Shown one piece after another: positions 1-48,734 of a stretch of 48,734 nucleotides of DNA. The notes beneath the pieces are model-generated. The model ran no database searches and was not told the DNA's origin. It was given only the letters and a program-made list of their open reading frames with translations. The DNA is from an uncultured Candidatus Bathyarchaeia archaeon (lineage in GTDB: Archaea > Thermoproteota > Bathyarchaeia > TCS64): the NCBI GenBank assembly GCA_964447425.1, contig CAYUTB010000004.1, positions 1,559 to 50,292 on the forward strand. The letters run 5' to 3'. Made by a program: the position numbers and the translations under genes. Position 1 is the stretch's first letter. Each line of letters begins with the position of its first letter.

Positions 1-2
1 TC

Positions 3-191
3 GACGGCTTCTTCAGCGACCTAGAGAAGGCAGTCAAACTTGCCAATGACAGAGAAATCGACCTCTTAGAGATAATACCGGGTTCTGATGAGTACACATA
101 TCTCCGTGAACTGGTCGTCATTATCGAGCACAACGCATACCATCTGGGCAAGATAATGGATATCCGAAAGGCTCTAGGAAACTGGAAATAG
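3..191 (+). CDS. C-terminal fragment of a DinB-family-like protein (5' end outside window)
   Basis: Frame 3 is open from the window edge to TAG at 189-191. The translation ...LRELVVIIEHNAYHLGKIMDIRKALGNWK resembles the C-terminal HxxxH..G.I helix of DinB/YfiT-like four-helix-bundle proteins. Confidence 0.45.
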   Translation, partial: DGFFSDLEKAVKLANDREIDLLEIIPGSDEYTYLRELVVIIEHNAYHLGKIMDIRKALGNWK

Positions 192-235
192 CCTTTCCAA
201 TATTTTATTTATCACTAAAAAGTCATCAATCTAAT

Positions 236-1009
236 ATGTCGGATACCGATCACTTCCACGATATCCTATTCGAGTTATCAAACCAAGATCGGTACAAAAT
301 ACTTCAGGCACTCAGATTAGAAAACTACAACGTAACAAACATAGCAAAACACATCTCAATCACCACTCAGGAAGCGAGCAGACACCTCACGAGGCTAGCA
401 GAGACTAATCTTATCGTTAAAACCGTCTCAGGTGAATACAAGATCACAGAGTACGGGGATCTAATCCTAAACCAGATATCAGGCACCCTGTTTGTCACAT
501 CAAATAGAGAATATTTCACAGACCACGGGGTAGGAGAACTACAGGATAGATTTACATCATGCCTAAACGACCTCAGTGAATCTCGACTTGTAACAGATGT
601 GATGGTTACATTCGCCAACATTGAACGAATAATAACGGAAGCAAACGAGTACATCTGGAGACTGACAGACAGATACAACATGATGTCCTTACCCAAGCTA
701 GAAGAGGCAACCGAGAGAGGAGTAAGCTTCAGGCTGATGCAGACAAAACACTTTCAATACCCACCAAGTTGGCCTGGACCGGGAATAGTTCTAAGAGACG
801 CAAGACTAAGCGGGAGATTTGAGGTGCGAACCAGCTCCGAAGCAAACGTCTTTATCGCGATGAATGAGAAAGAAGTCGCGATCCTCGCTTTCCCCATGGA
901 AAAAAACGTGTTTGATTACAGAGGATTCACATCAAAAGATCCAAGGGTCCATGAATGGTGTAGAGAAGTTTTTTCCCACTACTGGGGACCAGCTGAACCA
1001 GTCAACTAA
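236..1009 (+). CDS. ArsR-family winged-HTH transcriptional regulator with a DUF1724-like C-terminal domain
   Basis: 257-aa ORF with an ATG start. The N-terminal wHTH is RYKILQALRLENYNVTNIAKHISITTQEASRHLTRLAETNLI, followed by a ~170-aa domain, the architecture typical of archaeal (methanogen-type) ArsR/DUF1724 regulators. Confidence 0.75.
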   Translation: MSDTDHFHDILFELSNQDRYKILQALRLENYNVTNIAKHISITTQEASRHLTRLAETNLIVKTVSGEYKITEYGDLILNQISGTLFVTSNREYFTDHGVGELQDRFTSCLNDLSESRLVTDVMVTFANIERIITEANEYIWRLTDRYNMMSLPKLEEATERGVSFRLMQTKHFQYPPSWPGPGIVLRDARLSGRFEVRTSSEANVFIAMNEKEVAILAFPMEKNVFDYRGFTSKDPRVHEWCREVFSHYWGPAEPVN

Positions 1010-1229
1010 CCAGCCTTAAACGGGAAAACATTAGCACAGACAAGAACACCTTGATACTATGTATATAGAAAACATCGTCTCAATAAAGAAAAAGCCCCTC
1101 ATCGACATCCACGGAGAATCATGTCAATATCAGGTAATCTGGCAGGATGATGACCATGGACGATTATTCAACACAGGTGATACTCAGGCGATAGTGATGC
1201 TGGTTGGAACAAGTGTATAAAAAATGAGC

Positions 1230-1445
1230 CTATATCTTTATGATCTTGATCACATCGTGATCGGTCAAGACACTTGGATCATCTTTTCCGCGCTTAACAA
1301 GCAATGTGCTCATCCCACTTGATGCCATTACGTGAATAGCGTCAGCGACGGTGCTATTCTCCTCAACGGCGATTGATGGTCCCCGACCATCAAAGTCACA
1401 CTTTGCACAGATTTCGCATAGAGTTGGATTCTGCAAATTTCTCAA
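1230..1445 (-). CDS. small CBS-domain protein (possibly truncated)
   Basis: 71-aa ORF with one CBS-like unit (IAVEENSTVADAIHVMASSGMSTLLV...LTDHDVIKI). Only a TTG start is available in frame, and it sits next to a second CBS gene. Confidence 0.4.
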   Translation of the reverse strand: MRNLQNPTLCEICAKCDFDGRGPSIAVEENSTVADAIHVMASSGMSTLLVKRGKDDPSVLTDHDVIKIIKI

Positions 1446-1532
1446 AGATGTGGACTTAATCTTAGCATAGTCATTGAATCGAAGTATCCCTTTGAATTCC
1501 GAGTCGAAACGACAATAAATACTAAAAAAAAG

Positions 1533-2012
1533 TTAATTGGCTAACTCTGTAATCGCTTTTAATAGATCAGTGTTTTTGAGAATACCCACCAACCCATCAT
1601 TATTCAACACCATTACTTGTTTCAGAGAATTACTTGCAAGAAGCTGTATAGCCTCTTCAACGGTATTTGACTCTCCGATGCTTATTGCCAGATTAGAGTT
1701 TTTGAAACCACATGACTCCATGAAGTTGACGGTTCTTGGGTTGTTCATCAGTTCAGAGAGGAGCATTTGATGAAACTCAGCTGGAATATCATCAACAGAT
1801 ATCCTAGAGACTACAGAAGACATAACCTCCTGAATAATCTCATCAGCAGAAACCAATCCTCTGAGCTCGCCGTCCTCCATCACGACTGCATAATCGTTTC
1901 CTGTATCAACCATGAGTTTGGCCACTGTTTCGAGGGTATCGGAGGGAGAAACAGAAAGATAGCCTCTAGTAATATACTTACCTATGTTATCACCTAGACA
2001 CATCTTATTCAC
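1533..2012 (-). CDS. CBS-pair domain protein
   Basis: 159 aa with two tandem CBS motifs (SVSPSDTLETVAKLMVDTGNDYAVVMEDGELRGLVSADEI and SIGESNTVEEAIQLLASNSLKQVMVLNNDGLVGILKNTDLL). Confidence 0.8.
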   Translation of the reverse strand: MNKMCLGDNIGKYITRGYLSVSPSDTLETVAKLMVDTGNDYAVVMEDGELRGLVSADEIIQEVMSSVVSRISVDDIPAEFHQMLLSELMNNPRTVNFMESCGFKNSNLAISIGESNTVEEAIQLLASNSLKQVMVLNNDGLVGILKNTDLLKAITELAN

Positions 2013-2239
2013 CCGACCAGTTTTGGTCCAGTATTTACCTGAACACTAAGATAAAAGAGTGCAAAGATGCATATATGGTTATCTTCCAAATGGACAAAAT
2101 GTAAAATATTACATTAGAATAACTTACAATTAGTCAATAAATTAAGGATGATTTATCAAACTGAAAAAAACTAGTCGATTGGTTTCAGTATGGAAACTTT
2201 TGTAAGCTCAATCAACATTACTATCTCTAAGGGAATACC

Positions 2240-2701
2240 ATGCCAGAGCCAAACTTGGATGAAATCGATATCAAGCTATTAGAGGTCCTACAGGAAAACT
2301 GTAAACTCAACTTCACCCAGATAGGAAACCAGTTGGATATCGCGGAGTCAACGGTACGGTACAGGATTGAACGCCTAGAGAAAAGAGGAATCATTACGAA
2401 CTATATCGCGCTCATCAATCCAAGAATGGTTGGATTAACCATCACAGCAATCATGATGATCAAGTTAAACCCACAGATGATCAAAGAAATATCACCAAAA
2501 CTTGCGAGCTTCAAGGAGTTAAGACACCTTTTCAGGACCACTGGTCAATATGATATGGTTTCCGTGGTTAATGCAAGAGATATCTCACATCTGAACCAAT
2601 TGATGGGGGAAATCAAACAAATTGAGGGCGTGCATGAGTTAATAGTCGAGGTAGCCACTGAACTGGTTAAAGTTGATCCCAAGTTCTCCCTCGAGCTCTA
2701 A
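2240..2701 (+). CDS. Lrp/AsnC family transcriptional regulator
   Basis: 153 aa. The N-terminal HTH is LDEIDIKLLEVLQENCKLNFTQIGNQLDIAESTVRYRIERLEKRGII, followed by a C-terminal RAM/AsnC_trans_reg-like domain. Confidence 0.9.
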   Translation: MPEPNLDEIDIKLLEVLQENCKLNFTQIGNQLDIAESTVRYRIERLEKRGIITNYIALINPRMVGLTITAIMMIKLNPQMIKEISPKLASFKELRHLFRTTGQYDMVSVVNARDISHLNQLMGEIKQIEGVHELIVEVATELVKVDPKFSLEL

Positions 2702-2839
2702 TTTTCTCCGTTTTCTTATTGCGCATTCTGTAAAAAATACTTTTATTTGTTGCTAAATTGGTATAATTTATATCCAATTGTACTGACAAAAAGCCAGTGT
2801 ACAACGAGTCAACTTAGATCCCCAAAATGAGACGATAAA

Positions 2840-3250
2840 ATGCAGAAAACTGAGAAGAATACATTAGCATCATCTTTAAAGAAGGGAATCTACCTATTCG
2901 TAGGAGCCATTTCACTCGCAGCAGGAGTTCTCGGAATATTTCTCCCAGTCTTGCCCACCACGCCATTCATATTATTATCTGCTTGGTGTTTTTTCAGGAG
3001 CTCATCAAAGATCTATGAATGGGTAATATCAAATGAGAGATTCGGACCAACCATCGAAAACTATCAACAAGGAAGAGGCATAACCAAATCCACGAAGATC
3101 AAAGCTATTGTCATGATGTGGCTTACAATATCTGCATCGGTTTACTTCTACATCAAGAACATGTACCTCATTGCTTTTCTATACATTATCGCAATAATCG
3201 TCACAGTATACTTGTACAGGCTCCCCACTTTACAGAGTAAGGTTTCTTAG
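2840..3250 (+). CDS. DUF454/YbaN-family small membrane protein
   Basis: 136 aa with the signature GIFLPVLPTTPFILLSAWCFFRSS and 3-4 hydrophobic helices. Confidence 0.7.
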   Translation: MQKTEKNTLASSLKKGIYLFVGAISLAAGVLGIFLPVLPTTPFILLSAWCFFRSSSKIYEWVISNERFGPTIENYQQGRGITKSTKIKAIVMMWLTISASVYFYIKNMYLIAFLYIIAIIVTVYLYRLPTLQSKVS

Positions 3251-3293
3251 AGAAGCATTCAAAGAACACCGTGACATCTTAGAGACGATAAAT

Positions 3294-3902
3294 TTGAGAG
3301 ATGCTACAAAGACTAGGGTTTTCATCGGGATAGCTCTTGCTTTCATTTTGTGGTATTTTGTTTTCCTCACAGATTTCATGACCAGTTTCTGGTATAGAGT
3401 GACCCTGGCTTCGATACTATTAGCGATATATGCGTATGGTATAGGAATAAACAGAGTCCAGAATACAAACGTAAGTGCAAAAGAGATCATATGGGGCGTT
3501 ATTTCTGGCGTGCTCCTATACGCCCTGTTTTTCCTAGGTTTCAACATATTTAGGCCCTTTGTCGAGGGAGGGGCGTTAAACGTCTATACATTCAGAGATG
3601 AGGTTTCATTAGTAGTACCCGTGATATTTCTCGTTATAACCAGTTTCTGTGAGGAATACTTCTGGAGAGGATACATACAAAAGAACATGGTCGCGAGTAG
3701 GGGGAGAAACGGGGTTATAGTTACTTCTCTGATATATGCATCAATTCATCTGCCAACCTTTAATATGTCTCTCGTGGCCGCTGCTTTAATAGCCGGATTA
3801 ATATGGGGCATAATATATGAGAAGACAGATTCGATCTGGATCGTATGCTTTTCTCACATCGTATGGACTGAGTTGATATTTGTGTTTCTTCCACTTAAAT
3901 AA
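3294..3902 (+). CDS. CPBP (CAAX/Abi) family intramembrane glutamic endopeptidase
   Basis: Polytopic membrane ORF carrying the EExxxR motif (CEEYFWRGY) and downstream His motifs (ASIHLP, FSHIVWTE). The start is TTG, so the 5' end is uncertain. Confidence 0.75.
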   Translation: MRDATKTRVFIGIALAFILWYFVFLTDFMTSFWYRVTLASILLAIYAYGIGINRVQNTNVSAKEIIWGVISGVLLYALFFLGFNIFRPFVEGGALNVYTFRDEVSLVVPVIFLVITSFCEEYFWRGYIQKNMVASRGRNGVIVTSLIYASIHLPTFNMSLVAAALIAGLIWGIIYEKTDSIWIVCFSHIVWTELIFVFLPLK

Positions 3903-4831
3903 TGAAACATATATTCAACAATTGGCATCTTATCGATATGTCGCTCGAAACATGGTTCATCGCAACCCGCCCATGGTCACTAGTAATGACATTTGTCGCA
4001 ACATGCCTCGCAGGCATCATGGCTTATACTTATGGTAGCTTCAACATCTTCCTATTCATACTGACGATGATCGGTCTACTGATCGCTCATATTGCTGCCA
4101 ACATGGCTAACGACTGGTATGATGTAAAACATGGGGTAGATGAGAACGCGCCTACAGCAGAGTATAGACCACATCCCTTGTTATTTGGAGAGGTTGATAA
4201 AAAGACGTACAAGTTAGTGGTTTTTTCACTATACGTGATTGGACTAGGCATAAGCCTTTACCTCACATGGCTTCAAGGCTACCCGGTAATGGTATTCAGC
4301 ATACTGGGAGTACTATTTGGTGTATTCTATACTGCAGATCCAATAAAGCTCAAGCATCACTCTGTTGGAGAGATAAGCGTCTTTCTAGCCTATGGTCCAC
4401 TGATGGTAGGTGGAGCTTTCTACGCGATAACAGGAGTATTCTCATGGAATCCGATGTATGCTTCAGTACCCATCGGACTTTTAGTGGCATTGGTTTTGTT
4501 AGCCAATAATATTCGAGACAAGGACTATGATGCAAAGGTGGGTATATCCACAGTTGTTACTGATGTTCAGGAATCTACAGGCATGCAATACTACAAGGCT
4601 TTACTCGTTGCAACCTATATCACAACGATAATCTTGGTTGGAATAAGGGTGTTTTCTCCTTTTGCATTGATCTCTTTCATATCAATAACAGAAGCCGTGA
4701 AAATAGTGAAAGAGTTTAGTATTAAAATACCGCTAACATCGGATCAGCAAACCGCCCAGTTAGCACTTCATTTTGGGGTGCTTCTTACATTAGGAGAACT
4801 ACTTAGCGTCATCTATTACATATATTTCTAA
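3902..4831 (+). CDS. UbiA-superfamily aromatic prenyltransferase, MenA-like (1,4-dihydroxy-2-naphthoate polyprenyltransferase-like)
   Basis: 309 aa with 8-9 TM helices. Asp-rich motif 1 is NMANDWYDVKHGVD and motif 2 is NNIRDKDYDAKVG. Its ATG overlaps the stop of the upstream gene (TAATG). Confidence 0.7.
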   Translation: MKHIFNNWHLIDMSLETWFIATRPWSLVMTFVATCLAGIMAYTYGSFNIFLFILTMIGLLIAHIAANMANDWYDVKHGVDENAPTAEYRPHPLLFGEVDKKTYKLVVFSLYVIGLGISLYLTWLQGYPVMVFSILGVLFGVFYTADPIKLKHHSVGEISVFLAYGPLMVGGAFYAITGVFSWNPMYASVPIGLLVALVLLANNIRDKDYDAKVGISTVVTDVQESTGMQYYKALLVATYITTIILVGIRVFSPFALISFISITEAVKIVKEFSIKIPLTSDQQTAQLALHFGVLLTLGELLSVIYYIYF

Positions 4832-4892
4832 ATAATCTTCATTATCGCGTAAAAGCGTAGAATATTTGAATGGAAATCAGATCGAAGTTTTT

Positions 4893-4935
4893 CCGATTTT
4901 GATATTTTTTAGGGAAAAAATGGTTTAAAAAATTG
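4893..4935. terminator. oligo-T / oligo-A tracts between convergent genes (bidirectional archaeal-type terminator region)
   Basis: T6 (gatattttttag) lies downstream of the plus-strand MenA-like gene. A6 runs (=T6 on the minus strand) lie within about 15-40 nt of the nrfD-like stop. Confidence 0.45.
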
Positions 4936-4940
4936 GGTGT

Positions 4941-6182
4941 TTATTCTAGCTCTACCATGGGTAATAGCTTAGTGAGTACCGCGTAGAGGATGACTCCTAA
5001 GGATACTATACATGAAAGTATTGACCACTCTACCCATGTTGGTGTATAGCTGCCCCAATTGAAGGGCATATTTGGGAAGGATAGGGCTGGAACCACGATG
5101 AGTACACAGTTGATCCACAATCCCAGCGTGGACAGGGTGGATGCAATCAACACGTGTACCTTTTTTCTGCTTGGAACAACTAGGATAATTATCGGTATTA
5201 GGAATCCAGCTATGATCATGCTCCAGAATATGGGTGCATATGACCCGTATAGAACCATATTGGACACTACAAGGGTTGCTGATTTAGCTACATATTGGAA
5301 TGTAAAGTGCTGGTTGAAAATTAGGTAGAGAACTAGTATAATTCCTACCTTCAGGTAGTTTCCTAGTCCCAAAATTACATCTTCAGAAATAATTTCCTCC
5401 CACTGATACACTTTAATGAGGATCATAGACACGATTACTATCGCTGCAATCCCTGTTACTATTGCCATTGTTAAGAAATATGCTCCAATATAGGGTACAT
5501 TGAGAGCTGGACGGGCTCCAAGTAGGCTGAAAATGAATGCAACAACCATCCCAGAGTCAAGTAGTGGGAAGGGGAGTAGTACTAGAGCTACATTATGCAG
5601 CATTTTTTCGTATTTTTGGTGATCTTTTGGAGTTATTGCGTCTTGTATTCTACCTAGAATTCTGTAAATGACGCCTCGAACCTTGAACCGTTCAGAGATC
5701 AAACCAATATCATGTTTCGTAGAAACTATGATGTAGAAAGCACTGAAAGCGAAGTATAGGGATAAGATAATCAGGTCCCAGGCAAGAGGTGAGCCAAGTC
5801 TCAGATTAAAGAACAGGACTAGGATACGGTCTGGTCTGCCAATATCAGCAATAACTGATAATACAGCCATAGCTAACCCAACCAAAGTCATACCTTCTGC
5901 GATTCTGGCTATTGATTTGAATTTCTCAATCTTGAATACCCGTATAGTTGTGGAAATGATTATGCCTGCATGGGCGACGCCTATCATGAACATGAAGGTA
6001 GCGATGTATAAGCCCCACATTACTGTGTTATTGAGCCCTGTAGTCTGCATTCCAACAGTAAACTGAGTGTACCAAGCGTATGCACCCCAGAGAACAACCA
6101 TACCGAAGATTCCAACTGTCGCATAGAAGCCTCGCCCTGCTTTCTCCATGGAGTCAAGGATTTTATCAACGTGATTTTCCAT
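4941..6182 (-). CDS. NrfD/PsrC-family polytopic quinol-interacting membrane subunit
   Basis: 413 aa with about 10 TM helices. It lies immediately downstream (2-nt gap) of the Tat-exported 4Fe-4S subunit, the standard NrfCD/PsrBC arrangement. Confidence 0.8.
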   Translation of the reverse strand: MENHVDKILDSMEKAGRGFYATVGIFGMVVLWGAYAWYTQFTVGMQTTGLNNTVMWGLYIATFMFMIGVAHAGIIISTTIRVFKIEKFKSIARIAEGMTLVGLAMAVLSVIADIGRPDRILVLFFNLRLGSPLAWDLIILSLYFAFSAFYIIVSTKHDIGLISERFKVRGVIYRILGRIQDAITPKDHQKYEKMLHNVALVLLPFPLLDSGMVVAFIFSLLGARPALNVPYIGAYFLTMAIVTGIAAIVIVSMILIKVYQWEEIISEDVILGLGNYLKVGIILVLYLIFNQHFTFQYVAKSATLVVSNMVLYGSYAPIFWSMIIAGFLIPIIILVVPSRKKVHVLIASTLSTLGLWINCVLIVVPALSFPNMPFNWGSYTPTWVEWSILSCIVSLGVILYAVLTKLLPMVELE

Positions 6183-6184
6183 AA

Positions 6185-7015
6185 TTAACCCTCCTCCGTC
6201 TCAAGCCACTTTTTACCACTTGTTATATACAGTAAATTTGGGTGAGTACTCATTTCCTCCAAGAGCACTGTACTGATGTATTTATCGAGCAGCCTCGAAG
6301 GTGGACTTTCCGGATCATTCAGGTCTCCAAAGATTCGAGCTCCCACAGGACACGCCTCAACGCATGCAGGGAGCCTTCCTGCCCTAACTCTGTGTTGACA
6401 GAACGTGCATTTTTCAACCACACCAATGGGCCTTACAGGAACAAGTGGGTTGATATCTTCTTCAGGTACCTCTGGTTTACCCCAGTTGAAGCTTCTTGCA
6501 TTATATGGACAAGCAGCCATACACTGTCTACATCCAATGCATTTATCATAGTCCATCTCAACGATACCATCTTCACTTTTGAAAGTGGCACCAGTTGGAC
6601 AAAGTTTGACACATGGCGGGTCATCACAATGTAAACACTGTGTTGGCAGGTACCATTTTCCCGGAGTGGGACTGTCAATGTAGCTTGTCTTTGATTTGCT
6701 AGGAGGTACGCTAGCTAGACGAGTTATTGGTTCATTTTGTTCCATTTCAAAGGTCTCGATCCATTGCATCGGCGATGGCGAGTCTGGGATATTATTTTCA
6801 GCTTTACATGCATAGATACACTGTCTACACCCGATACAGGCACCCACATCAATTACCATACCCCATCTTTTCCCCGAGCCCGAGGGTTCTGGGAATTGAC
6901 TTACTTTAAGAATAGACTCAACTGAGCCTAGGGGTAAAACACTTCTAGCTAAAACATAAACGCTACCAACACCAAGGGTTTTTAAAAATTCTCGTCTATT
7001 TATTGATTCCTTCAT
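6185..7015 (-). CDS. Tat-exported 4x[4Fe-4S] ferredoxin-type subunit (NrfC/PsrB/DmsB family)
   Basis: The twin-arginine signal is NRREFLKTLGVGSV. The four Cys clusters are CIGCRQCIYAC, CLHCDDPPCVKLCP, CIGCRQCMAACP and CTFCQHRV...CVEACP. I place the start at ATG 7015 (MKESINRREF), 2 nt after the cytochrome stop, not at the ORF-track start 7057. Confidence 0.85.
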   Translation of the reverse strand: MKESINRREFLKTLGVGSVYVLARSVLPLGSVESILKVSQFPEPSGSGKRWGMVIDVGACIGCRQCIYACKAENNIPDSPSPMQWIETFEMEQNEPITRLASVPPSKSKTSYIDSPTPGKWYLPTQCLHCDDPPCVKLCPTGATFKSEDGIVEMDYDKCIGCRQCMAACPYNARSFNWGKPEVPEEDINPLVPVRPIGVVEKCTFCQHRVRAGRLPACVEACPVGARIFGDLNDPESPPSRLLDKYISTVLLEEMSTHPNLLYITSGKKWLETEEG

Positions 7016-7017
7016 TT

Positions 7018-8139
7018 TTATGTCCTCCTGACTACAAATGCGTAAAAAGCGGCACAAAGTGCGCCTATAAATGCTATAAAGAAGAATGCGGGGGGGACGA
7101 TGGGGTCCGGTATTTCATTTACACCCGCTATTGTAGAAACTGGTGGAAGTGTTTTATTAATAATTATGTAGGGACTATGGGGGTCATGACAGTCTATGCA
7201 AGTCTTTTCCTCATGGTTGTTTATATGAATCCCGAGTAACCACTCAGAATAAACATCGTTGTGACATTGTGCGCAAAGTATTGAAGATTCACTTATGGCT
7301 ACGTCTGTGTCATTTAATAGGTGTAGCATTGGTATGGATGCGCTGTCGTGACATATTATGCAGTTATCTGTTGTTGTTCCCCACACATTATGAGCATCTA
7401 GTGATATGTCATGACAAGAACTGCAATCCGGGTTAAAACCCTCTGGGAAAGTATGTCCGGTTGTCTCGGGTTTTTCGTCTTCAAAATCTACTAAACTCGT
7501 GATCGTATGACAGTCCAAACACTCGTAACCAAGTCCATGGTTTTCAGCAACTGGTTCAATTGCATCTAAGCCATGGCAATCTTTACAGAGGTCATTAGGG
7601 TCTTCTGTTCTTATTTCGAGACTCATTGAATCATGGCAACTAGCACAGTCTAATCCAACGTGACTGTGTTCAATTTCAATACTATCTGGATGTGTTGGAA
7701 AGTGAATTACACTGTGACAACTACTACAGATAGTTGAAGAAGTTTTCATAGTTTCTTCGCCAACCGGATGATGGCATGATTCACATCCTACGTTTTCAAA
7801 CTGGAAGTTACCGGAACTTGGATCATAACCTGTTGTATGACAGGACAAGCAAACATCAGAGTTCGAGTACTTTTGCCAATTAGCTTGAAATATTTGAGAA
7901 CTGTATGCTTGAGAGTGTGCTGATTGATTCCATTCATCATACTGATTAATATGGCAGTTACCACAGAAAACTGATCCGGTGTAGTCTTCTTGAGGAATAG
8001 CGTTCAGTCTAGAAAATCCTACCGAACAAATGATAATTAAGAGGAAAATTAGGATTAGAGACTTGTTGCCAATATTTGACGTGTTCTTATTGTTATCAAT
8101 ATGGTTATTTTTATTTTCATTTTTTCGACAGTCTGACAT
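7018..8139 (-). CDS. undecaheme c-type cytochrome with N-terminal signal/anchor and C-terminal hydrophobic anchor
   Basis: The 373-aa translation contains eleven CxxCH motifs: CGNCH, CLSCH, CESCH, CSSCH, CASCH, CKDCH, CLDCH, CSSCH, CIICH, CAQCH and CIDCH. The N-terminal TM is SLILIFLLIIICSVGF. The C-terminus is PPAFFFIAFIGALCAAFYAFVVRRT. Confidence 0.9.
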   Translation of the reverse strand: MSDCRKNENKNNHIDNNKNTSNIGNKSLILIFLLIIICSVGFSRLNAIPQEDYTGSVFCGNCHINQYDEWNQSAHSQAYSSQIFQANWQKYSNSDVCLSCHTTGYDPSSGNFQFENVGCESCHHPVGEETMKTSSTICSSCHSVIHFPTHPDSIEIEHSHVGLDCASCHDSMSLEIRTEDPNDLCKDCHGLDAIEPVAENHGLGYECLDCHTITSLVDFEDEKPETTGHTFPEGFNPDCSSCHDISLDAHNVWGTTTDNCIICHDSASIPMLHLLNDTDVAISESSILCAQCHNDVYSEWLLGIHINNHEEKTCIDCHDPHSPYIIINKTLPPVSTIAGVNEIPDPIVPPAFFFIAFIGALCAAFYAFVVRRT

Positions 8140-8523
8140 TTTTAATCACGCTTTTATTGAGAGTTGTATTAGCTACCAATAAATAATTATAAGAAGATTT
8201 GGTTTTCTTCTGTTTTCAGATTCCTCGGATATAGTTTTAGATCATATAAATATACTTACCACATGGACTCTCGTGATTCTTACCTGCTCAAAGTACTTTA
8301 CTAGGAAACAGTCCGACACGGTTACAAACTAGCCAAGACCGAGCAAATGGTTAATCGGGAAAGTCTTTTCCCCTAATAGTCTTAGTGTATAGCGCGCTCA
8401 TCATTTAATCACCAGCCCCCCGGTCATGCCTAGACTGACAAGTCAAGGGTAACGAAGACGCGCACCTGTCACGTAGGCAAACAAGAAAATAACGCACAAA
8501 CTAATTATTTTTGTCAATGTTTT

Positions 8524-9744
8524 TTATTTTAATAGTTTCTGGATTTCTCCAGATTGTAATGTTCTTTCTATTAGTTTCATTTTCGCATCCATCTTGCAGT
8601 AGACGAACTTGGATATAGTGTCCTTTGTAAGCCAATCTAGCTTGGTCACCACATCTATCATACGCTTACTCCTAAACACTACGTCACTCATTTTTCTAAG
8701 CCTTAGACTCGTGTACAGTACATCTCCCATCTGCGCTTTCCAAGCAGCGTCAAAATCAGATAGAGGCTTACTATCCACTACTCGTGCAGCGGCGACCTGG
8801 CCAGCGATCTTACCGATAATCATACCCGAAGGAATACCACCGCCTACAGTGGGAATAGTGTGACCACCAGCATCACCCACAACCAGTACGCGATCAGTTG
8901 TTGTTCGCTCTATGGGTCCACCGACAGGTATGTTTCCAGCCTTTAATGCGGTGGGTACAGCGTTCTTGAGTTTCTTGGATGCGATGGGGTGATTCTTGAT
9001 GAGGTTGCGCTGATAGTCCCTGATGCTCATTCCTTTCTGCATGAAAGGGGCTCTCACCCCTGTTCCTACGTTTGCTACGTCTTTTCCCTTGGGGATTATC
9101 CAGGCGTATGTTCCTGGTGCGATATCCTCCCCTAGATACATGTCAACATATTCTGGGTCATGGTCCACGTTTACCATCTCAAACTGGTAACCCACACCAT
9201 AATCAAGGGGATCAGTTGATATTGGCAATCCTGCTTCTCGCGCTATCAAGGAGTAGGCTCCATCGGCGCCGATTACTACATCAGCTTTGAGGTCATAGAC
9301 TTCACCACCTGTACGAACACGAATGCCATCATCTAGAAGCTTGATCGCTTGAGTGAAGGGCAGTATCTGGGCTCCAGCGCGCCCAGCCTCATTAGCCAAG
9401 TGTTTATCAAATAACTTGCGCTCAACAACCACGCCCTTAAAATCAACTGGGAATTCTACTCCATTTGGGAAGACGAAGTTCACGTATTTTGTATGATTAA
9501 CGATGCAGTGCTGCGGTGGGTCGAACATTGATTCTATATCAGGTACATCGGGGGCGAGTTTCTTCATCTCCGTAAGCGCAGGTACAAACTCTCCGCATTT
9601 ATCTGGAACACCTATCTCAAGCTCACGTTCAATAAGTAGTACGTTAGCCCCGTTCTCGGCAGCAGCCTTGGCTGCGCTTGAGCCTGCAGGCCCTGCGCCG
9701 ACGACTATTACATCATATTTTTGGTTGTTTTCTGGGTAATTCAT
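8524..9744 (-). CDS. geranylgeranyl reductase family FAD-dependent oxidoreductase
   Basis: 406 aa with an N-terminal Rossmann motif YDVIVVGAGPAGSSAAKAAAENGANVLLIERE and a GGR-like CGEFVP segment. Confidence 0.85.
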   Translation of the reverse strand: MNYPENNQKYDVIVVGAGPAGSSAAKAAAENGANVLLIERELEIGVPDKCGEFVPALTEMKKLAPDVPDIESMFDPPQHCIVNHTKYVNFVFPNGVEFPVDFKGVVVERKLFDKHLANEAGRAGAQILPFTQAIKLLDDGIRVRTGGEVYDLKADVVIGADGAYSLIAREAGLPISTDPLDYGVGYQFEMVNVDHDPEYVDMYLGEDIAPGTYAWIIPKGKDVANVGTGVRAPFMQKGMSIRDYQRNLIKNHPIASKKLKNAVPTALKAGNIPVGGPIERTTTDRVLVVGDAGGHTIPTVGGGIPSGMIIGKIAGQVAAARVVDSKPLSDFDAAWKAQMGDVLYTSLRLRKMSDVVFRSKRMIDVVTKLDWLTKDTISKFVYCKMDAKMKLIERTLQSGEIQKLLK

Positions 9745-9760
9745 TGCAGTTGCTCCATGC

Positions 9761-10771
9761 TTATTGGACTTTGATGAATTCGAATGATAACGTTTCTAGA
9801 TTATTAGTGAAATTGTGATTATACTGGTCTAGCAACTCATAGAGCGAGTCTCTTGCATCAGATTCCGGGTATATTTTCAATATAGCTCCGGCGAGGGATG
9901 CGAATTCCTCCATCTTGTCTATAGCTTTCTGAAGAGCCCCAGTTTCCTCATAGACACGACGCACAAAATCCACATCCAGATCGGTTGTTTCACCCCTATA
10001 GATGGATAATAACTTGACTTTATCCGCTTCCTGTATCAGGTCTGAGTTAACAGCGTAAATTAACAGAAGAGAGGGGTCTCCGTTCAACAAGTCGTTGTTT
10101 GGGGAATTATCGCTACCCTTGGGGGTGAAGTTGTCAATGATATCATCCCTGATCTGGTATGCGTTTCCAAAGTATTTGCCAAACTGAGCTAGATTCTTCA
10201 CATCCTCAGCCTTATCTGAGCCAGCTATACCGCCAAGGGCTGCAGCTGCCTCAAATAGGCTTCCGCTTTTTAGATAATTCATGTAAAGATACTCTTCGAC
10301 GGACATGAGTCTCCTTTTGTACTGGTTTTGAACTGTGATACCCTGTACCATCTTGAGAGAGGTCTCAGCCAGCCATCCAACGACCTCTGGTTTTCCTGTC
10401 TTCGATGCATGCATAAGACCCATGCTTAAAAGAGCGTCACCAGTCAAAACAGCCTTCTTTATCCCATGCTCAGAGAAAAGGGATGGTTCACCCCTCCGAT
10501 ATAGATCTTCATCGATTATATCATCATGAACAAGGGTCGCATTGTGGATCAGCTCCAAGGCTAGAAACATGTTTCTTGTCTCAAGATAATCACCGCCAAG
10601 CATCTCAGTGCATAGAATAGAGATCAAGGGTCTGAGTCTTTTGCCGCCAGTGGAAATTGCATACTTTGTTGTGGATGCTAGGAGCGGGTGGATGTATGTG
10701 AGGTCAAGTTCTTTCAGGGTCTCGTTGATGAACTCTAGCTGATAATTTCTGTCTTTAATCGTTAATTTCAT
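9761..10771 (-). CDS. trans-polyprenyl diphosphate synthase
   Basis: 336 aa. The first Asp-rich motif is LVHDDIIDED and the second is QIRDDIID. The product chain length cannot be read from the sequence. Confidence 0.9.
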   Translation of the reverse strand: MKLTIKDRNYQLEFINETLKELDLTYIHPLLASTTKYAISTGGKRLRPLISILCTEMLGGDYLETRNMFLALELIHNATLVHDDIIDEDLYRRGEPSLFSEHGIKKAVLTGDALLSMGLMHASKTGKPEVVGWLAETSLKMVQGITVQNQYKRRLMSVEEYLYMNYLKSGSLFEAAAALGGIAGSDKAEDVKNLAQFGKYFGNAYQIRDDIIDNFTPKGSDNSPNNDLLNGDPSLLLIYAVNSDLIQEADKVKLLSIYRGETTDLDVDFVRRVYEETGALQKAIDKMEEFASLAGAILKIYPESDARDSLYELLDQYNHNFTNNLETLSFEFIKVQ

Positions 10772-10858
10772 TACGCTCCTAACTTAATGGAACTCTTTCA
10801 CCAAAGTACATCGAGGGAAATTATTAAAACTAACCCACGAAAAACACGTGTTTTTCAA

Positions 10859-11548
10859 TTAATTCACCCGTTTTACTCCCAATATGATCACCAAAGCCCC
10901 CAGTATCTTTTCTATACGATCCACAACCTGCACATTATCACCGATAACCGAAACAAGAACATTATTCTGGGGAAGTCTCGCATATGTAAGATACAGTTTA
11001 CTCCACGGATTATTGTAACCATACCCAGCCACCATTCCTCCGATAATTGGGACAGCGTACTTCATGAATACACCCATAAAACCCCGAAAAAACGGGTTAT
11101 CAGGTTTACCTATATCTATCAGTAGAAATTTCCCGTCCTTTCGTAGGGTGCCGCATGCTTCCCTGATAGCCCGAGGCTTGTCTAATGAGTCACGCAGTGC
11201 ATACGCGGCGGTAACAAAACCTATAGATGACTCCCTTATGGGTAACGCCTCAAAGACACCCCGAATATAGTGATGGTCGAGATCATGGTTTCTCTTCCGC
11301 GCGGCAATATGCATCTTTGATAAGTAATCTAGACAAACCAGCGGACCTTCATTGAACCTAGAGACCATCTTGCTGTAATTTCCAGGCCCGGACCCGAGCT
11401 CTAACGCTGTTCCCTGAATATGCCTGACCTTGTTCAAACCGATTAAACGGCTTCTATCATCCTGATACAAGGAGATAACGTGATTGACTTTCTCGTAGTC
11501 AGCGATTATCTTTTCAAGTGCATCCTCGACCTCGTACCAGACTGTCAC
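10859..11548 (-). CDS. class I SAM-dependent methyltransferase, UbiE/MenG-like
   Basis: 229 aa with SAM motif I LELGSGPGNYS. It has a UbiE/COQ5-like N-terminus, a GTG start, and quinone/isoprenoid gene neighbours. Confidence 0.7.
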   Translation of the reverse strand: MTVWYEVEDALEKIIADYEKVNHVISLYQDDRSRLIGLNKVRHIQGTALELGSGPGNYSKMVSRFNEGPLVCLDYLSKMHIAARKRNHDLDHHYIRGVFEALPIRESSIGFVTAAYALRDSLDKPRAIREACGTLRKDGKFLLIDIGKPDNPFFRGFMGVFMKYAVPIIGGMVAGYGYNNPWSKLYLTYARLPQNNVLVSVIGDNVQVVDRIEKILGALVIILGVKRVN

Positions 11549-11609
11549 AGGTCAACGATCCGATACCTGCTTATGAATTCTTTTAACATGGTTAACCGGT
11601 TATAGAACT

Positions 11610-12548
11610 ATGAAAATGGGCTCTCTCAACATCAATGATACTCCAAGAATCGTTATGTTCTGTGGAAAAGGTGGCGTAGGTAAAACAACCTGCGCCTCAG
11701 CTACGGCGTTTCATTATGCAGCGCTTGGCTACAAGACTCTGCTGATATCAACGGATCCTTCGCCATCGCTCTCAGATATACTTGAGCGGGATGTGAAAGG
11801 TGAGATCACCCCAATATCTGAGGTAGATAACCTTGAGGCGGTTGAACTTGATTATACTAGAGTTCTTGAGATGTGGATGGCGAAGTTTGGTGATGAAGTG
11901 TATGAGGTTATCTCATCTTTCCTCCCCGTGGGTAGAGAGATACTGGATTACATTGCTGGTGCGCCGGGGATCGATGAGGAGTTCGCCCTCAGCTACGTCT
12001 ATGAACTCTATACAAGCAATACATATGATGTGATTGTATGGGACACTGCGCCAGCGGGTGGCACGCTTTCACTGCTTCATATTCAGGAGACTTTTTACAC
12101 TCATATGCGGGACGCTGCAAAGCTCTATATTAGGCTCAAGGAGACTCTGGAAAACCTCACTGGGCGCGAGAAGAGAGACCCGTTGCGGATTATTCGTGAG
12201 TGGGAGTATTTGGCAAAAAAAGTGCTTGAGATGGTTAGATCTGAGAACACAACTGCGTTTCTGGTTACCATACCGGAGGGACTGGGGGTATCCCAGACTG
12301 AGCGCATAAAAATGGATTTTGAGAAATTCGGTATCCACATTGGCGGCGTCATTGTAAATAACCTGATACCGGAGTCTGTTCAAGGTGAGGCCGAGTTTCT
12401 CGATAAGAGGCGTCAGGTTCAAGCAGGTTATGTGAATATTCTCGATGAGAAATACAGTGATACATTGCTTGTGAAACTTCCTCTCCAAGAATATGAGGTG
12501 AAAGGGATCACTGCACTGAAAAAAGTGGAGAAACAGCTCTACGGTTAA
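11610..12548 (+). CDS. ArsA/Get3 (TRC40)-family P-loop ATPase
   Basis: 312 aa with the deviant Walker A GKGGVGKTT and a DTAPAGGTL switch (compare DTAPTGHTL of ArsA). Length and layout fit single-domain archaeal Get3/ArsA homologues. Confidence 0.85.
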   Translation: MKMGSLNINDTPRIVMFCGKGGVGKTTCASATAFHYAALGYKTLLISTDPSPSLSDILERDVKGEITPISEVDNLEAVELDYTRVLEMWMAKFGDEVYEVISSFLPVGREILDYIAGAPGIDEEFALSYVYELYTSNTYDVIVWDTAPAGGTLSLLHIQETFYTHMRDAAKLYIRLKETLENLTGREKRDPLRIIREWEYLAKKVLEMVRSENTTAFLVTIPEGLGVSQTERIKMDFEKFGIHIGGVIVNNLIPESVQGEAEFLDKRRQVQAGYVNILDEKYSDTLLVKLPLQEYEVKGITALKKVEKQLYG

Positions 12549-14281
12549 CTCAAGCCAAGATATTTGAAGAGATAGCTGACTGCGCCTTTAACACGAATAC
12601 CCGCCAACCCCGGCATCTTGAGCTCGCGTTTGGCTAAGATCGTTGATTTCTTCGCCTCATCTATCTCAAGCTTTAATGCATCATATTTCATCTGCCGTAT
12701 ATCCTGGTCACTTGTTGACTCTATTATCCCATCGATCCTGCGCATGATGTCTCTAGCCATATTCAACCCATAGTTGACTTTCTCGCCGTGAAGCTGAGTG
12801 GTAATGCCGACATCCATCTTGAGTTGATTCAGCCTGATCATTGCCTCATATGTTGTTTCGGCTACCTGATCACGGGTCATCCAGTCGGTGTGATAGCTCA
12901 GATACAGCTTCCAACTAGGCTGATAGAGCGCCTGCTTGTGTTCACGCAGAGTCGAATAGAGCCGTGTAAACCCATACTTGGATGGATTTTCATAGATCAT
13001 GCTACCCGGGTCAAGAAACGGCGCCATTGGGGAGGTGAATGAGAATATTTTCTTGTTATTATCCATCTTCTCGTATAGGTGTCTGGTGTAGTCGATGCTC
13101 TCCAGCGCTGATTCACTGGTCTGACCTGATAACCCCACCATGAAGTAGAGATCGATCTTTGTCGTCCCATGATCAAGAGCGTTTCTTATGGTGTCCTCCA
13201 TCTGGGCAGTGGTGTATGGTTTTCCCATTATCTTCCTTATCTTATCATCATGGCTCTCGGGGCTGATCTCAAGGGTCCAGTTATCGGTGCTACCCGCGAG
13301 CTTCTTCATCCAATCCATGGGCACCATATCGAATATCTCATAGGTGAGGGTGTTATCCAGTCCGGACTGCTTAATCCCATCAAGCACCTGTTCAGCCCAC
13401 TTGCGTCCACCCTGCCTGAGGTCTCCGATAAGGAAGATTGGCGCCTTGAAGTATTCGCTGATGACATTTATCTCCTCGACGAGTTTCTCTGCTGATTTAT
13501 GGGCTGGTCCGTCTCTGTTGAATGAGTTCTTGAAGGCGTAACAGCTTCCACCGCAGGTTATACAGTTGTATGCACAGCCCTTACAGGTCAAGACAGCGGT
13601 AAATGGGTAACTCATAAAGCTCTCGTAGGGCAATGTGCTCTCCAAGTCCCTGTGACGGAGAACAAGTTTGATGACCTCACCGTAGTCGATCCATAGGTCA
13701 TCCATCTCGGTGGGCACAAAAGTCATGGGGTTTATCCGCTTTCTGCCATCCTTCGTTCGCCATGTAAGGTTCTCAACGTTTTCGGGTTCTTTACCCGCCG
13801 ATATGTGGTTCATCAAGTCTAGAAGCGGCTTCTCGGTTGTATCACCCCTGAGGATGTAATCAATCTGAGGGAAATATTCGATAATCTCTTCATGGAAATA
13901 GGTGGCAGATAAACCGCCGAGAAGAATTGGGGCATCGGGGTGATGTTTCTTGACGATCTCAGCGAGATCAAGGCTCCCAGCTGCGTGGGGTAACCAGTGC
14001 AGATCAAAGCCGAAGACTTTTGCGTCGAGTCTTTTGATGAATTGCTCCACATCAAACTTTGGGTTCTTGAGCATCTTGACGGCTAGATTAACAATCCTCG
14101 CCTTGTACCCGTTCTGTTCAAGGTACCCCACCATGCTTACAAAGCCCAAGGGATACATCTCAAAGACAGGGGTCGATGGAACAACATCACTGATTGGGCC
14201 ATACATTGTAGGTCGTTTACGAAAATCATAGACGCTTGGGGCATGCAGCAGCACTAGATCGACGCAGGGCATAGACTCCAT
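12545..14281 (-). CDS. B12-binding-domain radical SAM protein
   Basis: 578 aa. An N-terminal cobalamin-binding-like Rossmann region is followed by the CxxxCxxC motif in CKGCAYNCITCGG. Its stop overlaps the ArsA/Get3 stop (TTAA, 12545-12548). Confidence 0.85.
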   Translation of the reverse strand: MESMPCVDLVLLHAPSVYDFRKRPTMYGPISDVVPSTPVFEMYPLGFVSMVGYLEQNGYKARIVNLAVKMLKNPKFDVEQFIKRLDAKVFGFDLHWLPHAAGSLDLAEIVKKHHPDAPILLGGLSATYFHEEIIEYFPQIDYILRGDTTEKPLLDLMNHISAGKEPENVENLTWRTKDGRKRINPMTFVPTEMDDLWIDYGEVIKLVLRHRDLESTLPYESFMSYPFTAVLTCKGCAYNCITCGGSCYAFKNSFNRDGPAHKSAEKLVEEINVISEYFKAPIFLIGDLRQGGRKWAEQVLDGIKQSGLDNTLTYEIFDMVPMDWMKKLAGSTDNWTLEISPESHDDKIRKIMGKPYTTAQMEDTIRNALDHGTTKIDLYFMVGLSGQTSESALESIDYTRHLYEKMDNNKKIFSFTSPMAPFLDPGSMIYENPSKYGFTRLYSTLREHKQALYQPSWKLYLSYHTDWMTRDQVAETTYEAMIRLNQLKMDVGITTQLHGEKVNYGLNMARDIMRRIDGIIESTSDQDIRQMKYDALKLEIDEAKKSTILAKRELKMPGLAGIRVKGAVSYLFKYLGLS

Positions 14282-14419
14282 AGATACGTGAGTATATTTT
14301 AATGCTCTTCAATTAGTCTCATTTTCTTAGATGTGTATGGTTACCCAAGGAAATAGGACACTAAGGCTGAAGGTTCTCAGAATTCTTTGAATGAAAGAAT
14401 AATAGGGGTGTGGAGGAGT

Positions 14420-15703
14420 TTATTTGAGCTGAATCAGGTGGACACTGCAGCTGATACATGGATCGTATGCACGGACCATAATTTCGATAGCCTTCTTGAT
14501 CTCCTCATCGGGTTTACCTGCTAGATTTTGAGCTATCACCCTAACATCTTTTTCGATATTTGCCACATTCTGAGCTGTGGGAGTTATGATGTTGGAAGCA
14601 GTTATTCTACCATCGTTATCGAAAGAGTAATCGTGGTACAGTAATCCCCTAGGAGCCTCAACAGCGTTGATTCCTCTTGACTCGAAAACGTCAAAGTCAA
14701 CCAAACCCTCGTTTCGGAGCCCATCTGCAATCAGTGAGTCTATTATACGAACTGAATGCTCAACATCGTGTACAAGCTCTATTGATTGGGCGAGATTGTT
14801 ACTGATACTATTCCTTATGTTCAAGAGGTGCGAATGCTCTTTATACAGTTCAGCCGCGGTCCCAACCAGTTTTTTATGATTGAAATAAATCCGTGGCAGC
14901 GCACCCACCATGAAAGACTTACCATTATACGTGGAAATCTTGGCATAACTATGCCTAACCACGGTCTCATTTGTAAGCTTCCTATACTGGTCTTCAGCCA
15001 CCCTGTGTCCATCAGATGTAAATACATGATCTCCCAAGTAGCCGAAGTTTTCACCTGAGTCTAGAGCATGCAATGTATTCTCTGACTCATTATAATCGGG
15101 CAAAGTAAAACCGCTGAGAAGCTGTACCGCAAGCACAGTCGTAGGTTGTACATTGATCAACTGTTTCTTGATTCGAAGTAACGCGTCCTCAGAGGGGACT
15201 TTTGAGAACCCACCTACGCGTTCATTCATACCATGAATTTCCCTACCACTCAGCTCGATGTGAATCATATTACCCGTTTTCTTGAGTTCAAGGGCAGCCT
15301 TCACTGCATCCAAGTGCTGAGTACTCATATGAATCGCGTCAGGGAATCCTAAAAAGTCTGGCAAAGCAAGCATGAAAACATGTAATGCGTGGCTTTCTAT
15401 GGCTTCTCCATGGATCAGTAAGTCCCTGAGTTTATGAGTCTGAGGAGTTGACTTCACCTTGAAGGCATTCTCTATTGCACCTATGCTTGCGAGACTGTGG
15501 CTCGCGGTGCAGATGGCACATATTCTCCTCGTTATATCCGGTATCTTATCGTAGTAGATTCCCTTGATAGCATGCTCGAAGAACCTTGGTCCCTCAAAGA
15601 CGTTGAATTTTACATCCATTACTTTAGAACCATCTAAGGTTACCTCGATTCCACCGTGCCCCTCGACCCGCGTCAGTTCATCGATCCTAATCTGTTTACT
15701 CAT
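14420..15703 (-). CDS. hydA: [NiFe]-hydrogenase large (alpha) subunit, group 3 (3b-like)
   Basis: 427 aa with the N-terminal metal-site motif RICAICTASH (RxCxxCxxxH) and the C-terminal motif DPCISCSVH. It is the last gene of a beta-gamma-delta-alpha operon. Confidence 0.9.
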   Translation of the reverse strand: MSKQIRIDELTRVEGHGGIEVTLDGSKVMDVKFNVFEGPRFFEHAIKGIYYDKIPDITRRICAICTASHSLASIGAIENAFKVKSTPQTHKLRDLLIHGEAIESHALHVFMLALPDFLGFPDAIHMSTQHLDAVKAALELKKTGNMIHIELSGREIHGMNERVGGFSKVPSEDALLRIKKQLINVQPTTVLAVQLLSGFTLPDYNESENTLHALDSGENFGYLGDHVFTSDGHRVAEDQYRKLTNETVVRHSYAKISTYNGKSFMVGALPRIYFNHKKLVGTAAELYKEHSHLLNIRNSISNNLAQSIELVHDVEHSVRIIDSLIADGLRNEGLVDFDVFESRGINAVEAPRGLLYHDYSFDNDGRITASNIITPTAQNVANIEKDVRVIAQNLAGKPDEEIKKAIEIMVRAYDPCISCSVHLIQLK

Positions 15704-16469
15704 TGCTCTTGCCTCCTAAGAAATCAGAGGAAATCTCCCCGCTGAACAGTTTGAGCCTATTAATGATATCCTCCTTGCTGTATCCAGAATCTAGCAGCAT
15801 CTTGTACTCAGCTGCGAAGTTTCCAACTCCCTCCACCGGACCTCGACAGCCTATGCAGTCAAGCCCTAATCCGGGGCACCTAGCATTACAGCCAGCCTTG
15901 ATTATAGGTCCGAGACAGGGTTTACCTGCTTCGGTGATAACACAAGGATATTCATTGATCTTGCATTCTACGCATACTGGATAGGTATACCTATTTGGTA
16001 AATCTCCGAGAAGCAACGATGTAATAGCCTTCAATGTCTCAGTCTTCTCGACGGGACATCCAGGTATTTCCAAGTCAACTTTAACATATTCTTTGATGGG
16101 TTTCGCAGTAACCGCGTCGAAATAATCTAGCTCAACACCGTAAACGTCCTTAAGCTTCTCTGCAAGAGTTGAGTCTTTGTTTCTCATGGCCTGTATGCAG
16201 CCCTCGATGGCGCAGTTACCAAAAGCTATAATGACCTTGGAGCGCTCTCTGATCTCCATCAATTTCTGTTTGTCGTGCTCTGTTGAGACAGAGCCCTCAA
16301 CGAGAGCTATGTCAACGGGTCCCAACTCCTTATAGCTACTTCCCTCCTGGAAGTCAACGATAACAAAATTACTCAATAGTTCAAGGAGGTCATCCTCCAT
16401 GTTAAGTATCTGAAGTTGGTCTCCCGCGCATCCGGTTAGGCTGAATATACCTAGTTTTGGTTTACTCAT
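15696..16469 (-). CDS. hydD: [NiFe]-hydrogenase small (delta) subunit, group 3
   Basis: 257 aa and Cys-rich (GCAGD, GNCA, PGCP, CVEC..., CNARCPGLGLDCIGC). It has no Tat signal, so it is cytoplasmic. It overlaps the alpha subunit start by 8 nt. Confidence 0.85.
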   Translation of the reverse strand: MSKPKLGIFSLTGCAGDQLQILNMEDDLLELLSNFVIVDFQEGSSYKELGPVDIALVEGSVSTEHDKQKLMEIRERSKVIIAFGNCAIEGCIQAMRNKDSTLAEKLKDVYGVELDYFDAVTAKPIKEYVKVDLEIPGCPVEKTETLKAITSLLLGDLPNRYTYPVCVECKINEYPCVITEAGKPCLGPIIKAGCNARCPGLGLDCIGCRGPVEGVGNFAAEYKMLLDSGYSKEDIINRLKLFSGEISSDFLGGKSNE

Positions 16470-16470
16470 C

Positions 16471-17358
16471 TTAGATCATTCCCTTTGTGTTCATAGCGTC
16501 CCAAAGTGTAAACACGGGACCATCTTTACACACGTATTTTATTGATTTACCAGTTCCAACGAGACAGTTACCGCACTGACCTACGCCGCACCTCATCTTA
16601 CGTTCAAGGGTCATAAATACTCGGTCAGGGGAGAAACCAAGCTTCTCTAGCTCCATGATGGTGTACTTATACATGATAGGTGGACCACCTAGCACAGCGA
16701 CCCCGGTATCGCTGGGTTTGTCTAGCATACTGAAAAGTTTAGTGATTAGCCCCTTGGTGCATCTATCATCGCGCTCACATTGAAGCCCATAACACACCTG
16801 ATCTTTCTCATCCTCATAGCTTAGATAGGTCTTGACCCCTATTTGGTCCCCGTTTCTAAAGTAGTCCAAGATCTCATCCTTGAAAAGCATGAGATCGTAG
16901 CATCTTACCCCGTAGAGGAGGCTTATTTCTCCAAATTTTTCTCTGTTCTGAAGAGCATACTGGAGTACACCTCTTATAGGGGCTATGCCTAACCCTCCTG
17001 CAACTAAAATAAGATCCTTCTCATAGAACTTGTCCATAGGGAATCCGTTACCGTAAGGACCCCTTAACCAGACAGTATTTCCGACTGATAGGTTATGGAC
17101 TGCATTAGTAACTCTTCCTGCGTTTCTGATGCATAACTGTAGACCTGTCTCATCCGACTGAGCAGTGCAAATTGAGATAGGAGCCTCACCAACCCCCATC
17201 ACTCCTAGTTTGATGAACTGCCCGGGCATATACTTGAAACTTGCCTGTTCTTCTGAGCTCTGGAATTTGAGTGTAATGAGTTTCTCGATGTCTGTCACTT
17301 TCTGGATCTCGGTTATACGCGCTTTGACTGGAGCCAATGGATTAAGTTCGATCATCAT
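16471..17358 (-). CDS. hydG: hydrogenase gamma subunit: FAD/NAD(P)-binding oxidoreductase with a C-terminal [2Fe-2S] motif
   Basis: 295 aa with a ferredoxin-NADP-reductase-like fold (VAGGLGIAPI) and C-terminal CGVGQCGNCLVG, as in sulfhydrogenase gamma subunits. Confidence 0.8.
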   Translation of the reverse strand: MMIELNPLAPVKARITEIQKVTDIEKLITLKFQSSEEQASFKYMPGQFIKLGVMGVGEAPISICTAQSDETGLQLCIRNAGRVTNAVHNLSVGNTVWLRGPYGNGFPMDKFYEKDLILVAGGLGIAPIRGVLQYALQNREKFGEISLLYGVRCYDLMLFKDEILDYFRNGDQIGVKTYLSYEDEKDQVCYGLQCERDDRCTKGLITKLFSMLDKPSDTGVAVLGGPPIMYKYTIMELEKLGFSPDRVFMTLERKMRCGVGQCGNCLVGTGKSIKYVCKDGPVFTLWDAMNTKGMI

Positions 17359-18377
17359 ATTTCACCTCGTACTTTTTTCATAACCTCAAGGAAATCAATC
17401 CCAGCGGGGCAATATGTCGAGCATCTGCCACATCCCACACAATTGGGCATTTCTTCGCGAAGACTTCCCTTACAATTGAATCTGTTTCTTATCCTCTCCT
17501 TAGAACTTGGTCGGAAATTATGTCCGCCTGCAACTAATCCGTGGTCTTTAAGCATACAGCTATACCATTTACGTACTCTTTCACCCGTTGTAAGATTTAG
17601 ATCAACATAATCCTGTACATCATAGCATCTACATCTTGGGCACACCAGGTTACATGAGCCACAGCCTAGGCATTTCTCACCATATTCCTCCCATAGTTTA
17701 TTATCATAGGATAAATCGAGCATATCCTGTAAACCTGACATTTCAAGCGAGCTAGTGAATTTTGTCATTCGCTCATTTTCAGTTTCTTTAAATTTATTCA
17801 AATGACTCTCAGTGGCTTCATCGAAGAAAGTGGAATTTTCTTGAACAAAATTGAACCCTTTCTGTGAACCTATACGAACCAGATATTGGTCACCTATATC
17901 ATGTAAGAATAATTCGAATCCTTCGTTTACATAATCAGTTCCCGTTGATTTACAGAAACAGTGCTCATCTGGGGTACAACTTAGACCAACCAGTAGGGTT
18001 CTTTCACGCCTCTCTGCATAGTACTTGTCTGTAAACTCTTTGAGGAAGACCTTTGCGAGAAGGTTCAACGCGTGGATGTCACATGAGTGGACGCCTAGTA
18101 AAACCTGAGTTGAGTTGTTTTGCCCCTGCTCGATAAATTTCTCATTCTTTCGGTTAAAAGTAAATATTGTTTCTTCGGGGGAGATAAACAATTTTTTAGG
18201 AGGGATCATAGTTCGATTATAATCTAGATCAACTTCATCCAAGGAACTGACGCTTTGAAAAGAATGAGTTTTTTCACTCACTTTAACTGGAGCATATATA
18301 CTACCATATTTCGTTAGAGCAACGAAAAAATTTGGCATATTGTTTTTGTCAAGGATTTTTGTTAATAATTCTTTCAA
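17355..18377 (-). CDS. hydB: hydrogenase beta subunit: 4Fe-4S dicluster protein
   Basis: 340 aa with Cys motifs CLGCGSCNLVCPRC and CVGCGRCSTYCPAG. It is the first gene of the four-gene operon, the same beta-gamma-delta-alpha order as the Pyrococcus sulfhydrogenase operon. Confidence 0.8.
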   Translation of the reverse strand: MKELLTKILDKNNMPNFFVALTKYGSIYAPVKVSEKTHSFQSVSSLDEVDLDYNRTMIPPKKLFISPEETIFTFNRKNEKFIEQGQNNSTQVLLGVHSCDIHALNLLAKVFLKEFTDKYYAERRERTLLVGLSCTPDEHCFCKSTGTDYVNEGFELFLHDIGDQYLVRIGSQKGFNFVQENSTFFDEATESHLNKFKETENERMTKFTSSLEMSGLQDMLDLSYDNKLWEEYGEKCLGCGSCNLVCPRCRCYDVQDYVDLNLTTGERVRKWYSCMLKDHGLVAGGHNFRPSSKERIRNRFNCKGSLREEMPNCVGCGRCSTYCPAGIDFLEVMKKVRGEI

Positions 18378-18618
18378 TGCAAAACACTTAACAGATACTT
18401 ACAATACATAGAGTACATATAATTTACTGCATTTCAAATATCCTTTTTGATATCTTCTTTCGATATTTTTAGCAAATTGATCTATTTTTTTGATTAGAAT
18501 TATGTTATTGGATAGTACTGAGTTATTGTTAAGATTATAGAAAAAATATTTTGATAAATATCAATTTCATTAAACAAATAACTTTTATCTAACGTTTAAT
18601 CCAACAACCTGATATACG

Positions 18619-19779
18619 GTGGCTATACCAAAGATAGTTGTTTTAGGAGCGGGAGTCGCCGGTCTGAGAATAGCAAAGAAGCTTAAGAAAGAGCTTAGAC
18701 CCGGTGAGGCTGATCTTTTACTTGTAGATCAAAATGATTATCATCAACTATTATACAGGCTACATAAGGTCTGCAACTATGAATATGAGGAAAAAGACAT
18801 CGTTATACCTCTCCAGCGTTTAACAAAAGGTATTACATTCAAAAAAGCGACAGTTGAAACTATAACACTTGAATCAGATGCCATAAAGACCGATAACGGA
18901 GAGATTCCATATGATATCCTTATAGTGGCGATGGGGAGCCACCCCGCATATTTTAATATAGAAGGAATACGTGAAAATAGTCTAACTCTAGGCAATTATG
19001 ACGACGCTAAAGAGATCAGACATAGACTCTTTGATTTATTCGAAAAAGCTGAGCAAGAAAATACTCCACCAAACATCATAGTGGGAGGGGCTGGTTTTAC
19101 TGGTATTGAATTAGCTGGAGAACTATGTGACTGTCTTGAAAAGCTTTACAATCAGTACTCGATACAAAAGCCAGAGAAACTATTCTCGATTGTCGAAGCA
19201 CTTCCAACGATATTGCCTGGATGGGACGAGAAATTAATAGAAACTGGTATGGAGTTTCTAGAAAAGAAAAAAATTGAACTAATACTAAACAATCCGATAG
19301 TAAAGGTTGGAGAAAAAGAGATTATACTAAAAGATGGAACAACATTAAACCCGGACTTATTTATATGGACCGGAGGAGTAGAGGGAGATCCAGCTTGTGG
19401 TAAAAAGTTTGAAATAAAATCTAGAAGGATAATTGTGAATAAAACCCTTCAATATTTCAACTTCGACGTCTTCGTTGCAGGAGATCTAGCATGTACTCTG
19501 AACCAAGAAGGCAAACCCATGCCCCCTAACGCCCACATAGCGATGATGCAGGCAGATATTGTTGTTAATAATATAATTTCTATGCTAAGAAACAAGCCCT
19601 TCAAGCATTATAAGTATGAGCATGCAGGTGAGATAGTGACTTTTGGTAACACCTATGCTGAGGGAGAGGTGTTTGGAATTAGGCTCTGGGGGTTACCAGC
19701 GAAAATAATGAAGCAGTTCATACACCTTTGGTATTTGTACTCTATTGGTGGATTCAGCCTGCTCTTGGAATACTGGTAA
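18619..19779 (+). CDS. type II NADH dehydrogenase-like FAD-dependent pyridine nucleotide-disulfide oxidoreductase
   Basis: 386 aa with two Rossmann motifs (KIVVLGAGVAGLRIA and IIVGGAGFTGIELAGEL). It has a GTG start. Confidence 0.75.
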   Translation: MAIPKIVVLGAGVAGLRIAKKLKKELRPGEADLLLVDQNDYHQLLYRLHKVCNYEYEEKDIVIPLQRLTKGITFKKATVETITLESDAIKTDNGEIPYDILIVAMGSHPAYFNIEGIRENSLTLGNYDDAKEIRHRLFDLFEKAEQENTPPNIIVGGAGFTGIELAGELCDCLEKLYNQYSIQKPEKLFSIVEALPTILPGWDEKLIETGMEFLEKKKIELILNNPIVKVGEKEIILKDGTTLNPDLFIWTGGVEGDPACGKKFEIKSRRIIVNKTLQYFNFDVFVAGDLACTLNQEGKPMPPNAHIAMMQADIVVNNIISMLRNKPFKHYKYEHAGEIVTFGNTYAEGEVFGIRLWGLPAKIMKQFIHLWYLYSIGGFSLLLEYW

Positions 19780-19787
19780 AAAAAGGG

Positions 19788-21698
19788 TTAAGATGATTTT
19801 CTCATCTTTATTATCGGGTACAGTATCCCGATGCACATGATTAGTGTACCTAACCAGATCAGGTTCATCAACGGGAAGTAGATAACACTCACAACGAACT
19901 CTGTTGGCGTGAAAGGTATCCCCTGTAGCTGATGAGCTAAGGCACGGTAGACACTCGTTGACTGATGCAGTACAACGTAGACATCGAATCCGGGTGCACG
20001 TACTATGGTTGGTCTGGATACGATCCCATGCATAGAGTAGAGCATTATATAGACGTCATCAGAATAGCTTGCGCCATCCCTCGTCACTGTGACGGGTATC
20101 ATCAATCCAGTGTACTCGGGGATAAGCTCGCTGCTGAATGCATCCGTTGCTACAATACCTGTTGGTTCAATCACGGTAAACTCACCGAAATCCAGCTGCA
20201 TATCACCCAAGTCCATTGATTCGCCGGGCGTTCCTATGAGTTCTCCATAGTTTACTTCGTTTGTTGCACTCATCAATATGCCAAGCATAACGATGACGAT
20301 TCCGAGGTGAAGTATACTCCGGCTTATCTGGGTGGTTCTCTTCTTCATCACACTGGTCGCGAGGTTGTAGAGCACAGCCACCCCGGCTATTATTGTAAGT
20401 GGGAAACCTAGATTGACAAGCATGTTATTTGTTGGGAACCCTAGAACAATACCCACGAATCCAAGCACTAATGCGCCTAGGAGTGTGGCGGAGTATTTCT
20501 TCATATCGAGTTTCTCGTAAAGGTTACACCCGATGAGGCTCGCCAAGAATACCAACACAAAGGGGTAGGTCCATTTATTGAAGAAAGCCGCATCGATGCT
20601 TACGTCTCCGCCCGTTATGCCGCTATTGATTATTGGGAATATGATTCCCCATAAGCTGATGACGGATATCATCACAATGGAGAGGAAGCTCATAGAAAGA
20701 GAAGCATTATACACGTTATCGGTCTTTACCTTGAACTCAAAGTAGCTCCAACCCTTCTTGCTCTTATTTGCCAGATAATAAACGATGGTTATACCCATCA
20801 GGGTCAACAAGACGTAGCCGATGGGGGATTTGCCGAAGGCGTGAACCGATACAGCCAAACCACCACGGGTTACCGCTGAAGCGAATATTATCAAAGCACT
20901 TGTTACCATCAGCATAAAATCTTTCGATGTACTCTTCTGACCAGTAAGTTGAGACACCAAGTGGAAGTACGCGGTTAGTGTAAGCCACGGGATAAGCGAG
21001 GATGTCTCAACAGGGTCCCAAGCCCAGTATCCGCCCCATCCAAGAACCTCGTATGCCCAGAGACCACCGAGTGCGATACCGAGAGTCAGGAATAGCCACG
21101 CTAACGCAGCCATTCCACGGGTGAGCCTGGGCTTTGAATCTGCGAGGCTAAAGGTTAACCCTAGACTGTAGAGGGCTAGAGTATATCCTATGAATACGAT
21201 GGGTGGGTGAATAAGCATCCAAGGTGTTTTTAGAAGAGGATTGAGCCCCATTCCTTCGCTGGGGGAGTAAGATAGAGTCGCCAGTGGATTTTGCAGTATT
21301 AAAACTACCACCATGAAGAGGAGTACAACATTAAAGAACTGGTAGACCTTTGAGTACTCTTTATTTTCACCCCACAGCAATCGAATAATCAGATATCCAG
21401 CTGCGAAAACGAATGCAAAAAAGAGCCATGAGCCACCGTTACTCGCCCATGAGGCGTAGAGACGCTCCGACCAGCCGAGAGTTGAGCTGCTATACTGGAA
21501 TACTTCCATGATCCTATAGTTGCTGGTTATGAATGAGTACGCGAAGTAAAGATAACTTAAAACTATAAGTCCGGTGCCTACTGCGATGACGGGTAACCGG
21601 TTGTCAAACAGTCTGGTTTCTTTGTTTGCTCTGATATTGTATATGTCATATAGTATAATGATCGCCGAAGTAATGATCAATATCTCAACTAGTTCCAT
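19788..21698 (-). CDS. ccmF: cytochrome c-type biogenesis protein CcmF (heme lyase/heme handling)
   Basis: 636 aa, polytopic, with the WWD domain WGGYWAWDPVETSSLIPWL and flanking His residues. Confidence 0.85.
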   Translation of the reverse strand: MELVEILIITSAIIILYDIYNIRANKETRLFDNRLPVIAVGTGLIVLSYLYFAYSFITSNYRIMEVFQYSSSTLGWSERLYASWASNGGSWLFFAFVFAAGYLIIRLLWGENKEYSKVYQFFNVVLLFMVVVLILQNPLATLSYSPSEGMGLNPLLKTPWMLIHPPIVFIGYTLALYSLGLTFSLADSKPRLTRGMAALAWLFLTLGIALGGLWAYEVLGWGGYWAWDPVETSSLIPWLTLTAYFHLVSQLTGQKSTSKDFMLMVTSALIIFASAVTRGGLAVSVHAFGKSPIGYVLLTLMGITIVYYLANKSKKGWSYFEFKVKTDNVYNASLSMSFLSIVMISVISLWGIIFPIINSGITGGDVSIDAAFFNKWTYPFVLVFLASLIGCNLYEKLDMKKYSATLLGALVLGFVGIVLGFPTNNMLVNLGFPLTIIAGVAVLYNLATSVMKKRTTQISRSILHLGIVIVMLGILMSATNEVNYGELIGTPGESMDLGDMQLDFGEFTVIEPTGIVATDAFSSELIPEYTGLMIPVTVTRDGASYSDDVYIMLYSMHGIVSRPTIVRAPGFDVYVVLHQSTSVYRALAHQLQGIPFTPTEFVVSVIYFPLMNLIWLGTLIMCIGILYPIIKMRKSS

Positions 21699-21760
21699 GT
21701 AGCCCTATTCGACTTGATCGAATTTAAACTTAGAAGTCATGAAAAAGCGCATACTTTTAA

Positions 21761-22462
21761 TTGGGTACTCTGGGATGTATTGTGATAAGATTGGAATTCA
21801 GAGACGATGTATATCTAGGGATTACAGGAGTAATCGTCGCACTGGCAGCTTACTTTGCACTATACATTGCACCAGCAGAGGTAACAATGGGAGAACTTGT
21901 AAGAATATTCTATTTTCACCTACCACCAGCCATCATATGTTATCTATCATTACTCGTCTCTGTCGCTGCAAGCTTGGTCTACCTCAGGAAAAAGGATCAC
22001 AAATACGATGTACTATCAGAATCAGGAGCCTTGCTAGGGCTCGTATATGGACTCGTAACGCTGATAAGCGGAGCCATCTGGGCAAACGCCACATGGGGCG
22101 TCTACTGGAACTGGGACCCGAGGGAAACCACTACCCTAATCCTCTGGTTCGCGTATGTCGGCTACTTCCTACTCAGGATGTCCATTGAGAACCCTGAACG
22201 CAGGGCATCATCAGCAGCAGTATTCAATATTCTGGCATTTATGACGGTCCCCTTGAGCTACATGTCATTTATCCTATGGCCATCACTCCATCCACAGCTT
22301 GGTGATGGGAGTGGAGGTCTCGGTTTGACAGGTACGATGGTTCAGGCTCTTGTGATGAACATCATTGGAGGGGTCTTTGTCTTCGGCTATGTGTTGAAGA
22401 AGACCTATGATTTGAGGATGAAACAAGCAGAGTACAGTAGTACAATAATGGAGGAAATGTAA
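21761..22462 (+). CDS. ccmC: heme exporter/heme-handling protein CcmC
   Basis: 233 aa with the RIFYFHLP motif and the WWD domain WGVYWNWDPRETTTLILW. The TTG start is uncertain. Confidence 0.85.
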   Translation: MGTLGCIVIRLEFRDDVYLGITGVIVALAAYFALYIAPAEVTMGELVRIFYFHLPPAIICYLSLLVSVAASLVYLRKKDHKYDVLSESGALLGLVYGLVTLISGAIWANATWGVYWNWDPRETTTLILWFAYVGYFLLRMSIENPERRASSAAVFNILAFMTVPLSYMSFILWPSLHPQLGDGSGGLGLTGTMVQALVMNIIGGVFVFGYVLKKTYDLRMKQAEYSSTIMEEM

Positions 22463-22575
22463 TGCCAATCCAAGTATACCAAGTACTGGGACTCTATCTA
22501 ACCGCAACCATAGTTTATATTGCGTGGATCATCAAAGCCAATAGAGACATCGATAGAAAACTCGCAACAAGATGA
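22462..22575 (+). CDS. ccmD: CcmD-like 37-aa single-TM protein (not in the ORF track)
   Basis: The ATG at 22462 overlaps the ccmC stop (TAATG), and its TGA overlaps the ccmE ATG (ATGA). It translates to MPIQVYQVLGLYLTATIVYIAWIIKANRDIDRKLATR, one TM plus a basic tail, in the position CcmD occupies in ccm operons. Confidence 0.5.
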   Translation: MPIQVYQVLGLYLTATIVYIAWIIKANRDIDRKLATR

Positions 22576-23057
22576 ATAACATGAAGATACAGAGCAAACA
22601 CATCATAATCATCGTTTTACTAGCATTAAGCGCAGGACTCGCCTACGATAGCATCTCAAACTACATGAACCCATACATACCTGTCTCTGATATCTCAGCG
22701 AATCAAGCCAAATACACGGGAAAAAGACTGCAAATAATAGGAGCTGTCGAGCCGGGCTCGCTTATCAGAACCGATGATGGCAGCATCAGCTTCACGCTAG
22801 TGGATGAACAGGGAAGCATAAAGGTCACGTATAGAGGGGTGCCTCCGCAGAATCTTGAGCAAGAGGGAAACCAAGTAGTAGTACTCGGCACCCTCGGTGC
22901 AGATGGTAAGATTGAGTCATCGCAGCTTCTGGTAAAGTGTCCATCCAAGTATGAGGGAGAGGACCAGCAGGGATACTCGCATGTATTCATAGCCGTTGTT
23001 GGGGTCGCTTTGCTCGGGGTAGGTTACCTAGTTATAACCATGTTCTACAAGAAGTAA
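22572..23057 (+). CDS. ccmE: heme chaperone CcmE, archaeal CxxxY variant
   Basis: 161 aa with an N-terminal TM and an OB-fold region. The heme-binding site reads CPSKY (nt 22938-22952) instead of the bacterial HxxxY. There is an extra C-terminal hydrophobic helix, VFIAVVGVALLGVGYLVITMFY. Confidence 0.85.
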   Translation: MNNMKIQSKHIIIIVLLALSAGLAYDSISNYMNPYIPVSDISANQAKYTGKRLQIIGAVEPGSLIRTDDGSISFTLVDEQGSIKVTYRGVPPQNLEQEGNQVVVLGTLGADGKIESSQLLVKCPSKYEGEDQQGYSHVFIAVVGVALLGVGYLVITMFYKK

Positions 23058-23070
23058 CAAGGTACCAGCC

Positions 23071-23715
23071 ATGACCGAGATAGTGAGACTAGAAGAGATC
23101 ACTAAAAACTTTGGATACATCAAAGCTCTCAGAGGTATTACTCTCAGCTTCACCAAAGGACAGAAAACCAGCCTGCTGGGACCCAACGGCGCAGGGAAGA
23201 GTACACTTCTCAGGATCATCGCCACACAGATGATTCCATCCTCTGGACAGGTATGGATAATGAATGAAGACGCCCAGAAGAACAGGATCAAGGCAAAGAA
23301 AAACATCGGCGTAGTTGGTCATAGAAGCTTTCTCTACGATGAATTGACTGTTCTTGAGAATCTCCGATTCTTCGGAAGCTTCATCGACTCCAAAGAGTTC
23401 GAGTATGACAGAGTTCTGAAAGTCACAGATATAGAAAAATGGAGAGACACAAAATCAGGGCACCTATCTTATGGACTCAGGAAAAGAGCAGACATATCCC
23501 GAGCCTTGCTTGGGGACCCAGCGCTTCTTCTGCTGGATGAGTTCTTCGCTGGGCTCGATCAGGAGACTTCCAGCGCCCTAGCTGAGTACATGAAGGGGCT
23601 CAGAGATCAAACAATCATCACGACCTCGCATACCCCTGAACTGATCAACAGCTTCTGCGACAGATCTATCCTCATACGAGGGGGGTTGATAGAGAAGGAG
23701 GTTCAGCTTAGATGA
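23071..23715 (+). CDS. ccmA: heme-export ABC transporter ATPase CcmA
   Basis: 214 aa with Walker A GPNGAGKSTLL, signature LSYGLRKR and Walker B LLLLDEFFAGLD. Confidence 0.85.
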   Translation: MTEIVRLEEITKNFGYIKALRGITLSFTKGQKTSLLGPNGAGKSTLLRIIATQMIPSSGQVWIMNEDAQKNRIKAKKNIGVVGHRSFLYDELTVLENLRFFGSFIDSKEFEYDRVLKVTDIEKWRDTKSGHLSYGLRKRADISRALLGDPALLLLDEFFAGLDQETSSALAEYMKGLRDQTIITTSHTPELINSFCDRSILIRGGLIEKEVQLR

Positions 23716-24392
23716 GCGACGATACGCTGAGTTATGCGTTGAAGCTGGCTCGGAAAGACCTCATAGTTGAACTCAGAAGACCCCACGAATTACTCTCCAT
23801 CATCGCGTTTACATTATCATCAATAATAGTAAGCAGCTTCTCATGGAGAACCATACTAATCCTCGATCCACTCGTTGTATCAGCAGCCATGTGGGTGGTG
23901 ATCTTCTTCGCAAGCATACTAGTACTAACCACAAGCTTCGCACGGGAAGTAGACCGGGGAACCATTGATGGGCTGCGAAGCATACCTTGCCCACCATACG
24001 CTGTTCTGGCGGGTAAGATGATCTACGGCATGGTGACCCTTGTAATCGTATTGTTATCCCTCATCTTCTCATCCCTACTATTCTTGAACCTGAACACTGC
24101 GCTGATCCCTTCACTCATAATAATATTCACGATAGGAGCCATCGACTTCGCTCTGATGGGGTCAATGATGTCAGCAGTCCTAATGTACAGTGAGGGCAAG
24201 AACCTCCTACTGGCATTCCTATTCTTCCCAGTCAGTGTCCCTATACTATTACCGGGGATACAGGCTGTCGCCAAGATACTTGCAGGAGAACCATTAATGG
24301 CGCTAATGCCAGAGTTTCGCCTTTTATTCGCGTTCATGCTAGCAGTAGTCGCGGCGTCAATGACTTTGTTCCAAGAGATTTTCCTAGAATAG
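23712..24392 (+). CDS. ccmB: heme exporter membrane protein CcmB
   Basis: 226 aa with 6 predicted TM helices. It overlaps the ccmA stop by 4 nt and sits in the CcmB position of the operon. Confidence 0.75.
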   Translation: MSDDTLSYALKLARKDLIVELRRPHELLSIIAFTLSSIIVSSFSWRTILILDPLVVSAAMWVVIFFASILVLTTSFAREVDRGTIDGLRSIPCPPYAVLAGKMIYGMVTLVIVLLSLIFSSLLFLNLNTALIPSLIIIFTIGAIDFALMGSMMSAVLMYSEGKNLLLAFLFFPVSVPILLPGIQAVAKILAGEPLMALMPEFRLLFAFMLAVVAASMTLFQEIFLE

Positions 24393-24393
24393 T

Positions 24394-25236
24394 CTAGGGC
24401 TTTGGATTACTTCGTGCCAAGAGCTCCTCTGCTGCGCTTGTGCCTTCAGCGATTATCTTGTCTGGTTTATCCCTCATAATACGAGCCAGTATAATGATTG
24501 TTATCTCGTATAGGATGTAGAACGGGATGGTCATCAAGATCATTGAGACGGGAGTCGGGTCAGGGGTAATGATCGCTGTGATGAAAGATAGTGCAACGAA
24601 GATGTGGCGTCGTAATGACTTTAAGTCATCTACAATGAGCAGATCAACTTTCACCAACAGATAGAGCACCAGTGGGAAAGTGTAGAAGAGCCCTGATCCA
24701 AACACCCCAAAGGCGATGAGCTCAAAAAAGTCCTTCACAGAGTAAAACGGCATAACTCCCGTTTGATAAACAAACTTGTATAACACAGTGAATGTTGCGG
24801 GAACCAGCACAATGTATGCGTACGCCATACCAACTAAAAATAAAACAACGAACAACGAGACGAATGCGAACAATGTTCTCTTCTCGTTCTCATATATCGC
24901 AGGTGCGAGGAACCCATAGAGCTGATACGCGATATAGGGGAGGCAGATTACGAAACTGATGGCGAAGCTGATTACGAAGTAGATATAGAAGCTGTCGAGC
25001 CAGTTGAAGGCGATTAATGTCACGCCCTCTGGGAGCAACATGTTTTGAAGAAGCTGCATTAAATCCGTTATGAGAAGAGTGTAATCAGTAAAGTCCAGCT
25101 GCCAGATCCTAGAGAAATCAGAAGGCAACGACATAACCAGCACCATCACGAGGAGAAGAACATAGATCACTCTTCTGAGCCGTGACGTTAGGTCTTCTAG
25201 ATGATCCCAGATTTCTAGCTCGTTTTCATCTGACAA
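24394..25236 (-). CDS. tatC: twin-arginine translocase subunit TatC
   Basis: 280 aa with 6 TM helices and a TatC-like N-terminus (HLEDLTSRLRRVIYVLLL). It lies directly downstream of tatA. Confidence 0.85.
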   Translation of the reverse strand: MSDENELEIWDHLEDLTSRLRRVIYVLLLVMVLVMSLPSDFSRIWQLDFTDYTLLITDLMQLLQNMLLPEGVTLIAFNWLDSFYIYFVISFAISFVICLPYIAYQLYGFLAPAIYENEKRTLFAFVSLFVVLFLVGMAYAYIVLVPATFTVLYKFVYQTGVMPFYSVKDFFELIAFGVFGSGLFYTFPLVLYLLVKVDLLIVDDLKSLRRHIFVALSFITAIITPDPTPVSMILMTIPFYILYEITIIILARIMRDKPDKIIAEGTSAAEELLARSNPKP

Positions 25237-25256
25237 GAAGAGACACCGAAAAAGGG

Positions 25257-25544
25257 TTACTCGGGTTCGTTCTTATTGGTTGCTTTTACGATATCCTGAG
25301 CAATGTCTTTGATATCGCGTCCCTCGACCGGGATACCCAGTTTTTTAGCGGCATCAATAATGGCCTGTCTTTCATTGTTTTCTTTACGAGTCTTCTCATC
25401 AACGTATTTTGTTGGATCACTTGTTGCTCGGTTGAATTCTTTCACCGCCTCTCCCATCGATTTGGCTAGTTCAGGCAGTTTTCGGCCACCGAAAAGTAAC
25501 AACACGATGAAGAGCAGGAACAAGAGCTCGGTATTACCAGTCAT
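25257..25544 (-). CDS. tatA: twin-arginine translocase subunit TatA/E
   Basis: 95 aa. The N-terminal TM plus hinge is LLFLLFIVLLLFGGRKLPELAKSMGEAVKEF, followed by an amphipathic helix. Confidence 0.85.
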   Translation of the reverse strand: MTGNTELLFLLFIVLLLFGGRKLPELAKSMGEAVKEFNRATSDPTKYVDEKTRKENNERQAIIDAAKKLGIPVEGRDIKDIAQDIVKATNKNEPE

Positions 25545-25639
25545 ATTTTATCTTCCTCGTTAAGTCAGCTATAGTGAATGAATAAAAGGATTTACTATTC
25601 TCCTTAATTTCACGGTTTTTTTGAAAATTGTTATCCAAT

Positions 25640-26158
25640 TTAATCTTCCTCATTCTCCTCAATTAAGGTACTCAGTATTTTTTTTCGGGTTACAATAGAG
25701 GCGAAATCCACCCAAGCTACGCCCTGTATTGTTCTTATCCTTTTTATAATGTTATAGAGTTCGTTATCGTTCAAGGTGCAAGCTGTCAATATAAGGTCGT
25801 AATTGCCCATCGTGACAAAGACATTACAAATATCTTCCATTTGCGAGATATCTTGAACAATATTTGTTTTACTTTGATCTCCTATAGTTCTTACTAGAAG
25901 TACTGCTCTTGCGCCTTTCCCGAGTTCTTCGTCTTCAATGATACTCACATATGCTTTGATGATGTTTTCATCTTCCATTTTTTTGATCTTTCGGGATACA
26001 GTAGCAGGACTTGTGTTGAGTTGCTTGGCTATATTCCTAATTGATGCTCTTCCATTTAATCTTAGGATTTCAAGTATTTGCTTATCAACTAAATCCGAGT
26101 CACTCAATATGGCAATTCTGTTCAAATCCTCAGATATATGCCTTTTCTTAAAGCCCAT
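25640..26158 (-). CDS. Lrp/AsnC family transcriptional regulator
   Basis: 172 aa with the HTH LVDKQILEILRLNGRASIRNIAKQLNTSPATVSRKIKKMEDENIIK and a C-terminal ligand-binding-type domain. Confidence 0.85.
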   Translation of the reverse strand: MGFKKRHISEDLNRIAILSDSDLVDKQILEILRLNGRASIRNIAKQLNTSPATVSRKIKKMEDENIIKAYVSIIEDEELGKGARAVLLVRTIGDQSKTNIVQDISQMEDICNVFVTMGNYDLILTACTLNDNELYNIIKRIRTIQGVAWVDFASIVTRKKILSTLIEENEED

Positions 26159-26272
26159 TCTTTTTATTCAATTTTAGGTGGTATTTTGAAACATGTTGAA
26201 TAAATATGGGTAAATTTTGAAACAAAATTTATATTCTCAGAGACGCCATTGAAGCCAGTTGGGTGAAAAGAT

Positions 26273-27073
26273 TTGTCAGATTCCGAACAGGTATCAAGGC
26301 GTGAATTTGTTAAAATGGCTGGAGCTGCAATCGGCGGTCTCGCTATAGGAGCTATAGGTGGTTACTCATTCTTACCACCTAAAGAAACAGTCATTACAAA
26401 TGATGTTCAAGTACCACAGGTAATCCCAGAGCGCCCTTGGGAATATAAGACACTTAACATTGATGCTGTAAAAGCTAGAGCTTATGATGCATATTTTGTA
26501 GGTGGCTGTGCATATGGGACTTTTGAGGGAGTCATTGGAGAACTAAAAAAAGAAGTTGGTTTTCCATATACGGTAATACCATCAGAAATGTCTGTTTGGG
26601 GAAAAGCAGGAGTAGCAGGTTGGGGGCTTACTTGTGGAGTCATTAATGGTGCTGCTATGGCAATAAACTTAGTTACAGACGATATTTCACTAGTAAATGA
26701 AATTGTTGGATGGTATACAGTAGCTGAATTACCTCAATACATGCCAATAGTCGCAAAAAAGGTTGAGGGAGAAATAGTAAAGTCGGTTAATGGCTCGCCA
26801 CTTTGCCATGCATCTGTTTCTAGTTATACAGCTGCTGCAGATTGTGATGAAAACTCGCCTGAAAGGGTAGAAAGATGTGCTAGAATGGTGGCAGATGGAG
26901 CGGGTAAGGTAGCTGAAATGCTTAATGCATTAGCAAATGGTACCTTTACAGCGGAATTCCAAGTTCCACAGTCAGCGATTAACTGTCTAGGTTGCCACGG
27001 AGCTGACGGCCCAATTAATAATGTCTTTACAAAGATGGATTGCACACCCTGTCACGGTGACCCACACTCTTAA
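26273..27073 (+). CDS. Tat-signal split-Soret-type diheme cytochrome c (C_GCAxxG_C_C domain plus C-terminal 2x CxxCH)
   Basis: 266 aa with a TTG start. The twin-arginine signal is SRREFVKMAGAAIGGLA. The domain motifs are GGCAYG, TCGVINGA, PLCH and ERCA. The C-terminal heme motifs CLGCH and CTPCH fall at nt 26984-27055. Confidence 0.6.
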   Translation: MSDSEQVSRREFVKMAGAAIGGLAIGAIGGYSFLPPKETVITNDVQVPQVIPERPWEYKTLNIDAVKARAYDAYFVGGCAYGTFEGVIGELKKEVGFPYTVIPSEMSVWGKAGVAGWGLTCGVINGAAMAINLVTDDISLVNEIVGWYTVAELPQYMPIVAKKVEGEIVKSVNGSPLCHASVSSYTAAADCDENSPERVERCARMVADGAGKVAEMLNALANGTFTAEFQVPQSAINCLGCHGADGPINNVFTKMDCTPCHGDPHS

Positions 27074-27096
27074 TTTCTTTTTTTCAAAAAAAAATT
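27074..27096. terminator. T7/A9 tract shared by convergent genes (bidirectional oligo-T terminator)
   Basis: The sequence tttctttttttcaaaaaaaaatt lies between the stop of the split-Soret-like gene (27071-27073) and the stop of the NuoM-like gene (27095-27097). It gives an oligo-T run on each coding strand. Confidence 0.55.
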
Positions 27097-28612
27097 AGTG
27101 TACTGCTGAGACTACCTCACCAAAGAAAGGTAGGAGGTAGTCGAGTACTAGTCTCGGGTAGACACCCAACACTATGGCGATCAATGCTAGCGCCGCCATG
27201 GGTATCAGCATCAGCTTGGGTGCCTCGTGGACATGCTCCATTCCCTCAGCGAGGGGTCCGAAGAAGATCCTGCGGACAGTCCAGAGACTGTAACCCACTG
27301 TCAGCACTGTCATGATAATGGCGACAATAGCCACTACTAGCTGTTCAACTGAGCCAGTTAATGCGCTTTCAAAGACACCTGTGAAGATCATCAACTTGGA
27401 CATGAATCCAACTGTGGGAGGTACTCCGCCGATGGCGAAGAAGCCTATCAATGTCAGTGTTGCTGTGATAGGCATTTTATCTGCCAATCCACCCATCTTC
27501 TTGATGCTTCGTGTACCGGTCTCTGCGATGAGTACGCCTGCAGCGAGGAATAAGATGCCCTTGCCGAAGCCGTGGCTTACATAGTGGAAGATGGCTCCTG
27601 CTTCTCCGTAGGCAGCTGCGCTTGCTAGTCCTAGGAAGAGGTATCCCATCTGGCTTACGCTGCTGTAGGCTAGGAACCGCTTTATGTCATCTTGTGCAAG
27701 CGCCATGAATCCACCGTAGACCATCGTTATCAATGCCCAAATTGAGAACACCAGACTGAATGAGCTGAATGTCTCACTCATTGGAACCGCAACAAGCCTC
27801 ACGGCTGCGTAGGCTCCGATACCGATCATCGCGGGGCTCAGTAGAGCCGAGATCGGCGTAGGCGCCTCACCGTGGGCGTATGGTAACCACACGTGGATAC
27901 CGAAGACCGCCATCTTTGTTAGGAAGCCCAGGAGTATGGCAATCGCAACCCATGGAGCCAGTGGATGTCCTACGACTCCGCTGAGTGCGGAGATGGCGAA
28001 GCTGCCTGTTATCCAGTAACCGGATAATAGTCCGGCTAGCAGTATGACAGCTCCGACGTGAGTCCACATGAAGTACATCATGCCGATGCGTTCTCTCTCA
28101 CCGTATCCGAAGTTGTTGATCATAGCCCAGCTGGGTACTAGCATCAACTCGTAGAACATGTAGAACTGGATGGTGTTAGTCGCTAGTACCGTCCCCAACA
28201 TACCCACTGAGTATAGCAGGTAAAGGGCATAGTATGTGGCGTAACCTGATTTACTGATATCTTCCCCAGTCTCAAGTTCCCACTCATGGAACCTGTGCTC
28301 CATGTAGGGGATACTGTATATGCTAATAAATAGACAGAGCAAGTTGATTGTTAACAGGACCCAGATATTGAGCCCATCTACCTGCAGATCAAATCCAATA
28401 TTAGAGGTTGGAATCCACTCATAGTGCTCAGTATAAGATCCTCCTCCCTTTGTCTCCACGGCGACGCTAAGGAGGAGTAGCAGCGTCACCACTAACGGAG
28501 CAGCTGCAATCCAGCCAGTCTTCTTACCCATGCTCTTGCCAAGATAGTAGGCAAGTGGTGTTGTTACTAAGGGTACCAAGAGTACCAATGCTAGTGTGTT
28601 TGCGAATACCAT
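27095..28612 (-). CDS. nuoM: complex I antiporter-like subunit, NuoM/FpoM-like
   Basis: 505 aa and polytopic, with the motifs HVWLPYAHGEAPTPISALLS and FLAYSSVSQMGYLFLG. The M versus N assignment is tentative. Confidence 0.8.
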   Translation of the reverse strand: MVFANTLALVLLVPLVTTPLAYYLGKSMGKKTGWIAAAPLVVTLLLLLSVAVETKGGGSYTEHYEWIPTSNIGFDLQVDGLNIWVLLTINLLCLFISIYSIPYMEHRFHEWELETGEDISKSGYATYYALYLLYSVGMLGTVLATNTIQFYMFYELMLVPSWAMINNFGYGERERIGMMYFMWTHVGAVILLAGLLSGYWITGSFAISALSGVVGHPLAPWVAIAILLGFLTKMAVFGIHVWLPYAHGEAPTPISALLSPAMIGIGAYAAVRLVAVPMSETFSSFSLVFSIWALITMVYGGFMALAQDDIKRFLAYSSVSQMGYLFLGLASAAAYGEAGAIFHYVSHGFGKGILFLAAGVLIAETGTRSIKKMGGLADKMPITATLTLIGFFAIGGVPPTVGFMSKLMIFTGVFESALTGSVEQLVVAIVAIIMTVLTVGYSLWTVRRIFFGPLAEGMEHVHEAPKLMLIPMAALALIAIVLGVYPRLVLDYLLPFFGEVVSAVH

Positions 28613-28613
28613 T

Positions 28614-30809
28614 TTAGATCATTCCTCCAAATTTCATTAACACGATTATCAAAAACAAGAAAATGAACACCATATAGGCGATGTTGTAGCTCAAGACTCC
28701 TGTCTGGAGCTTCTTTAGGTGATTGTATATTGAAGTAAACAGGGAGGGAATTCCTTTGTTTATACCCTCATCAAGCACTTCTTGCTCTAAGCTGTCGTAG
28801 AGATTTATACCAAGGTTGATGAAGAACCCGCTCACCACAGGCGTGATTTTGTCGAATACTCCTTTTTCTAAGACGCTGTATGTGTTTCGTCCTAGGTTTA
28901 TGAAGCCGTCTACAAAGACCTTGTAGTATAGCTGGTTCATGTACCATCTGTTCCATAGGAACTTGTATACGGGGGCACGCCACCCGGTTCTCTCAACATT
29001 CCATTCATCACCTTTTCTGCCCCAGTAGAAGGTTTTACCAGAGACTATTCCCACAGCCAGCAAGAAGGCGCTTAGACTCCATGCCTGAGATTTAAGGCCG
29101 AATTCTATGTGAGGAACGTGGAGTTCTACTTCGTGGGGCATGATTGCGTGTAGGGCGTGCTCGATCTGAACCTCGATGAATGTCTCAGGGTTCAGTCCAG
29201 GGTTTATCTGCCCTACTAGCCCAAGCGCTGATATTCCAAGCATAATGGCTACCAGTATCGCGATTGGACCCCACATCAAGAGTGGGGATTCATGTGGTGG
29301 ATGACCGTGGTGCTCCAACTCATGTATGTAGTGGCTCTCTGGCGCCAAGAAGGTCAACCAGATGTACCTGATGCTGTACGTCATGGTCAGAGCTGCGCTT
29401 ATACCACCAACAGCCAGCAGAACATAAGCAAGAGGCGTATCGGCTACCATAGCCGCGATGAAAACAGCGTCTTTGCTCCAGAAACCGCTGAAAGGCGGAA
29501 CACCTGCTAGGCTAATGGTGGCTAGCACCATCAACAAGTAGGTCTTTGGCATATGTTTCTTCAATCCACCCATATCAAAGGTGTAGATGCTGTGAATAGC
29601 GTGGATAACTGATCCGGCGCCTAGGAACAACGATGCCTTGAAGAGGGCGTGACTCATCAGGTGGAATATTCCAGCTGTCATTCCAGCCACGTATGCTCCC
29701 TCGCTCAGTCCACTGAGTCCAAGACCCAGCATCATGTACCCGATCTGGCTAACCGTTGAATATGCCAAGATCTTCTTCAACTCTACAGAAACTATGGCTT
29801 GACTGGCCGCCAAGAAGGTGGTGAAGCCACCCACTATCGCGATGGCGATGAAATATATCCTCGCCTCGGGTAGATGAAGCATATACGCCCCGATATAGAA
29901 GACGGGGCTCATCCTTGCAACCAGATATACGCCTGCCTTGACCATGGTCGCTGCGTGAATTAGCGCTGAGACGCTGGTTGGTCCAGCCATGGCTTCTGGT
30001 AACCACTCGTGGAGTGGGAACTGAGCTGATTTACCGATGGGTCCACCGAGGAACATTATCGCAGTTATAGCGATAAGTCCGGGATAGTGACTCATCTCCG
30101 CTAACCACTCCGGTGCGGTCTGAATTAGCTCAACGTAGTTGAGTGTGCCCGCGAAGTTGAATATGATGAATATCGCTCCAAGTAGGAATACATCACCGAT
30201 TCCTGTGACCACGAATGCCTTCATGCCACAGTGGCTCGGTGGGTACATGGGGGTAGGCTCTGGGCCTCCAAGCCAACGCTCCTTAGCATCCCTGTAGTAA
30301 TATCCGATTAAACCATAGCTACAGATTCCTACACCTTCCCAGCCGATCATGGTCTGGATCAGGTTGTCGCTGACTACCAGCAGAAGCATGCTGCCGATGA
30401 AGAATAGGAAGAAGAACCAGAACCTTGTGAGGTGCTCGTCTCCGTGCATGTAGCTTATCGAGTATACTATGATTAGGAAGCTGATACAGGCGACCACGTT
30501 CACTATCAGTATAGTGATTGGGTCAACGAGTACACCCATCTTTAATGAGTGTCCGAAGAAGTTGATCCAGTCGGAGAACTGTAAGTCGCCGGGTGTATGA
30601 CCGGATAATAACCAGGGAACCATCATGAGGGTTGATATCGCGGCTCCTGCGCCGAATACAACCGCCATCATGTCCCTGAACTTGTTCCCGAACTTTGCGA
30701 ATACTGGCATTAAGACGGCTCCCAGCATGGGGATTATCCAGCATGTTAATGCTGGCCAGTACTCGAGTGCGAGTGCCCACCCTGCTGTTGCAACGTGTTC
30801 AGTCGCCAT
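28614..30809 (-). CDS. nuoL: complex I antiporter-like subunit NuoL/FpoL with long C-terminal extension
   Basis: 731 aa with the motifs GKSAQFPLHEWLPEAMAGPTSVSALIHAATMVKAG and ILAYSTVSQIGYMMLG. The long C-terminal region is consistent with the lateral helix. Confidence 0.9.
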   Translation of the reverse strand: MATEHVATAGWALALEYWPALTCWIIPMLGAVLMPVFAKFGNKFRDMMAVVFGAGAAISTLMMVPWLLSGHTPGDLQFSDWINFFGHSLKMGVLVDPITILIVNVVACISFLIIVYSISYMHGDEHLTRFWFFFLFFIGSMLLLVVSDNLIQTMIGWEGVGICSYGLIGYYYRDAKERWLGGPEPTPMYPPSHCGMKAFVVTGIGDVFLLGAIFIIFNFAGTLNYVELIQTAPEWLAEMSHYPGLIAITAIMFLGGPIGKSAQFPLHEWLPEAMAGPTSVSALIHAATMVKAGVYLVARMSPVFYIGAYMLHLPEARIYFIAIAIVGGFTTFLAASQAIVSVELKKILAYSTVSQIGYMMLGLGLSGLSEGAYVAGMTAGIFHLMSHALFKASLFLGAGSVIHAIHSIYTFDMGGLKKHMPKTYLLMVLATISLAGVPPFSGFWSKDAVFIAAMVADTPLAYVLLAVGGISAALTMTYSIRYIWLTFLAPESHYIHELEHHGHPPHESPLLMWGPIAILVAIMLGISALGLVGQINPGLNPETFIEVQIEHALHAIMPHEVELHVPHIEFGLKSQAWSLSAFLLAVGIVSGKTFYWGRKGDEWNVERTGWRAPVYKFLWNRWYMNQLYYKVFVDGFINLGRNTYSVLEKGVFDKITPVVSGFFINLGINLYDSLEQEVLDEGINKGIPSLFTSIYNHLKKLQTGVLSYNIAYMVFIFLFLIIVLMKFGGMI

Positions 30810-30855
30810 TAGTCATGACCTCCATTGACTTTTTTTGTTGGATTTTTTATGTGAA

Positions 30856-32376
30856 TCATCCTATTATCGCTCCTATGTATGAGTTGAAGCCCGTTACAAG
30901 TGCCTCCGCCGCCTGTTGGGCGAAGTTAACTGCGGGCTCCGGGTAGACGCCGAAGAGAATAACCAAGAGCATCATAACGACGGTTACTCCCACCATGAGT
31001 CTCGGCGCCTCCTTCAGACCCTTTACGGAGTCCAGTGGATCCGAGATCAATGTCTTAATTACTTTCAGATAATATGCCATCGAGAGTGCGCTGTTCAGCA
31101 CACCGATTACAGCTAACCAGATCATTCCGGACTGAATAGCTGAACTAAATAGCATGAATTTACTAATGAACCCGCTCGTTGCAGGCACTCCTCCAAGCCC
31201 CATAAAGGAGATGAAGAGTCCTGCTGTGGTCAGAGGCATTGCTCTGCCGATTCCCTTGAGTTCATCAATGTTTCTCGTGTGTGCAACATGGATGAGCGAA
31301 CCTGCGGCAAGGAAAGCAAGTCCTTTCATCAGTGAATGATTGAACACGTGAAGGAAGAGCCCCTGAGCCCCGGAGACTGAACCCGCTGAGAGACCGACAA
31401 GCATGTAACCGATCTGGGCTATACTTGAATATGCTAGCAGCCTCTTGAGGTCGCCCTGCAGTAGTGCAAGCAGATTTCCGACGGTCATCGTTAGTACCGC
31501 AAGCGCCGCGATTGGTAGCCTGAAGAGCTCTGGCTCAAAGACCACAAATAAGAGCCTGGTTAATGCGTAGAGACCGGTCTCAATTACCACTCCTGATAGC
31601 AGCGCACTGATGGGGCTTGGTGCCTCTGGGTGCGCGTCAGGCAGCCATGTATGCATCGGTACTATGGCTGACTTTACGCCGAATCCGACGATTAGCGTCG
31701 CGAACAGTAGGATGGTCCATGGTGTCAGTGGGTTTCCGCGCATGGATGAGGCTAGTAGCGCAAAGTTCAGTGTTCCCGCTAGACCGTAGAGTAGCGCCAT
31801 GCTTAGCAGGAGGAATGCTCCCGCTGTTGCGCTCATAATCAGGTATTTGAAGCCTGCCTCGATTGGTCCCCAGTTCTGCTTCAGGTAAGATACTAGAACA
31901 TAGCTGGACAAGCCCATGAGCTCCCAGAAGATGAACAAGGTGAACAAGTCGCCTGAGAGCACGATGCCGTACATGCCTGCTATCATGAATGTTACGAGTG
32001 TGTAGAACTCGGTTACCCGGGTCTCGTGCTCCATGTAGCTAATTGAGTATATTGCGACCAGTAGCCCTAGGAAGGCTATGCTGAACGCCATAAAGACGCC
32101 TAACATATCGATCTCGAAGCAGCCGCTGAGAGGTGGTGCCTGCCCCCATGAGTAGATCAGGAGGACACCATCTGCTGTTGCCTTCACCTGAGTGTATAAC
32201 TGGTATACTCCAATGAGAGAGACCGCGGATACTAGTATAAACCAGACTTCTCGTAGCTTCCCCCCCATTCGTTCAGAGGCTATTCCGATGAATGGCATAG
32301 CCAGTGCACCAAATAGGTTTACTAGCATGGGTAGTGGAAGCTGAAGCCCTTGTGAAATTACTGAGGGTCCTACCAT
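30856..32376 (-). CDS. nuoN: complex I antiporter-like subunit, NuoN/FpoN-like
   Basis: 506 aa with the motifs MHTWLPDAHPEAPSPISALLSG and LLAYSSIAQIGYMLVG (AYSSI as in NuoN). It overlaps the nuoK stop. The N versus M assignment is tentative. Confidence 0.75.
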   Translation of the reverse strand: MVGPSVISQGLQLPLPMLVNLFGALAMPFIGIASERMGGKLREVWFILVSAVSLIGVYQLYTQVKATADGVLLIYSWGQAPPLSGCFEIDMLGVFMAFSIAFLGLLVAIYSISYMEHETRVTEFYTLVTFMIAGMYGIVLSGDLFTLFIFWELMGLSSYVLVSYLKQNWGPIEAGFKYLIMSATAGAFLLLSMALLYGLAGTLNFALLASSMRGNPLTPWTILLFATLIVGFGVKSAIVPMHTWLPDAHPEAPSPISALLSGVVIETGLYALTRLLFVVFEPELFRLPIAALAVLTMTVGNLLALLQGDLKRLLAYSSIAQIGYMLVGLSAGSVSGAQGLFLHVFNHSLMKGLAFLAAGSLIHVAHTRNIDELKGIGRAMPLTTAGLFISFMGLGGVPATSGFISKFMLFSSAIQSGMIWLAVIGVLNSALSMAYYLKVIKTLISDPLDSVKGLKEAPRLMVGVTVVMMLLVILFGVYPEPAVNFAQQAAEALVTGFNSYIGAIIG

Positions 32377-32681
32377 TTCAATCTCCTCAGTTTTCTTATG
32401 TCGAATGTTTTGTAATGCTTGAATACGTTAAGCGCCAAGGCTAAACCTACGGCGATTACTGTGCCGTCCAGTACAAGAGCCATCATAACGATGGATTGTG
32501 GCAATGGGTCTATTAGCCCCATATTCTGGGTTGAGAGAGCAACGAAGAACAGGTTCGCGGCGTTGAAGAGTATCTCAATGCCGATTAGTAGCCTGACTAA
32601 GTCTCTCTTGATGGTCAACGCTACGAGTCCAAATACGAAGAGTAGCGCCGTTGTTACTATGAAAAATGATATTGGGTACAT
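32370..32681 (-). CDS. nuoK: complex I subunit NuoK
   Basis: 103 aa with 3 TM helices and the motif LLIGIEILFNAANLFFVA. Confidence 0.85.
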   Translation of the reverse strand: MYPISFFIVTTALLFVFGLVALTIKRDLVRLLIGIEILFNAANLFFVALSTQNMGLIDPLPQSIVMMALVLDGTVIAVGLALALNVFKHYKTFDIRKLRRLKW

Positions 32682-33217
32682 TACTCGTGGCTCCTTGTTT
32701 TCAGCAATGCTATGCAGCAGATTACCGCTGCAAGGATGACAAATGATTGTGATACCAGATCCAAGCCTCTGTTGTTCCAGAGGAACTGGCTGACTGCAGT
32801 TGTGATATCGTCATACGAATTGGGTACGAATGAGAGGGTTTCGAGCGCGGTTGATGCATATTTTTGGAAGGGGAAATCGATGTTTTGTGTTAGCAATACG
32901 CCTGCTAGCACTTCTACAGATAGTATTGATAGAGCTAACTGGATTTTCTTATTCATCCACGGTACAGTATCATCATCGAACTCCACGTCTCCACCAGTCG
33001 TCAACATAACGGTGATTACGAAGAAAACCACGACCGCCCCTGCGAAGATAGCCAACTGGAATAACGCGACGGTTGGGGCGCCCATCATATAGTAGGCTAT
33101 GCCTAACGTCACGTTGGTTGAGAGCAGTGCGATCACAGCGTACACTATGTTGCGGCTTGTCACCGCTAGCAGTGCGCTGACGAGCACTAGGGATAATACA
33201 AATAATATTTCAATCAA
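32681..33217 (-). CDS. nuoJ: complex I subunit NuoJ
   Basis: 178 aa with a NuoJ-like N-terminal TM bundle (ALFQLAIFAGAVVVFFVITVML). It lies between nuoI and nuoK. Confidence 0.8.
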   Translation of the reverse strand: MIEILFVLSLVLVSALLAVTSRNIVYAVIALLSTNVTLGIAYYMMGAPTVALFQLAIFAGAVVVFFVITVMLTTGGDVEFDDDTVPWMNKKIQLALSILSVEVLAGVLLTQNIDFPFQKYASTALETLSFVPNSYDDITTAVSQFLWNNRGLDLVSQSFVILAAVICCIALLKTRSHE

Positions 33218-33684
33218 ACATCTTTCACCTTCCTGTATTTCATCTCTTTATCCGTAAGATACGCCTCTATCCTCCGCTTCATGCGTGGGACCAAGTCCTT
33301 TATCTCAGGGACCACGGAGAGCTGCTCAGGAGAGTACTTCAAAGTGCTCCTGTCCTTAACGGCTAACTCCACTACGTCTGTGAACTCAAGTGCCTGCTTT
33401 GGGCAGTACTCCACACAGTACCCGCAGAAACTGCAGGTGTTATAGTCGATACTTGGGTAGGTCTTCTCATGTCCCTCTGCTGGAACCAGCACTATTGATG
33501 CACAGGGGCATACCCTCGCACATATGCCGCAGCTGATGCAGCGTTCGAAGTAGAACTTGTGTCTTCCACGGAAGCGGTCCTTGAAGATGAGCCGCTCTGT
33601 TGGGTAAGCTACTGTCTGGCTGTTCCTGAAAATGTAGGGCGCTACGATTCCGATGGGTCTTAGTAGTCTCTTTATCCAGCTCAT
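33214..33684 (-). CDS. nuoI: complex I subunit NuoI (2x[4Fe-4S])
   Basis: It has the motifs CISCGICARVCP and CSFCGYCVEYCP. I place the start at ATG 33684 (MSWIKRLL), which overlaps the nuoH stop as TAATG. The ORF-track start 33804 would overlap nuoH by 121 nt. Confidence 0.85.
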   Translation of the reverse strand: MSWIKRLLRPIGIVAPYIFRNSQTVAYPTERLIFKDRFRGRHKFYFERCISCGICARVCPCASIVLVPAEGHEKTYPSIDYNTCSFCGYCVEYCPKQALEFTDVVELAVKDRSTLKYSPEQLSVVPEIKDLVPRMKRRIEAYLTDKEMKYRKVKDV

Positions 33685-34754
33685 TAGAATATCCCCCATA
33701 GTTTCAGCGCTAGAACCACGAATAGGTTCAGTAACGCAATTGGCGTTAGGTAGTTCCAGCCTATCTTGAGCATCTGATCCATTCTGGGTCTTGAGTAGAC
33801 GCATCTCAGCAGTACTACAAACACTACTATTATGGCGAATTTCGCGAGAAGCCAGAATATGTGGCTACCAATTACATTGCCCATGATAATGGGGCCATTG
33901 TAGCCTCCAAGATAGAGGGTGATGAATAGAAGCGTCCATGCCTGTAGCATGACGTATTCAGCCATCATCGTGAAACCGAATAGGATTCCGCTGAACTCGG
34001 TTCTCCATCCGAAGACGAGTTCAACCTCTGCGACTGGCATATCGAATGGGGTTCTCTCTGATTCGATGAGAAGCCCGATGAAGAATATGATGAAGCCTAT
34101 GAACTGGGGGATAGCGAACCACATGTTCTTCTGGGCCTCAACTATTTTGACTAGGTTGAATGATCCTGCCATTATTGCGACTGAGGCAGCGCAGATTACA
34201 ATCGGGATCTCTCCTGAGATATACATGTAGGCGACCCTCCACGCCCCGATGAAGCTGTACTTGTTGTTTGATGCCCATCCAGCGAATATTGGCATGAGAG
34301 GCGCTATTCCCATAATAGCGAGGAACATGGGTAATCCGAGGCTTCCGATATCCCAGAGAACCCAGTTCGCGTCAAAGGGTATCAAGACTAACGCGAGACC
34401 GGGTACCATTGATACCATCACCGGGGTTATTGCGAAGAATAGCCAGTTTACTTTCTCTGGTATGATTATCTCTTTTAGGAAGAGCTTGATGAAGTCAGCG
34501 AACACCTGCAGTACACCGGATCTTCCTCCACAATAATACGGTCCAACCCTCAGCATGGCTCGGGCGAGGAACTTACGCTCAAACCACACCGCGACGATCG
34601 CGAAAACTAAAGTGAATGCGAGACCAGGTAGTACAAGCACCTGCAGGATAGGCTTACTGTTTGCTGATAAGAAGCTGAGGATGTATGCCAAGATACCTGA
34701 TAGGTTCTGCTGAACCTGACTTGCCGTTCCAAATGCTGTGTTAAAGTAATTCAT
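33684..34754 (-). CDS. nuoH: complex I subunit NuoH
   Basis: 356 aa and polytopic, with NuoH-like segments (RAMLRVGPYYCG, ESERTPFDMPVAEVELV). Confidence 0.9.
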   Translation of the reverse strand: MNYFNTAFGTASQVQQNLSGILAYILSFLSANSKPILQVLVLPGLAFTLVFAIVAVWFERKFLARAMLRVGPYYCGGRSGVLQVFADFIKLFLKEIIIPEKVNWLFFAITPVMVSMVPGLALVLIPFDANWVLWDIGSLGLPMFLAIMGIAPLMPIFAGWASNNKYSFIGAWRVAYMYISGEIPIVICAASVAIMAGSFNLVKIVEAQKNMWFAIPQFIGFIIFFIGLLIESERTPFDMPVAEVELVFGWRTEFSGILFGFTMMAEYVMLQAWTLLFITLYLGGYNGPIIMGNVIGSHIFWLLAKFAIIVVFVVLLRCVYSRPRMDQMLKIGWNYLTPIALLNLFVVLALKLWGIF

Positions 34755-34759
34755 TCATA

Positions 34760-35875
34760 TCACCTATCCGCGTCCAGATACCATGGGTCGATAGAGTTGA
34801 TTACCACCGGGATATCCGCAATTGTCATGTTACTCAGCTCCGCGAGCCTCTCAAAGACGTACATGTTTCTGAGGCTTGGAGGCATGATCTTTACCCTGTA
34901 TGGGTTAGTGGTTCCATTAGTCCAGAGATGGATTGACATCTCGCCCCTAGCGTTCTCAACCCTGCTGATATGCTCGCCTGCTGGAGCACGTGCGAAGGGT
35001 GAGAATCTTGTCTTTATCTCTCCCTCCGGGATCTCTTTGGCGATCTGCTCCATCATGTTGAGTGATTGACCGATCTCGTGGAACCTTACCTTGGTTCTCG
35101 CCATGACATCGCAGGCGTCCTCTGTTATTATCTGCCAGTCTAGATCCGCGTATGCTGCGTATGGTTCCTCTTTTCTCATATCGATGGGTATACCGGAGCC
35201 CCTGAGAACTGGCCCTGTTGCGCCTAGCCTGAGGGCATCCTTGGGTTCCAGTATCGCGACATTATCGCAGCGCATCTCGAACATGGGGTTCTCGATCATT
35301 GCGTTCCAGTAGTCTTTGAACCGGTTGCGCAGGTAGTGAGCGGCCTCAATGATTTTCTCTTTGAATCCCTCTGGGAAATCCTTGTGAACGCCACCGGGTA
35401 GGAAGTGATTGAAGCTCCATCTTGCTCCAGTTAGTTCCTCAAACAGGTCAAGTAGGACCTCACGGTCTACAGTGGTCCAGATAAATACGGCTGGGAAGTA
35501 CCCTGTTGCCTCTGCCTGCAGTCCGAAGGCGTAGAGGTGGCTGTTTATCCTGCTCATCTCGCATACCAGTGAGCGTATCCACTGTGCTCGTTCAGGAACC
35601 TGAATGCCTAGGGCTTTCTCCGCTGCGGTAACATACCCGATACTGATGTTGGCGGTGTCTACCATCGCCATACGTTCGATTGGAATGAGACCACCTAGGA
35701 GAGATCGGTTTTCTAGAACTTTCTCGATCCCACGGTGAGTGTATCCGAGATCAGCTATAATCTTGTGGACTTTCTCGCCGTCGGTATCAAGCAATATTCT
35801 TGTCTGTCCGCTCATAGGGTGCTGGGGACCCCAGCTGATCCTCATAAGTTCGGGTTTAATCGTAGGCTCTGACAT
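34760..35875 (-). CDS. nuoD: complex I subunit NuoD
   Basis: 371 aa with the N-terminal GPQHP motif. The [NiFe] Cys ligands are absent. The C-terminus is ...DPWYLDADR. Confidence 0.9.
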   Translation of the reverse strand: MSEPTIKPELMRISWGPQHPMSGQTRILLDTDGEKVHKIIADLGYTHRGIEKVLENRSLLGGLIPIERMAMVDTANISIGYVTAAEKALGIQVPERAQWIRSLVCEMSRINSHLYAFGLQAEATGYFPAVFIWTTVDREVLLDLFEELTGARWSFNHFLPGGVHKDFPEGFKEKIIEAAHYLRNRFKDYWNAMIENPMFEMRCDNVAILEPKDALRLGATGPVLRGSGIPIDMRKEEPYAAYADLDWQIITEDACDVMARTKVRFHEIGQSLNMMEQIAKEIPEGEIKTRFSPFARAPAGEHISRVENARGEMSIHLWTNGTTNPYRVKIMPPSLRNMYVFERLAELSNMTIADIPVVINSIDPWYLDADR

Positions 35876-36348
35876 TACTCAACACCCTCTCCCTTGAAGT
35901 CTTTACGAAGGGGATAGCCGCCTTTCCAGTCCGGCGGCAGTAATAGTGGCACAAGATTCGGGTGACCCTCAAAGTCTATACCAAACATCTCATGAGTCTC
36001 CCGTTCATGGAAGCTCATGGCCTCCCATACCTGTGTCATTGATGGAAGAACAGGGTTTTCTCGGTCTACTTTGATCCTGTATATAATTATAAAGTCGGAA
36101 TCAGGGTTATTGAGGTAATAATTCATCTCCATCCTGTTCTCCTCGGGATAATCGATAGCTCCTCCCGCGATGGGGATAACGAAACCATATTCGTCTTTTA
36201 GAATCTCTGCTACTTCGATTACCTTTTCATTCTTTGCCTTTATTGAGACTCGTGTATCTTCAAAAATGTCCACTGATTCAACTAATTCACTGTATGCCTC
36301 ATTGAATGAGGCGATAAAGTCGGAGAGCCTAATCGTGTTTGACGCCAA
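35875..36348 (-). CDS. nuoC: complex I subunit NuoC
   Basis: 157 aa with NuoC-like FHERETHEMFGIDFEGHP. Confidence 0.85.
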   Translation of the reverse strand: MASNTIRLSDFIASFNEAYSELVESVDIFEDTRVSIKAKNEKVIEVAEILKDEYGFVIPIAGGAIDYPEENRMEMNYYLNNPDSDFIIIYRIKVDRENPVLPSMTQVWEAMSFHERETHEMFGIDFEGHPNLVPLLLPPDWKGGYPLRKDFKGEGVE

Positions 36349-36835
36349 GTCGCTTCCCCTTTCTAATTTTTTCTTGAAGCTCCATCATTCCATGGATTAT
36401 TGCCTCGGGTCTCGGCGGACATCCCGGTATGTATATGTCAACCGGGACATATTCATCGATGGCAACTACGCTGTAGGAGTCGTAGAATGGCCCTTTTCCT
36501 GTCGGACAGGCTCCCACGGAAACAACGTATTTTGGCTCTCCCATCTGCTCGTAGAGATATTTTACTCGTTCAGCCATCTTTCTTGAAACAACTCCGACCA
36601 CCATGATACAATCACACTGACGGACACTAGCGAAAGGCAGTATACCCAGTCGCTCCATGTCGAAGCGTGCACCAGATACCTGCATAAACTCCGGGCTACA
36701 GCATCCGGTTACCAGGTGTATTGGCCATATGGAGTATTTTCGAGACCATCCGTCAATGAAGTCAATAAGATTGTAGGCTAATCCTGAGCCGGGAATGTTA
36801 TCCAAAGTTCTCTTTACGTCTGTATCGGTTTCCAT
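36329..36835 (-). CDS. nuoB: complex I subunit NuoB (N2 cluster)
   Basis: 168 aa with the motifs GCCSPEF, QCDC, GACPTGKGPF and PGCPPRPE. Confidence 0.9.
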   Translation of the reverse strand: METDTDVKRTLDNIPGSGLAYNLIDFIDGWSRKYSIWPIHLVTGCCSPEFMQVSGARFDMERLGILPFASVRQCDCIMVVGVVSRKMAERVKYLYEQMGEPKYVVSVGACPTGKGPFYDSYSVVAIDEYVPVDIYIPGCPPRPEAIIHGMMELQEKIRKGKRLGVKHD

Positions 36836-37204
36836 CTAGTTCACCAAGTTATTTTTCTCATGCAGGAAGTAGACGATTCCTGTAAATATGATGAAAGTAT
36901 AGATCGCTATGATAGAGATCAATTCAGTTGTTATCTTCACGGCCATCGCAGAAGTAAGAATCATCCAACCAAACGCATCAAGAGCAAAGAAAGCGACAGC
37001 ATAGCCAAAATATCTTGAGATACCGGTTAGCTTGAAGGTTCTTGCTTCTCCGAATGGGTCCTGTCCACACTCGTAGGTTGTGATCTTTCTTTCATTGGGC
37101 TTTTTTGGGCTCACAAGTCTTGCTGCGAGAACAGCAAGAGCCAGAAAAGCAAAATCGATAATCGCGAATGCCCAGAATGCCTGAGACCCGTTAATTTGAT
37201 ACAT
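36836..37204 (-). CDS. nuoA: complex I subunit NuoA
   Basis: 122 aa with the motif YECGQDPFGEAR..F...RYFGYAVAFFALD. It is the first gene of the operon. Confidence 0.85.
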   Translation of the reverse strand: MYQINGSQAFWAFAIIDFAFLALAVLAARLVSPKKPNERKITTYECGQDPFGEARTFKLTGISRYFGYAVAFFALDAFGWMILTSAMAVKITTELISIIAIYTFIIFTGIVYFLHEKNNLVN

Positions 37205-37260
37205 ATCATATCCTCCTTAGATTGATACCTTTTATAGAGAATGATCTGACCATAAAGGCA

Positions 37261-37284
37261 TTTTTATCCCTTAAAGGATAAAAA
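37261..37284. promoter_or_regulatory. 9-bp-arm inverted repeat in the nuoA upstream region (candidate operator/TATA region)
   Basis: The sequence TTTTTATCC-cttaaa-GGATAAAAA lies 57-80 nt upstream of the nuoA ATG (37204). It contains TATA-like TTTATCC/TTTAAGG on the minus strand. Confidence 0.35.
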
Positions 37285-37611
37285 TATTACGAATTGAGAA
37301 AAACGCATAGTATTTAGAAATCATTATAAACAATAACGCATAAATTAATTGTACAATATGTAAAATAATTGTGTTTAATTTTACTTATTGCTGAGTGTTT
37401 ATGAGATTGAGTTTCAGAATAATAACATCATTTAAGAGAAAAAGAATCAATACGAATTGTATAAATATAGATATGAGGCTTTACATAATGTAAATATTAG
37501 GCAAAGTACTATGCCCAATATGTATAGTTTGGGTGGGAGTGTTTTTATATCTCTTGATATTTATTGTAATTAGGTCAAGACCTTTCAGCAAGGTTGTACC
37601 TCAAATGACCT

Positions 37612-37655
37612 AAATGTTGGGAACTCCCCTAATCTTGAATCGGTTCCCAACATTT
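37612..37655 (-). terminator. perfect 13-bp stem hairpin just downstream of the Lrp gene
   Basis: The sequence AAATGTTGGGAAC-(18 nt)-GTTCCCAACATTT starts 18 nt after the stop of the 37673..38104 gene on the minus strand. No strong oligo-T follows, so its role as a terminator is inferred. Confidence 0.4.
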
Positions 37656-37672
37656 CTTCTTAACATAAAAAA

Positions 37673-38104
37673 TTACATTGAACCTACGAGAGGTTTTCCC
37701 AGTATCTCGACATCAATAAAGTTGACACAATGATAATATCTGAAATCATCAATATTTTTCTCCAAGATCTCATCACTCTCACCGAAGATTAATACTCTCA
37801 AGTTCGATTTTTCCATAGACTTGAATCCCATTAAAACCCAAGGCAACTGACCAAGCTTTGTGAGACATTCATCCCATTGAGCTTCGCTTTTTACTTCCAA
37901 CCCGAGGATGGCCATTTTTCCACCCTGATTCTTTATATTAACGCGTGCCGAGAGCGTGATTAGGTCATCATCTATCATTCGATCCATTCTATTTTTTACT
38001 GTGACACGGGAGATACCAAGAGTATCAGCAATCTGAGTATAGGGCATACGAGGGTCTTGCCTCAGCAATTTGATTATACTTATATCGGTGTCATCGAGAG
38101 CCAT
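37673..38104 (-). CDS. Lrp/AsnC family transcriptional regulator
   Basis: 143 aa with the HTH DDTDISIIKLLRQDPRMPYTQIADTLGISRVTVKNRMDRMIDDDLI. Confidence 0.85.
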   Translation of the reverse strand: MALDDTDISIIKLLRQDPRMPYTQIADTLGISRVTVKNRMDRMIDDDLITLSARVNIKNQGGKMAILGLEVKSEAQWDECLTKLGQLPWVLMGFKSMEKSNLRVLIFGESDEILEKNIDDFRYYHCVNFIDVEILGKPLVGSM

Positions 38105-38555
38105 TGTAATCTCATTGAATACGCGCTTCTAGTATATTTACTTTACAAATTGTACAGTCGAGAATTAATATTTAGTATATTGTGAGAGAAAAAAAAGAAA
38201 AATAGTATAGAATAGGGCACTGTCCCAGGATAATTAACTGCATTTCTGCCAAAACGGAGTCTGTTGCGCCGACTCAGAATTTTTCACAACGCTGTGACAT
38301 AAAACACATCATTCGACCCCAAGAACAGCCAGTGTTTTAGTGTATACTCTAGACCTGTCTGATGAGCACGCGCTACTAATCCACAATTTTCTCTTTTTAA
38401 CTATATTTTTCTGCATTTAATCTAGTTTGATAGAACCATCAATATGCTGACAAGTATGGGTTTAACCAACTTTTCTATTTCATAGTTTGATTGCTTAAAC
38501 AGTAAAATTCTACATAACTATAAAAACTTCCTAGCGGTAATTTAGCAGAACAAAA

Positions 38556-39290
38556 TTGAATGGCGCAGTCTCAGTGTTATATGCCTTCTTTGTTGAAAAA
38601 CTCCCATACATTACCATAGCGGTCTTCTCGATAGGAATGCTTCTAAGGGTTCAAAGATGGCGGAACGCACCAAAAGATCTTCATACTCCAAAGATGGACG
38701 TTGTTGAATCAATCAAATACATCGTGCTAGACGTGATGCTATTCAGAAAGACCTTCAAAAGAGATAAACTCACTTGGCTTCTTATCTTCGCATTCCATGG
38801 CAGCATAGGTGGAATACTGTTTGGCCACATGAGGGGATTCCATCTCTGGTCAGCCTCACTATTTGATCCATTGGGTCACTGGATGGTTGATTTTATGATT
38901 CATACGTTGCCCGTTTACATGGGGTGGCTACTGATTGGATCCACTTTTCTGCTCCTTGTTAGGAGAATGAGGATCGAGGACAAGCAGCTCAGCTCATTTA
39001 CAAACGACTATGTTGCGTTGTTGATTGTGCTTCTCGCAGCGATTGTGGGTCAGGGGATGAGGCTGTTTCCGCCGGAAGCGTTGCCTACTGAGATCTATAA
39101 TGTGGTCTTTATTCCAAGGCTCATTGTGCTGCATCTTGAGGCGGTGCCGAGTTATCACTGGTTCCACTGGCACGTACTGCTCACACAGGTATTCGTAATG
39201 TATATGCCCTTCAGTAAATTCATACACATACTCACGGGGGTAATTTCCCCAGCCATCTATGGTTCAAGGAGGAAAGAACTTGGCATCTAA
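38556..39290 (+). CDS. NarI/HdrE/DsrM-family di-heme b-type membrane subunit
   Basis: 244 aa with 5-6 TM helices and conserved His in the helices (FAFHGSIGGILFGH, HWFHWH). It has a TTG start and is followed by a CCG-domain FeS protein. Confidence 0.7.
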   Translation: MNGAVSVLYAFFVEKLPYITIAVFSIGMLLRVQRWRNAPKDLHTPKMDVVESIKYIVLDVMLFRKTFKRDKLTWLLIFAFHGSIGGILFGHMRGFHLWSASLFDPLGHWMVDFMIHTLPVYMGWLLIGSTFLLLVRRMRIEDKQLSSFTNDYVALLIVLLAAIVGQGMRLFPPEALPTEIYNVVFIPRLIVLHLEAVPSYHWFHWHVLLTQVFVMYMPFSKFIHILTGVISPAIYGSRRKELGI

Positions 39291-40512
39291 CATACAGGAT
39301 AAGGCAAAGGAGGCTCTGGGTAAATTCACGCGTCGCCAACTCATGGAGTTGGACACTTGCAGCCACTGTGCATTATGCACCGAGAATTGCCCAGCATATA
39401 ATGAGTCAAAGAATGTACTGCATGCACCGGGGGTACGCGCCTCAAAGGTACTGAAGCTCTTCGATAAGAAACACAGCTTCTGGACCAAGATATTCGGTGA
39501 GAAGGAGATCACAGAGAAGGACATAGCGGATCTAGCTGAGAGCACGTATCACTGCAGCCTCTGCGGCAGGTGTATGGAGTCATGCCCATTCGGGTTCCAG
39601 ACCCATGAGCTGTGGGTGAGGATCAGGGAGATCGTTGACGCGATGGAGGCGACTCCCGAGAACGTTGCACGGCTCGCTGATCTCCTTGACGAGAACATGA
39701 ATCCCTATGGGTTGGAGCCTGATACGCGTCTTGACTGGAGCTTATTCACTGATCTGGATGATGCGCCGGAGCTTTCTGAGGCGGAGATCGCGTATTTCGT
39801 CGGCTGCACCACAGCGTATAAGGGTGCAAACCATGAGGTGGCTTTCTCCATATGCTCTATTCTGGAGAATCAGGGAGAAAACTGGACGCTGCTCGGGGAG
39901 GATGAATGGTGCTGCGGGGCACCCAGCATAATGGCGGGTAAAGAAGAAGAGGCTAAGAAGTATGCTGAGCACAACGTGGAGCTACTGGAGTCAAAGAAGG
40001 TTAAACGGGTAATCACTGGCTGCGCTGGATGCTACAGGATGTTTAAGTTTGAGTATCCGGTGATCCTCGGGAGAAAGCCGGACTTTGAGGTACTTCACGC
40101 TGTCCAATACTTGAATGAACAGCTCAGCAGCGGTAAGCTCAAAGTGGAGAAAGGCAACGAGAAGATCATCTACCATGATCCATGTGAGCTGGGGAGACTC
40201 AGCGGCGTCATCAGGGAGCCACGTGAAGCGTTATCACATCTGACCTCGGATATGATTGAGTTTGATGAACATGGCGTGGACTCCAAGTGTTGCGGAGGCG
40301 GAGGTCTATTGCAGGCCGTGGATAATGAGATGCGTCTCAACATCGTGAAGGAGAAGCTGGATGAAGCCGTGGAGAAGGGAGCCACGATATTGGTCTCTGC
40401 TTGTCCGGCGTGTAAGCTGGCTTTTGTGGATGGTGTGCGTGAGTTCAAGCATGATATCGAGGTCCTTGATATTCATGAACTCGTGGCAAAGAGGCTTGGC
40501 GTGTTAGGTTAA
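39259..40512 (+). CDS. HdrD/DsrK-like iron-sulfur protein (4Fe-4S dicluster plus two CCG domains)
   Basis: 417 aa with CSHCALCTENCP and CSLCGRCMESCP, then CCG motifs (WCCGAP, KCCGGGG) and ACPACK. The ATG at 39259 overlaps the upstream gene by 32 nt, and an alternative start exists at 39343. Confidence 0.8.
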   Translation: MVQGGKNLASNIQDKAKEALGKFTRRQLMELDTCSHCALCTENCPAYNESKNVLHAPGVRASKVLKLFDKKHSFWTKIFGEKEITEKDIADLAESTYHCSLCGRCMESCPFGFQTHELWVRIREIVDAMEATPENVARLADLLDENMNPYGLEPDTRLDWSLFTDLDDAPELSEAEIAYFVGCTTAYKGANHEVAFSICSILENQGENWTLLGEDEWCCGAPSIMAGKEEEAKKYAEHNVELLESKKVKRVITGCAGCYRMFKFEYPVILGRKPDFEVLHAVQYLNEQLSSGKLKVEKGNEKIIYHDPCELGRLSGVIREPREALSHLTSDMIEFDEHGVDSKCCGGGGLLQAVDNEMRLNIVKEKLDEAVEKGATILVSACPACKLAFVDGVREFKHDIEVLDIHELVAKRLGVLG

Positions 40513-40513
40513 G

Positions 40514-41383
40514 ATGAATGAGCAGGCGTATGACTATGGAGTACTCTTGAAGCCAAAGGTACTCCTGGCTATGCTTGCATTATATTTGACTACTTTTTTC
40601 ACCAGCTCCATATACTCTGGTGGCTTAAATTTTGATTATCTTGAGTTTTTCATAGGTTTTATGGCGGTGGCGTTTAGCGTCAGCGGCGCCAATGCGTTGA
40701 ACTGTGTGTATGACAGGGATATTGATTCATTGATGGTGAGGACAGGTGGGCGCCCACTGGTGCGTGGTTCCATTAGTGTGGCTGATGCGAGTTTCTTCAG
40801 CTGGACCATGATGGCTGCGTCGGCTGTGCTCGCGGTGTATCTGGGTCTCATACCGGTTATTCTGCTCGTTGAGGGAGCTGGTAGCTATCTGTTGCTCTAT
40901 ACGGTGCTATTGAAGAGGAAGACCAGCATCAATGTATTATTTACTGCGCCCAGTGTGGCTGCTCCGGCTTGGTTCGGCTGGTATCTCGGAGGAGCTCCCC
41001 TGATCCCTGTGGGGCTGGTTATGGGGTTATTGGTGGCTATCTGGGGTCCACTGCATCTCTGGAGTATCGCGTTTGCGTATAGCAAGGACTATGAGCGTGT
41101 GGGTGTGCCCATGTTTCCCAGCCTTGTGAGCCGCGAGCAGGCGATTAGAGGGATTTTGTTTGCCCTTGGATTGCTTCTTGGGTCTAGTTATCTGCTGGCG
41201 CTTTGGGTGGATTCGGCGTGGTATCTTGTAGGAGTCTCTGCGTTGAACCTCGTGTTGGTGGTGGCGGGAGTTAGACTGTATCGCTCCGAGAGTAACCATG
41301 ATGGGTGGGTCTTGTTTAAGTTGACCTCGCCGTATATTATCTTGGTTTTCCTGATTTTTATGTTTAGCCAGTACCTTGTTTAG
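40514..41383 (+). CDS. ctaB: protoheme IX farnesyltransferase (heme O synthase)
   Basis: 289 aa in the UbiA superfamily, with CtaB/CyoE-specific motifs NALNCVYDRDIDSLMVRTGGRPLVRG and LHLWSIAFAYSKDYERVGVPMFP. It starts 1 nt after the HdrD-like stop. Confidence 0.85.
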   Translation: MNEQAYDYGVLLKPKVLLAMLALYLTTFFTSSIYSGGLNFDYLEFFIGFMAVAFSVSGANALNCVYDRDIDSLMVRTGGRPLVRGSISVADASFFSWTMMAASAVLAVYLGLIPVILLVEGAGSYLLLYTVLLKRKTSINVLFTAPSVAAPAWFGWYLGGAPLIPVGLVMGLLVAIWGPLHLWSIAFAYSKDYERVGVPMFPSLVSREQAIRGILFALGLLLGSSYLLALWVDSAWYLVGVSALNLVLVVAGVRLYRSESNHDGWVLFKLTSPYIILVFLIFMFSQYLV

Positions 41384-41430
41384 GTATGGAGGGGTGGTAT
41401 GTAGGTGGTTTCCTTCATCGTTTTTAATGG

Positions 41431-42411
41431 GTGTTCATTGGTTTATGTATGAGATGGAAGGCTCACACCCGGACAGCTGAGAAGGTGCTGGGGGTTTTCA
41501 GTGCCTTGCATTTTGATAAGTATGAGAAGGATCTGGTGAATGGGGTTATCTCGCCGGATAACGAGGATACGCGGTCTCATTATGTGGGACGGGAGCAGAC
41601 CGCGTTGGATTATGTTGGGCGGGCTCGTGAGAGGCGGTTGGCGTATGATACTGCTGGGTGTTTTTTCCAGTTGGGGGTGGCGTTTCATTATATTCAGGAT
41701 ATGTGGACGGGTGTTGGGCCGGACTGTGAGGGGCATGAGGTTTATCTTGATCTGATTAACCGCTGTGAATTATTGGATGTCCATGAGAGCCTTGAACGGT
41801 ATTACCCGGTGGGGCGGAGGAGGGTTCTTGATCAGTTCCGGGGGCTGGAGAAGAGGCTTTCTAAGCCCGTGGAGTCTGAGGCTGAGCTGCGGGAGCTGGT
41901 TTTGATGAGGCGGCCTTTTGAGGGGTCTGCTTTTCTTGACCTGAACCTGAGTTTCAGGGTGTGTTATCGTGTGGCTGAGATGGTGTTGAGGACCATGTTG
42001 AATGTAAGCCTACAGGAGTCGTTGGAGCTGCTGCAGAACGAGTACGTTGAGAAGATACGGGATGCTGAGGCGGCTACGGTGGGGGAGATCGAGGCGGTGG
42101 AGGCTGAAGTGGGGCGTCTCGCATTGGGTGATTCTCAGCTTGGAGGCGTTAAGCAGTGGGGTCTTGAGAGGAAGCTCAGTGGTTTGTGTCGTGATTATGA
42201 GGCTAGGCGTCATTTGAGGCCGGTGGTTGCGGGGTTTGAGAGAAAGGTGGAGGAGCTCTGTAAGCCTCATGTTGGGTGGTATAATATCGATAGGCCGTCT
42301 CTGGATGTGGATAAGATACTGGCTCCATCGAAAGAAGAGGCAATTCAGGCTCAAGATGCTAGTGCTCTTGAGGATGAGCAGGTGCCTGATGCTTTTATTC
42401 TGTTATCATAA
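41431..42411 (+). CDS. hypothetical protein with atypical G/T-rich coding strand; possible zinc-dependent phospholipase C-like N-terminal region
   Basis: 326-aa ORF with a GTG start (alternative ATG at 41449, MRWKAHTRT). W..H near the N-terminus and GVAFHYIQD weakly resemble Zn-PLC/S1-P1-type motifs. The rest is Glu/Arg/Leu-rich and helical. The function is not supported beyond this. Confidence 0.35.
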   Translation: MFIGLCMRWKAHTRTAEKVLGVFSALHFDKYEKDLVNGVISPDNEDTRSHYVGREQTALDYVGRARERRLAYDTAGCFFQLGVAFHYIQDMWTGVGPDCEGHEVYLDLINRCELLDVHESLERYYPVGRRRVLDQFRGLEKRLSKPVESEAELRELVLMRRPFEGSAFLDLNLSFRVCYRVAEMVLRTMLNVSLQESLELLQNEYVEKIRDAEAATVGEIEAVEAEVGRLALGDSQLGGVKQWGLERKLSGLCRDYEARRHLRPVVAGFERKVEELCKPHVGWYNIDRPSLDVDKILAPSKEEAIQAQDASALEDEQVPDAFILLS

Positions 42412-42692
42412 ATTGTCTTATCAGATCGAGGTTTTACTTGATTTGCCCGTTTACTCTACCAGTTTTTTACTGTTATTGTGATCTATTCTGGGTTGTTCTG
42501 GGGCTGGTTTCGGCGTTGGAGGTTTGTTATGGGTTGGGATGTGTATACCCCCCCTCCCCCTTCAGCGGGATATCGGCTCTCACGGGATCTGATTACTGCT
42601 ACTTTACCCATCAGACGTAGGTATTCTGAGTATGGACAGGGGGTCAAGAGCTGTTACGCACTAGGTATTTATTTTCAGATTTTATCTTCAAT

Positions 42693-42827
42693 ATGATGCC
42701 TGAGATTGAGATCCCGGAGGAACTCTACGAGATATTAATGAGGGAATGCGAGGAACGAGGGGCTTCTATGGATGAGTTGATTTCTGAACTGATAATAAAA
42801 TTTGATAGATGTTTTAAACCCACATGA
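42693..42827 (+). CDS. 44-aa ribbon-helix-helix-like protein (not in the ORF track)
   Basis: It runs from ATG 42693 to TGA 42825-42827 and translates to MMPEIEIPEELYEILMRECEERGASMDELISELIIKFDRCFKPT. The beta-strand (IEIPEEL) followed by two helices matches the pattern of CopG/RHH antitoxins. It ends 23 nt upstream of the HNH gene. Confidence 0.45.
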   Translation: MMPEIEIPEELYEILMRECEERGASMDELISELIIKFDRCFKPT

Positions 42828-42850
42828 CAATGAATACCGAAGGGATTTAA

Positions 42851-44002
42851 TTGGCTGATTTTCATATTCGTGATTTGAATCAGATTCTTGAACGTGACGC
42901 GACGGATACCACCTATAAGTTCGCTTTGTTGAGGGCGGTTTCTGATGTTTGTCAGCGGCATGATCCTTTACGAGAAAGTGATGGATGGGTCTGGTTTCCA
43001 ACTGGGTATTTGGTTGAGAGGTGGTTGGAGTATTATTATCCGATAATTGATAGTGCGTTGTTTATCCCCCAGAAAGGGTCTGAGAAGACCCTTGATCAGC
43101 CCGGTTATAAGATTGCGTTCAGGGCTTTATTCAAGAAGATTACGGATTATTATAAGGAATGTGGAGATTTTAGGGAATTTTGGATCGATTATAAGAAAGG
43201 TCAGGTTCCTAGGGAGATTAATGGAGTGTGCCTTGAACTCGCTAAGAGTTTGTGGTATACTATTACTCGGTATCCAATGAAGCATCTCGGTTACTCGGCT
43301 TCTGGTGAACATTATGTATTCTTTAGATATTCGAATAGATCGGTAATTAGTAAGGATACAATTTTTTCGCGGGCTTTATTGTTTGATGAGTTTGGTGAGT
43401 TTTCCGTTAACTCAGGTTTCTATGATACTCTTCGTTTGTTCGGTTCTTATATTTCTGGGGAATATTCAATATTGAATAAATGGGTTGATTTTTCGGTCAA
43501 ATCGGATTCCTCGCGAAAGGTTGATCCTTCTTATGTTTTTTCTGTTTTGAACATGAGACCAGAGTCAGAGAGGGATGTGGGGGATGTGAGGAGTTTTTAC
43601 ATAGATTTGTTTAAGGAGCAGAGATACTTGGAATGTGTTTGGTCGGGTACTCGTATTAATTCTTGGAATAATGTGCATATTGACCATGTTATTCCGTTTT
43701 CTCTCTGGGGTAATAATGATTTATGGAATCTTTTACCTGCGCATCAGCGATATAATTCTCAGAAAAGTGATTTGATTCCTGCTATTTCTTTGCTTGAAAA
43801 TCGGAAAGAGCAAATTATTTCTTATTGGGAGTTATTGGAAAACGGTTTCAATTATAGATATAACAAGGAGATTGAGTATAATCTTCTCGACTCAAAACGT
43901 CTAGACACATCAATGGATACTATTTTTAATAAATTAATTAAAAAATGTGAGTATCTAATTGATGTCAGGGGGTTTTCCGAGTGGAATTTGAAGGTGCGAT
44001 AG
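42851..44002 (+). CDS. His-Me finger (HNH) nuclease-domain protein with an unrecognised ~270-aa N-terminal region
   Basis: 383 aa with a TTG start. The C-terminal motif HIDHVIPFSLWGNNDLWNLLPAHQRYNSQKSD (nt 43676-43771) has the DH...N...N..K layout of cysteine-less HNH domains (Cas9-HNH / GmrSD-DUF1524 style). Confidence 0.75.
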   Translation: MADFHIRDLNQILERDATDTTYKFALLRAVSDVCQRHDPLRESDGWVWFPTGYLVERWLEYYYPIIDSALFIPQKGSEKTLDQPGYKIAFRALFKKITDYYKECGDFREFWIDYKKGQVPREINGVCLELAKSLWYTITRYPMKHLGYSASGEHYVFFRYSNRSVISKDTIFSRALLFDEFGEFSVNSGFYDTLRLFGSYISGEYSILNKWVDFSVKSDSSRKVDPSYVFSVLNMRPESERDVGDVRSFYIDLFKEQRYLECVWSGTRINSWNNVHIDHVIPFSLWGNNDLWNLLPAHQRYNSQKSDLIPAISLLENRKEQIISYWELLENGFNYRYNKEIEYNLLDSKRLDTSMDTIFNKLIKKCEYLIDVRGFSEWNLKVR

Positions 44003-44320
44003 ATGATTAGAGTATATAACAAAGCAATTCGAGACAAAATACCAAAGATCATTGAAGAATCGGGATCAACGCCCAAAGTAAAAAAACTGAATGACAATGA
44101 TTTTTTAAAGGAACTAACAAAAAAAATCGATGAAGAGGTAAATGAATTTAAAGAAAGCAAAAAAGCTGAAGAACTTTGTGATCTTATTGAAATTGCTTAC
44201 AGAATTGCAGAATTATATGGTGTTTCAAATATGGAACTAGATCAAATTCGATCTGAAAAGAATCTGAAACGAGGAAAGTTTGATACGAATTTATTCTTAA
44301 TCCAAGTACAAGATAGCTAA
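44003..44320 (+). CDS. MazG-superfamily all-alpha NTP pyrophosphohydrolase (house-cleaning type)
   Basis: 105 aa. The motifs YNKAIRDKIPKII, EEVNEF, EELCDLIEIAY and KRGKF match the small 'phosphoribosyl-ATP pyrophosphohydrolase-like/MazG-like' family. Its ATG directly abuts the HNH stop. Confidence 0.8.
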   Translation: MIRVYNKAIRDKIPKIIEESGSTPKVKKLNDNDFLKELTKKIDEEVNEFKESKKAEELCDLIEIAYRIAELYGVSNMELDQIRSEKNLKRGKFDTNLFLIQVQDS

Positions 44321-44574
44321 AGTCCAAGCTCCTTGATCATTACTTTCTTTGATAATCGATAACAATTGGTTGATGTTTCTTTATCTGTGACTATGCCTTC
44401 ATGAACGATTATATTTCTAATTTGTCGGAAGTAATTTAATTCCTCATAAAGATCGGTTTCTAGAATATTTGATAGATTTAATGTTTCTAGTACAGGATAT
44501 GTAGTCCAATTGGAGGTATTTTTCCAAAGCCTGTTTTCTTTTTCAAACATAAAAAAAGTATAACACATATTCAT
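44317..44574 (-). CDS. mini-HEPN domain protein (Rx4H motif)
   Basis: 85 aa. The sequence LNYFRQIRNIIVHEG contains R-N-x3-H (nt 44401-44418), the HEPN RNase signature. Its ATG overlaps the PLD gene stop (ATGA at 44571-44574). Confidence 0.55.
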   Translation of the reverse strand: MNMCYTFFMFEKENRLWKNTSNWTTYPVLETLNLSNILETDLYEELNYFRQIRNIIVHEGIVTDKETSTNCYRLSKKVMIKELGL

Positions 44575-45398
44575 TGCTTGATTAAATCGTTGAAGGATTC
44601 CATTGCTCTTTGTATATTTGTGGGTTCAACTGTTACAATTCCAGCTTCCCATAATTTTCCAGCAACGGATTCACTATAGAGATTCATTGAGGAAGCACTC
44701 AGCACTTGGTTGTCGAGAATGAAGATTTTTGCGTGGACTGAGTCATTATAGTGAACCTCAATACTTGAATCATTCAATCTTTTATGATATTTTTCTTTAT
44801 CTCGAATTCTTTTTCCTGACCAATTGCTTTCTGTTTTTTGCGTAACAAGAACAACTTTAACTCCTTTTTCACTGGCTTGAATAAGACTATCACTAAATGC
44901 ACACGGTTCGACGTAAGGATTAACAACCAATATCTCGTTTCTAGTTCTGGGAATTAAATCACGTAAAAGCGAATCAAGCATGTCACCCTTGAGAAATAGA
45001 TGCGTGCTATTTTTCCCCATCGAGATATTCTTGAACTTAATCCATTCAAACATTCGCTCTCTCAAATAATTCTGATCTTTGAGGTTTTGTCTCTGAAGTA
45101 AGAGGCTCTGTAATCGCCCTTCCTCTTTTTTTTCCTCAGCCAATTCCTCAAGTTTTTCCTTTGCCCAATCTTCACCGAAATGTGCTTTGTATTTCAACCA
45201 AAGCTCGTATTCTACTTTGAAACCACCAGGTGCATCCTCTATTATATTTTGTTTTTCAAGTGCCTTGAGGATAGGTTTCAGTTGCTCGTTAGTAAAACCA
45301 AGATAATCTCGAATTTCACCCCATTGACGCAAGTTCTCTACTGAGATAGCTTGAATTATTTTTCCTTCAATGGTTCCAAGGTAGGGTAAGTTACTCAA
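44571..45398 (-). CDS. winged-HTH / coiled-coil / PLD-family (single HKD, Nuc-like) nuclease
   Basis: 275 aa. It has an N-terminal wHTH-like region (IIQAISVENLRQWGEIRDYLGFTNEQLKPILKALEKQNII), a charged linker, and an HxKx4D motif HAKIFILD (nt 44712-44735) followed by SASSMNL. Confidence 0.75.
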   Translation of the reverse strand: MSNLPYLGTIEGKIIQAISVENLRQWGEIRDYLGFTNEQLKPILKALEKQNIIEDAPGGFKVEYELWLKYKAHFGEDWAKEKLEELAEEKKEEGRLQSLLLQRQNLKDQNYLRERMFEWIKFKNISMGKNSTHLFLKGDMLDSLLRDLIPRTRNEILVVNPYVEPCAFSDSLIQASEKGVKVVLVTQKTESNWSGKRIRDKEKYHKRLNDSSIEVHYNDSVHAKIFILDNQVLSASSMNLYSESVAGKLWEAGIVTVEPTNIQRAMESFNDLIKQ

Positions 45399-45445
45399 AT
45401 TAATACATAAAACTCCAAATCGTTATAAAAATACGATGGATGATA

Positions 45446-45580
45446 CTAGGTACAAATCTTGTCAATGGCATCATCCAATACCAGCTGAGGCTGCATATAC
45501 TGCCTGATCACATAGGCATCGTATCCTGCTTTCTCATCTCTGCACTGAGCTGCCTCAACGGGACCAAAACCAAACACCAT
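45446..45580 (-). pseudogene. copy A of a repeated gene 3'-end fragment (44-47 codons still open)
   Basis: The minus-strand translation MVFGFGPVEAAQCRDEKAGYDAYVIRQYMQPQLVLDDAIDKICT* parallels the C-terminus of the ORF at 48505..48734. Confidence 0.7.
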
Positions 45581-45607
45581 AGCAAGTCCCTAATAAAAAT
45601 CTTCAAT

Positions 45608-46396
45608 TCATAGTATAAGCTCTAGCTCATTGAGAAATGTAGTAACTCTTACATATACATCATTACGGGTAGCTCCATTCGAGCCTATGAAACGTGCAGC
45701 TGATACACACCCATACCTCGTCGGCGAAGAAAAACCGCCTTTAATATTACGCAGTGCCTGTAGCACCCTTGAATTATCTTTGTCATCGCCAGTCAGATCA
45801 TTAAACAGTTTAGCAGCCTTCTGTGGAGAACCCATACAAAACCCAGAAACACTATAAATATCATAACTATCCTTATCCTTCAACCTACCCAAAGCATTCC
45901 CCTTCGTCGTCAAAACACCAACAATATCAGCTATATCAATCGAAAAAACCGCATCACCACCCAAAGGAAGACCCGCCTCCAAATCGTATTCAAAGAAATG
46001 ATCAAAAACAACAGAAATACCAGGAATCAAACATGCTCTAAGACTCTCCTGAATCTCCACCAGAAACCCTTGCTCTAGTGCAGGCTCAGGCTCTGTGAGT
46101 AAGTCCAAATGCAAAGGAAAAGTCCCGGACTTATCCATTGTATGTATTTTTCTTTCAAACCTAAAAGGGTTCTCCGTGATCTCATATCCAAGACCTTCCA
46201 CTATATCCTTAATATTCTCATACCGGGGAAGAATAGAAGGTCGTAAAACAAGATCAATGTCTATTGAGCCACAGTGATCATAATAGTTTTTAGTAAGAAA
46301 ATAGGGAGCCCATCCACCGACAAGAACAAATTCTCCCCGATAACTATTCAACGCCATACAAAGCTCCAGCAACGCCCCCTTTGACGCCTCAGTCAA
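45608..46396 (-). CDS. AbiEii/DUF1814-like nucleotidyltransferase toxin
   Basis: 262 aa with a minimal NTase motif in VLVGGWAPYF...GSIDIDLVL. It has a TTG start 4 nt after the AbiEi-like gene, the canonical AbiEi-AbiEii order. Confidence 0.65.
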   Translation of the reverse strand: MTEASKGALLELCMALNSYRGEFVLVGGWAPYFLTKNYYDHCGSIDIDLVLRPSILPRYENIKDIVEGLGYEITENPFRFERKIHTMDKSGTFPLHLDLLTEPEPALEQGFLVEIQESLRACLIPGISVVFDHFFEYDLEAGLPLGGDAVFSIDIADIVGVLTTKGNALGRLKDKDSYDIYSVSGFCMGSPQKAAKLFNDLTGDDKDNSRVLQALRNIKGGFSSPTRYGCVSAARFIGSNGATRNDVYVRVTTFLNELELIL

Positions 46397-46400
46397 ATTC

Positions 46401-47081
46401 CTATCGTACAGATTCAGCCACGCCTAAAAGATACTCACTCCACTGCTTCTTAATATCTTCTAGCAGATTCTCGGCAGCCTCAACTCCCCTAGCGGGGTAA
46501 TTTTTTAGATCAACGAATAACTGGACATCTGAAACAATCCTTAACCCATTAACAATCTGAGTCTTATAGAAGACCTCCTCATCATAAGGAAACACAAGCT
46601 TAACGTTTCCATCTTTCTCAACGGGTACTAAGTCCAGATCCACGACTACATTCTTCAAATCATTCTTATTCTTAACATACATCTCAACGGTTCTCGGTCG
46701 AACATTAGGAGAAACCAAAAACGCACCAGCAAGAGTAGTTAAAGCATACTCCACCTTAACGTTCCTAAGCTTGTTCAACACGTTCTCAATATCATTATCA
46801 TACGTGTAATAATCCATGAACTCGTTCGCAAACACATACTGATGATAACTAGCCCACCGCTCCAACAACCCAACAGGATTAACCAGTTCAAGCAACTCAG
46901 TCTCATCTCTAATAACATAACCCAAACTCAACAAAGAAGCAACAACAGCATGCGTATACCCCACACTAACATCAATCTCCTTCGCCAACGCACGGATACT
47001 CCATCCTTTACCCGGATTAGCCAAGAGACCTCTAAGTATCCGTGATGCCTTATGTTCAAAGATGTTGTTTACTTTCCGCAT
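46401..47081 (-). CDS. AbiEi-like wHTH antitoxin/transcriptional regulator
   Basis: It has the wHTH RILRGLLANPGKGWSIRALAKEIDVSVGYTHAVVASLLSLGYVIRDE plus a C-terminal domain. I use ATG 47081 (MRKVNNIF), which lies about 25 nt downstream of a TATATATA box. The ORF-track TTG start at 47138 runs into the operator palindrome. Confidence 0.65.
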   Translation of the reverse strand: MRKVNNIFEHKASRILRGLLANPGKGWSIRALAKEIDVSVGYTHAVVASLLSLGYVIRDETELLELVNPVGLLERWASYHQYVFANEFMDYYTYDNDIENVLNKLRNVKVEYALTTLAGAFLVSPNVRPRTVEMYVKNKNDLKNVVVDLDLVPVEKDGNVKLVFPYDEEVFYKTQIVNGLRIVSDVQLFVDLKNYPARGVEAAENLLEDIKKQWSEYLLGVAESVR

Positions 47082-47104
47082 CAACTGAAAACTGTTCGCT
47101 AAAG

Positions 47105-47157
47105 TATATATATGTTCGCGGTTTGCGAACGTTCGCAATTAGCGAACATATTTAAAC
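47105..47157. promoter_or_regulatory. four GTTCGC/GCGAAC half-sites (nested palindromes) flanked by TATA-like boxes: candidate AbiEi operator / divergent promoter
   Basis: The sequence is tatatatATGTTCGCggtTTGCGAACGTTCGCAAttaGCGAACATatttaaa. The half-sites lie at 47114-19, 47125-30, 47131-36 and 47142-47. The perfect 16-bp palindrome spans 47123-47138 and the outer arms span 47112-19/47142-49. TATATATA is on the left and ATATTTAAA on the right. Confidence 0.6.
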
Positions 47158-47269
47158 CACAGCAAACACACCCAAAAAATATGAATATTCAACTCCACAG
47201 ACTATCCCTAAAAGAGTTCAGGATCGAAACCCCTAAAAACATACACACACATACCCACACAGAGCAAAC

Positions 47270-47509
47270 ATGGGCACTAAAAACATCTCAATCTCAGAGG
47301 AAGCATACCAAAGACTAGCAGCCCTGAAACAACCAAACGAAAGCTTCACACAGGTAATAAACCGCCTCACAAAAAAACGATCAATACTAGAACTCGCAGG
47401 AACCCTCACAAACCAAGAAGCAGCCGAGATACAAGAAAACATCAAAAAACTACGCCAAGAAAGCACCAATAGAATCACAGCCACCATAAACGAAGTAGAA
47501 ACCCCATGA
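47270..47509 (+). CDS. vapB: archaeal VapB-type (DUF217-like) antitoxin
   Basis: 79 aa. The N-terminus MGTKNISISEEAYQRLAALKQPNESFTQVINRL matches the archaeal VapB family pattern. It overlaps vapC by ATGA. Confidence 0.8.
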   Translation: MGTKNISISEEAYQRLAALKQPNESFTQVINRLTKKRSILELAGTLTNQEAAEIQENIKKLRQESTNRITATINEVETP

Positions 47510-47898
47510 TAGCAGACACCACATTCATCATAGACCTAATGCGCAACAACCCCGACGCCATATCCAAGGCACAGGAAATAGAGAAAAACAACATACCACT
47601 CATCATCACAGCACCCACGTTATTCGAACTCAGCGTAGGCATATCTCTCAGCAAAAAATCCCAACAAGAAAAAAAACAGATACACGAAATCCTAGACACC
47701 CTACCCTTTCAACCACTGGACTACAAGTCATCTCAGGAAGCAGGCTACATCTATGGAGACAAACAGAAAAAAGGCAACAAGATTGACCCACAGGACGCAA
47801 TGATCGCCGGGATCGCTAGATCAAGCGGAGAAAAAATCCTGACAAGAAACACCAAACACTTCCAAGACATCGAAGGAGTCACCATAGAAACATACTAA
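47506..47898 (+). CDS. vapC: PIN-domain ribonuclease toxin VapC
   Basis: 130 aa with acidic PIN residues in IADTTFIID, TLFELS and DPQDAMIAGIA. Confidence 0.85.
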   Translation: MIADTTFIIDLMRNNPDAISKAQEIEKNNIPLIITAPTLFELSVGISLSKKSQQEKKQIHEILDTLPFQPLDYKSSQEAGYIYGDKQKKGNKIDPQDAMIAGIARSSGEKILTRNTKHFQDIEGVTIETY

Positions 47899-47949
47899 AC
47901 GATGCATAGAAAAGGAGTAAAAACTCCAAAGAATAGACAATAAAAAAGA

Positions 47950-48120
47950 TTAGGGAAAGACCTTGTCAATGGCATCATCCAGTACAAGTTTAGGTTGCAT
48001 ATACTGCCTGATCACATAAGCATCATAGCCAGCCTTCTCGTCCCTGTACTAAGCCGCAATAATGGGTAACCCAAGCACAACAGCTGGGGCACCGCTGTCA
48101 CCAATCAGGGGACCAACATA
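47950..48120 (-). pseudogene. copy B of the repeated gene 3'-end fragment (in-frame stop)
   Basis: The minus-strand translation ...GPLIGDSGAPAVVLGLPIIAA*YRDEKAGYDAYVIRQYMQPKLVLDDAIDKVFP* parallels 48505..48734. It carries a TAG where copy C has Gln and a one-codon deletion. Confidence 0.7.
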
Positions 48121-48230
48121 TCTATCAAAAGGGGCATTAATTCGATTCACCAATACAGGTGTTCGATTTTTACCAAACGTAAAACTACACATTTAATAAA
48201 CTGTAATACGCACGCAATACAAGACACAAC

Positions 48231-48440
48231 TTGAACACAATAAGCATACGTCTACCCGACAAACTCCTAGAAGAAATAGACAAACTAGTCACAGAAGGCA
48301 CCTACGCAAGCCGAACCGAAGCACTAAGAGACGCAGCGAGACAGATGCTACGAGCACAAAAAGGCATGCTACAGGGAAAACCCCCCCAGATACCCAAAGA
48401 CGAGATACTAAAAGAAACCCTCAAAGACCTAGATCCCTAG
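48231..48440 (+). CDS. CopG/RHH-family DNA-binding protein (orphan antitoxin-like)
   Basis: 69 aa with a TTG start. The sequence MNTISIRLPDKLLEEIDKLVTEGTYASRTEALRDAARQML is a canonical ribbon-helix-helix N-terminus. No partner toxin ORF is adjacent. Confidence 0.7.
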   Translation: MNTISIRLPDKLLEEIDKLVTEGTYASRTEALRDAARQMLRAQKGMLQGKPPQIPKDEILKETLKDLDP

Positions 48441-48504
48441 GATCAAAAACCCTCACACCAGTCCTACCAGCAGTGAAATAAAAGTATAATAAAAAAAATG
48501 TCAT

Positions 48505-48734
48505 CTAAGTACAGATCTTATCAATGGCGTCATCCAGCACAAGCTGAGGCTGCATATACTGCCTGATCACATATGCATCATAGCCTGCTTTCTCATCCCT
48601 GTACTGAGCAGCCTCAATTGGGCCTAATCCAAGAACAACTGCCGGGGCGTTGCTGTCACCGATCAAGGGACCCAGAGACCCAGTAGGAGTAGCAGTCAGT
48701 CCGTAATCTGTGATCACCTTGATACTGGGATACC
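48505..48734 (-). CDS. 3' end of an unidentified conserved gene running off the window (copy C, presumably the intact gene)
   Basis: The frame is open from the window edge to TAG (48505-48507). It translates to ...VITDYGLTATPTGSLGPLIGDSNAPAVVLGLGPIEAAQYRDEKAGYDAYVIRQYMQPQLVLDDAIDKICT. I cannot assign a family. Confidence 0.5.
   Translation of the reverse strand, partial: YPSIKVITDYGLTATPTGSLGPLIGDSNAPAVVLGLGPIEAAQYRDEKAGYDAYVIRQYMQPQLVLDDAIDKICT

Follow-up and report, generated by a model that had tools for sequence, protein, structure and literature searches.

The locus considered here raises the question of whether two overlapping genes form a new pair of effectors. They lie on the minus strand of the window, a 48,734-nucleotide stretch of DNA from an uncultured Candidatus Bathyarchaeia archaeon. 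The upstream gene (44571..45398) encodes a 275-aa protein that combines a winged helix-turn-helix domain (wHTH), a long helix and a single HKD motif of the PLD superfamily. The downstream gene (44317..44574) encodes an 85-aa protein with an Rx4H string of the HEPN type, and the TGA of the PLD gene overlaps its ATG as ATGA. Both open reading frames (ORFs), the shared strand and the overlap are real, as given in a preliminary description of the locus, which proposed a DNA- plus RNA-targeting two-gene module or a PLD nuclease with a HEPN regulator or toxin. The result is mainly a correction: the ATGA overlap and two motifs of the conflict type looked like a new effector pair, and comparison leaves one gene and one gene fragment. 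The reading favoured here, to which a probability of about 65% is given, is that a stand-alone wHTH-PLD nuclease of an uncharacterized archaeal family and an unrelated, probably inactive remnant of a HEPN gene lie side by side.

The evidence supports placing the 275-aa protein among PLD proteins of the Nuc type, with a single HKD motif, a winged helix at the N-terminus and a long helix after it. Pfam PLDc_2 matches aa 145–272 (E = 5e-16, 59.1 bits against a gathering cut-off of 27), and it also matches all 45 family members checked. In the AlphaFold2 (AF2) model, which has a pLDDT of 89, three helices (aa 10–19, 26–33 and 37–49) and a beta hairpin (strands 53–56 and 59–62) form the wHTH at aa 10–62 (45213..45371, minus strand), a region that also aligns with TrmBL2 in Foldseek and has weak matches to a Csa3 model, TFIIE_alpha and HTH_24. 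A single charged helix of 46 residues follows (aa 77–122; 45033..45170, minus strand) and is presumed to be a coiled-coil dimerization helix. The PLD-fold catalytic domain, placed by PLDc_2 and Foldseek, occupies aa 133–274 (44577..45002, minus strand). Thus, the winged helix, the charged helical linker and the one HxKx4D motif of the preliminary description are borne out by the PLDc_2 match and the AF2 model. The string HAKIFILD (aa 222–229) extends into a complete HxKx4Dx6(S)SxN motif, H222-A-K224-IFIL-D229-NQVLSA-S-S-M-N239 (44682..44735, minus strand), in which the superfamily pattern HxKx4Dx6G(S/T)xN takes the form H222-x-K224-x4-D229-x6-S-S-M-N239. Residues H222, A223, K224, D229, S237, M238, N239 and L240 are invariant in an alignment of 45 family members with 28–94% identity. 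The dN/dS of the gene is 0.21 against a 94%-identical relative (L005). Its start codon is TTG in the window and ATG at the equivalent position in a 73%-identical relative (L006).

With one HKD motif per chain, the 275-aa protein would have to pair to form an active site. One HKD per chain, in the full form HxKx4Dx6(G/S)SxN, is also found in Nuc (Salmonella pKM101), NucT (Helicobacter pylori) and Zucchini/MitoPLD, and these enzymes build their active site from two chains. Foldseek matches the PLD domain to Nuc (1byr), NucT (6ehi) and Zucchini (4ggk) at E-values of 1e-7 to 7e-9, with target-normalized TM-scores of 0.64–0.74, an rmsd of 3.4–4.3 and 16–20% identity, and the NCBIfam NucT model matches the protein at E = 4e-4. 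Nuc, NucT and Zucchini are bare catalytic domains (Nuc and NucT secreted or periplasmic), whereas the archaeal 275-aa protein adds a cytoplasmic wHTH and the 46-residue helix. In BfiI and NgoAVII-type restriction enzymes, a single-HKD nuclease domain is tethered to a DNA-recognition domain and the dimer has one active site. The concept is the same, but there the domain order is opposite and the DNA-binding fold is B3-like and C-terminal, and here no methyltransferase adjoins the PLD gene. The protein matches no characterized restriction enzyme: searching PDB sequences with the profile of the PLD protein gave nothing below E = 0.01, and BfiI is absent among the 50 Foldseek matches listed. Of the Nuc/BfiI type named in the preliminary description, the Nuc part holds by motif and fold. 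The best PADLOC and NCBIfam matches are MkoC of Mokosh (4.6e-12), DrmC of DISARM (6.8e-9) and DpdK of Dpd (4.6e-7), and the HMM matches of the protein to defence-system PLD nucleases (MkoC, DrmC, DpdK, NucT) are all sub-threshold. However, it misses the equivalog level of DISARM, Dpd and Mokosh proteins (28 against 100 and 26 against 133 bits, NCBIfam), and PADLOC finds no other genes of these systems in the PLD neighbourhood.

TrmBL2 is a chromatin protein that binds DNA non-specifically and is not known to be a nuclease. It is the best whole-length fold match of the PLD protein (5bpd, 5bqt, 5bpi and 5box; E = 5e-11, probability 1.0; Foldseek). The two proteins share their domain order and are of 260 and 275 aa, and the AF2 model has the TrmB/TrmBL2 topology of a wHTH, then a dimerization helix, then an alpha/beta C-terminal domain. 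The helix of TrmBL2 forms an antiparallel coiled-coil dimer and its C-terminal domain makes a tetramer (PMC9025068); the helix at aa 77–122 corresponds by position to this dimerization helix (Foldseek; PMC9025068). Such an architecture could alternatively point to a role in regulation or chromatin: the 275-aa protein would then be no nuclease and would act, like TrmB or TrmBL2, as a transcription factor or as a component of chromatin, its PLD-fold domain binding a phosphate-containing ligand or serving to oligomerize. Weak matches to Regulator_TrmB (E < 0.01) in 6 of the 45 family members point the same way as the fold, as does the annotation of some PLD relatives as transcriptional regulators. 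Yet this reading is unlikely, given that the full catalytic HKD motif, including the Asn, stays invariant across the whole identity range of the family, unlike in TrmB and TrmBL2, and that the PLD domain is nearest to true nucleases. Membership in TrmB by sequence also fails, with the Pfam TrmB HTH domain (PF01978) unmatched, Regulator_TrmB (PF11495) at 16.3 against 22.2 bits and no TrmB chain matched in a PDB sequence search at E ≤ 10. Moreover, the gene lies in patchy, mobile, low-GC contexts instead of a conserved regulon. A literature search on a link between TrmB and PLD returned nothing relevant.

The nuclease reading is thus preferred for a family of about 75 archaeal homologues (widespread in Bathyarchaeia, Asgard and Methanomassiliicoccales), uncharacterized so far, in which a winged helix and a presumed dimerization helix are joined to an intact single-HKD domain. 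No relatives were found in IMG/VR or among GenBank phages. A Pfam census of 150 flanking proteins reveals no recurrent neighbour, the commonest being UvrD helicase (4) and integrase (4). In the mechanism proposed here, the N-terminal winged helix would bind DNA, the long helix would pair two chains, and the two single-HKD domains would meet as in Nuc to make one phosphodiesterase site that cuts DNA. The gene would be self-sufficient, with no fixed partner, and would move among variable, mobile-element and defence-flavoured neighbourhoods, where a role in conflict or defence is plausible.

The second gene owes its HEPN label to R53-N-I-I-V-H58 (44401..44418, minus strand), an Rx4H motif read from the sequence in which a polar residue follows R. 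By the published definition, a HEPN motif is an Rx4-6H string in which a polar residue follows R and which lies where helix 3 ends (PMC3710099), and in the 85-aa ORF the residues R53, N54 and H58 end a helix predicted by AF2 at aa 40–59. By itself, such a string is trivial as HEPN evidence. The relationship comes from a phmmer search of 1.84 billion representative proteins, in which the 85-aa ORF matches a 169-aa HEPN protein (P0078) at E = 1.8e-14 and its relatives include members above the Pfam DUF4145 threshold. By BLASTP, aa 18–83 correspond to residues 103–168 of P0078 with 48% identity. This homology is transitive only, through P0078 and a second protein (P0081); the ORF itself is under all Pfam and NCBIfam HEPN thresholds (HEPN_RiboL-PSP 15.2 against 28.4 bits, HepT-like 14.4 against 23.5, NCBIfam HepT 15 against 60). 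With DUF4145, RiboL-PSP and Swt1-like HEPN proteins it shares R-N-x3-H at the end of a long helix. HEPN domains of the DUF4145 family are as a rule fused to restriction-type nucleases or encoded beside them, and fusions of HKD with HEPN exist (PMC3710099). The HepT-like matches, weak and over the Rx4H helix (E = 0.02–0.03), recall the HepT-MntA (HEPN-MNT) type VII TA pairs, but no nucleotidyltransferase partner adjoins the 85-aa ORF. In the HEPN family alignments R53, N54 and H58 are invariant, and the ORF retains every invariant residue of the family's C-terminal two thirds (W23, E30, Y43, R53, N54, H58 and C71).

The 85-aa ORF is thus HEPN-derived, and it amounts to about half a domain whose N-terminal half is gone, a 5'-truncated fragment of the DUF4145/RiboL-PSP-like kind by phmmer, BLASTP and sub-threshold Pfam matches. 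Members of the family are 139–283 aa long or carry the domain as the C-terminus of proteins of ~490 aa. Full-length relatives have a conserved upstream SFxxSWxIxE helix and another helix, which are absent or degenerate in the ORF; of helix 2, the Ex3R part may survive in the string FEKENRLW. Compared with DUF4145, RiboL-PSP and Swt1-like HEPN proteins, the ORF is without helix 1 and part of helix 2, and so without the complete four-helix core (helices 1–4). AF2 predicts four helices at a pLDDT of 62, a low value that is weak evidence, coming from an 11-sequence alignment; Foldseek with this model finds no fold match, HEPN included. The HEPN signature claimed in the preliminary description therefore stands as a relationship and falls short of both the family thresholds and the full four-helix core. 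With helix 1 and part of helix 2 lost, the fragment most likely has no activity and does not work together with the PLD protein. That it could be a remnant had been raised in the same description, and truncation and absence in relatives now favour this. The ORF has no internal stop codons, and its ends coincide with those of the spacer, the PLD stop on one side and the stop of the 105-aa gene on the other, which is tidy for junk. It is known only in near-identical copies of the window's locus from one strain cluster; these are 99.6–100% identical, and the copies compared for selection do not differ within the ORF, so that no estimate could be made. In a variant of the ORF, the only substitutions, N2I and F8S, are both within the first 8 residues.

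Comparison with relatives bears on the junction itself. The 3' flank of the PLD gene (ATGAATATGTGTTAT...; 44555..44574, minus strand) supplies the ATG and the first ~5 codons (MNMCY) of the 85-aa ORF. In the 94% relative, L005, similarity to the window ends 16 nt beyond the PLD stop; the same ATG opens an ORF of about 10 codons, MNMCYALWIII and a stop, and the HEPN ORF is absent. A 77% relative (L032) has an 18-nt spacer after PLD and no HEPN ORF; in the 73% relative, its place is taken by an ORF of 68 aa that is unrelated. The overlap noted in the preliminary description is thus correct, and the translational coupling read from it is inferred rather than observed, the same ATGAATATGTGTTAT following the PLD stop in a relative that lacks the HEPN ORF. 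A six-frame HMM and tblastn search, covering at least 300 nt downstream of each gene, found HEPN-like sequence at none of 67 non-redundant PLD loci, among them relatives at 94%, 77%, 73%, 60% and 56% identity. When the HEPN-family HMM was run over 95 PLD loci, only the window's own copies matched. Conversely, none of four loci of HEPN relatives has a PLD gene beside it, and those HEPN genes have other contexts. The pairing of PLD with the 85-aa HEPN ORF is not conserved, and there is no two-gene DNA-plus-RNA system; the proposed module does not survive the 0/67 count and the want of a confident HEPN fold. A PLD-HEPN fusion by -1 frameshifting was rejected, since no slippery site was seen on reading the sequence and the ORF is missing in relatives.

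What could still be argued is that the module is recent and lineage-specific, the PLD nuclease and its neighbour (a HEPN RNase of minimal size, or a regulator resembling HEPN proteins) being co-transcribed, translationally coupled through ATGA and acting together. The genes overlap on the same strand within one low-GC block (GC 0.37 for PLD, 0.30 for the HEPN ORF), neither the catalytic motif of HEPN nor any invariant residue of the C-terminal part has been lost, and HKD-HEPN fusions occur elsewhere (PMC3710099). Such a module is nonetheless quite improbable, as a relative that lacks the HEPN ORF already has the ATGA, and the ORF is missing from all other PLD loci, including those of the 94%, 77% and 73% relatives. 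The loss of the N-terminal half of the domain and the lack of a confident fold weigh against it too, as does one gene caller's choice of M9 as the start, 24 nt past the PLD stop. Alternatively, the 85-aa ORF may encode a small protein that functions by itself and has nothing to do with PLD, for instance a HEPN half-domain whose dimer is an active RNase toxin, or a decoy or inhibitor of full-length HEPN proteins. Its intact frame, its conserved R-N-x3-H and C71 and the four helices still given by AF2 are consistent with this, and there are relatives of 104–107 aa that start at the same helix. However, these relatives are on short contigs and 139-aa versions of the same sequence exist, so they look like incomplete calls; a four-helix bundle without helix 1 should expose its core (PMC3710099). 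With no antitoxin-like neighbour and a distribution confined to one strain cluster, a functional mini-protein is very unlikely.

A 105-aa gene (44003..44320, plus strand) is convergent to PLD, its stop overlapping that of the 85-aa ORF by 4 nt, and directly upstream of it lies the gene of a 383-aa protein that carries an HNH_4 nuclease domain at its C-terminus (42851..44002, plus strand; Pfam HNH_4, E = 8e-8). This 105-aa/HNH pair also adjoins PLD in L032 and L006, making three lineages in all, and HNH protein divergence follows the same order as PLD divergence; for the window's clade, it is therefore not proven that PLD needs no partner. The 105-aa protein has no robust family match. Its assignment as a MazG/PRA-PH-like pyrophosphohydrolase was dropped, the PRA-PH match (E = 0.012) not being reproduced in two orthologues or in the PDB. 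The 85-aa fragment fills the variable spacer between PLD and the pair.

Directly upstream of PLD lies a partial copy of the 3'-terminal part of a gene for an HK97-like major capsid protein (45446..45573, minus strand; repeat family D1), as seen in the alignment with L032 and L005, and further copies occur at 47950–48077 and 48505–48632. The repeat is the C-terminus of a neighbouring 313-aa protein (L001:725-1666) that matches the PHROG "major head protein" (E = 7e-6) and Pfam Phage_capsid (E = 3e-4). Two other identities for it were discarded. A derivation from the 3' part of a gene for a PIN toxin fell because BLASTP gave no similarity to the PIN protein, the match being to the capsid-like protein instead; integron attC-like sites were dropped because the three repeats of ~130–200 nt are coding sequence with third-position variation. 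Rfam has no match in the whole window. The PLD gene is here part of the low-GC block directly downstream of this capsid-gene sequence, and a 5'-truncated DUF4145/RiboL-PSP-type HEPN piece may have landed, or been cut down, in the spacer before the 105-aa/HNH pair. The piece would borrow the ATG already existing in the PLD 3' flank; it retains helix 3, which bears Rx4H, as well as helix 4 and the insert between helices 2 and 3, helix 1 and part of helix 2 having been lost.

Beyond the correction, the PLD family may provide archaea with a new nuclease that acts alone in defence or exclusion, and a TrmBL2-like architecture with an intact HKD could bear on the origin of TrmB-type regulators. Repeated capsid 3' ends bound a cassette region that is hypervariable and may record cargo swapping in archaeal proviruses. 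As a tentative conjecture, the wHTH–coiled-coil–HKD family would be a catalytically live relative of TrmB/TrmBL2, a DNA-binding nuclease that either gave rise to the TrmB effector domain, which is non-catalytic, or arose side by side with it. Bathyarchaeia might carry the gene as cargo in a hot spot for cassettes, directly downstream of a capsid gene and marked by the repeated capsid 3' ends; the nuclease, borne there by a virus or provirus, might serve in exclusion or defence.

In L005, a canonical MNT and HEPN pair lies upstream of PLD on the other strand, its HEPN belonging to a different family (PF05168). In another contig (L004) the PLD gene is interrupted at a breakpoint corresponding to window position 44789. 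An IS element was considered there and rejected, the 57-aa product having no Pfam transposase match; the breakpoint may reflect a rearrangement or a chimeric assembly.

The 275-aa PLD protein is encoded on the minus strand (44571..45398) from a TTG start, at the position of which the 73% identical relative at locus L006 has an ATG. PLDc_2 (Pfam) covers aa 145-272 (E=5e-16, 59 bits vs. a cut-off of 27). The AlphaFold2 model built with a 45-member alignment (pLDDT 89) begins with a winged helix (helices 10-19, 26-33, and 37-49, hairpin 53-62), followed by a short helix, a single 46-residue helix (77-122), and an alpha/beta PLD domain (133-274). Pfam, the alignment, the predicted structure, and Foldseek bear out the anatomy given in the preliminary description: a helix-turn-helix of the winged type (wHTH), a coiled-coil-like linker, and one HKD motif in a protein that would need to dimerise. 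Across the 45 aligned members (28-94% identity), H222, A223, K224, D229, S237, M238, N239, and L240 are invariant and make up the complete HxKx4Dx6(S)SxN signature. Comparison with the 94% identical relative gives a dN/dS of 0.21; more distant pairs have pN of 0.11-0.23 with synonymous sites saturated. A word-index search returned 75 homologues, nearly all unnamed metagenomic proteins. Genome and metagenome scans place relatives in Bathyarchaeia, Thor-, Heimdall-, and Promethearchaeota, and Methanomassiliicoccales, and none was found in IMG/VR or GenBank phages. HMM matches to NucT and to the defence components MkoC, DrmC, and DpdK all lie far under curated cut-offs, and no companion genes of the MkoC, DrmC, or DpdK systems were found around PLD.

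The eight top Foldseek matches of the model in the PDB are all TrmBL2 chains, matched over the whole length (E=5e-11 to 9e-10), and the next matches, to the PLD domain, are Zucchini, NucT, and Nuc (target-normalised TM-score 0.64-0.74). TrmBL2 consists of a wHTH, an antiparallel coiled-coil dimerisation helix, and a C-terminal domain that makes the tetramer (PMC9025068). The 275-aa protein has an equal architecture but adds a live catalytic motif. With TrmB it shares no sequence-level link: a PDB search with its profile reached no TrmB chain (E<=10), the Pfam TrmB HTH model had no match in it, and its Regulator_TrmB match was sub-threshold. Regulator_TrmB is a member of the PLD clan in Pfam; if this placement holds, a fold relationship between TrmB and PLD would already be known in outline. 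No paper linking TrmBL2 to PLD nucleases was found in the literature searched, and the TrmBL2 resemblance is the one point that a specialist might think worth following.

In the proposed mechanism, the winged helix would bind DNA, the 46-residue helix would join two chains as in TrmBL2, and the two PLD domains would build one Nuc-like active site, cleaving DNA via a phospho-histidine intermediate. The probability of this reading as a whole is about 0.55-0.6; from the observed domain anatomy and conservation we infer activity, substrate, oligomeric state, and biological role. Single-HKD nucleases joined to a DNA-binding domain are a known kind, and the PLD protein is a new and so far uncharacterised member of it.

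The 85-aa ORF that follows PLD (44317..44574, minus strand) very probably originated in a HEPN gene, because it has homologues and keeps the family-invariant residues W23, E30, Y43, R53, N54, H58, and C71. A word-index search returned only the ORF itself, and exhaustive phmmer over 1.84 billion representative proteins returned 11 proteins. The best informative match is P0078, a 169-aa DUF4145-like HEPN protein (E=1.8e-14), residues 103-168 of which align by BLASTP with residues 18-83 of the ORF at 48% identity; the homology to HEPN proteins is real. Other relatives are 139-283 aa long or are ~490-aa proteins with the domain as their C-terminus, and several pass the Pfam DUF4145 threshold or come near HEPN_RiboL-PSP or HEPN_Swt1. 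The ORF itself does not pass any curated HEPN threshold. N-terminal to the aligned part, every full-length relative has a conserved helix (SFxxSWxIxE...LW) and one further helix; the window ORF either lacks these or keeps no more of them than FEKENRLW, with 17-19 residues deleted. The ORF retains the helix-2/3 insert, helix 3, and helix 4, and lacks helix 1. Structure prediction did not recover the HEPN fold expected of it (AlphaFold2 pLDDT only 62, no Foldseek match to the model). On balance, the ORF is probably a non-functional remnant. At another locus (L097:1569-2400), a 108-aa gene that matches no family comes before a full-length HEPN relative (171 aa) and overlaps it, and this pair may be the native two-gene context of the HEPN family.

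A two-gene system joining DNA targeting by PLD to RNA targeting by HEPN, as had been proposed, is not real, and the 85-aa ORF is almost certainly not a conserved PLD partner. The 85-aa protein recurs in identical form on four contigs only, each of which matches the window at 99.6-100% identity. The expected PLD and mini-HEPN neighbours did not recur: a HEPN-family HMM that scanned every ORF of ≥30 aa at 95 loci matched only the window's own copies, and six-frame HMM and tblastn searches of the 900 nt 3' of PLD found no HEPN in 78 non-redundant loci (67 with at least 300 nt of downstream sequence). None of four HEPN-relative loci contains a PLD gene; their neighbours are a BilD/ThiF gene, a TIR gene, an overlapping 108-aa gene, and a tRNA-like sequence. 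At L005 (PLD 94% identical), similarity to the window spans 45550 to 44555 only, ending 16 nt past the PLD stop. At L032 (77%), an empty gap of 18 nt separates the PLD stop from the stop of a convergent 105-aa gene, and L006 has a 382-nt spacer with an unrelated 68-aa ORF. Neither a small ORF nor an HNH gene is present at L010 (60%) or L033 (56%). The L006 ORF (1328-1534, plus strand; ITREHILSAI...YPPKYVIS), which lies between PLD and the 105-aa gene, has no Pfam match and may be another gene fragment; the PLD/105-aa spacer seems to gather gene pieces.

The claim of translational coupling relied on the ATGA shared by the PLD stop (TGA) and the start (ATG) of the 85-aa ORF. At the end of PLD in L005, the same ATGAATATGTGTTAT starts a 10-codon ORF (MNMCYALWIII-stop). 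A variant of the 85-aa ORF has changes at residues 2 and 8 only, and another gene call starts at M9. Together with the L005 breakpoint, these place the first five codons in the PLD flank, with the HEPN-derived part starting around residue 10. The overlap is older than the HEPN fragment and is no evidence of coupling. One 765-nt contig, L004, bears the 3' quarter of PLD and an intact 85-aa ORF; its positions 1-242, which meet window position 44789 within PLD (aa ~204), are unrelated sequence whose other strand encodes a 57-aa fragment. No transposase signature was found in it, and the contig represents either an assembly chimera or a PLD allele that has been rearranged or disrupted.

The convergent 105-aa gene (44003..44320, plus strand), whose stop overlaps that of the 85-aa ORF by 4 nt, is preceded by a gene for a 383-aa HNH_4 protein (42851..44002, plus strand). 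GC content is 0.38 in HNH, 0.30 in the 105-aa gene, 0.30 in the 85-aa ORF, and 0.37 in PLD, forming a low-GC block flanked by genes of 0.42-0.52; window core genes cluster at ≥90% identity with Candidatus Bathyarchaeota MAG proteins. In the closest clade (window, L032, and L006), the 105-aa and HNH genes are convergent to PLD in every case and diverge in the same order as PLD, which fits inheritance as a block and is no proof of a functional link. A Pfam census of 150 flanking proteins from 63 PLD loci found no recurrent PLD partner; the commonest families were UvrD helicase (4), phage integrase (4), OLD-type ATPase (2), and BrxL (1), giving the surroundings a mobile or defence flavour with nothing fixed. 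Just 5' of the HNH gene, a 44-aa ORF (42693-42827, plus strand) with sub-threshold ribbon-helix-helix (RHH) matches (RHH_1 E=1.3e-3; DUF7557 E=9.5e-4) may encode a small regulator for the HNH and 105-aa genes. A 326-aa protein (41431-42411, plus strand; GC 0.52 vs. 0.37 for PLD), 2.1 kb from PLD, has a weak Zn_dep_PLPC match and 25-27% identical homologues of 378 aa (Zn_dep_PLPC E=1e-9) at L015:4630-5766, L016:6788-7924, and L020:4299-5411. In Methanomassiliicoccales, the 378-aa homologues lie convergent to PLD relatives, 8-9 nt after them. This could be an older pairing of PLD with a phospholipase-C/P1-nuclease-like protein, split in the window by insertion of the HNH and 105-aa genes.

Directly 5' of PLD in the window, L032 (4-255), and L005 (~880-1170), the sequence is the same in kind as the 3' end of a 313-aa gene just past the window end (L001:725-1666), which matches PHROG 'major head protein' (E=7e-6) and, sub-threshold, Pfam Phage_capsid (E=3e-4). 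Three copies of this HK97-like major capsid gene 3' end, 74-86% identical (45446-45573, 47950-48077, and 48505-48632, the third reaching the window end), set apart the cassettes in the window, in the order capsid gene, RHH, copy, VapBC with an AbiE-like pair, partial copy, PLD block. Repeated recombination at the capsid 3' end seems to have made this region a cargo hot spot, in a provirus or in what remains of one. At 45608-47138 (minus strand), an AbiEi_2-type antitoxin/regulator (245 aa, E=3e-8) and a 262-aa protein whose AbiEii nucleotidyltransferase match is no more than faint (E=0.11) are probably a divergent AbiE-like pair; a 41-nt palindrome (47093-47168) overlapping the start of this pair and its upstream region could be an operator. 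A VapB-like (79 aa) and VapC PIN (130 aa, E=2.5e-19) pair lies at 47270-47898 (plus strand) and a 69-aa RHH gene at 48231-48440 (plus strand). The convergent 148-aa PIN neighbour of the RHH gene is present in the near-identical L001 (1708-2154) and deleted in the window, a strain-level gain and loss of a toxin gene. On L005, upstream of PLD and of the capsid fragment, the opposite strand (3-841, minus) carries a canonical toxin-antitoxin pair of MNT (NTP_transf_2/Polbeta) and HEPN (PF05168, E=1e-10); its HEPN belongs to a different family from the 85-aa ORF.

Follow-up and report, generated by a model that had tools for sequence, protein, structure and literature searches.

Repeated 3ʹ ends of a virus-derived capsid gene separate toxin–antitoxin and defense cassettes in a Bathyarchaeia genome

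At the right end of the 48,734-nt stretch of Bathyarchaeia DNA analyzed here (the window), three diverged 3ʹ ends of one gene, copies A, B, and C, partition an array of toxin–antitoxin (TA) and putative antiviral genes. That gene encodes an HK97-fold major capsid protein (MCP) and is part of a virus-derived module. In at least 20 related loci, 5ʹ-truncated ends of the MCP gene, termed stubs, lie beside AbiE-like pairs, VapBC, a PLD nuclease, TIR-WD40-Roc, Hachiman, or DNA methylases; the position just 3ʹ of the MCP stop codon is thus a hotspot for cargo, as an earlier note on this DNA had anticipated for relatives of the array. Sequential displacement by homology-anchored recombination is probably the best explanation of these arrays; on this view the window probably runs, at its right end, into a small capsid module of viral origin in the archaeal genome.

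The capsid gene and its three copies in the window

Alignment with MAFFT and a repeat search of the window bear out the observation that copies A, B, and C are direct repeats, all on the minus strand, and a full-length MCP homologue matches each of them in a tblastn search (E = 4e-19 for A, 7e-20 for B, and 2e-35 for C). The copies consist of the last 45–76 codons and the stop codon of the gene. Across the 128-nt core common to all three, identity is 74–86%, in line with the four-fifths previously judged by eye. Of the A/T-rich tail also described as shared, a T-rich run holds up, but similarity otherwise ends at the stop codon. A peptide reported as retained in all three copies is not: in copy A the Y preceding RDEK is replaced by C, and copy B has QPK for QPQ and a TAG before YRDEK. 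A 23-nt block (45492–45514, 47996–48018, and 48551–48573) is identical in all three.

Copy C (48505..48734, minus strand) corresponds to MCP residues 239–313, and its reading frame of 76 codons plus TAG is open up to the window edge. The last 75 aa of a full-length MCP from a related locus (L087) are 97% identical to copy C (88% at the DNA level). Copy C, which runs off the window, probably terminates an intact MCP gene; alternatively, it may itself be a stub. Copy B (47950..about 48120, minus strand) is a decayed stub of codons about 252–313 in which both the in-frame TAG and the one-codon deletion noted earlier are present. Its ortholog is one of the remnants in L060 (rem3), and its junction class also occurs in L140. 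Copy A (45446..45583, minus strand) is a stub of codons 263–313 plus TAG whose frame is still open for 47 codons, as had been read, 45 of them homologous. Database matches to the VapC gene of the array occur only on contigs shorter than 2 kb that are broken at the repeats. Assembly error had been named as a possible source of the repeats, but the segment running AbiEi–VapBC–B–RHH–C is covered at 98–99.9% identity by six short, independent contigs (L053–L058) that come from other samples, and the arrangement is therefore not an assembly artefact.

The target gene has now been identified through full-length homologues in relatives, and it is a virus-derived capsid gene rather than a host gene. 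The first homologue search returned short fragments only; the resulting reading of a small gene was dropped when a reconstructed query found full-length proteins of 307–320 aa. Many of these carry precomputed PF25209/PF05065 assignments (Phage_capsid and Phage_capsid_4 matches). PF05065 scores 26 bits for the MCP of L121 (cut-off 24.2) and 19–21 bits, below the cut-off, in the closest relatives, and the 75-aa fragment of copy C alone has no Pfam match. An AF2 model of the MCP (pLDDT 66, pTM 0.62) was matched by Foldseek with probability 1.0 to encapsulins, the MCP of Haloferax tailed virus 1, T7, and gene transfer agent capsids, all of which are HK97-fold shells. A search of PDB sequences with the MCP profile gave no match, and relatives in IMG/VR are distant only, at most 57% identical.

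In Bathyarchaeia relatives, the module is ordered portal, scaffold/protease, cement, HK97-fold MCP, connector, HTH, and HNH module, and MCP homologues have portal, cement, and tail-tube genes as neighbors. The head-module neighbors (portal, scaffold/protease, cement, and connector) are known from related loci (L046–L051, L121, L033, and L087); they are not visible in the window itself, which does contain MCP 3ʹ ends and the HNH module. The latter (42670..44320; 68% nucleotide identity to L001 12909–14537) contains an HNH endonuclease gene (42851–44002, plus strand; HNH_4, E = 8e-8) followed by a gene for 105 aa (44003–44320, plus strand). In L149, L156, and L161 this pair follows connector–HTH76, and in L033 it comes straight after the MCP gene. 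The HNH module is the conserved distal part of the capsid element, and it forms the bottom of the stack.

Cargo of the array and the hotspot behind the stop codon

The stack in the window reads C–[RHH]–B–[VapBC, AbiE]–A–[PLD]–HNH. An orphan CopG-type ribbon-helix-helix (RHH) gene (48231..48440, plus strand; RHH_1, E = 1.5e-8) is the sole cargo between copies C and B. A database look-up returned no record for its protein, and a copy of the gene that is 81% identical adjoins an MCP stub in L060. Between copies B and A lie the genes of a VapB antitoxin (47270–47509, plus strand; VAPB_antitox PF02697, E = 1.4e-18) and a VapC/PIN toxin (47506–47898, plus strand; PIN PF01850, E = 1.6e-11), which overlap by 4 nt and form a VapBC type II TA pair. 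Direct reading and the repeat search found operator-like palindromes, two copies of the inverted repeat GTTCGC-N5-GCGAAC plus a half site (47094..47147), between the divergent VapB and AbiEi genes.

The same interval holds an AbiE-like pair (45608..47138, minus strand) that is 80% identical to L060 14071–15162. A profile match backs the AbiE read here for the 245-aa AbiEi-type regulator/antitoxin (46401–47138, minus strand; AbiEi_2, E = 2.7e-8). Its partner, a minimal nucleotidyltransferase (NTase) of 262 aa and putative AbiEii (45608–46396, minus strand; stop codon about 25 nt before copy A), has no match in Pfam, including AbiEii, or in PADLOC or NCBIfam; it bears only an NTase-like GG...DID motif, read in the sequence as GG...DIDL. 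Beyond copy A, a PLD-family nuclease-like gene (44571–45398, minus strand; PLDc_2, E = 5e-16) and an adjacent ORF of 85 aa (44317–44574, minus strand) together span 44317..45398. The PLD protein is DrmC/MkoC-like in PADLOC and DpdK/DrmC-like in NCBIfam, both below cut-off. The repeat-bounded array as a whole has an extreme G+T skew. The single Rfam match, a sub-threshold CRISPR-DR57 hit inside the AbiEi gene (E = 0.16), was judged to be due to chance, and scanning for sigma-70 promoters and terminators gave no usable information for an archaeon.

Depending on the locus, the MCP or stub stop codon is followed by PLD, RHH, VapC, AbiE types, TIR-WD40-Roc, Hachiman, DNA and SAM methyltransferases, ParB_N, or the HNH module. 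The window contains no tRNA gene as an alternative target. Stacked 5ʹ-truncated MCP ends in the same orientation behind an anchor are found in the window and in L001, L059, L060, L096, L121, and L149. An empty site of the kind proposed earlier is provided by L089, in which the PLD gene immediately follows a full-length MCP gene (synteny of L089 and L091), representing the pre-insertion state for copy A.

Stub ends, mosaic alleles, and the origin of the arrays

The preferred explanation assigns the few bases past the MCP stop codon the role of a landing zone for accessory genes. Cargo would come in on related DNA bearing the MCP gene or its 3ʹ part, and this DNA would pair with the resident MCP gene as a homologous anchor, while the far side would be joined illegitimately or by crossing over once more within a stub left earlier. 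The incoming 3ʹ end would complete the resident gene, and the old 3ʹ end, 110–320 nt in length, would be shifted downstream behind the new cargo. Repeated rounds would build the stack seen in the window, in which units would be older the farther they lie from the gene. Once formed, a cargo–stub unit could move to any genome with the capsid gene by homologous recombination in the stub.

The earlier proposal that the copies are displaced ends of one gene, left by serial insertion behind it, is supported, and so is the view that incoming DNA brings its own version of the gene end. Copies A, B, and C differ mostly at synonymous sites (dS 0.9–1.2, dN/dS 0.04–0.15; by NG86, dS 1.22 and dN 0.054 for A vs C, dS 0.91 and dN 0.084 for B vs C); the displaced ends derive from different, imported alleles that diverged while functional. 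Additional information comes from an AbiEii–stub junction that is identical in L001, L059, L090, and L095, with a different downstream neighbor in each. Across this junction class, dS is 0.12–0.39 for AbiEii and up to 1.3–1.8 for the stub. When the stubs of L001 and L059 are compared, the proximal 33 codons have dS 0.059 and dN 0.080, and the distal 45 codons have dS 1.38 and dN 0.064; the proximal part is young and drifts neutrally, and the distal part is foreign. The stub of L090 matches the full-length allele of L088 almost from the junction onward, and in a strain variant of the window array (L053) sequence switches from B-like to C inside the 23-nt block, yielding a chimera. Hybrid stubs with such variable switch points show recombination inside stubs; part of their mosaic structure could stem from gene conversion at a later time instead of from the crossover at insertion.

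Tandem decay, in which complete capsid elements or proviruses came to lie side by side and deletions spared MCP 3ʹ ends and accessory genes, is unlikely to account for the arrays. In L121, the displaced second unit keeps a stub, connector, and HTH (65–75% aa identity to the first), which speaks for decay and against displacement of MCP ends alone; the AbiE units of L090 and L095 have no MCP copy upstream, so that deletions also shape these arrays. Internal deletions and insertions occur in capsid modules as well (L114, L094, and L060 rem1), and "long" stubs starting at codons 65–89 were set aside as products of such events rather than of displacement. Stub starts otherwise fall into at least 14 junction classes, 110–320 nt before the stop codon. 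They are confined to the last third of the MCP gene, and none begins between codons 90 and 200, so that decay would need at least 14 independent endpoints in that last third. Moreover, intact viruses carry the MCP gene mid-genome, with tail genes rather than TA genes behind it, and a single AbiE–stub junction occurring with different distal alleles and neighbors is likewise at odds with decay.

The earlier note had left the choice between site-specific insertion and recombination at the gene end. Recombination is seen in the stubs, whereas the site-specific alternative, serial integration of small integrative or cis-mobilizable elements whose attP mimics the MCP 3ʹ end and whose integrase acts in cis or in trans, is improbable. 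It would fit modules that are each bounded by direct repeats of the gene end, the retention of the last ~100 nt of the MCP gene in all stubs, and the 23-nt block with its strain-level switch. Against it stand the variable stub starts and the placement of the longest identical block, which ends 0–82 nt before the stop codon and differs between arrays, leaving no fixed crossover core or constant repeat boundary common to those compared. Even within one junction class, crossover points differ. No integrase was visible to the earlier reader, and none was found here: tyrosine and serine recombinases are absent from the window cargo and 20 other candidate-sized ORFs of the window, from some 50 proteins encoded by cargo in related loci, and, by precomputed Pfam matches, from the 10 kb around the arrays of L001, L059, and L060, although one could be encoded to the right of 48734, outside the window. 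A search of L121 and L033 for att-like repeats flanking the capsid module yielded only MCP or connector duplications.

Stubs might also be working cassette parts, encoding an assembly-poisoning capsid C-terminal peptide, providing AbiE with a sensor or decoy, or acting as the AbiE operon terminator or 3ʹ UTR. In six independent cases an AbiE-like junction adjoins a stub of the same orientation, and in many stubs the frame is intact and the protein sequence is near consensus. However, this apparent conservation arises because stubs are replaced from functional alleles; the cassette-inherited proximal part drifts neutrally (dN/dS about 1.4), and stop codons interrupt copy B and stubs of L096, L121, L140, and L149. 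A function of this kind is very improbable, and stubs are best read as nonfunctional. Also rejected were an integron (no IntI integrase, capsid-gene fragments as separators, and no Rfam attC-type or other RNA match), a diversity-generating retroelement (no reverse transcriptase; differences mainly synonymous, at third positions and of all types, not adenine-specific), and, for the clustered stub lengths, truncation of the reverse-transcription type (cassettes hold promoters and opposite-strand genes), a pac-site cut zone (cassette sizes do not fit headful packaging), and HNH-driven homing (nothing ties the HNH gene to cleavage).

Known systems and biological meaning

Sequential displacement by homology-facilitated illegitimate recombination was proposed for arrays of Rhs/CDI toxins and of V. 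cholerae T6SS effector–immunity modules (PMC5361080, which cites Jackson et al. 2009). As in the Bathyarchaeia arrays, variable cargo lies behind a conserved anchor gene, each gain moves the previous 3ʹ end downstream to leave same-orientation, 5ʹ-truncated orphans, and finished arrays are swapped by ordinary homologous recombination with no integrase involved. The bacterial anchor is a toxin gene, the variable part is the protein's own tip, and the cargo consists of toxin–immunity pairs; here, a viral capsid gene of an archaeal host serves as anchor, variation begins past the stop codon, the cargo comprises TA and antiviral genes, and, unlike in those arrays, the displaced pieces have no coding role. 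We propose that integrase-free displacement, known from bacterial toxin loci, extends to virus-derived elements and archaea.

Three further systems share features with these arrays. Integrative and conjugative or mobilizable elements and cis-mobilizable elements accrete at gene or tRNA 3ʹ ends (e.g., ICESt1/ICESt3 at fda), likewise producing tandem modules between direct repeats of a target 3ʹ end that the incoming element restores, but they do so with a tyrosine integrase and a fixed core, whereas here repeat length varies. Defense hotspots of prophages and phage satellites, such as those of P2/P4 and the systems encoded by PICIs, also hold variable antiviral or TA cargo at a fixed position between conserved virus-derived genes; they are not known to leave stacked stubs of the flanking gene, in contrast to the head-only module of an archaeal host described here. 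Integron arrays similarly line up promoter-poor cassettes with the newest beside the insertion point, though by means of IntI and attC, and TA cassettes are thought to stabilize them.

In the Bathyarchaeia arrays, addiction modules probably protect the cassettes flanked by repeats. Of 10 inter-repeat intervals, 8 contain an AbiE-like pair or VapBC, probably because only such modules resist repeat-mediated deletion. A broader reading, which we advance tentatively and consider doubtful as a whole, is that a head-only, satellite-like capsid element in Bathyarchaeia offers its capsid gene as a universal homology arm for integrase-free cassettes; TA and defense cassettes with a captured 110–240 nt would spread to element-bearing genomes, be held by addiction between repeats, and be transcribed or replicated with the array as one strand-asymmetric unit, which, if true, would account for the G+T skew.

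Displacement of this kind would allow archaeal defense islands to grow and exchange cargo without a dedicated recombinase, anchored on a conserved gene of viral origin. It would also provide a search handle for new archaeal defense and TA genes, namely 5ʹ-truncated capsid-gene ends with the stop codon adjacent to them. The recurrent head-only capsid module of Bathyarchaeia may itself be a domesticated or satellite-type element.

Three copies of a capsid gene end

Reading of 45000-48734 and alignment of the three stretches showed three direct copies of one gene's 3ʹ end on the minus strand. Copy C (48505-48734) is a 76-codon open frame that closes with TAG and continues past the window edge; copy B (47950-48120) lacks one codon and has a TAG in frame; and copy A (45446-45583) is open for 47 codons, 45 of them homologous. 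A repeat search of the window returned these copies as a 128-nt family starting at 45446, 47950 and 48505, with identities of 74-86%. Additionally, tblastn with a full-length relative as query gave E values of 4e-19 (A), 7e-20 (B) and 2e-35 (C), which excludes chance similarity. The earlier note's description of the three copies, including the lesions of copy B and the open frame of copy A, is thus borne out. A 23-nt block is identical across all three, and beyond the stop codon, their likeness is a T-rich run only. The alternative of an assembly error fails as well because the order AbiEi-VapBC-B-RHH-C is found, at 98-99.9% identity, in six short contigs obtained independently in other samples.

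The 75-aa fragment had no Pfam match, and an initial homologue search returned only fragments of 43-114 aa. The fragment in the related locus L003 lies directly behind an ORF with a weak Phage_capsid match, and together they make up a single gene broken by a frameshift. The rejoined protein of 313 aa, used as query, found 332 relatives, most of them 307-320 aa long; PF25209 or PF05065 is present in many, and several bear the name Bathyarchaeota. A genome scan gave 42 loci, 38 of which are in Bathyarchaeia MAGs. In intact viral contigs, the gene is flanked by portal, scaffold and cement genes on one side and by connector, beta-helix and tail tube genes on the other. An AlphaFold model (pLDDT 66) matched HK97-fold shells with probability 1.0, including encapsulins and the capsids of Haloferax tailed virus 1, T7 and GTA. 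Based on these capsid profiles, head-gene neighbours and model matches, the repeated piece is the 3ʹ end of a gene for an HK97-fold major capsid protein (MCP). Copy C is probably the end of an intact MCP gene inside which the window stops, since the final 75 residues of the full-length MCP of locus L087 are 97% identical to it.

The capsid module and the layout of the island

Many Bathyarchaeia contigs carry a compact module of genes for an HTH protein, portal, scaffold/protease, cement, MCP, a 116-aa connector and a 76-aa HTH protein; it lacks recognisable genes for terminase, tail or integrase. At its distal end lies an opposite-strand pair encoding a 105-aa protein and an HNH endonuclease of 380-390 aa; in the window, this pair (42851-44320) has 68% DNA identity to that of locus L001. 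In the direction of the MCP gene, the order in the window is MCP(C)-[RHH]-B-[VapBC, AbiE-like]-A-[PLD nuclease, 85 aa]-105 aa/HNH. The remaining 40 kb consists of host respiratory and hydrogenase genes, with no recombinase among 20 ORFs of candidate size, and no tRNA gene is present in the window.

This head-only module recurs in differing chromosomal contexts, with or without the 105-aa/HNH pair (L121 3900-8900; L033 7300-13000; L149 8000-10700; L156; L161; L003 1-2650; L096 1-1700). Purifying selection acts on its MCP, and terminase, tail, replication and integrase genes are not recognisable in it. The module may have been domesticated or may be satellite-like, as opposed to a product of random provirus decay. 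The HNH pair is itself movable, lying immediately behind the MCP stop codon in L033 (10965-12451), behind the connector and the 76-aa HTH gene in L149 (8910-10400), L156 and L161, and behind the cargo, or accessory genes, in the window, L001 and L091. The HNH domain of the pair resembles that of Cas9 only; packaging, homing and defence are all candidate roles for the pair. Damage to the capsid module includes a 3.2-kb insertion between scaffold and MCP codon 65 (L094 4328-7496), a 2.2-kb portal-to-MCP deletion (L114 7557-7580), an internal deletion of MCP codons 100 to 272 (L060 9958-10174) and MCP frameshifts (L003 1664-1679; L013 10618-10640).

To the left of the island (39259-42411) are three genes with strong G+T coding-strand skew and a GC3 of 57-61%: a 417-aa CCG-domain protein assigned by sequence motifs, a UbiA-family protein assigned from sequence and a 326-aa protein with a weak Zn-PLC match. 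They have this skew in common with the island, and they differ from L001 past the HNH module, so that the foreign region may reach approximately 39 kb. Strand asymmetry in the arrays is extreme: whatever the gene orientation, G+T excess on the MCP-sense strand is +0.2 to +0.47 across the whole repeat-bounded array (window 45400-48734; L001 7000-10500; L059 8000-10300; L060 10000-15000; L090 5500-8000), and at third codon positions VapB, VapC and RHH have an AT skew of 0.8 to 0.92 on their own coding strand. The distal cargo genes for PLD, TIR and Hachiman proteins are without G+T skew, and at 40500-44000 in the window the skew is mirror-image. The skew of the array hints that it has long been transcribed in one direction or is replicated asymmetrically.

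At 47094-47147, where AbiEi and VapB diverge, the palindrome GTTCGC-N5-GCGAAC occurs twice in perfect form and once as a half site, a pattern that looks like an AbiEi operator. The annotated TTG start of AbiEi (47138) overlaps these sites, so that the ATG at 47081 is probably the true start. GTTCGG-N6-CCGAAC palindromes occur upstream of the truncated MCP ends of L140, and one related motif upstream of that of L145. A CRISPR-DR57 (Rfam) match within the AbiEi gene (46478-46514) is most likely due to chance, being a single copy that scored 22.8 bits (E = 0.16), below the gathering score of 39.

Cargo behind capsid gene ends

Among 166 fetched loci, tblastn located 5ʹ-truncated MCP ends, or stubs, at approximately 20 distinct loci, with two or three copies each in the window, L001, L059, L060, L096, L121, L149 and L166. 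The cargo directly behind the MCP or stub stop codon includes PLD (window copy A, L089, L091), AbiEi_4/AbiEii (L001, L059, L149), other AbiE-like pairs (L060, L121), VapBC (L139), a ParB_N protein (L004), C5, D12 and N4/N6 DNA methylases and a SAM methyltransferase (L096, L151, L143, L088, L090) and the HNH module itself (L033), as well as an 876-aa WD40-Roc/Ras-TIR protein (L001 10263-12893) and Hachiman HamA with its helicase (L059 10401-14002). The hotspot for alternative cargo expected by the earlier note therefore exists. Further cargo comprises a 719-aa AAA_23 ATPase with a 300-aa partner adjoining a HerA-like ATPase (L121 11347-16108), and, in L096 (2463-8885), a C5 methylase accompanied by an HhH-GPD protein and then by four large proteins, three without a Pfam match and one with a sub-threshold RHH_8 match only.

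L060 is the ortholog of the window island (RHH 81% and AbiE 80% identical), and the two differ by the gain and loss of whole cassettes. In L089, the PLD gene lies immediately behind a full-length MCP, as would be expected of the arrangement that preceded displacement of copy A.

An AbiE-like pair or VapBC is found in eight of 10 inter-repeat intervals, and the non-TA defence genes (TIR, Hachiman and the window PLD) are placed behind the last stub. Direct repeats would be expected to delete the intervening DNA unless an addiction module penalises its loss. A similar argument has been made for TA cassettes in chromosomal integrons.

Divergence, boundaries and origin of the stubs

Nei-Gojobori estimates gave a dS of 1.22 and dN of 0.054 for A versus C, 0.91 and 0.084 for B versus C, and 0.90 and 0.133 for B versus A. 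These values indicate divergence while each copy was still part of a functional capsid gene, not recent duplication in place. An AbiEii-stub junction identical to the nucleotide is shared by L001, L059, L090 and L095, which have four differing downstream neighbours; across these loci, AbiEii dS is 0.12-0.39, whereas stub dS reaches 1.3-1.8. The decisive comparison is within the L001 and L059 stubs: between the two, the 33 junction-proximal codons are young and neutral (dS 0.059, dN 0.080), whereas the 45 distal codons have a dS of 1.38 and dN of 0.064. The L090 stub resembles the full-length L088 allele almost from the junction on, and against L059 it is 73% identical over its first 60 nt, compared with 95% for AbiEii. 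The L001/L059 contrast and the L088-like L090 stub argue that the proximal part of a stub moves with the cassette and the distal part comes from the recipient capsid gene, and that the switch point varies, which is the signature of homologous, not site-specific, recombination.

A further hybrid is found in contig L053, which is 99% identical to the window over 1.7 kb. It matches 48390-48567 exactly, after which 18 of the next 73 nt are mismatched; its copy at the C position (1839-1979, versus window 48505-48642) resembles B in its 5ʹ part and is C in its 3ʹ part, with the switch inside the 23-nt block. This chimera bears the TAG of copy B; in L053, the capsid gene end beside RHH is a pseudogene or another stub. 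Judging from the k = 141 suggested by contig names, 23 nt of identity would be too short for assembly to have created the chimera.

Sequential displacement fits these findings. In this scheme, related DNA with the MCP 3ʹ region and new cargo would pair with the resident MCP gene, the event would be completed via an illegitimate joint or a second crossover within an older stub, and the earlier 3ʹ end would stay behind the new cargo. The stubs themselves are not under selection, since the cassette-linked part drifts neutrally and several contain stop codons; their protein-like conservation reflects replacement by functional alleles. Decay of tandem elements contributes at some loci, as in L121, where connector and HTH genes were displaced along with the stub, and later gene conversion may lie behind a share of the stub mosaic. 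Site-specific insertion into the gene's 3ʹ end, as the earlier note proposed, is made unlikely by the finding of at least 14 junction classes whose upstream flanks are unrelated and whose stubs start 110-320 nt before the stop, by the varying switch point, by the lack of any recombinase or transposase among the cargo and neighbours inspected, and by the absence of a common core: in six arrays, the longest shared block ends 46, 39, 6, 0, 82 or 4 nt short of the stop codon. Stubs are restricted to the final third of the MCP gene, and none of the junction classes starts between codons 90 and 200; three longer stubs (codons 65-89) were rejected as displacement products, being internal module deletions or insertions.

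The same logic of sequential displacement has been proposed for the V. cholerae T6SS effector-immunity arrays and the Rhs orphan arrays, with homology-facilitated illegitimate recombination as the suggested first step (PMC5361080). The literature on Bathyarchaeia viruses and proviruses that a search returned does not appear to describe an MCP stub array. Arrays built by displacement are of a known kind, as are the defence hotspots of virus-derived elements, and what is new here is the host domain and the anchor gene.
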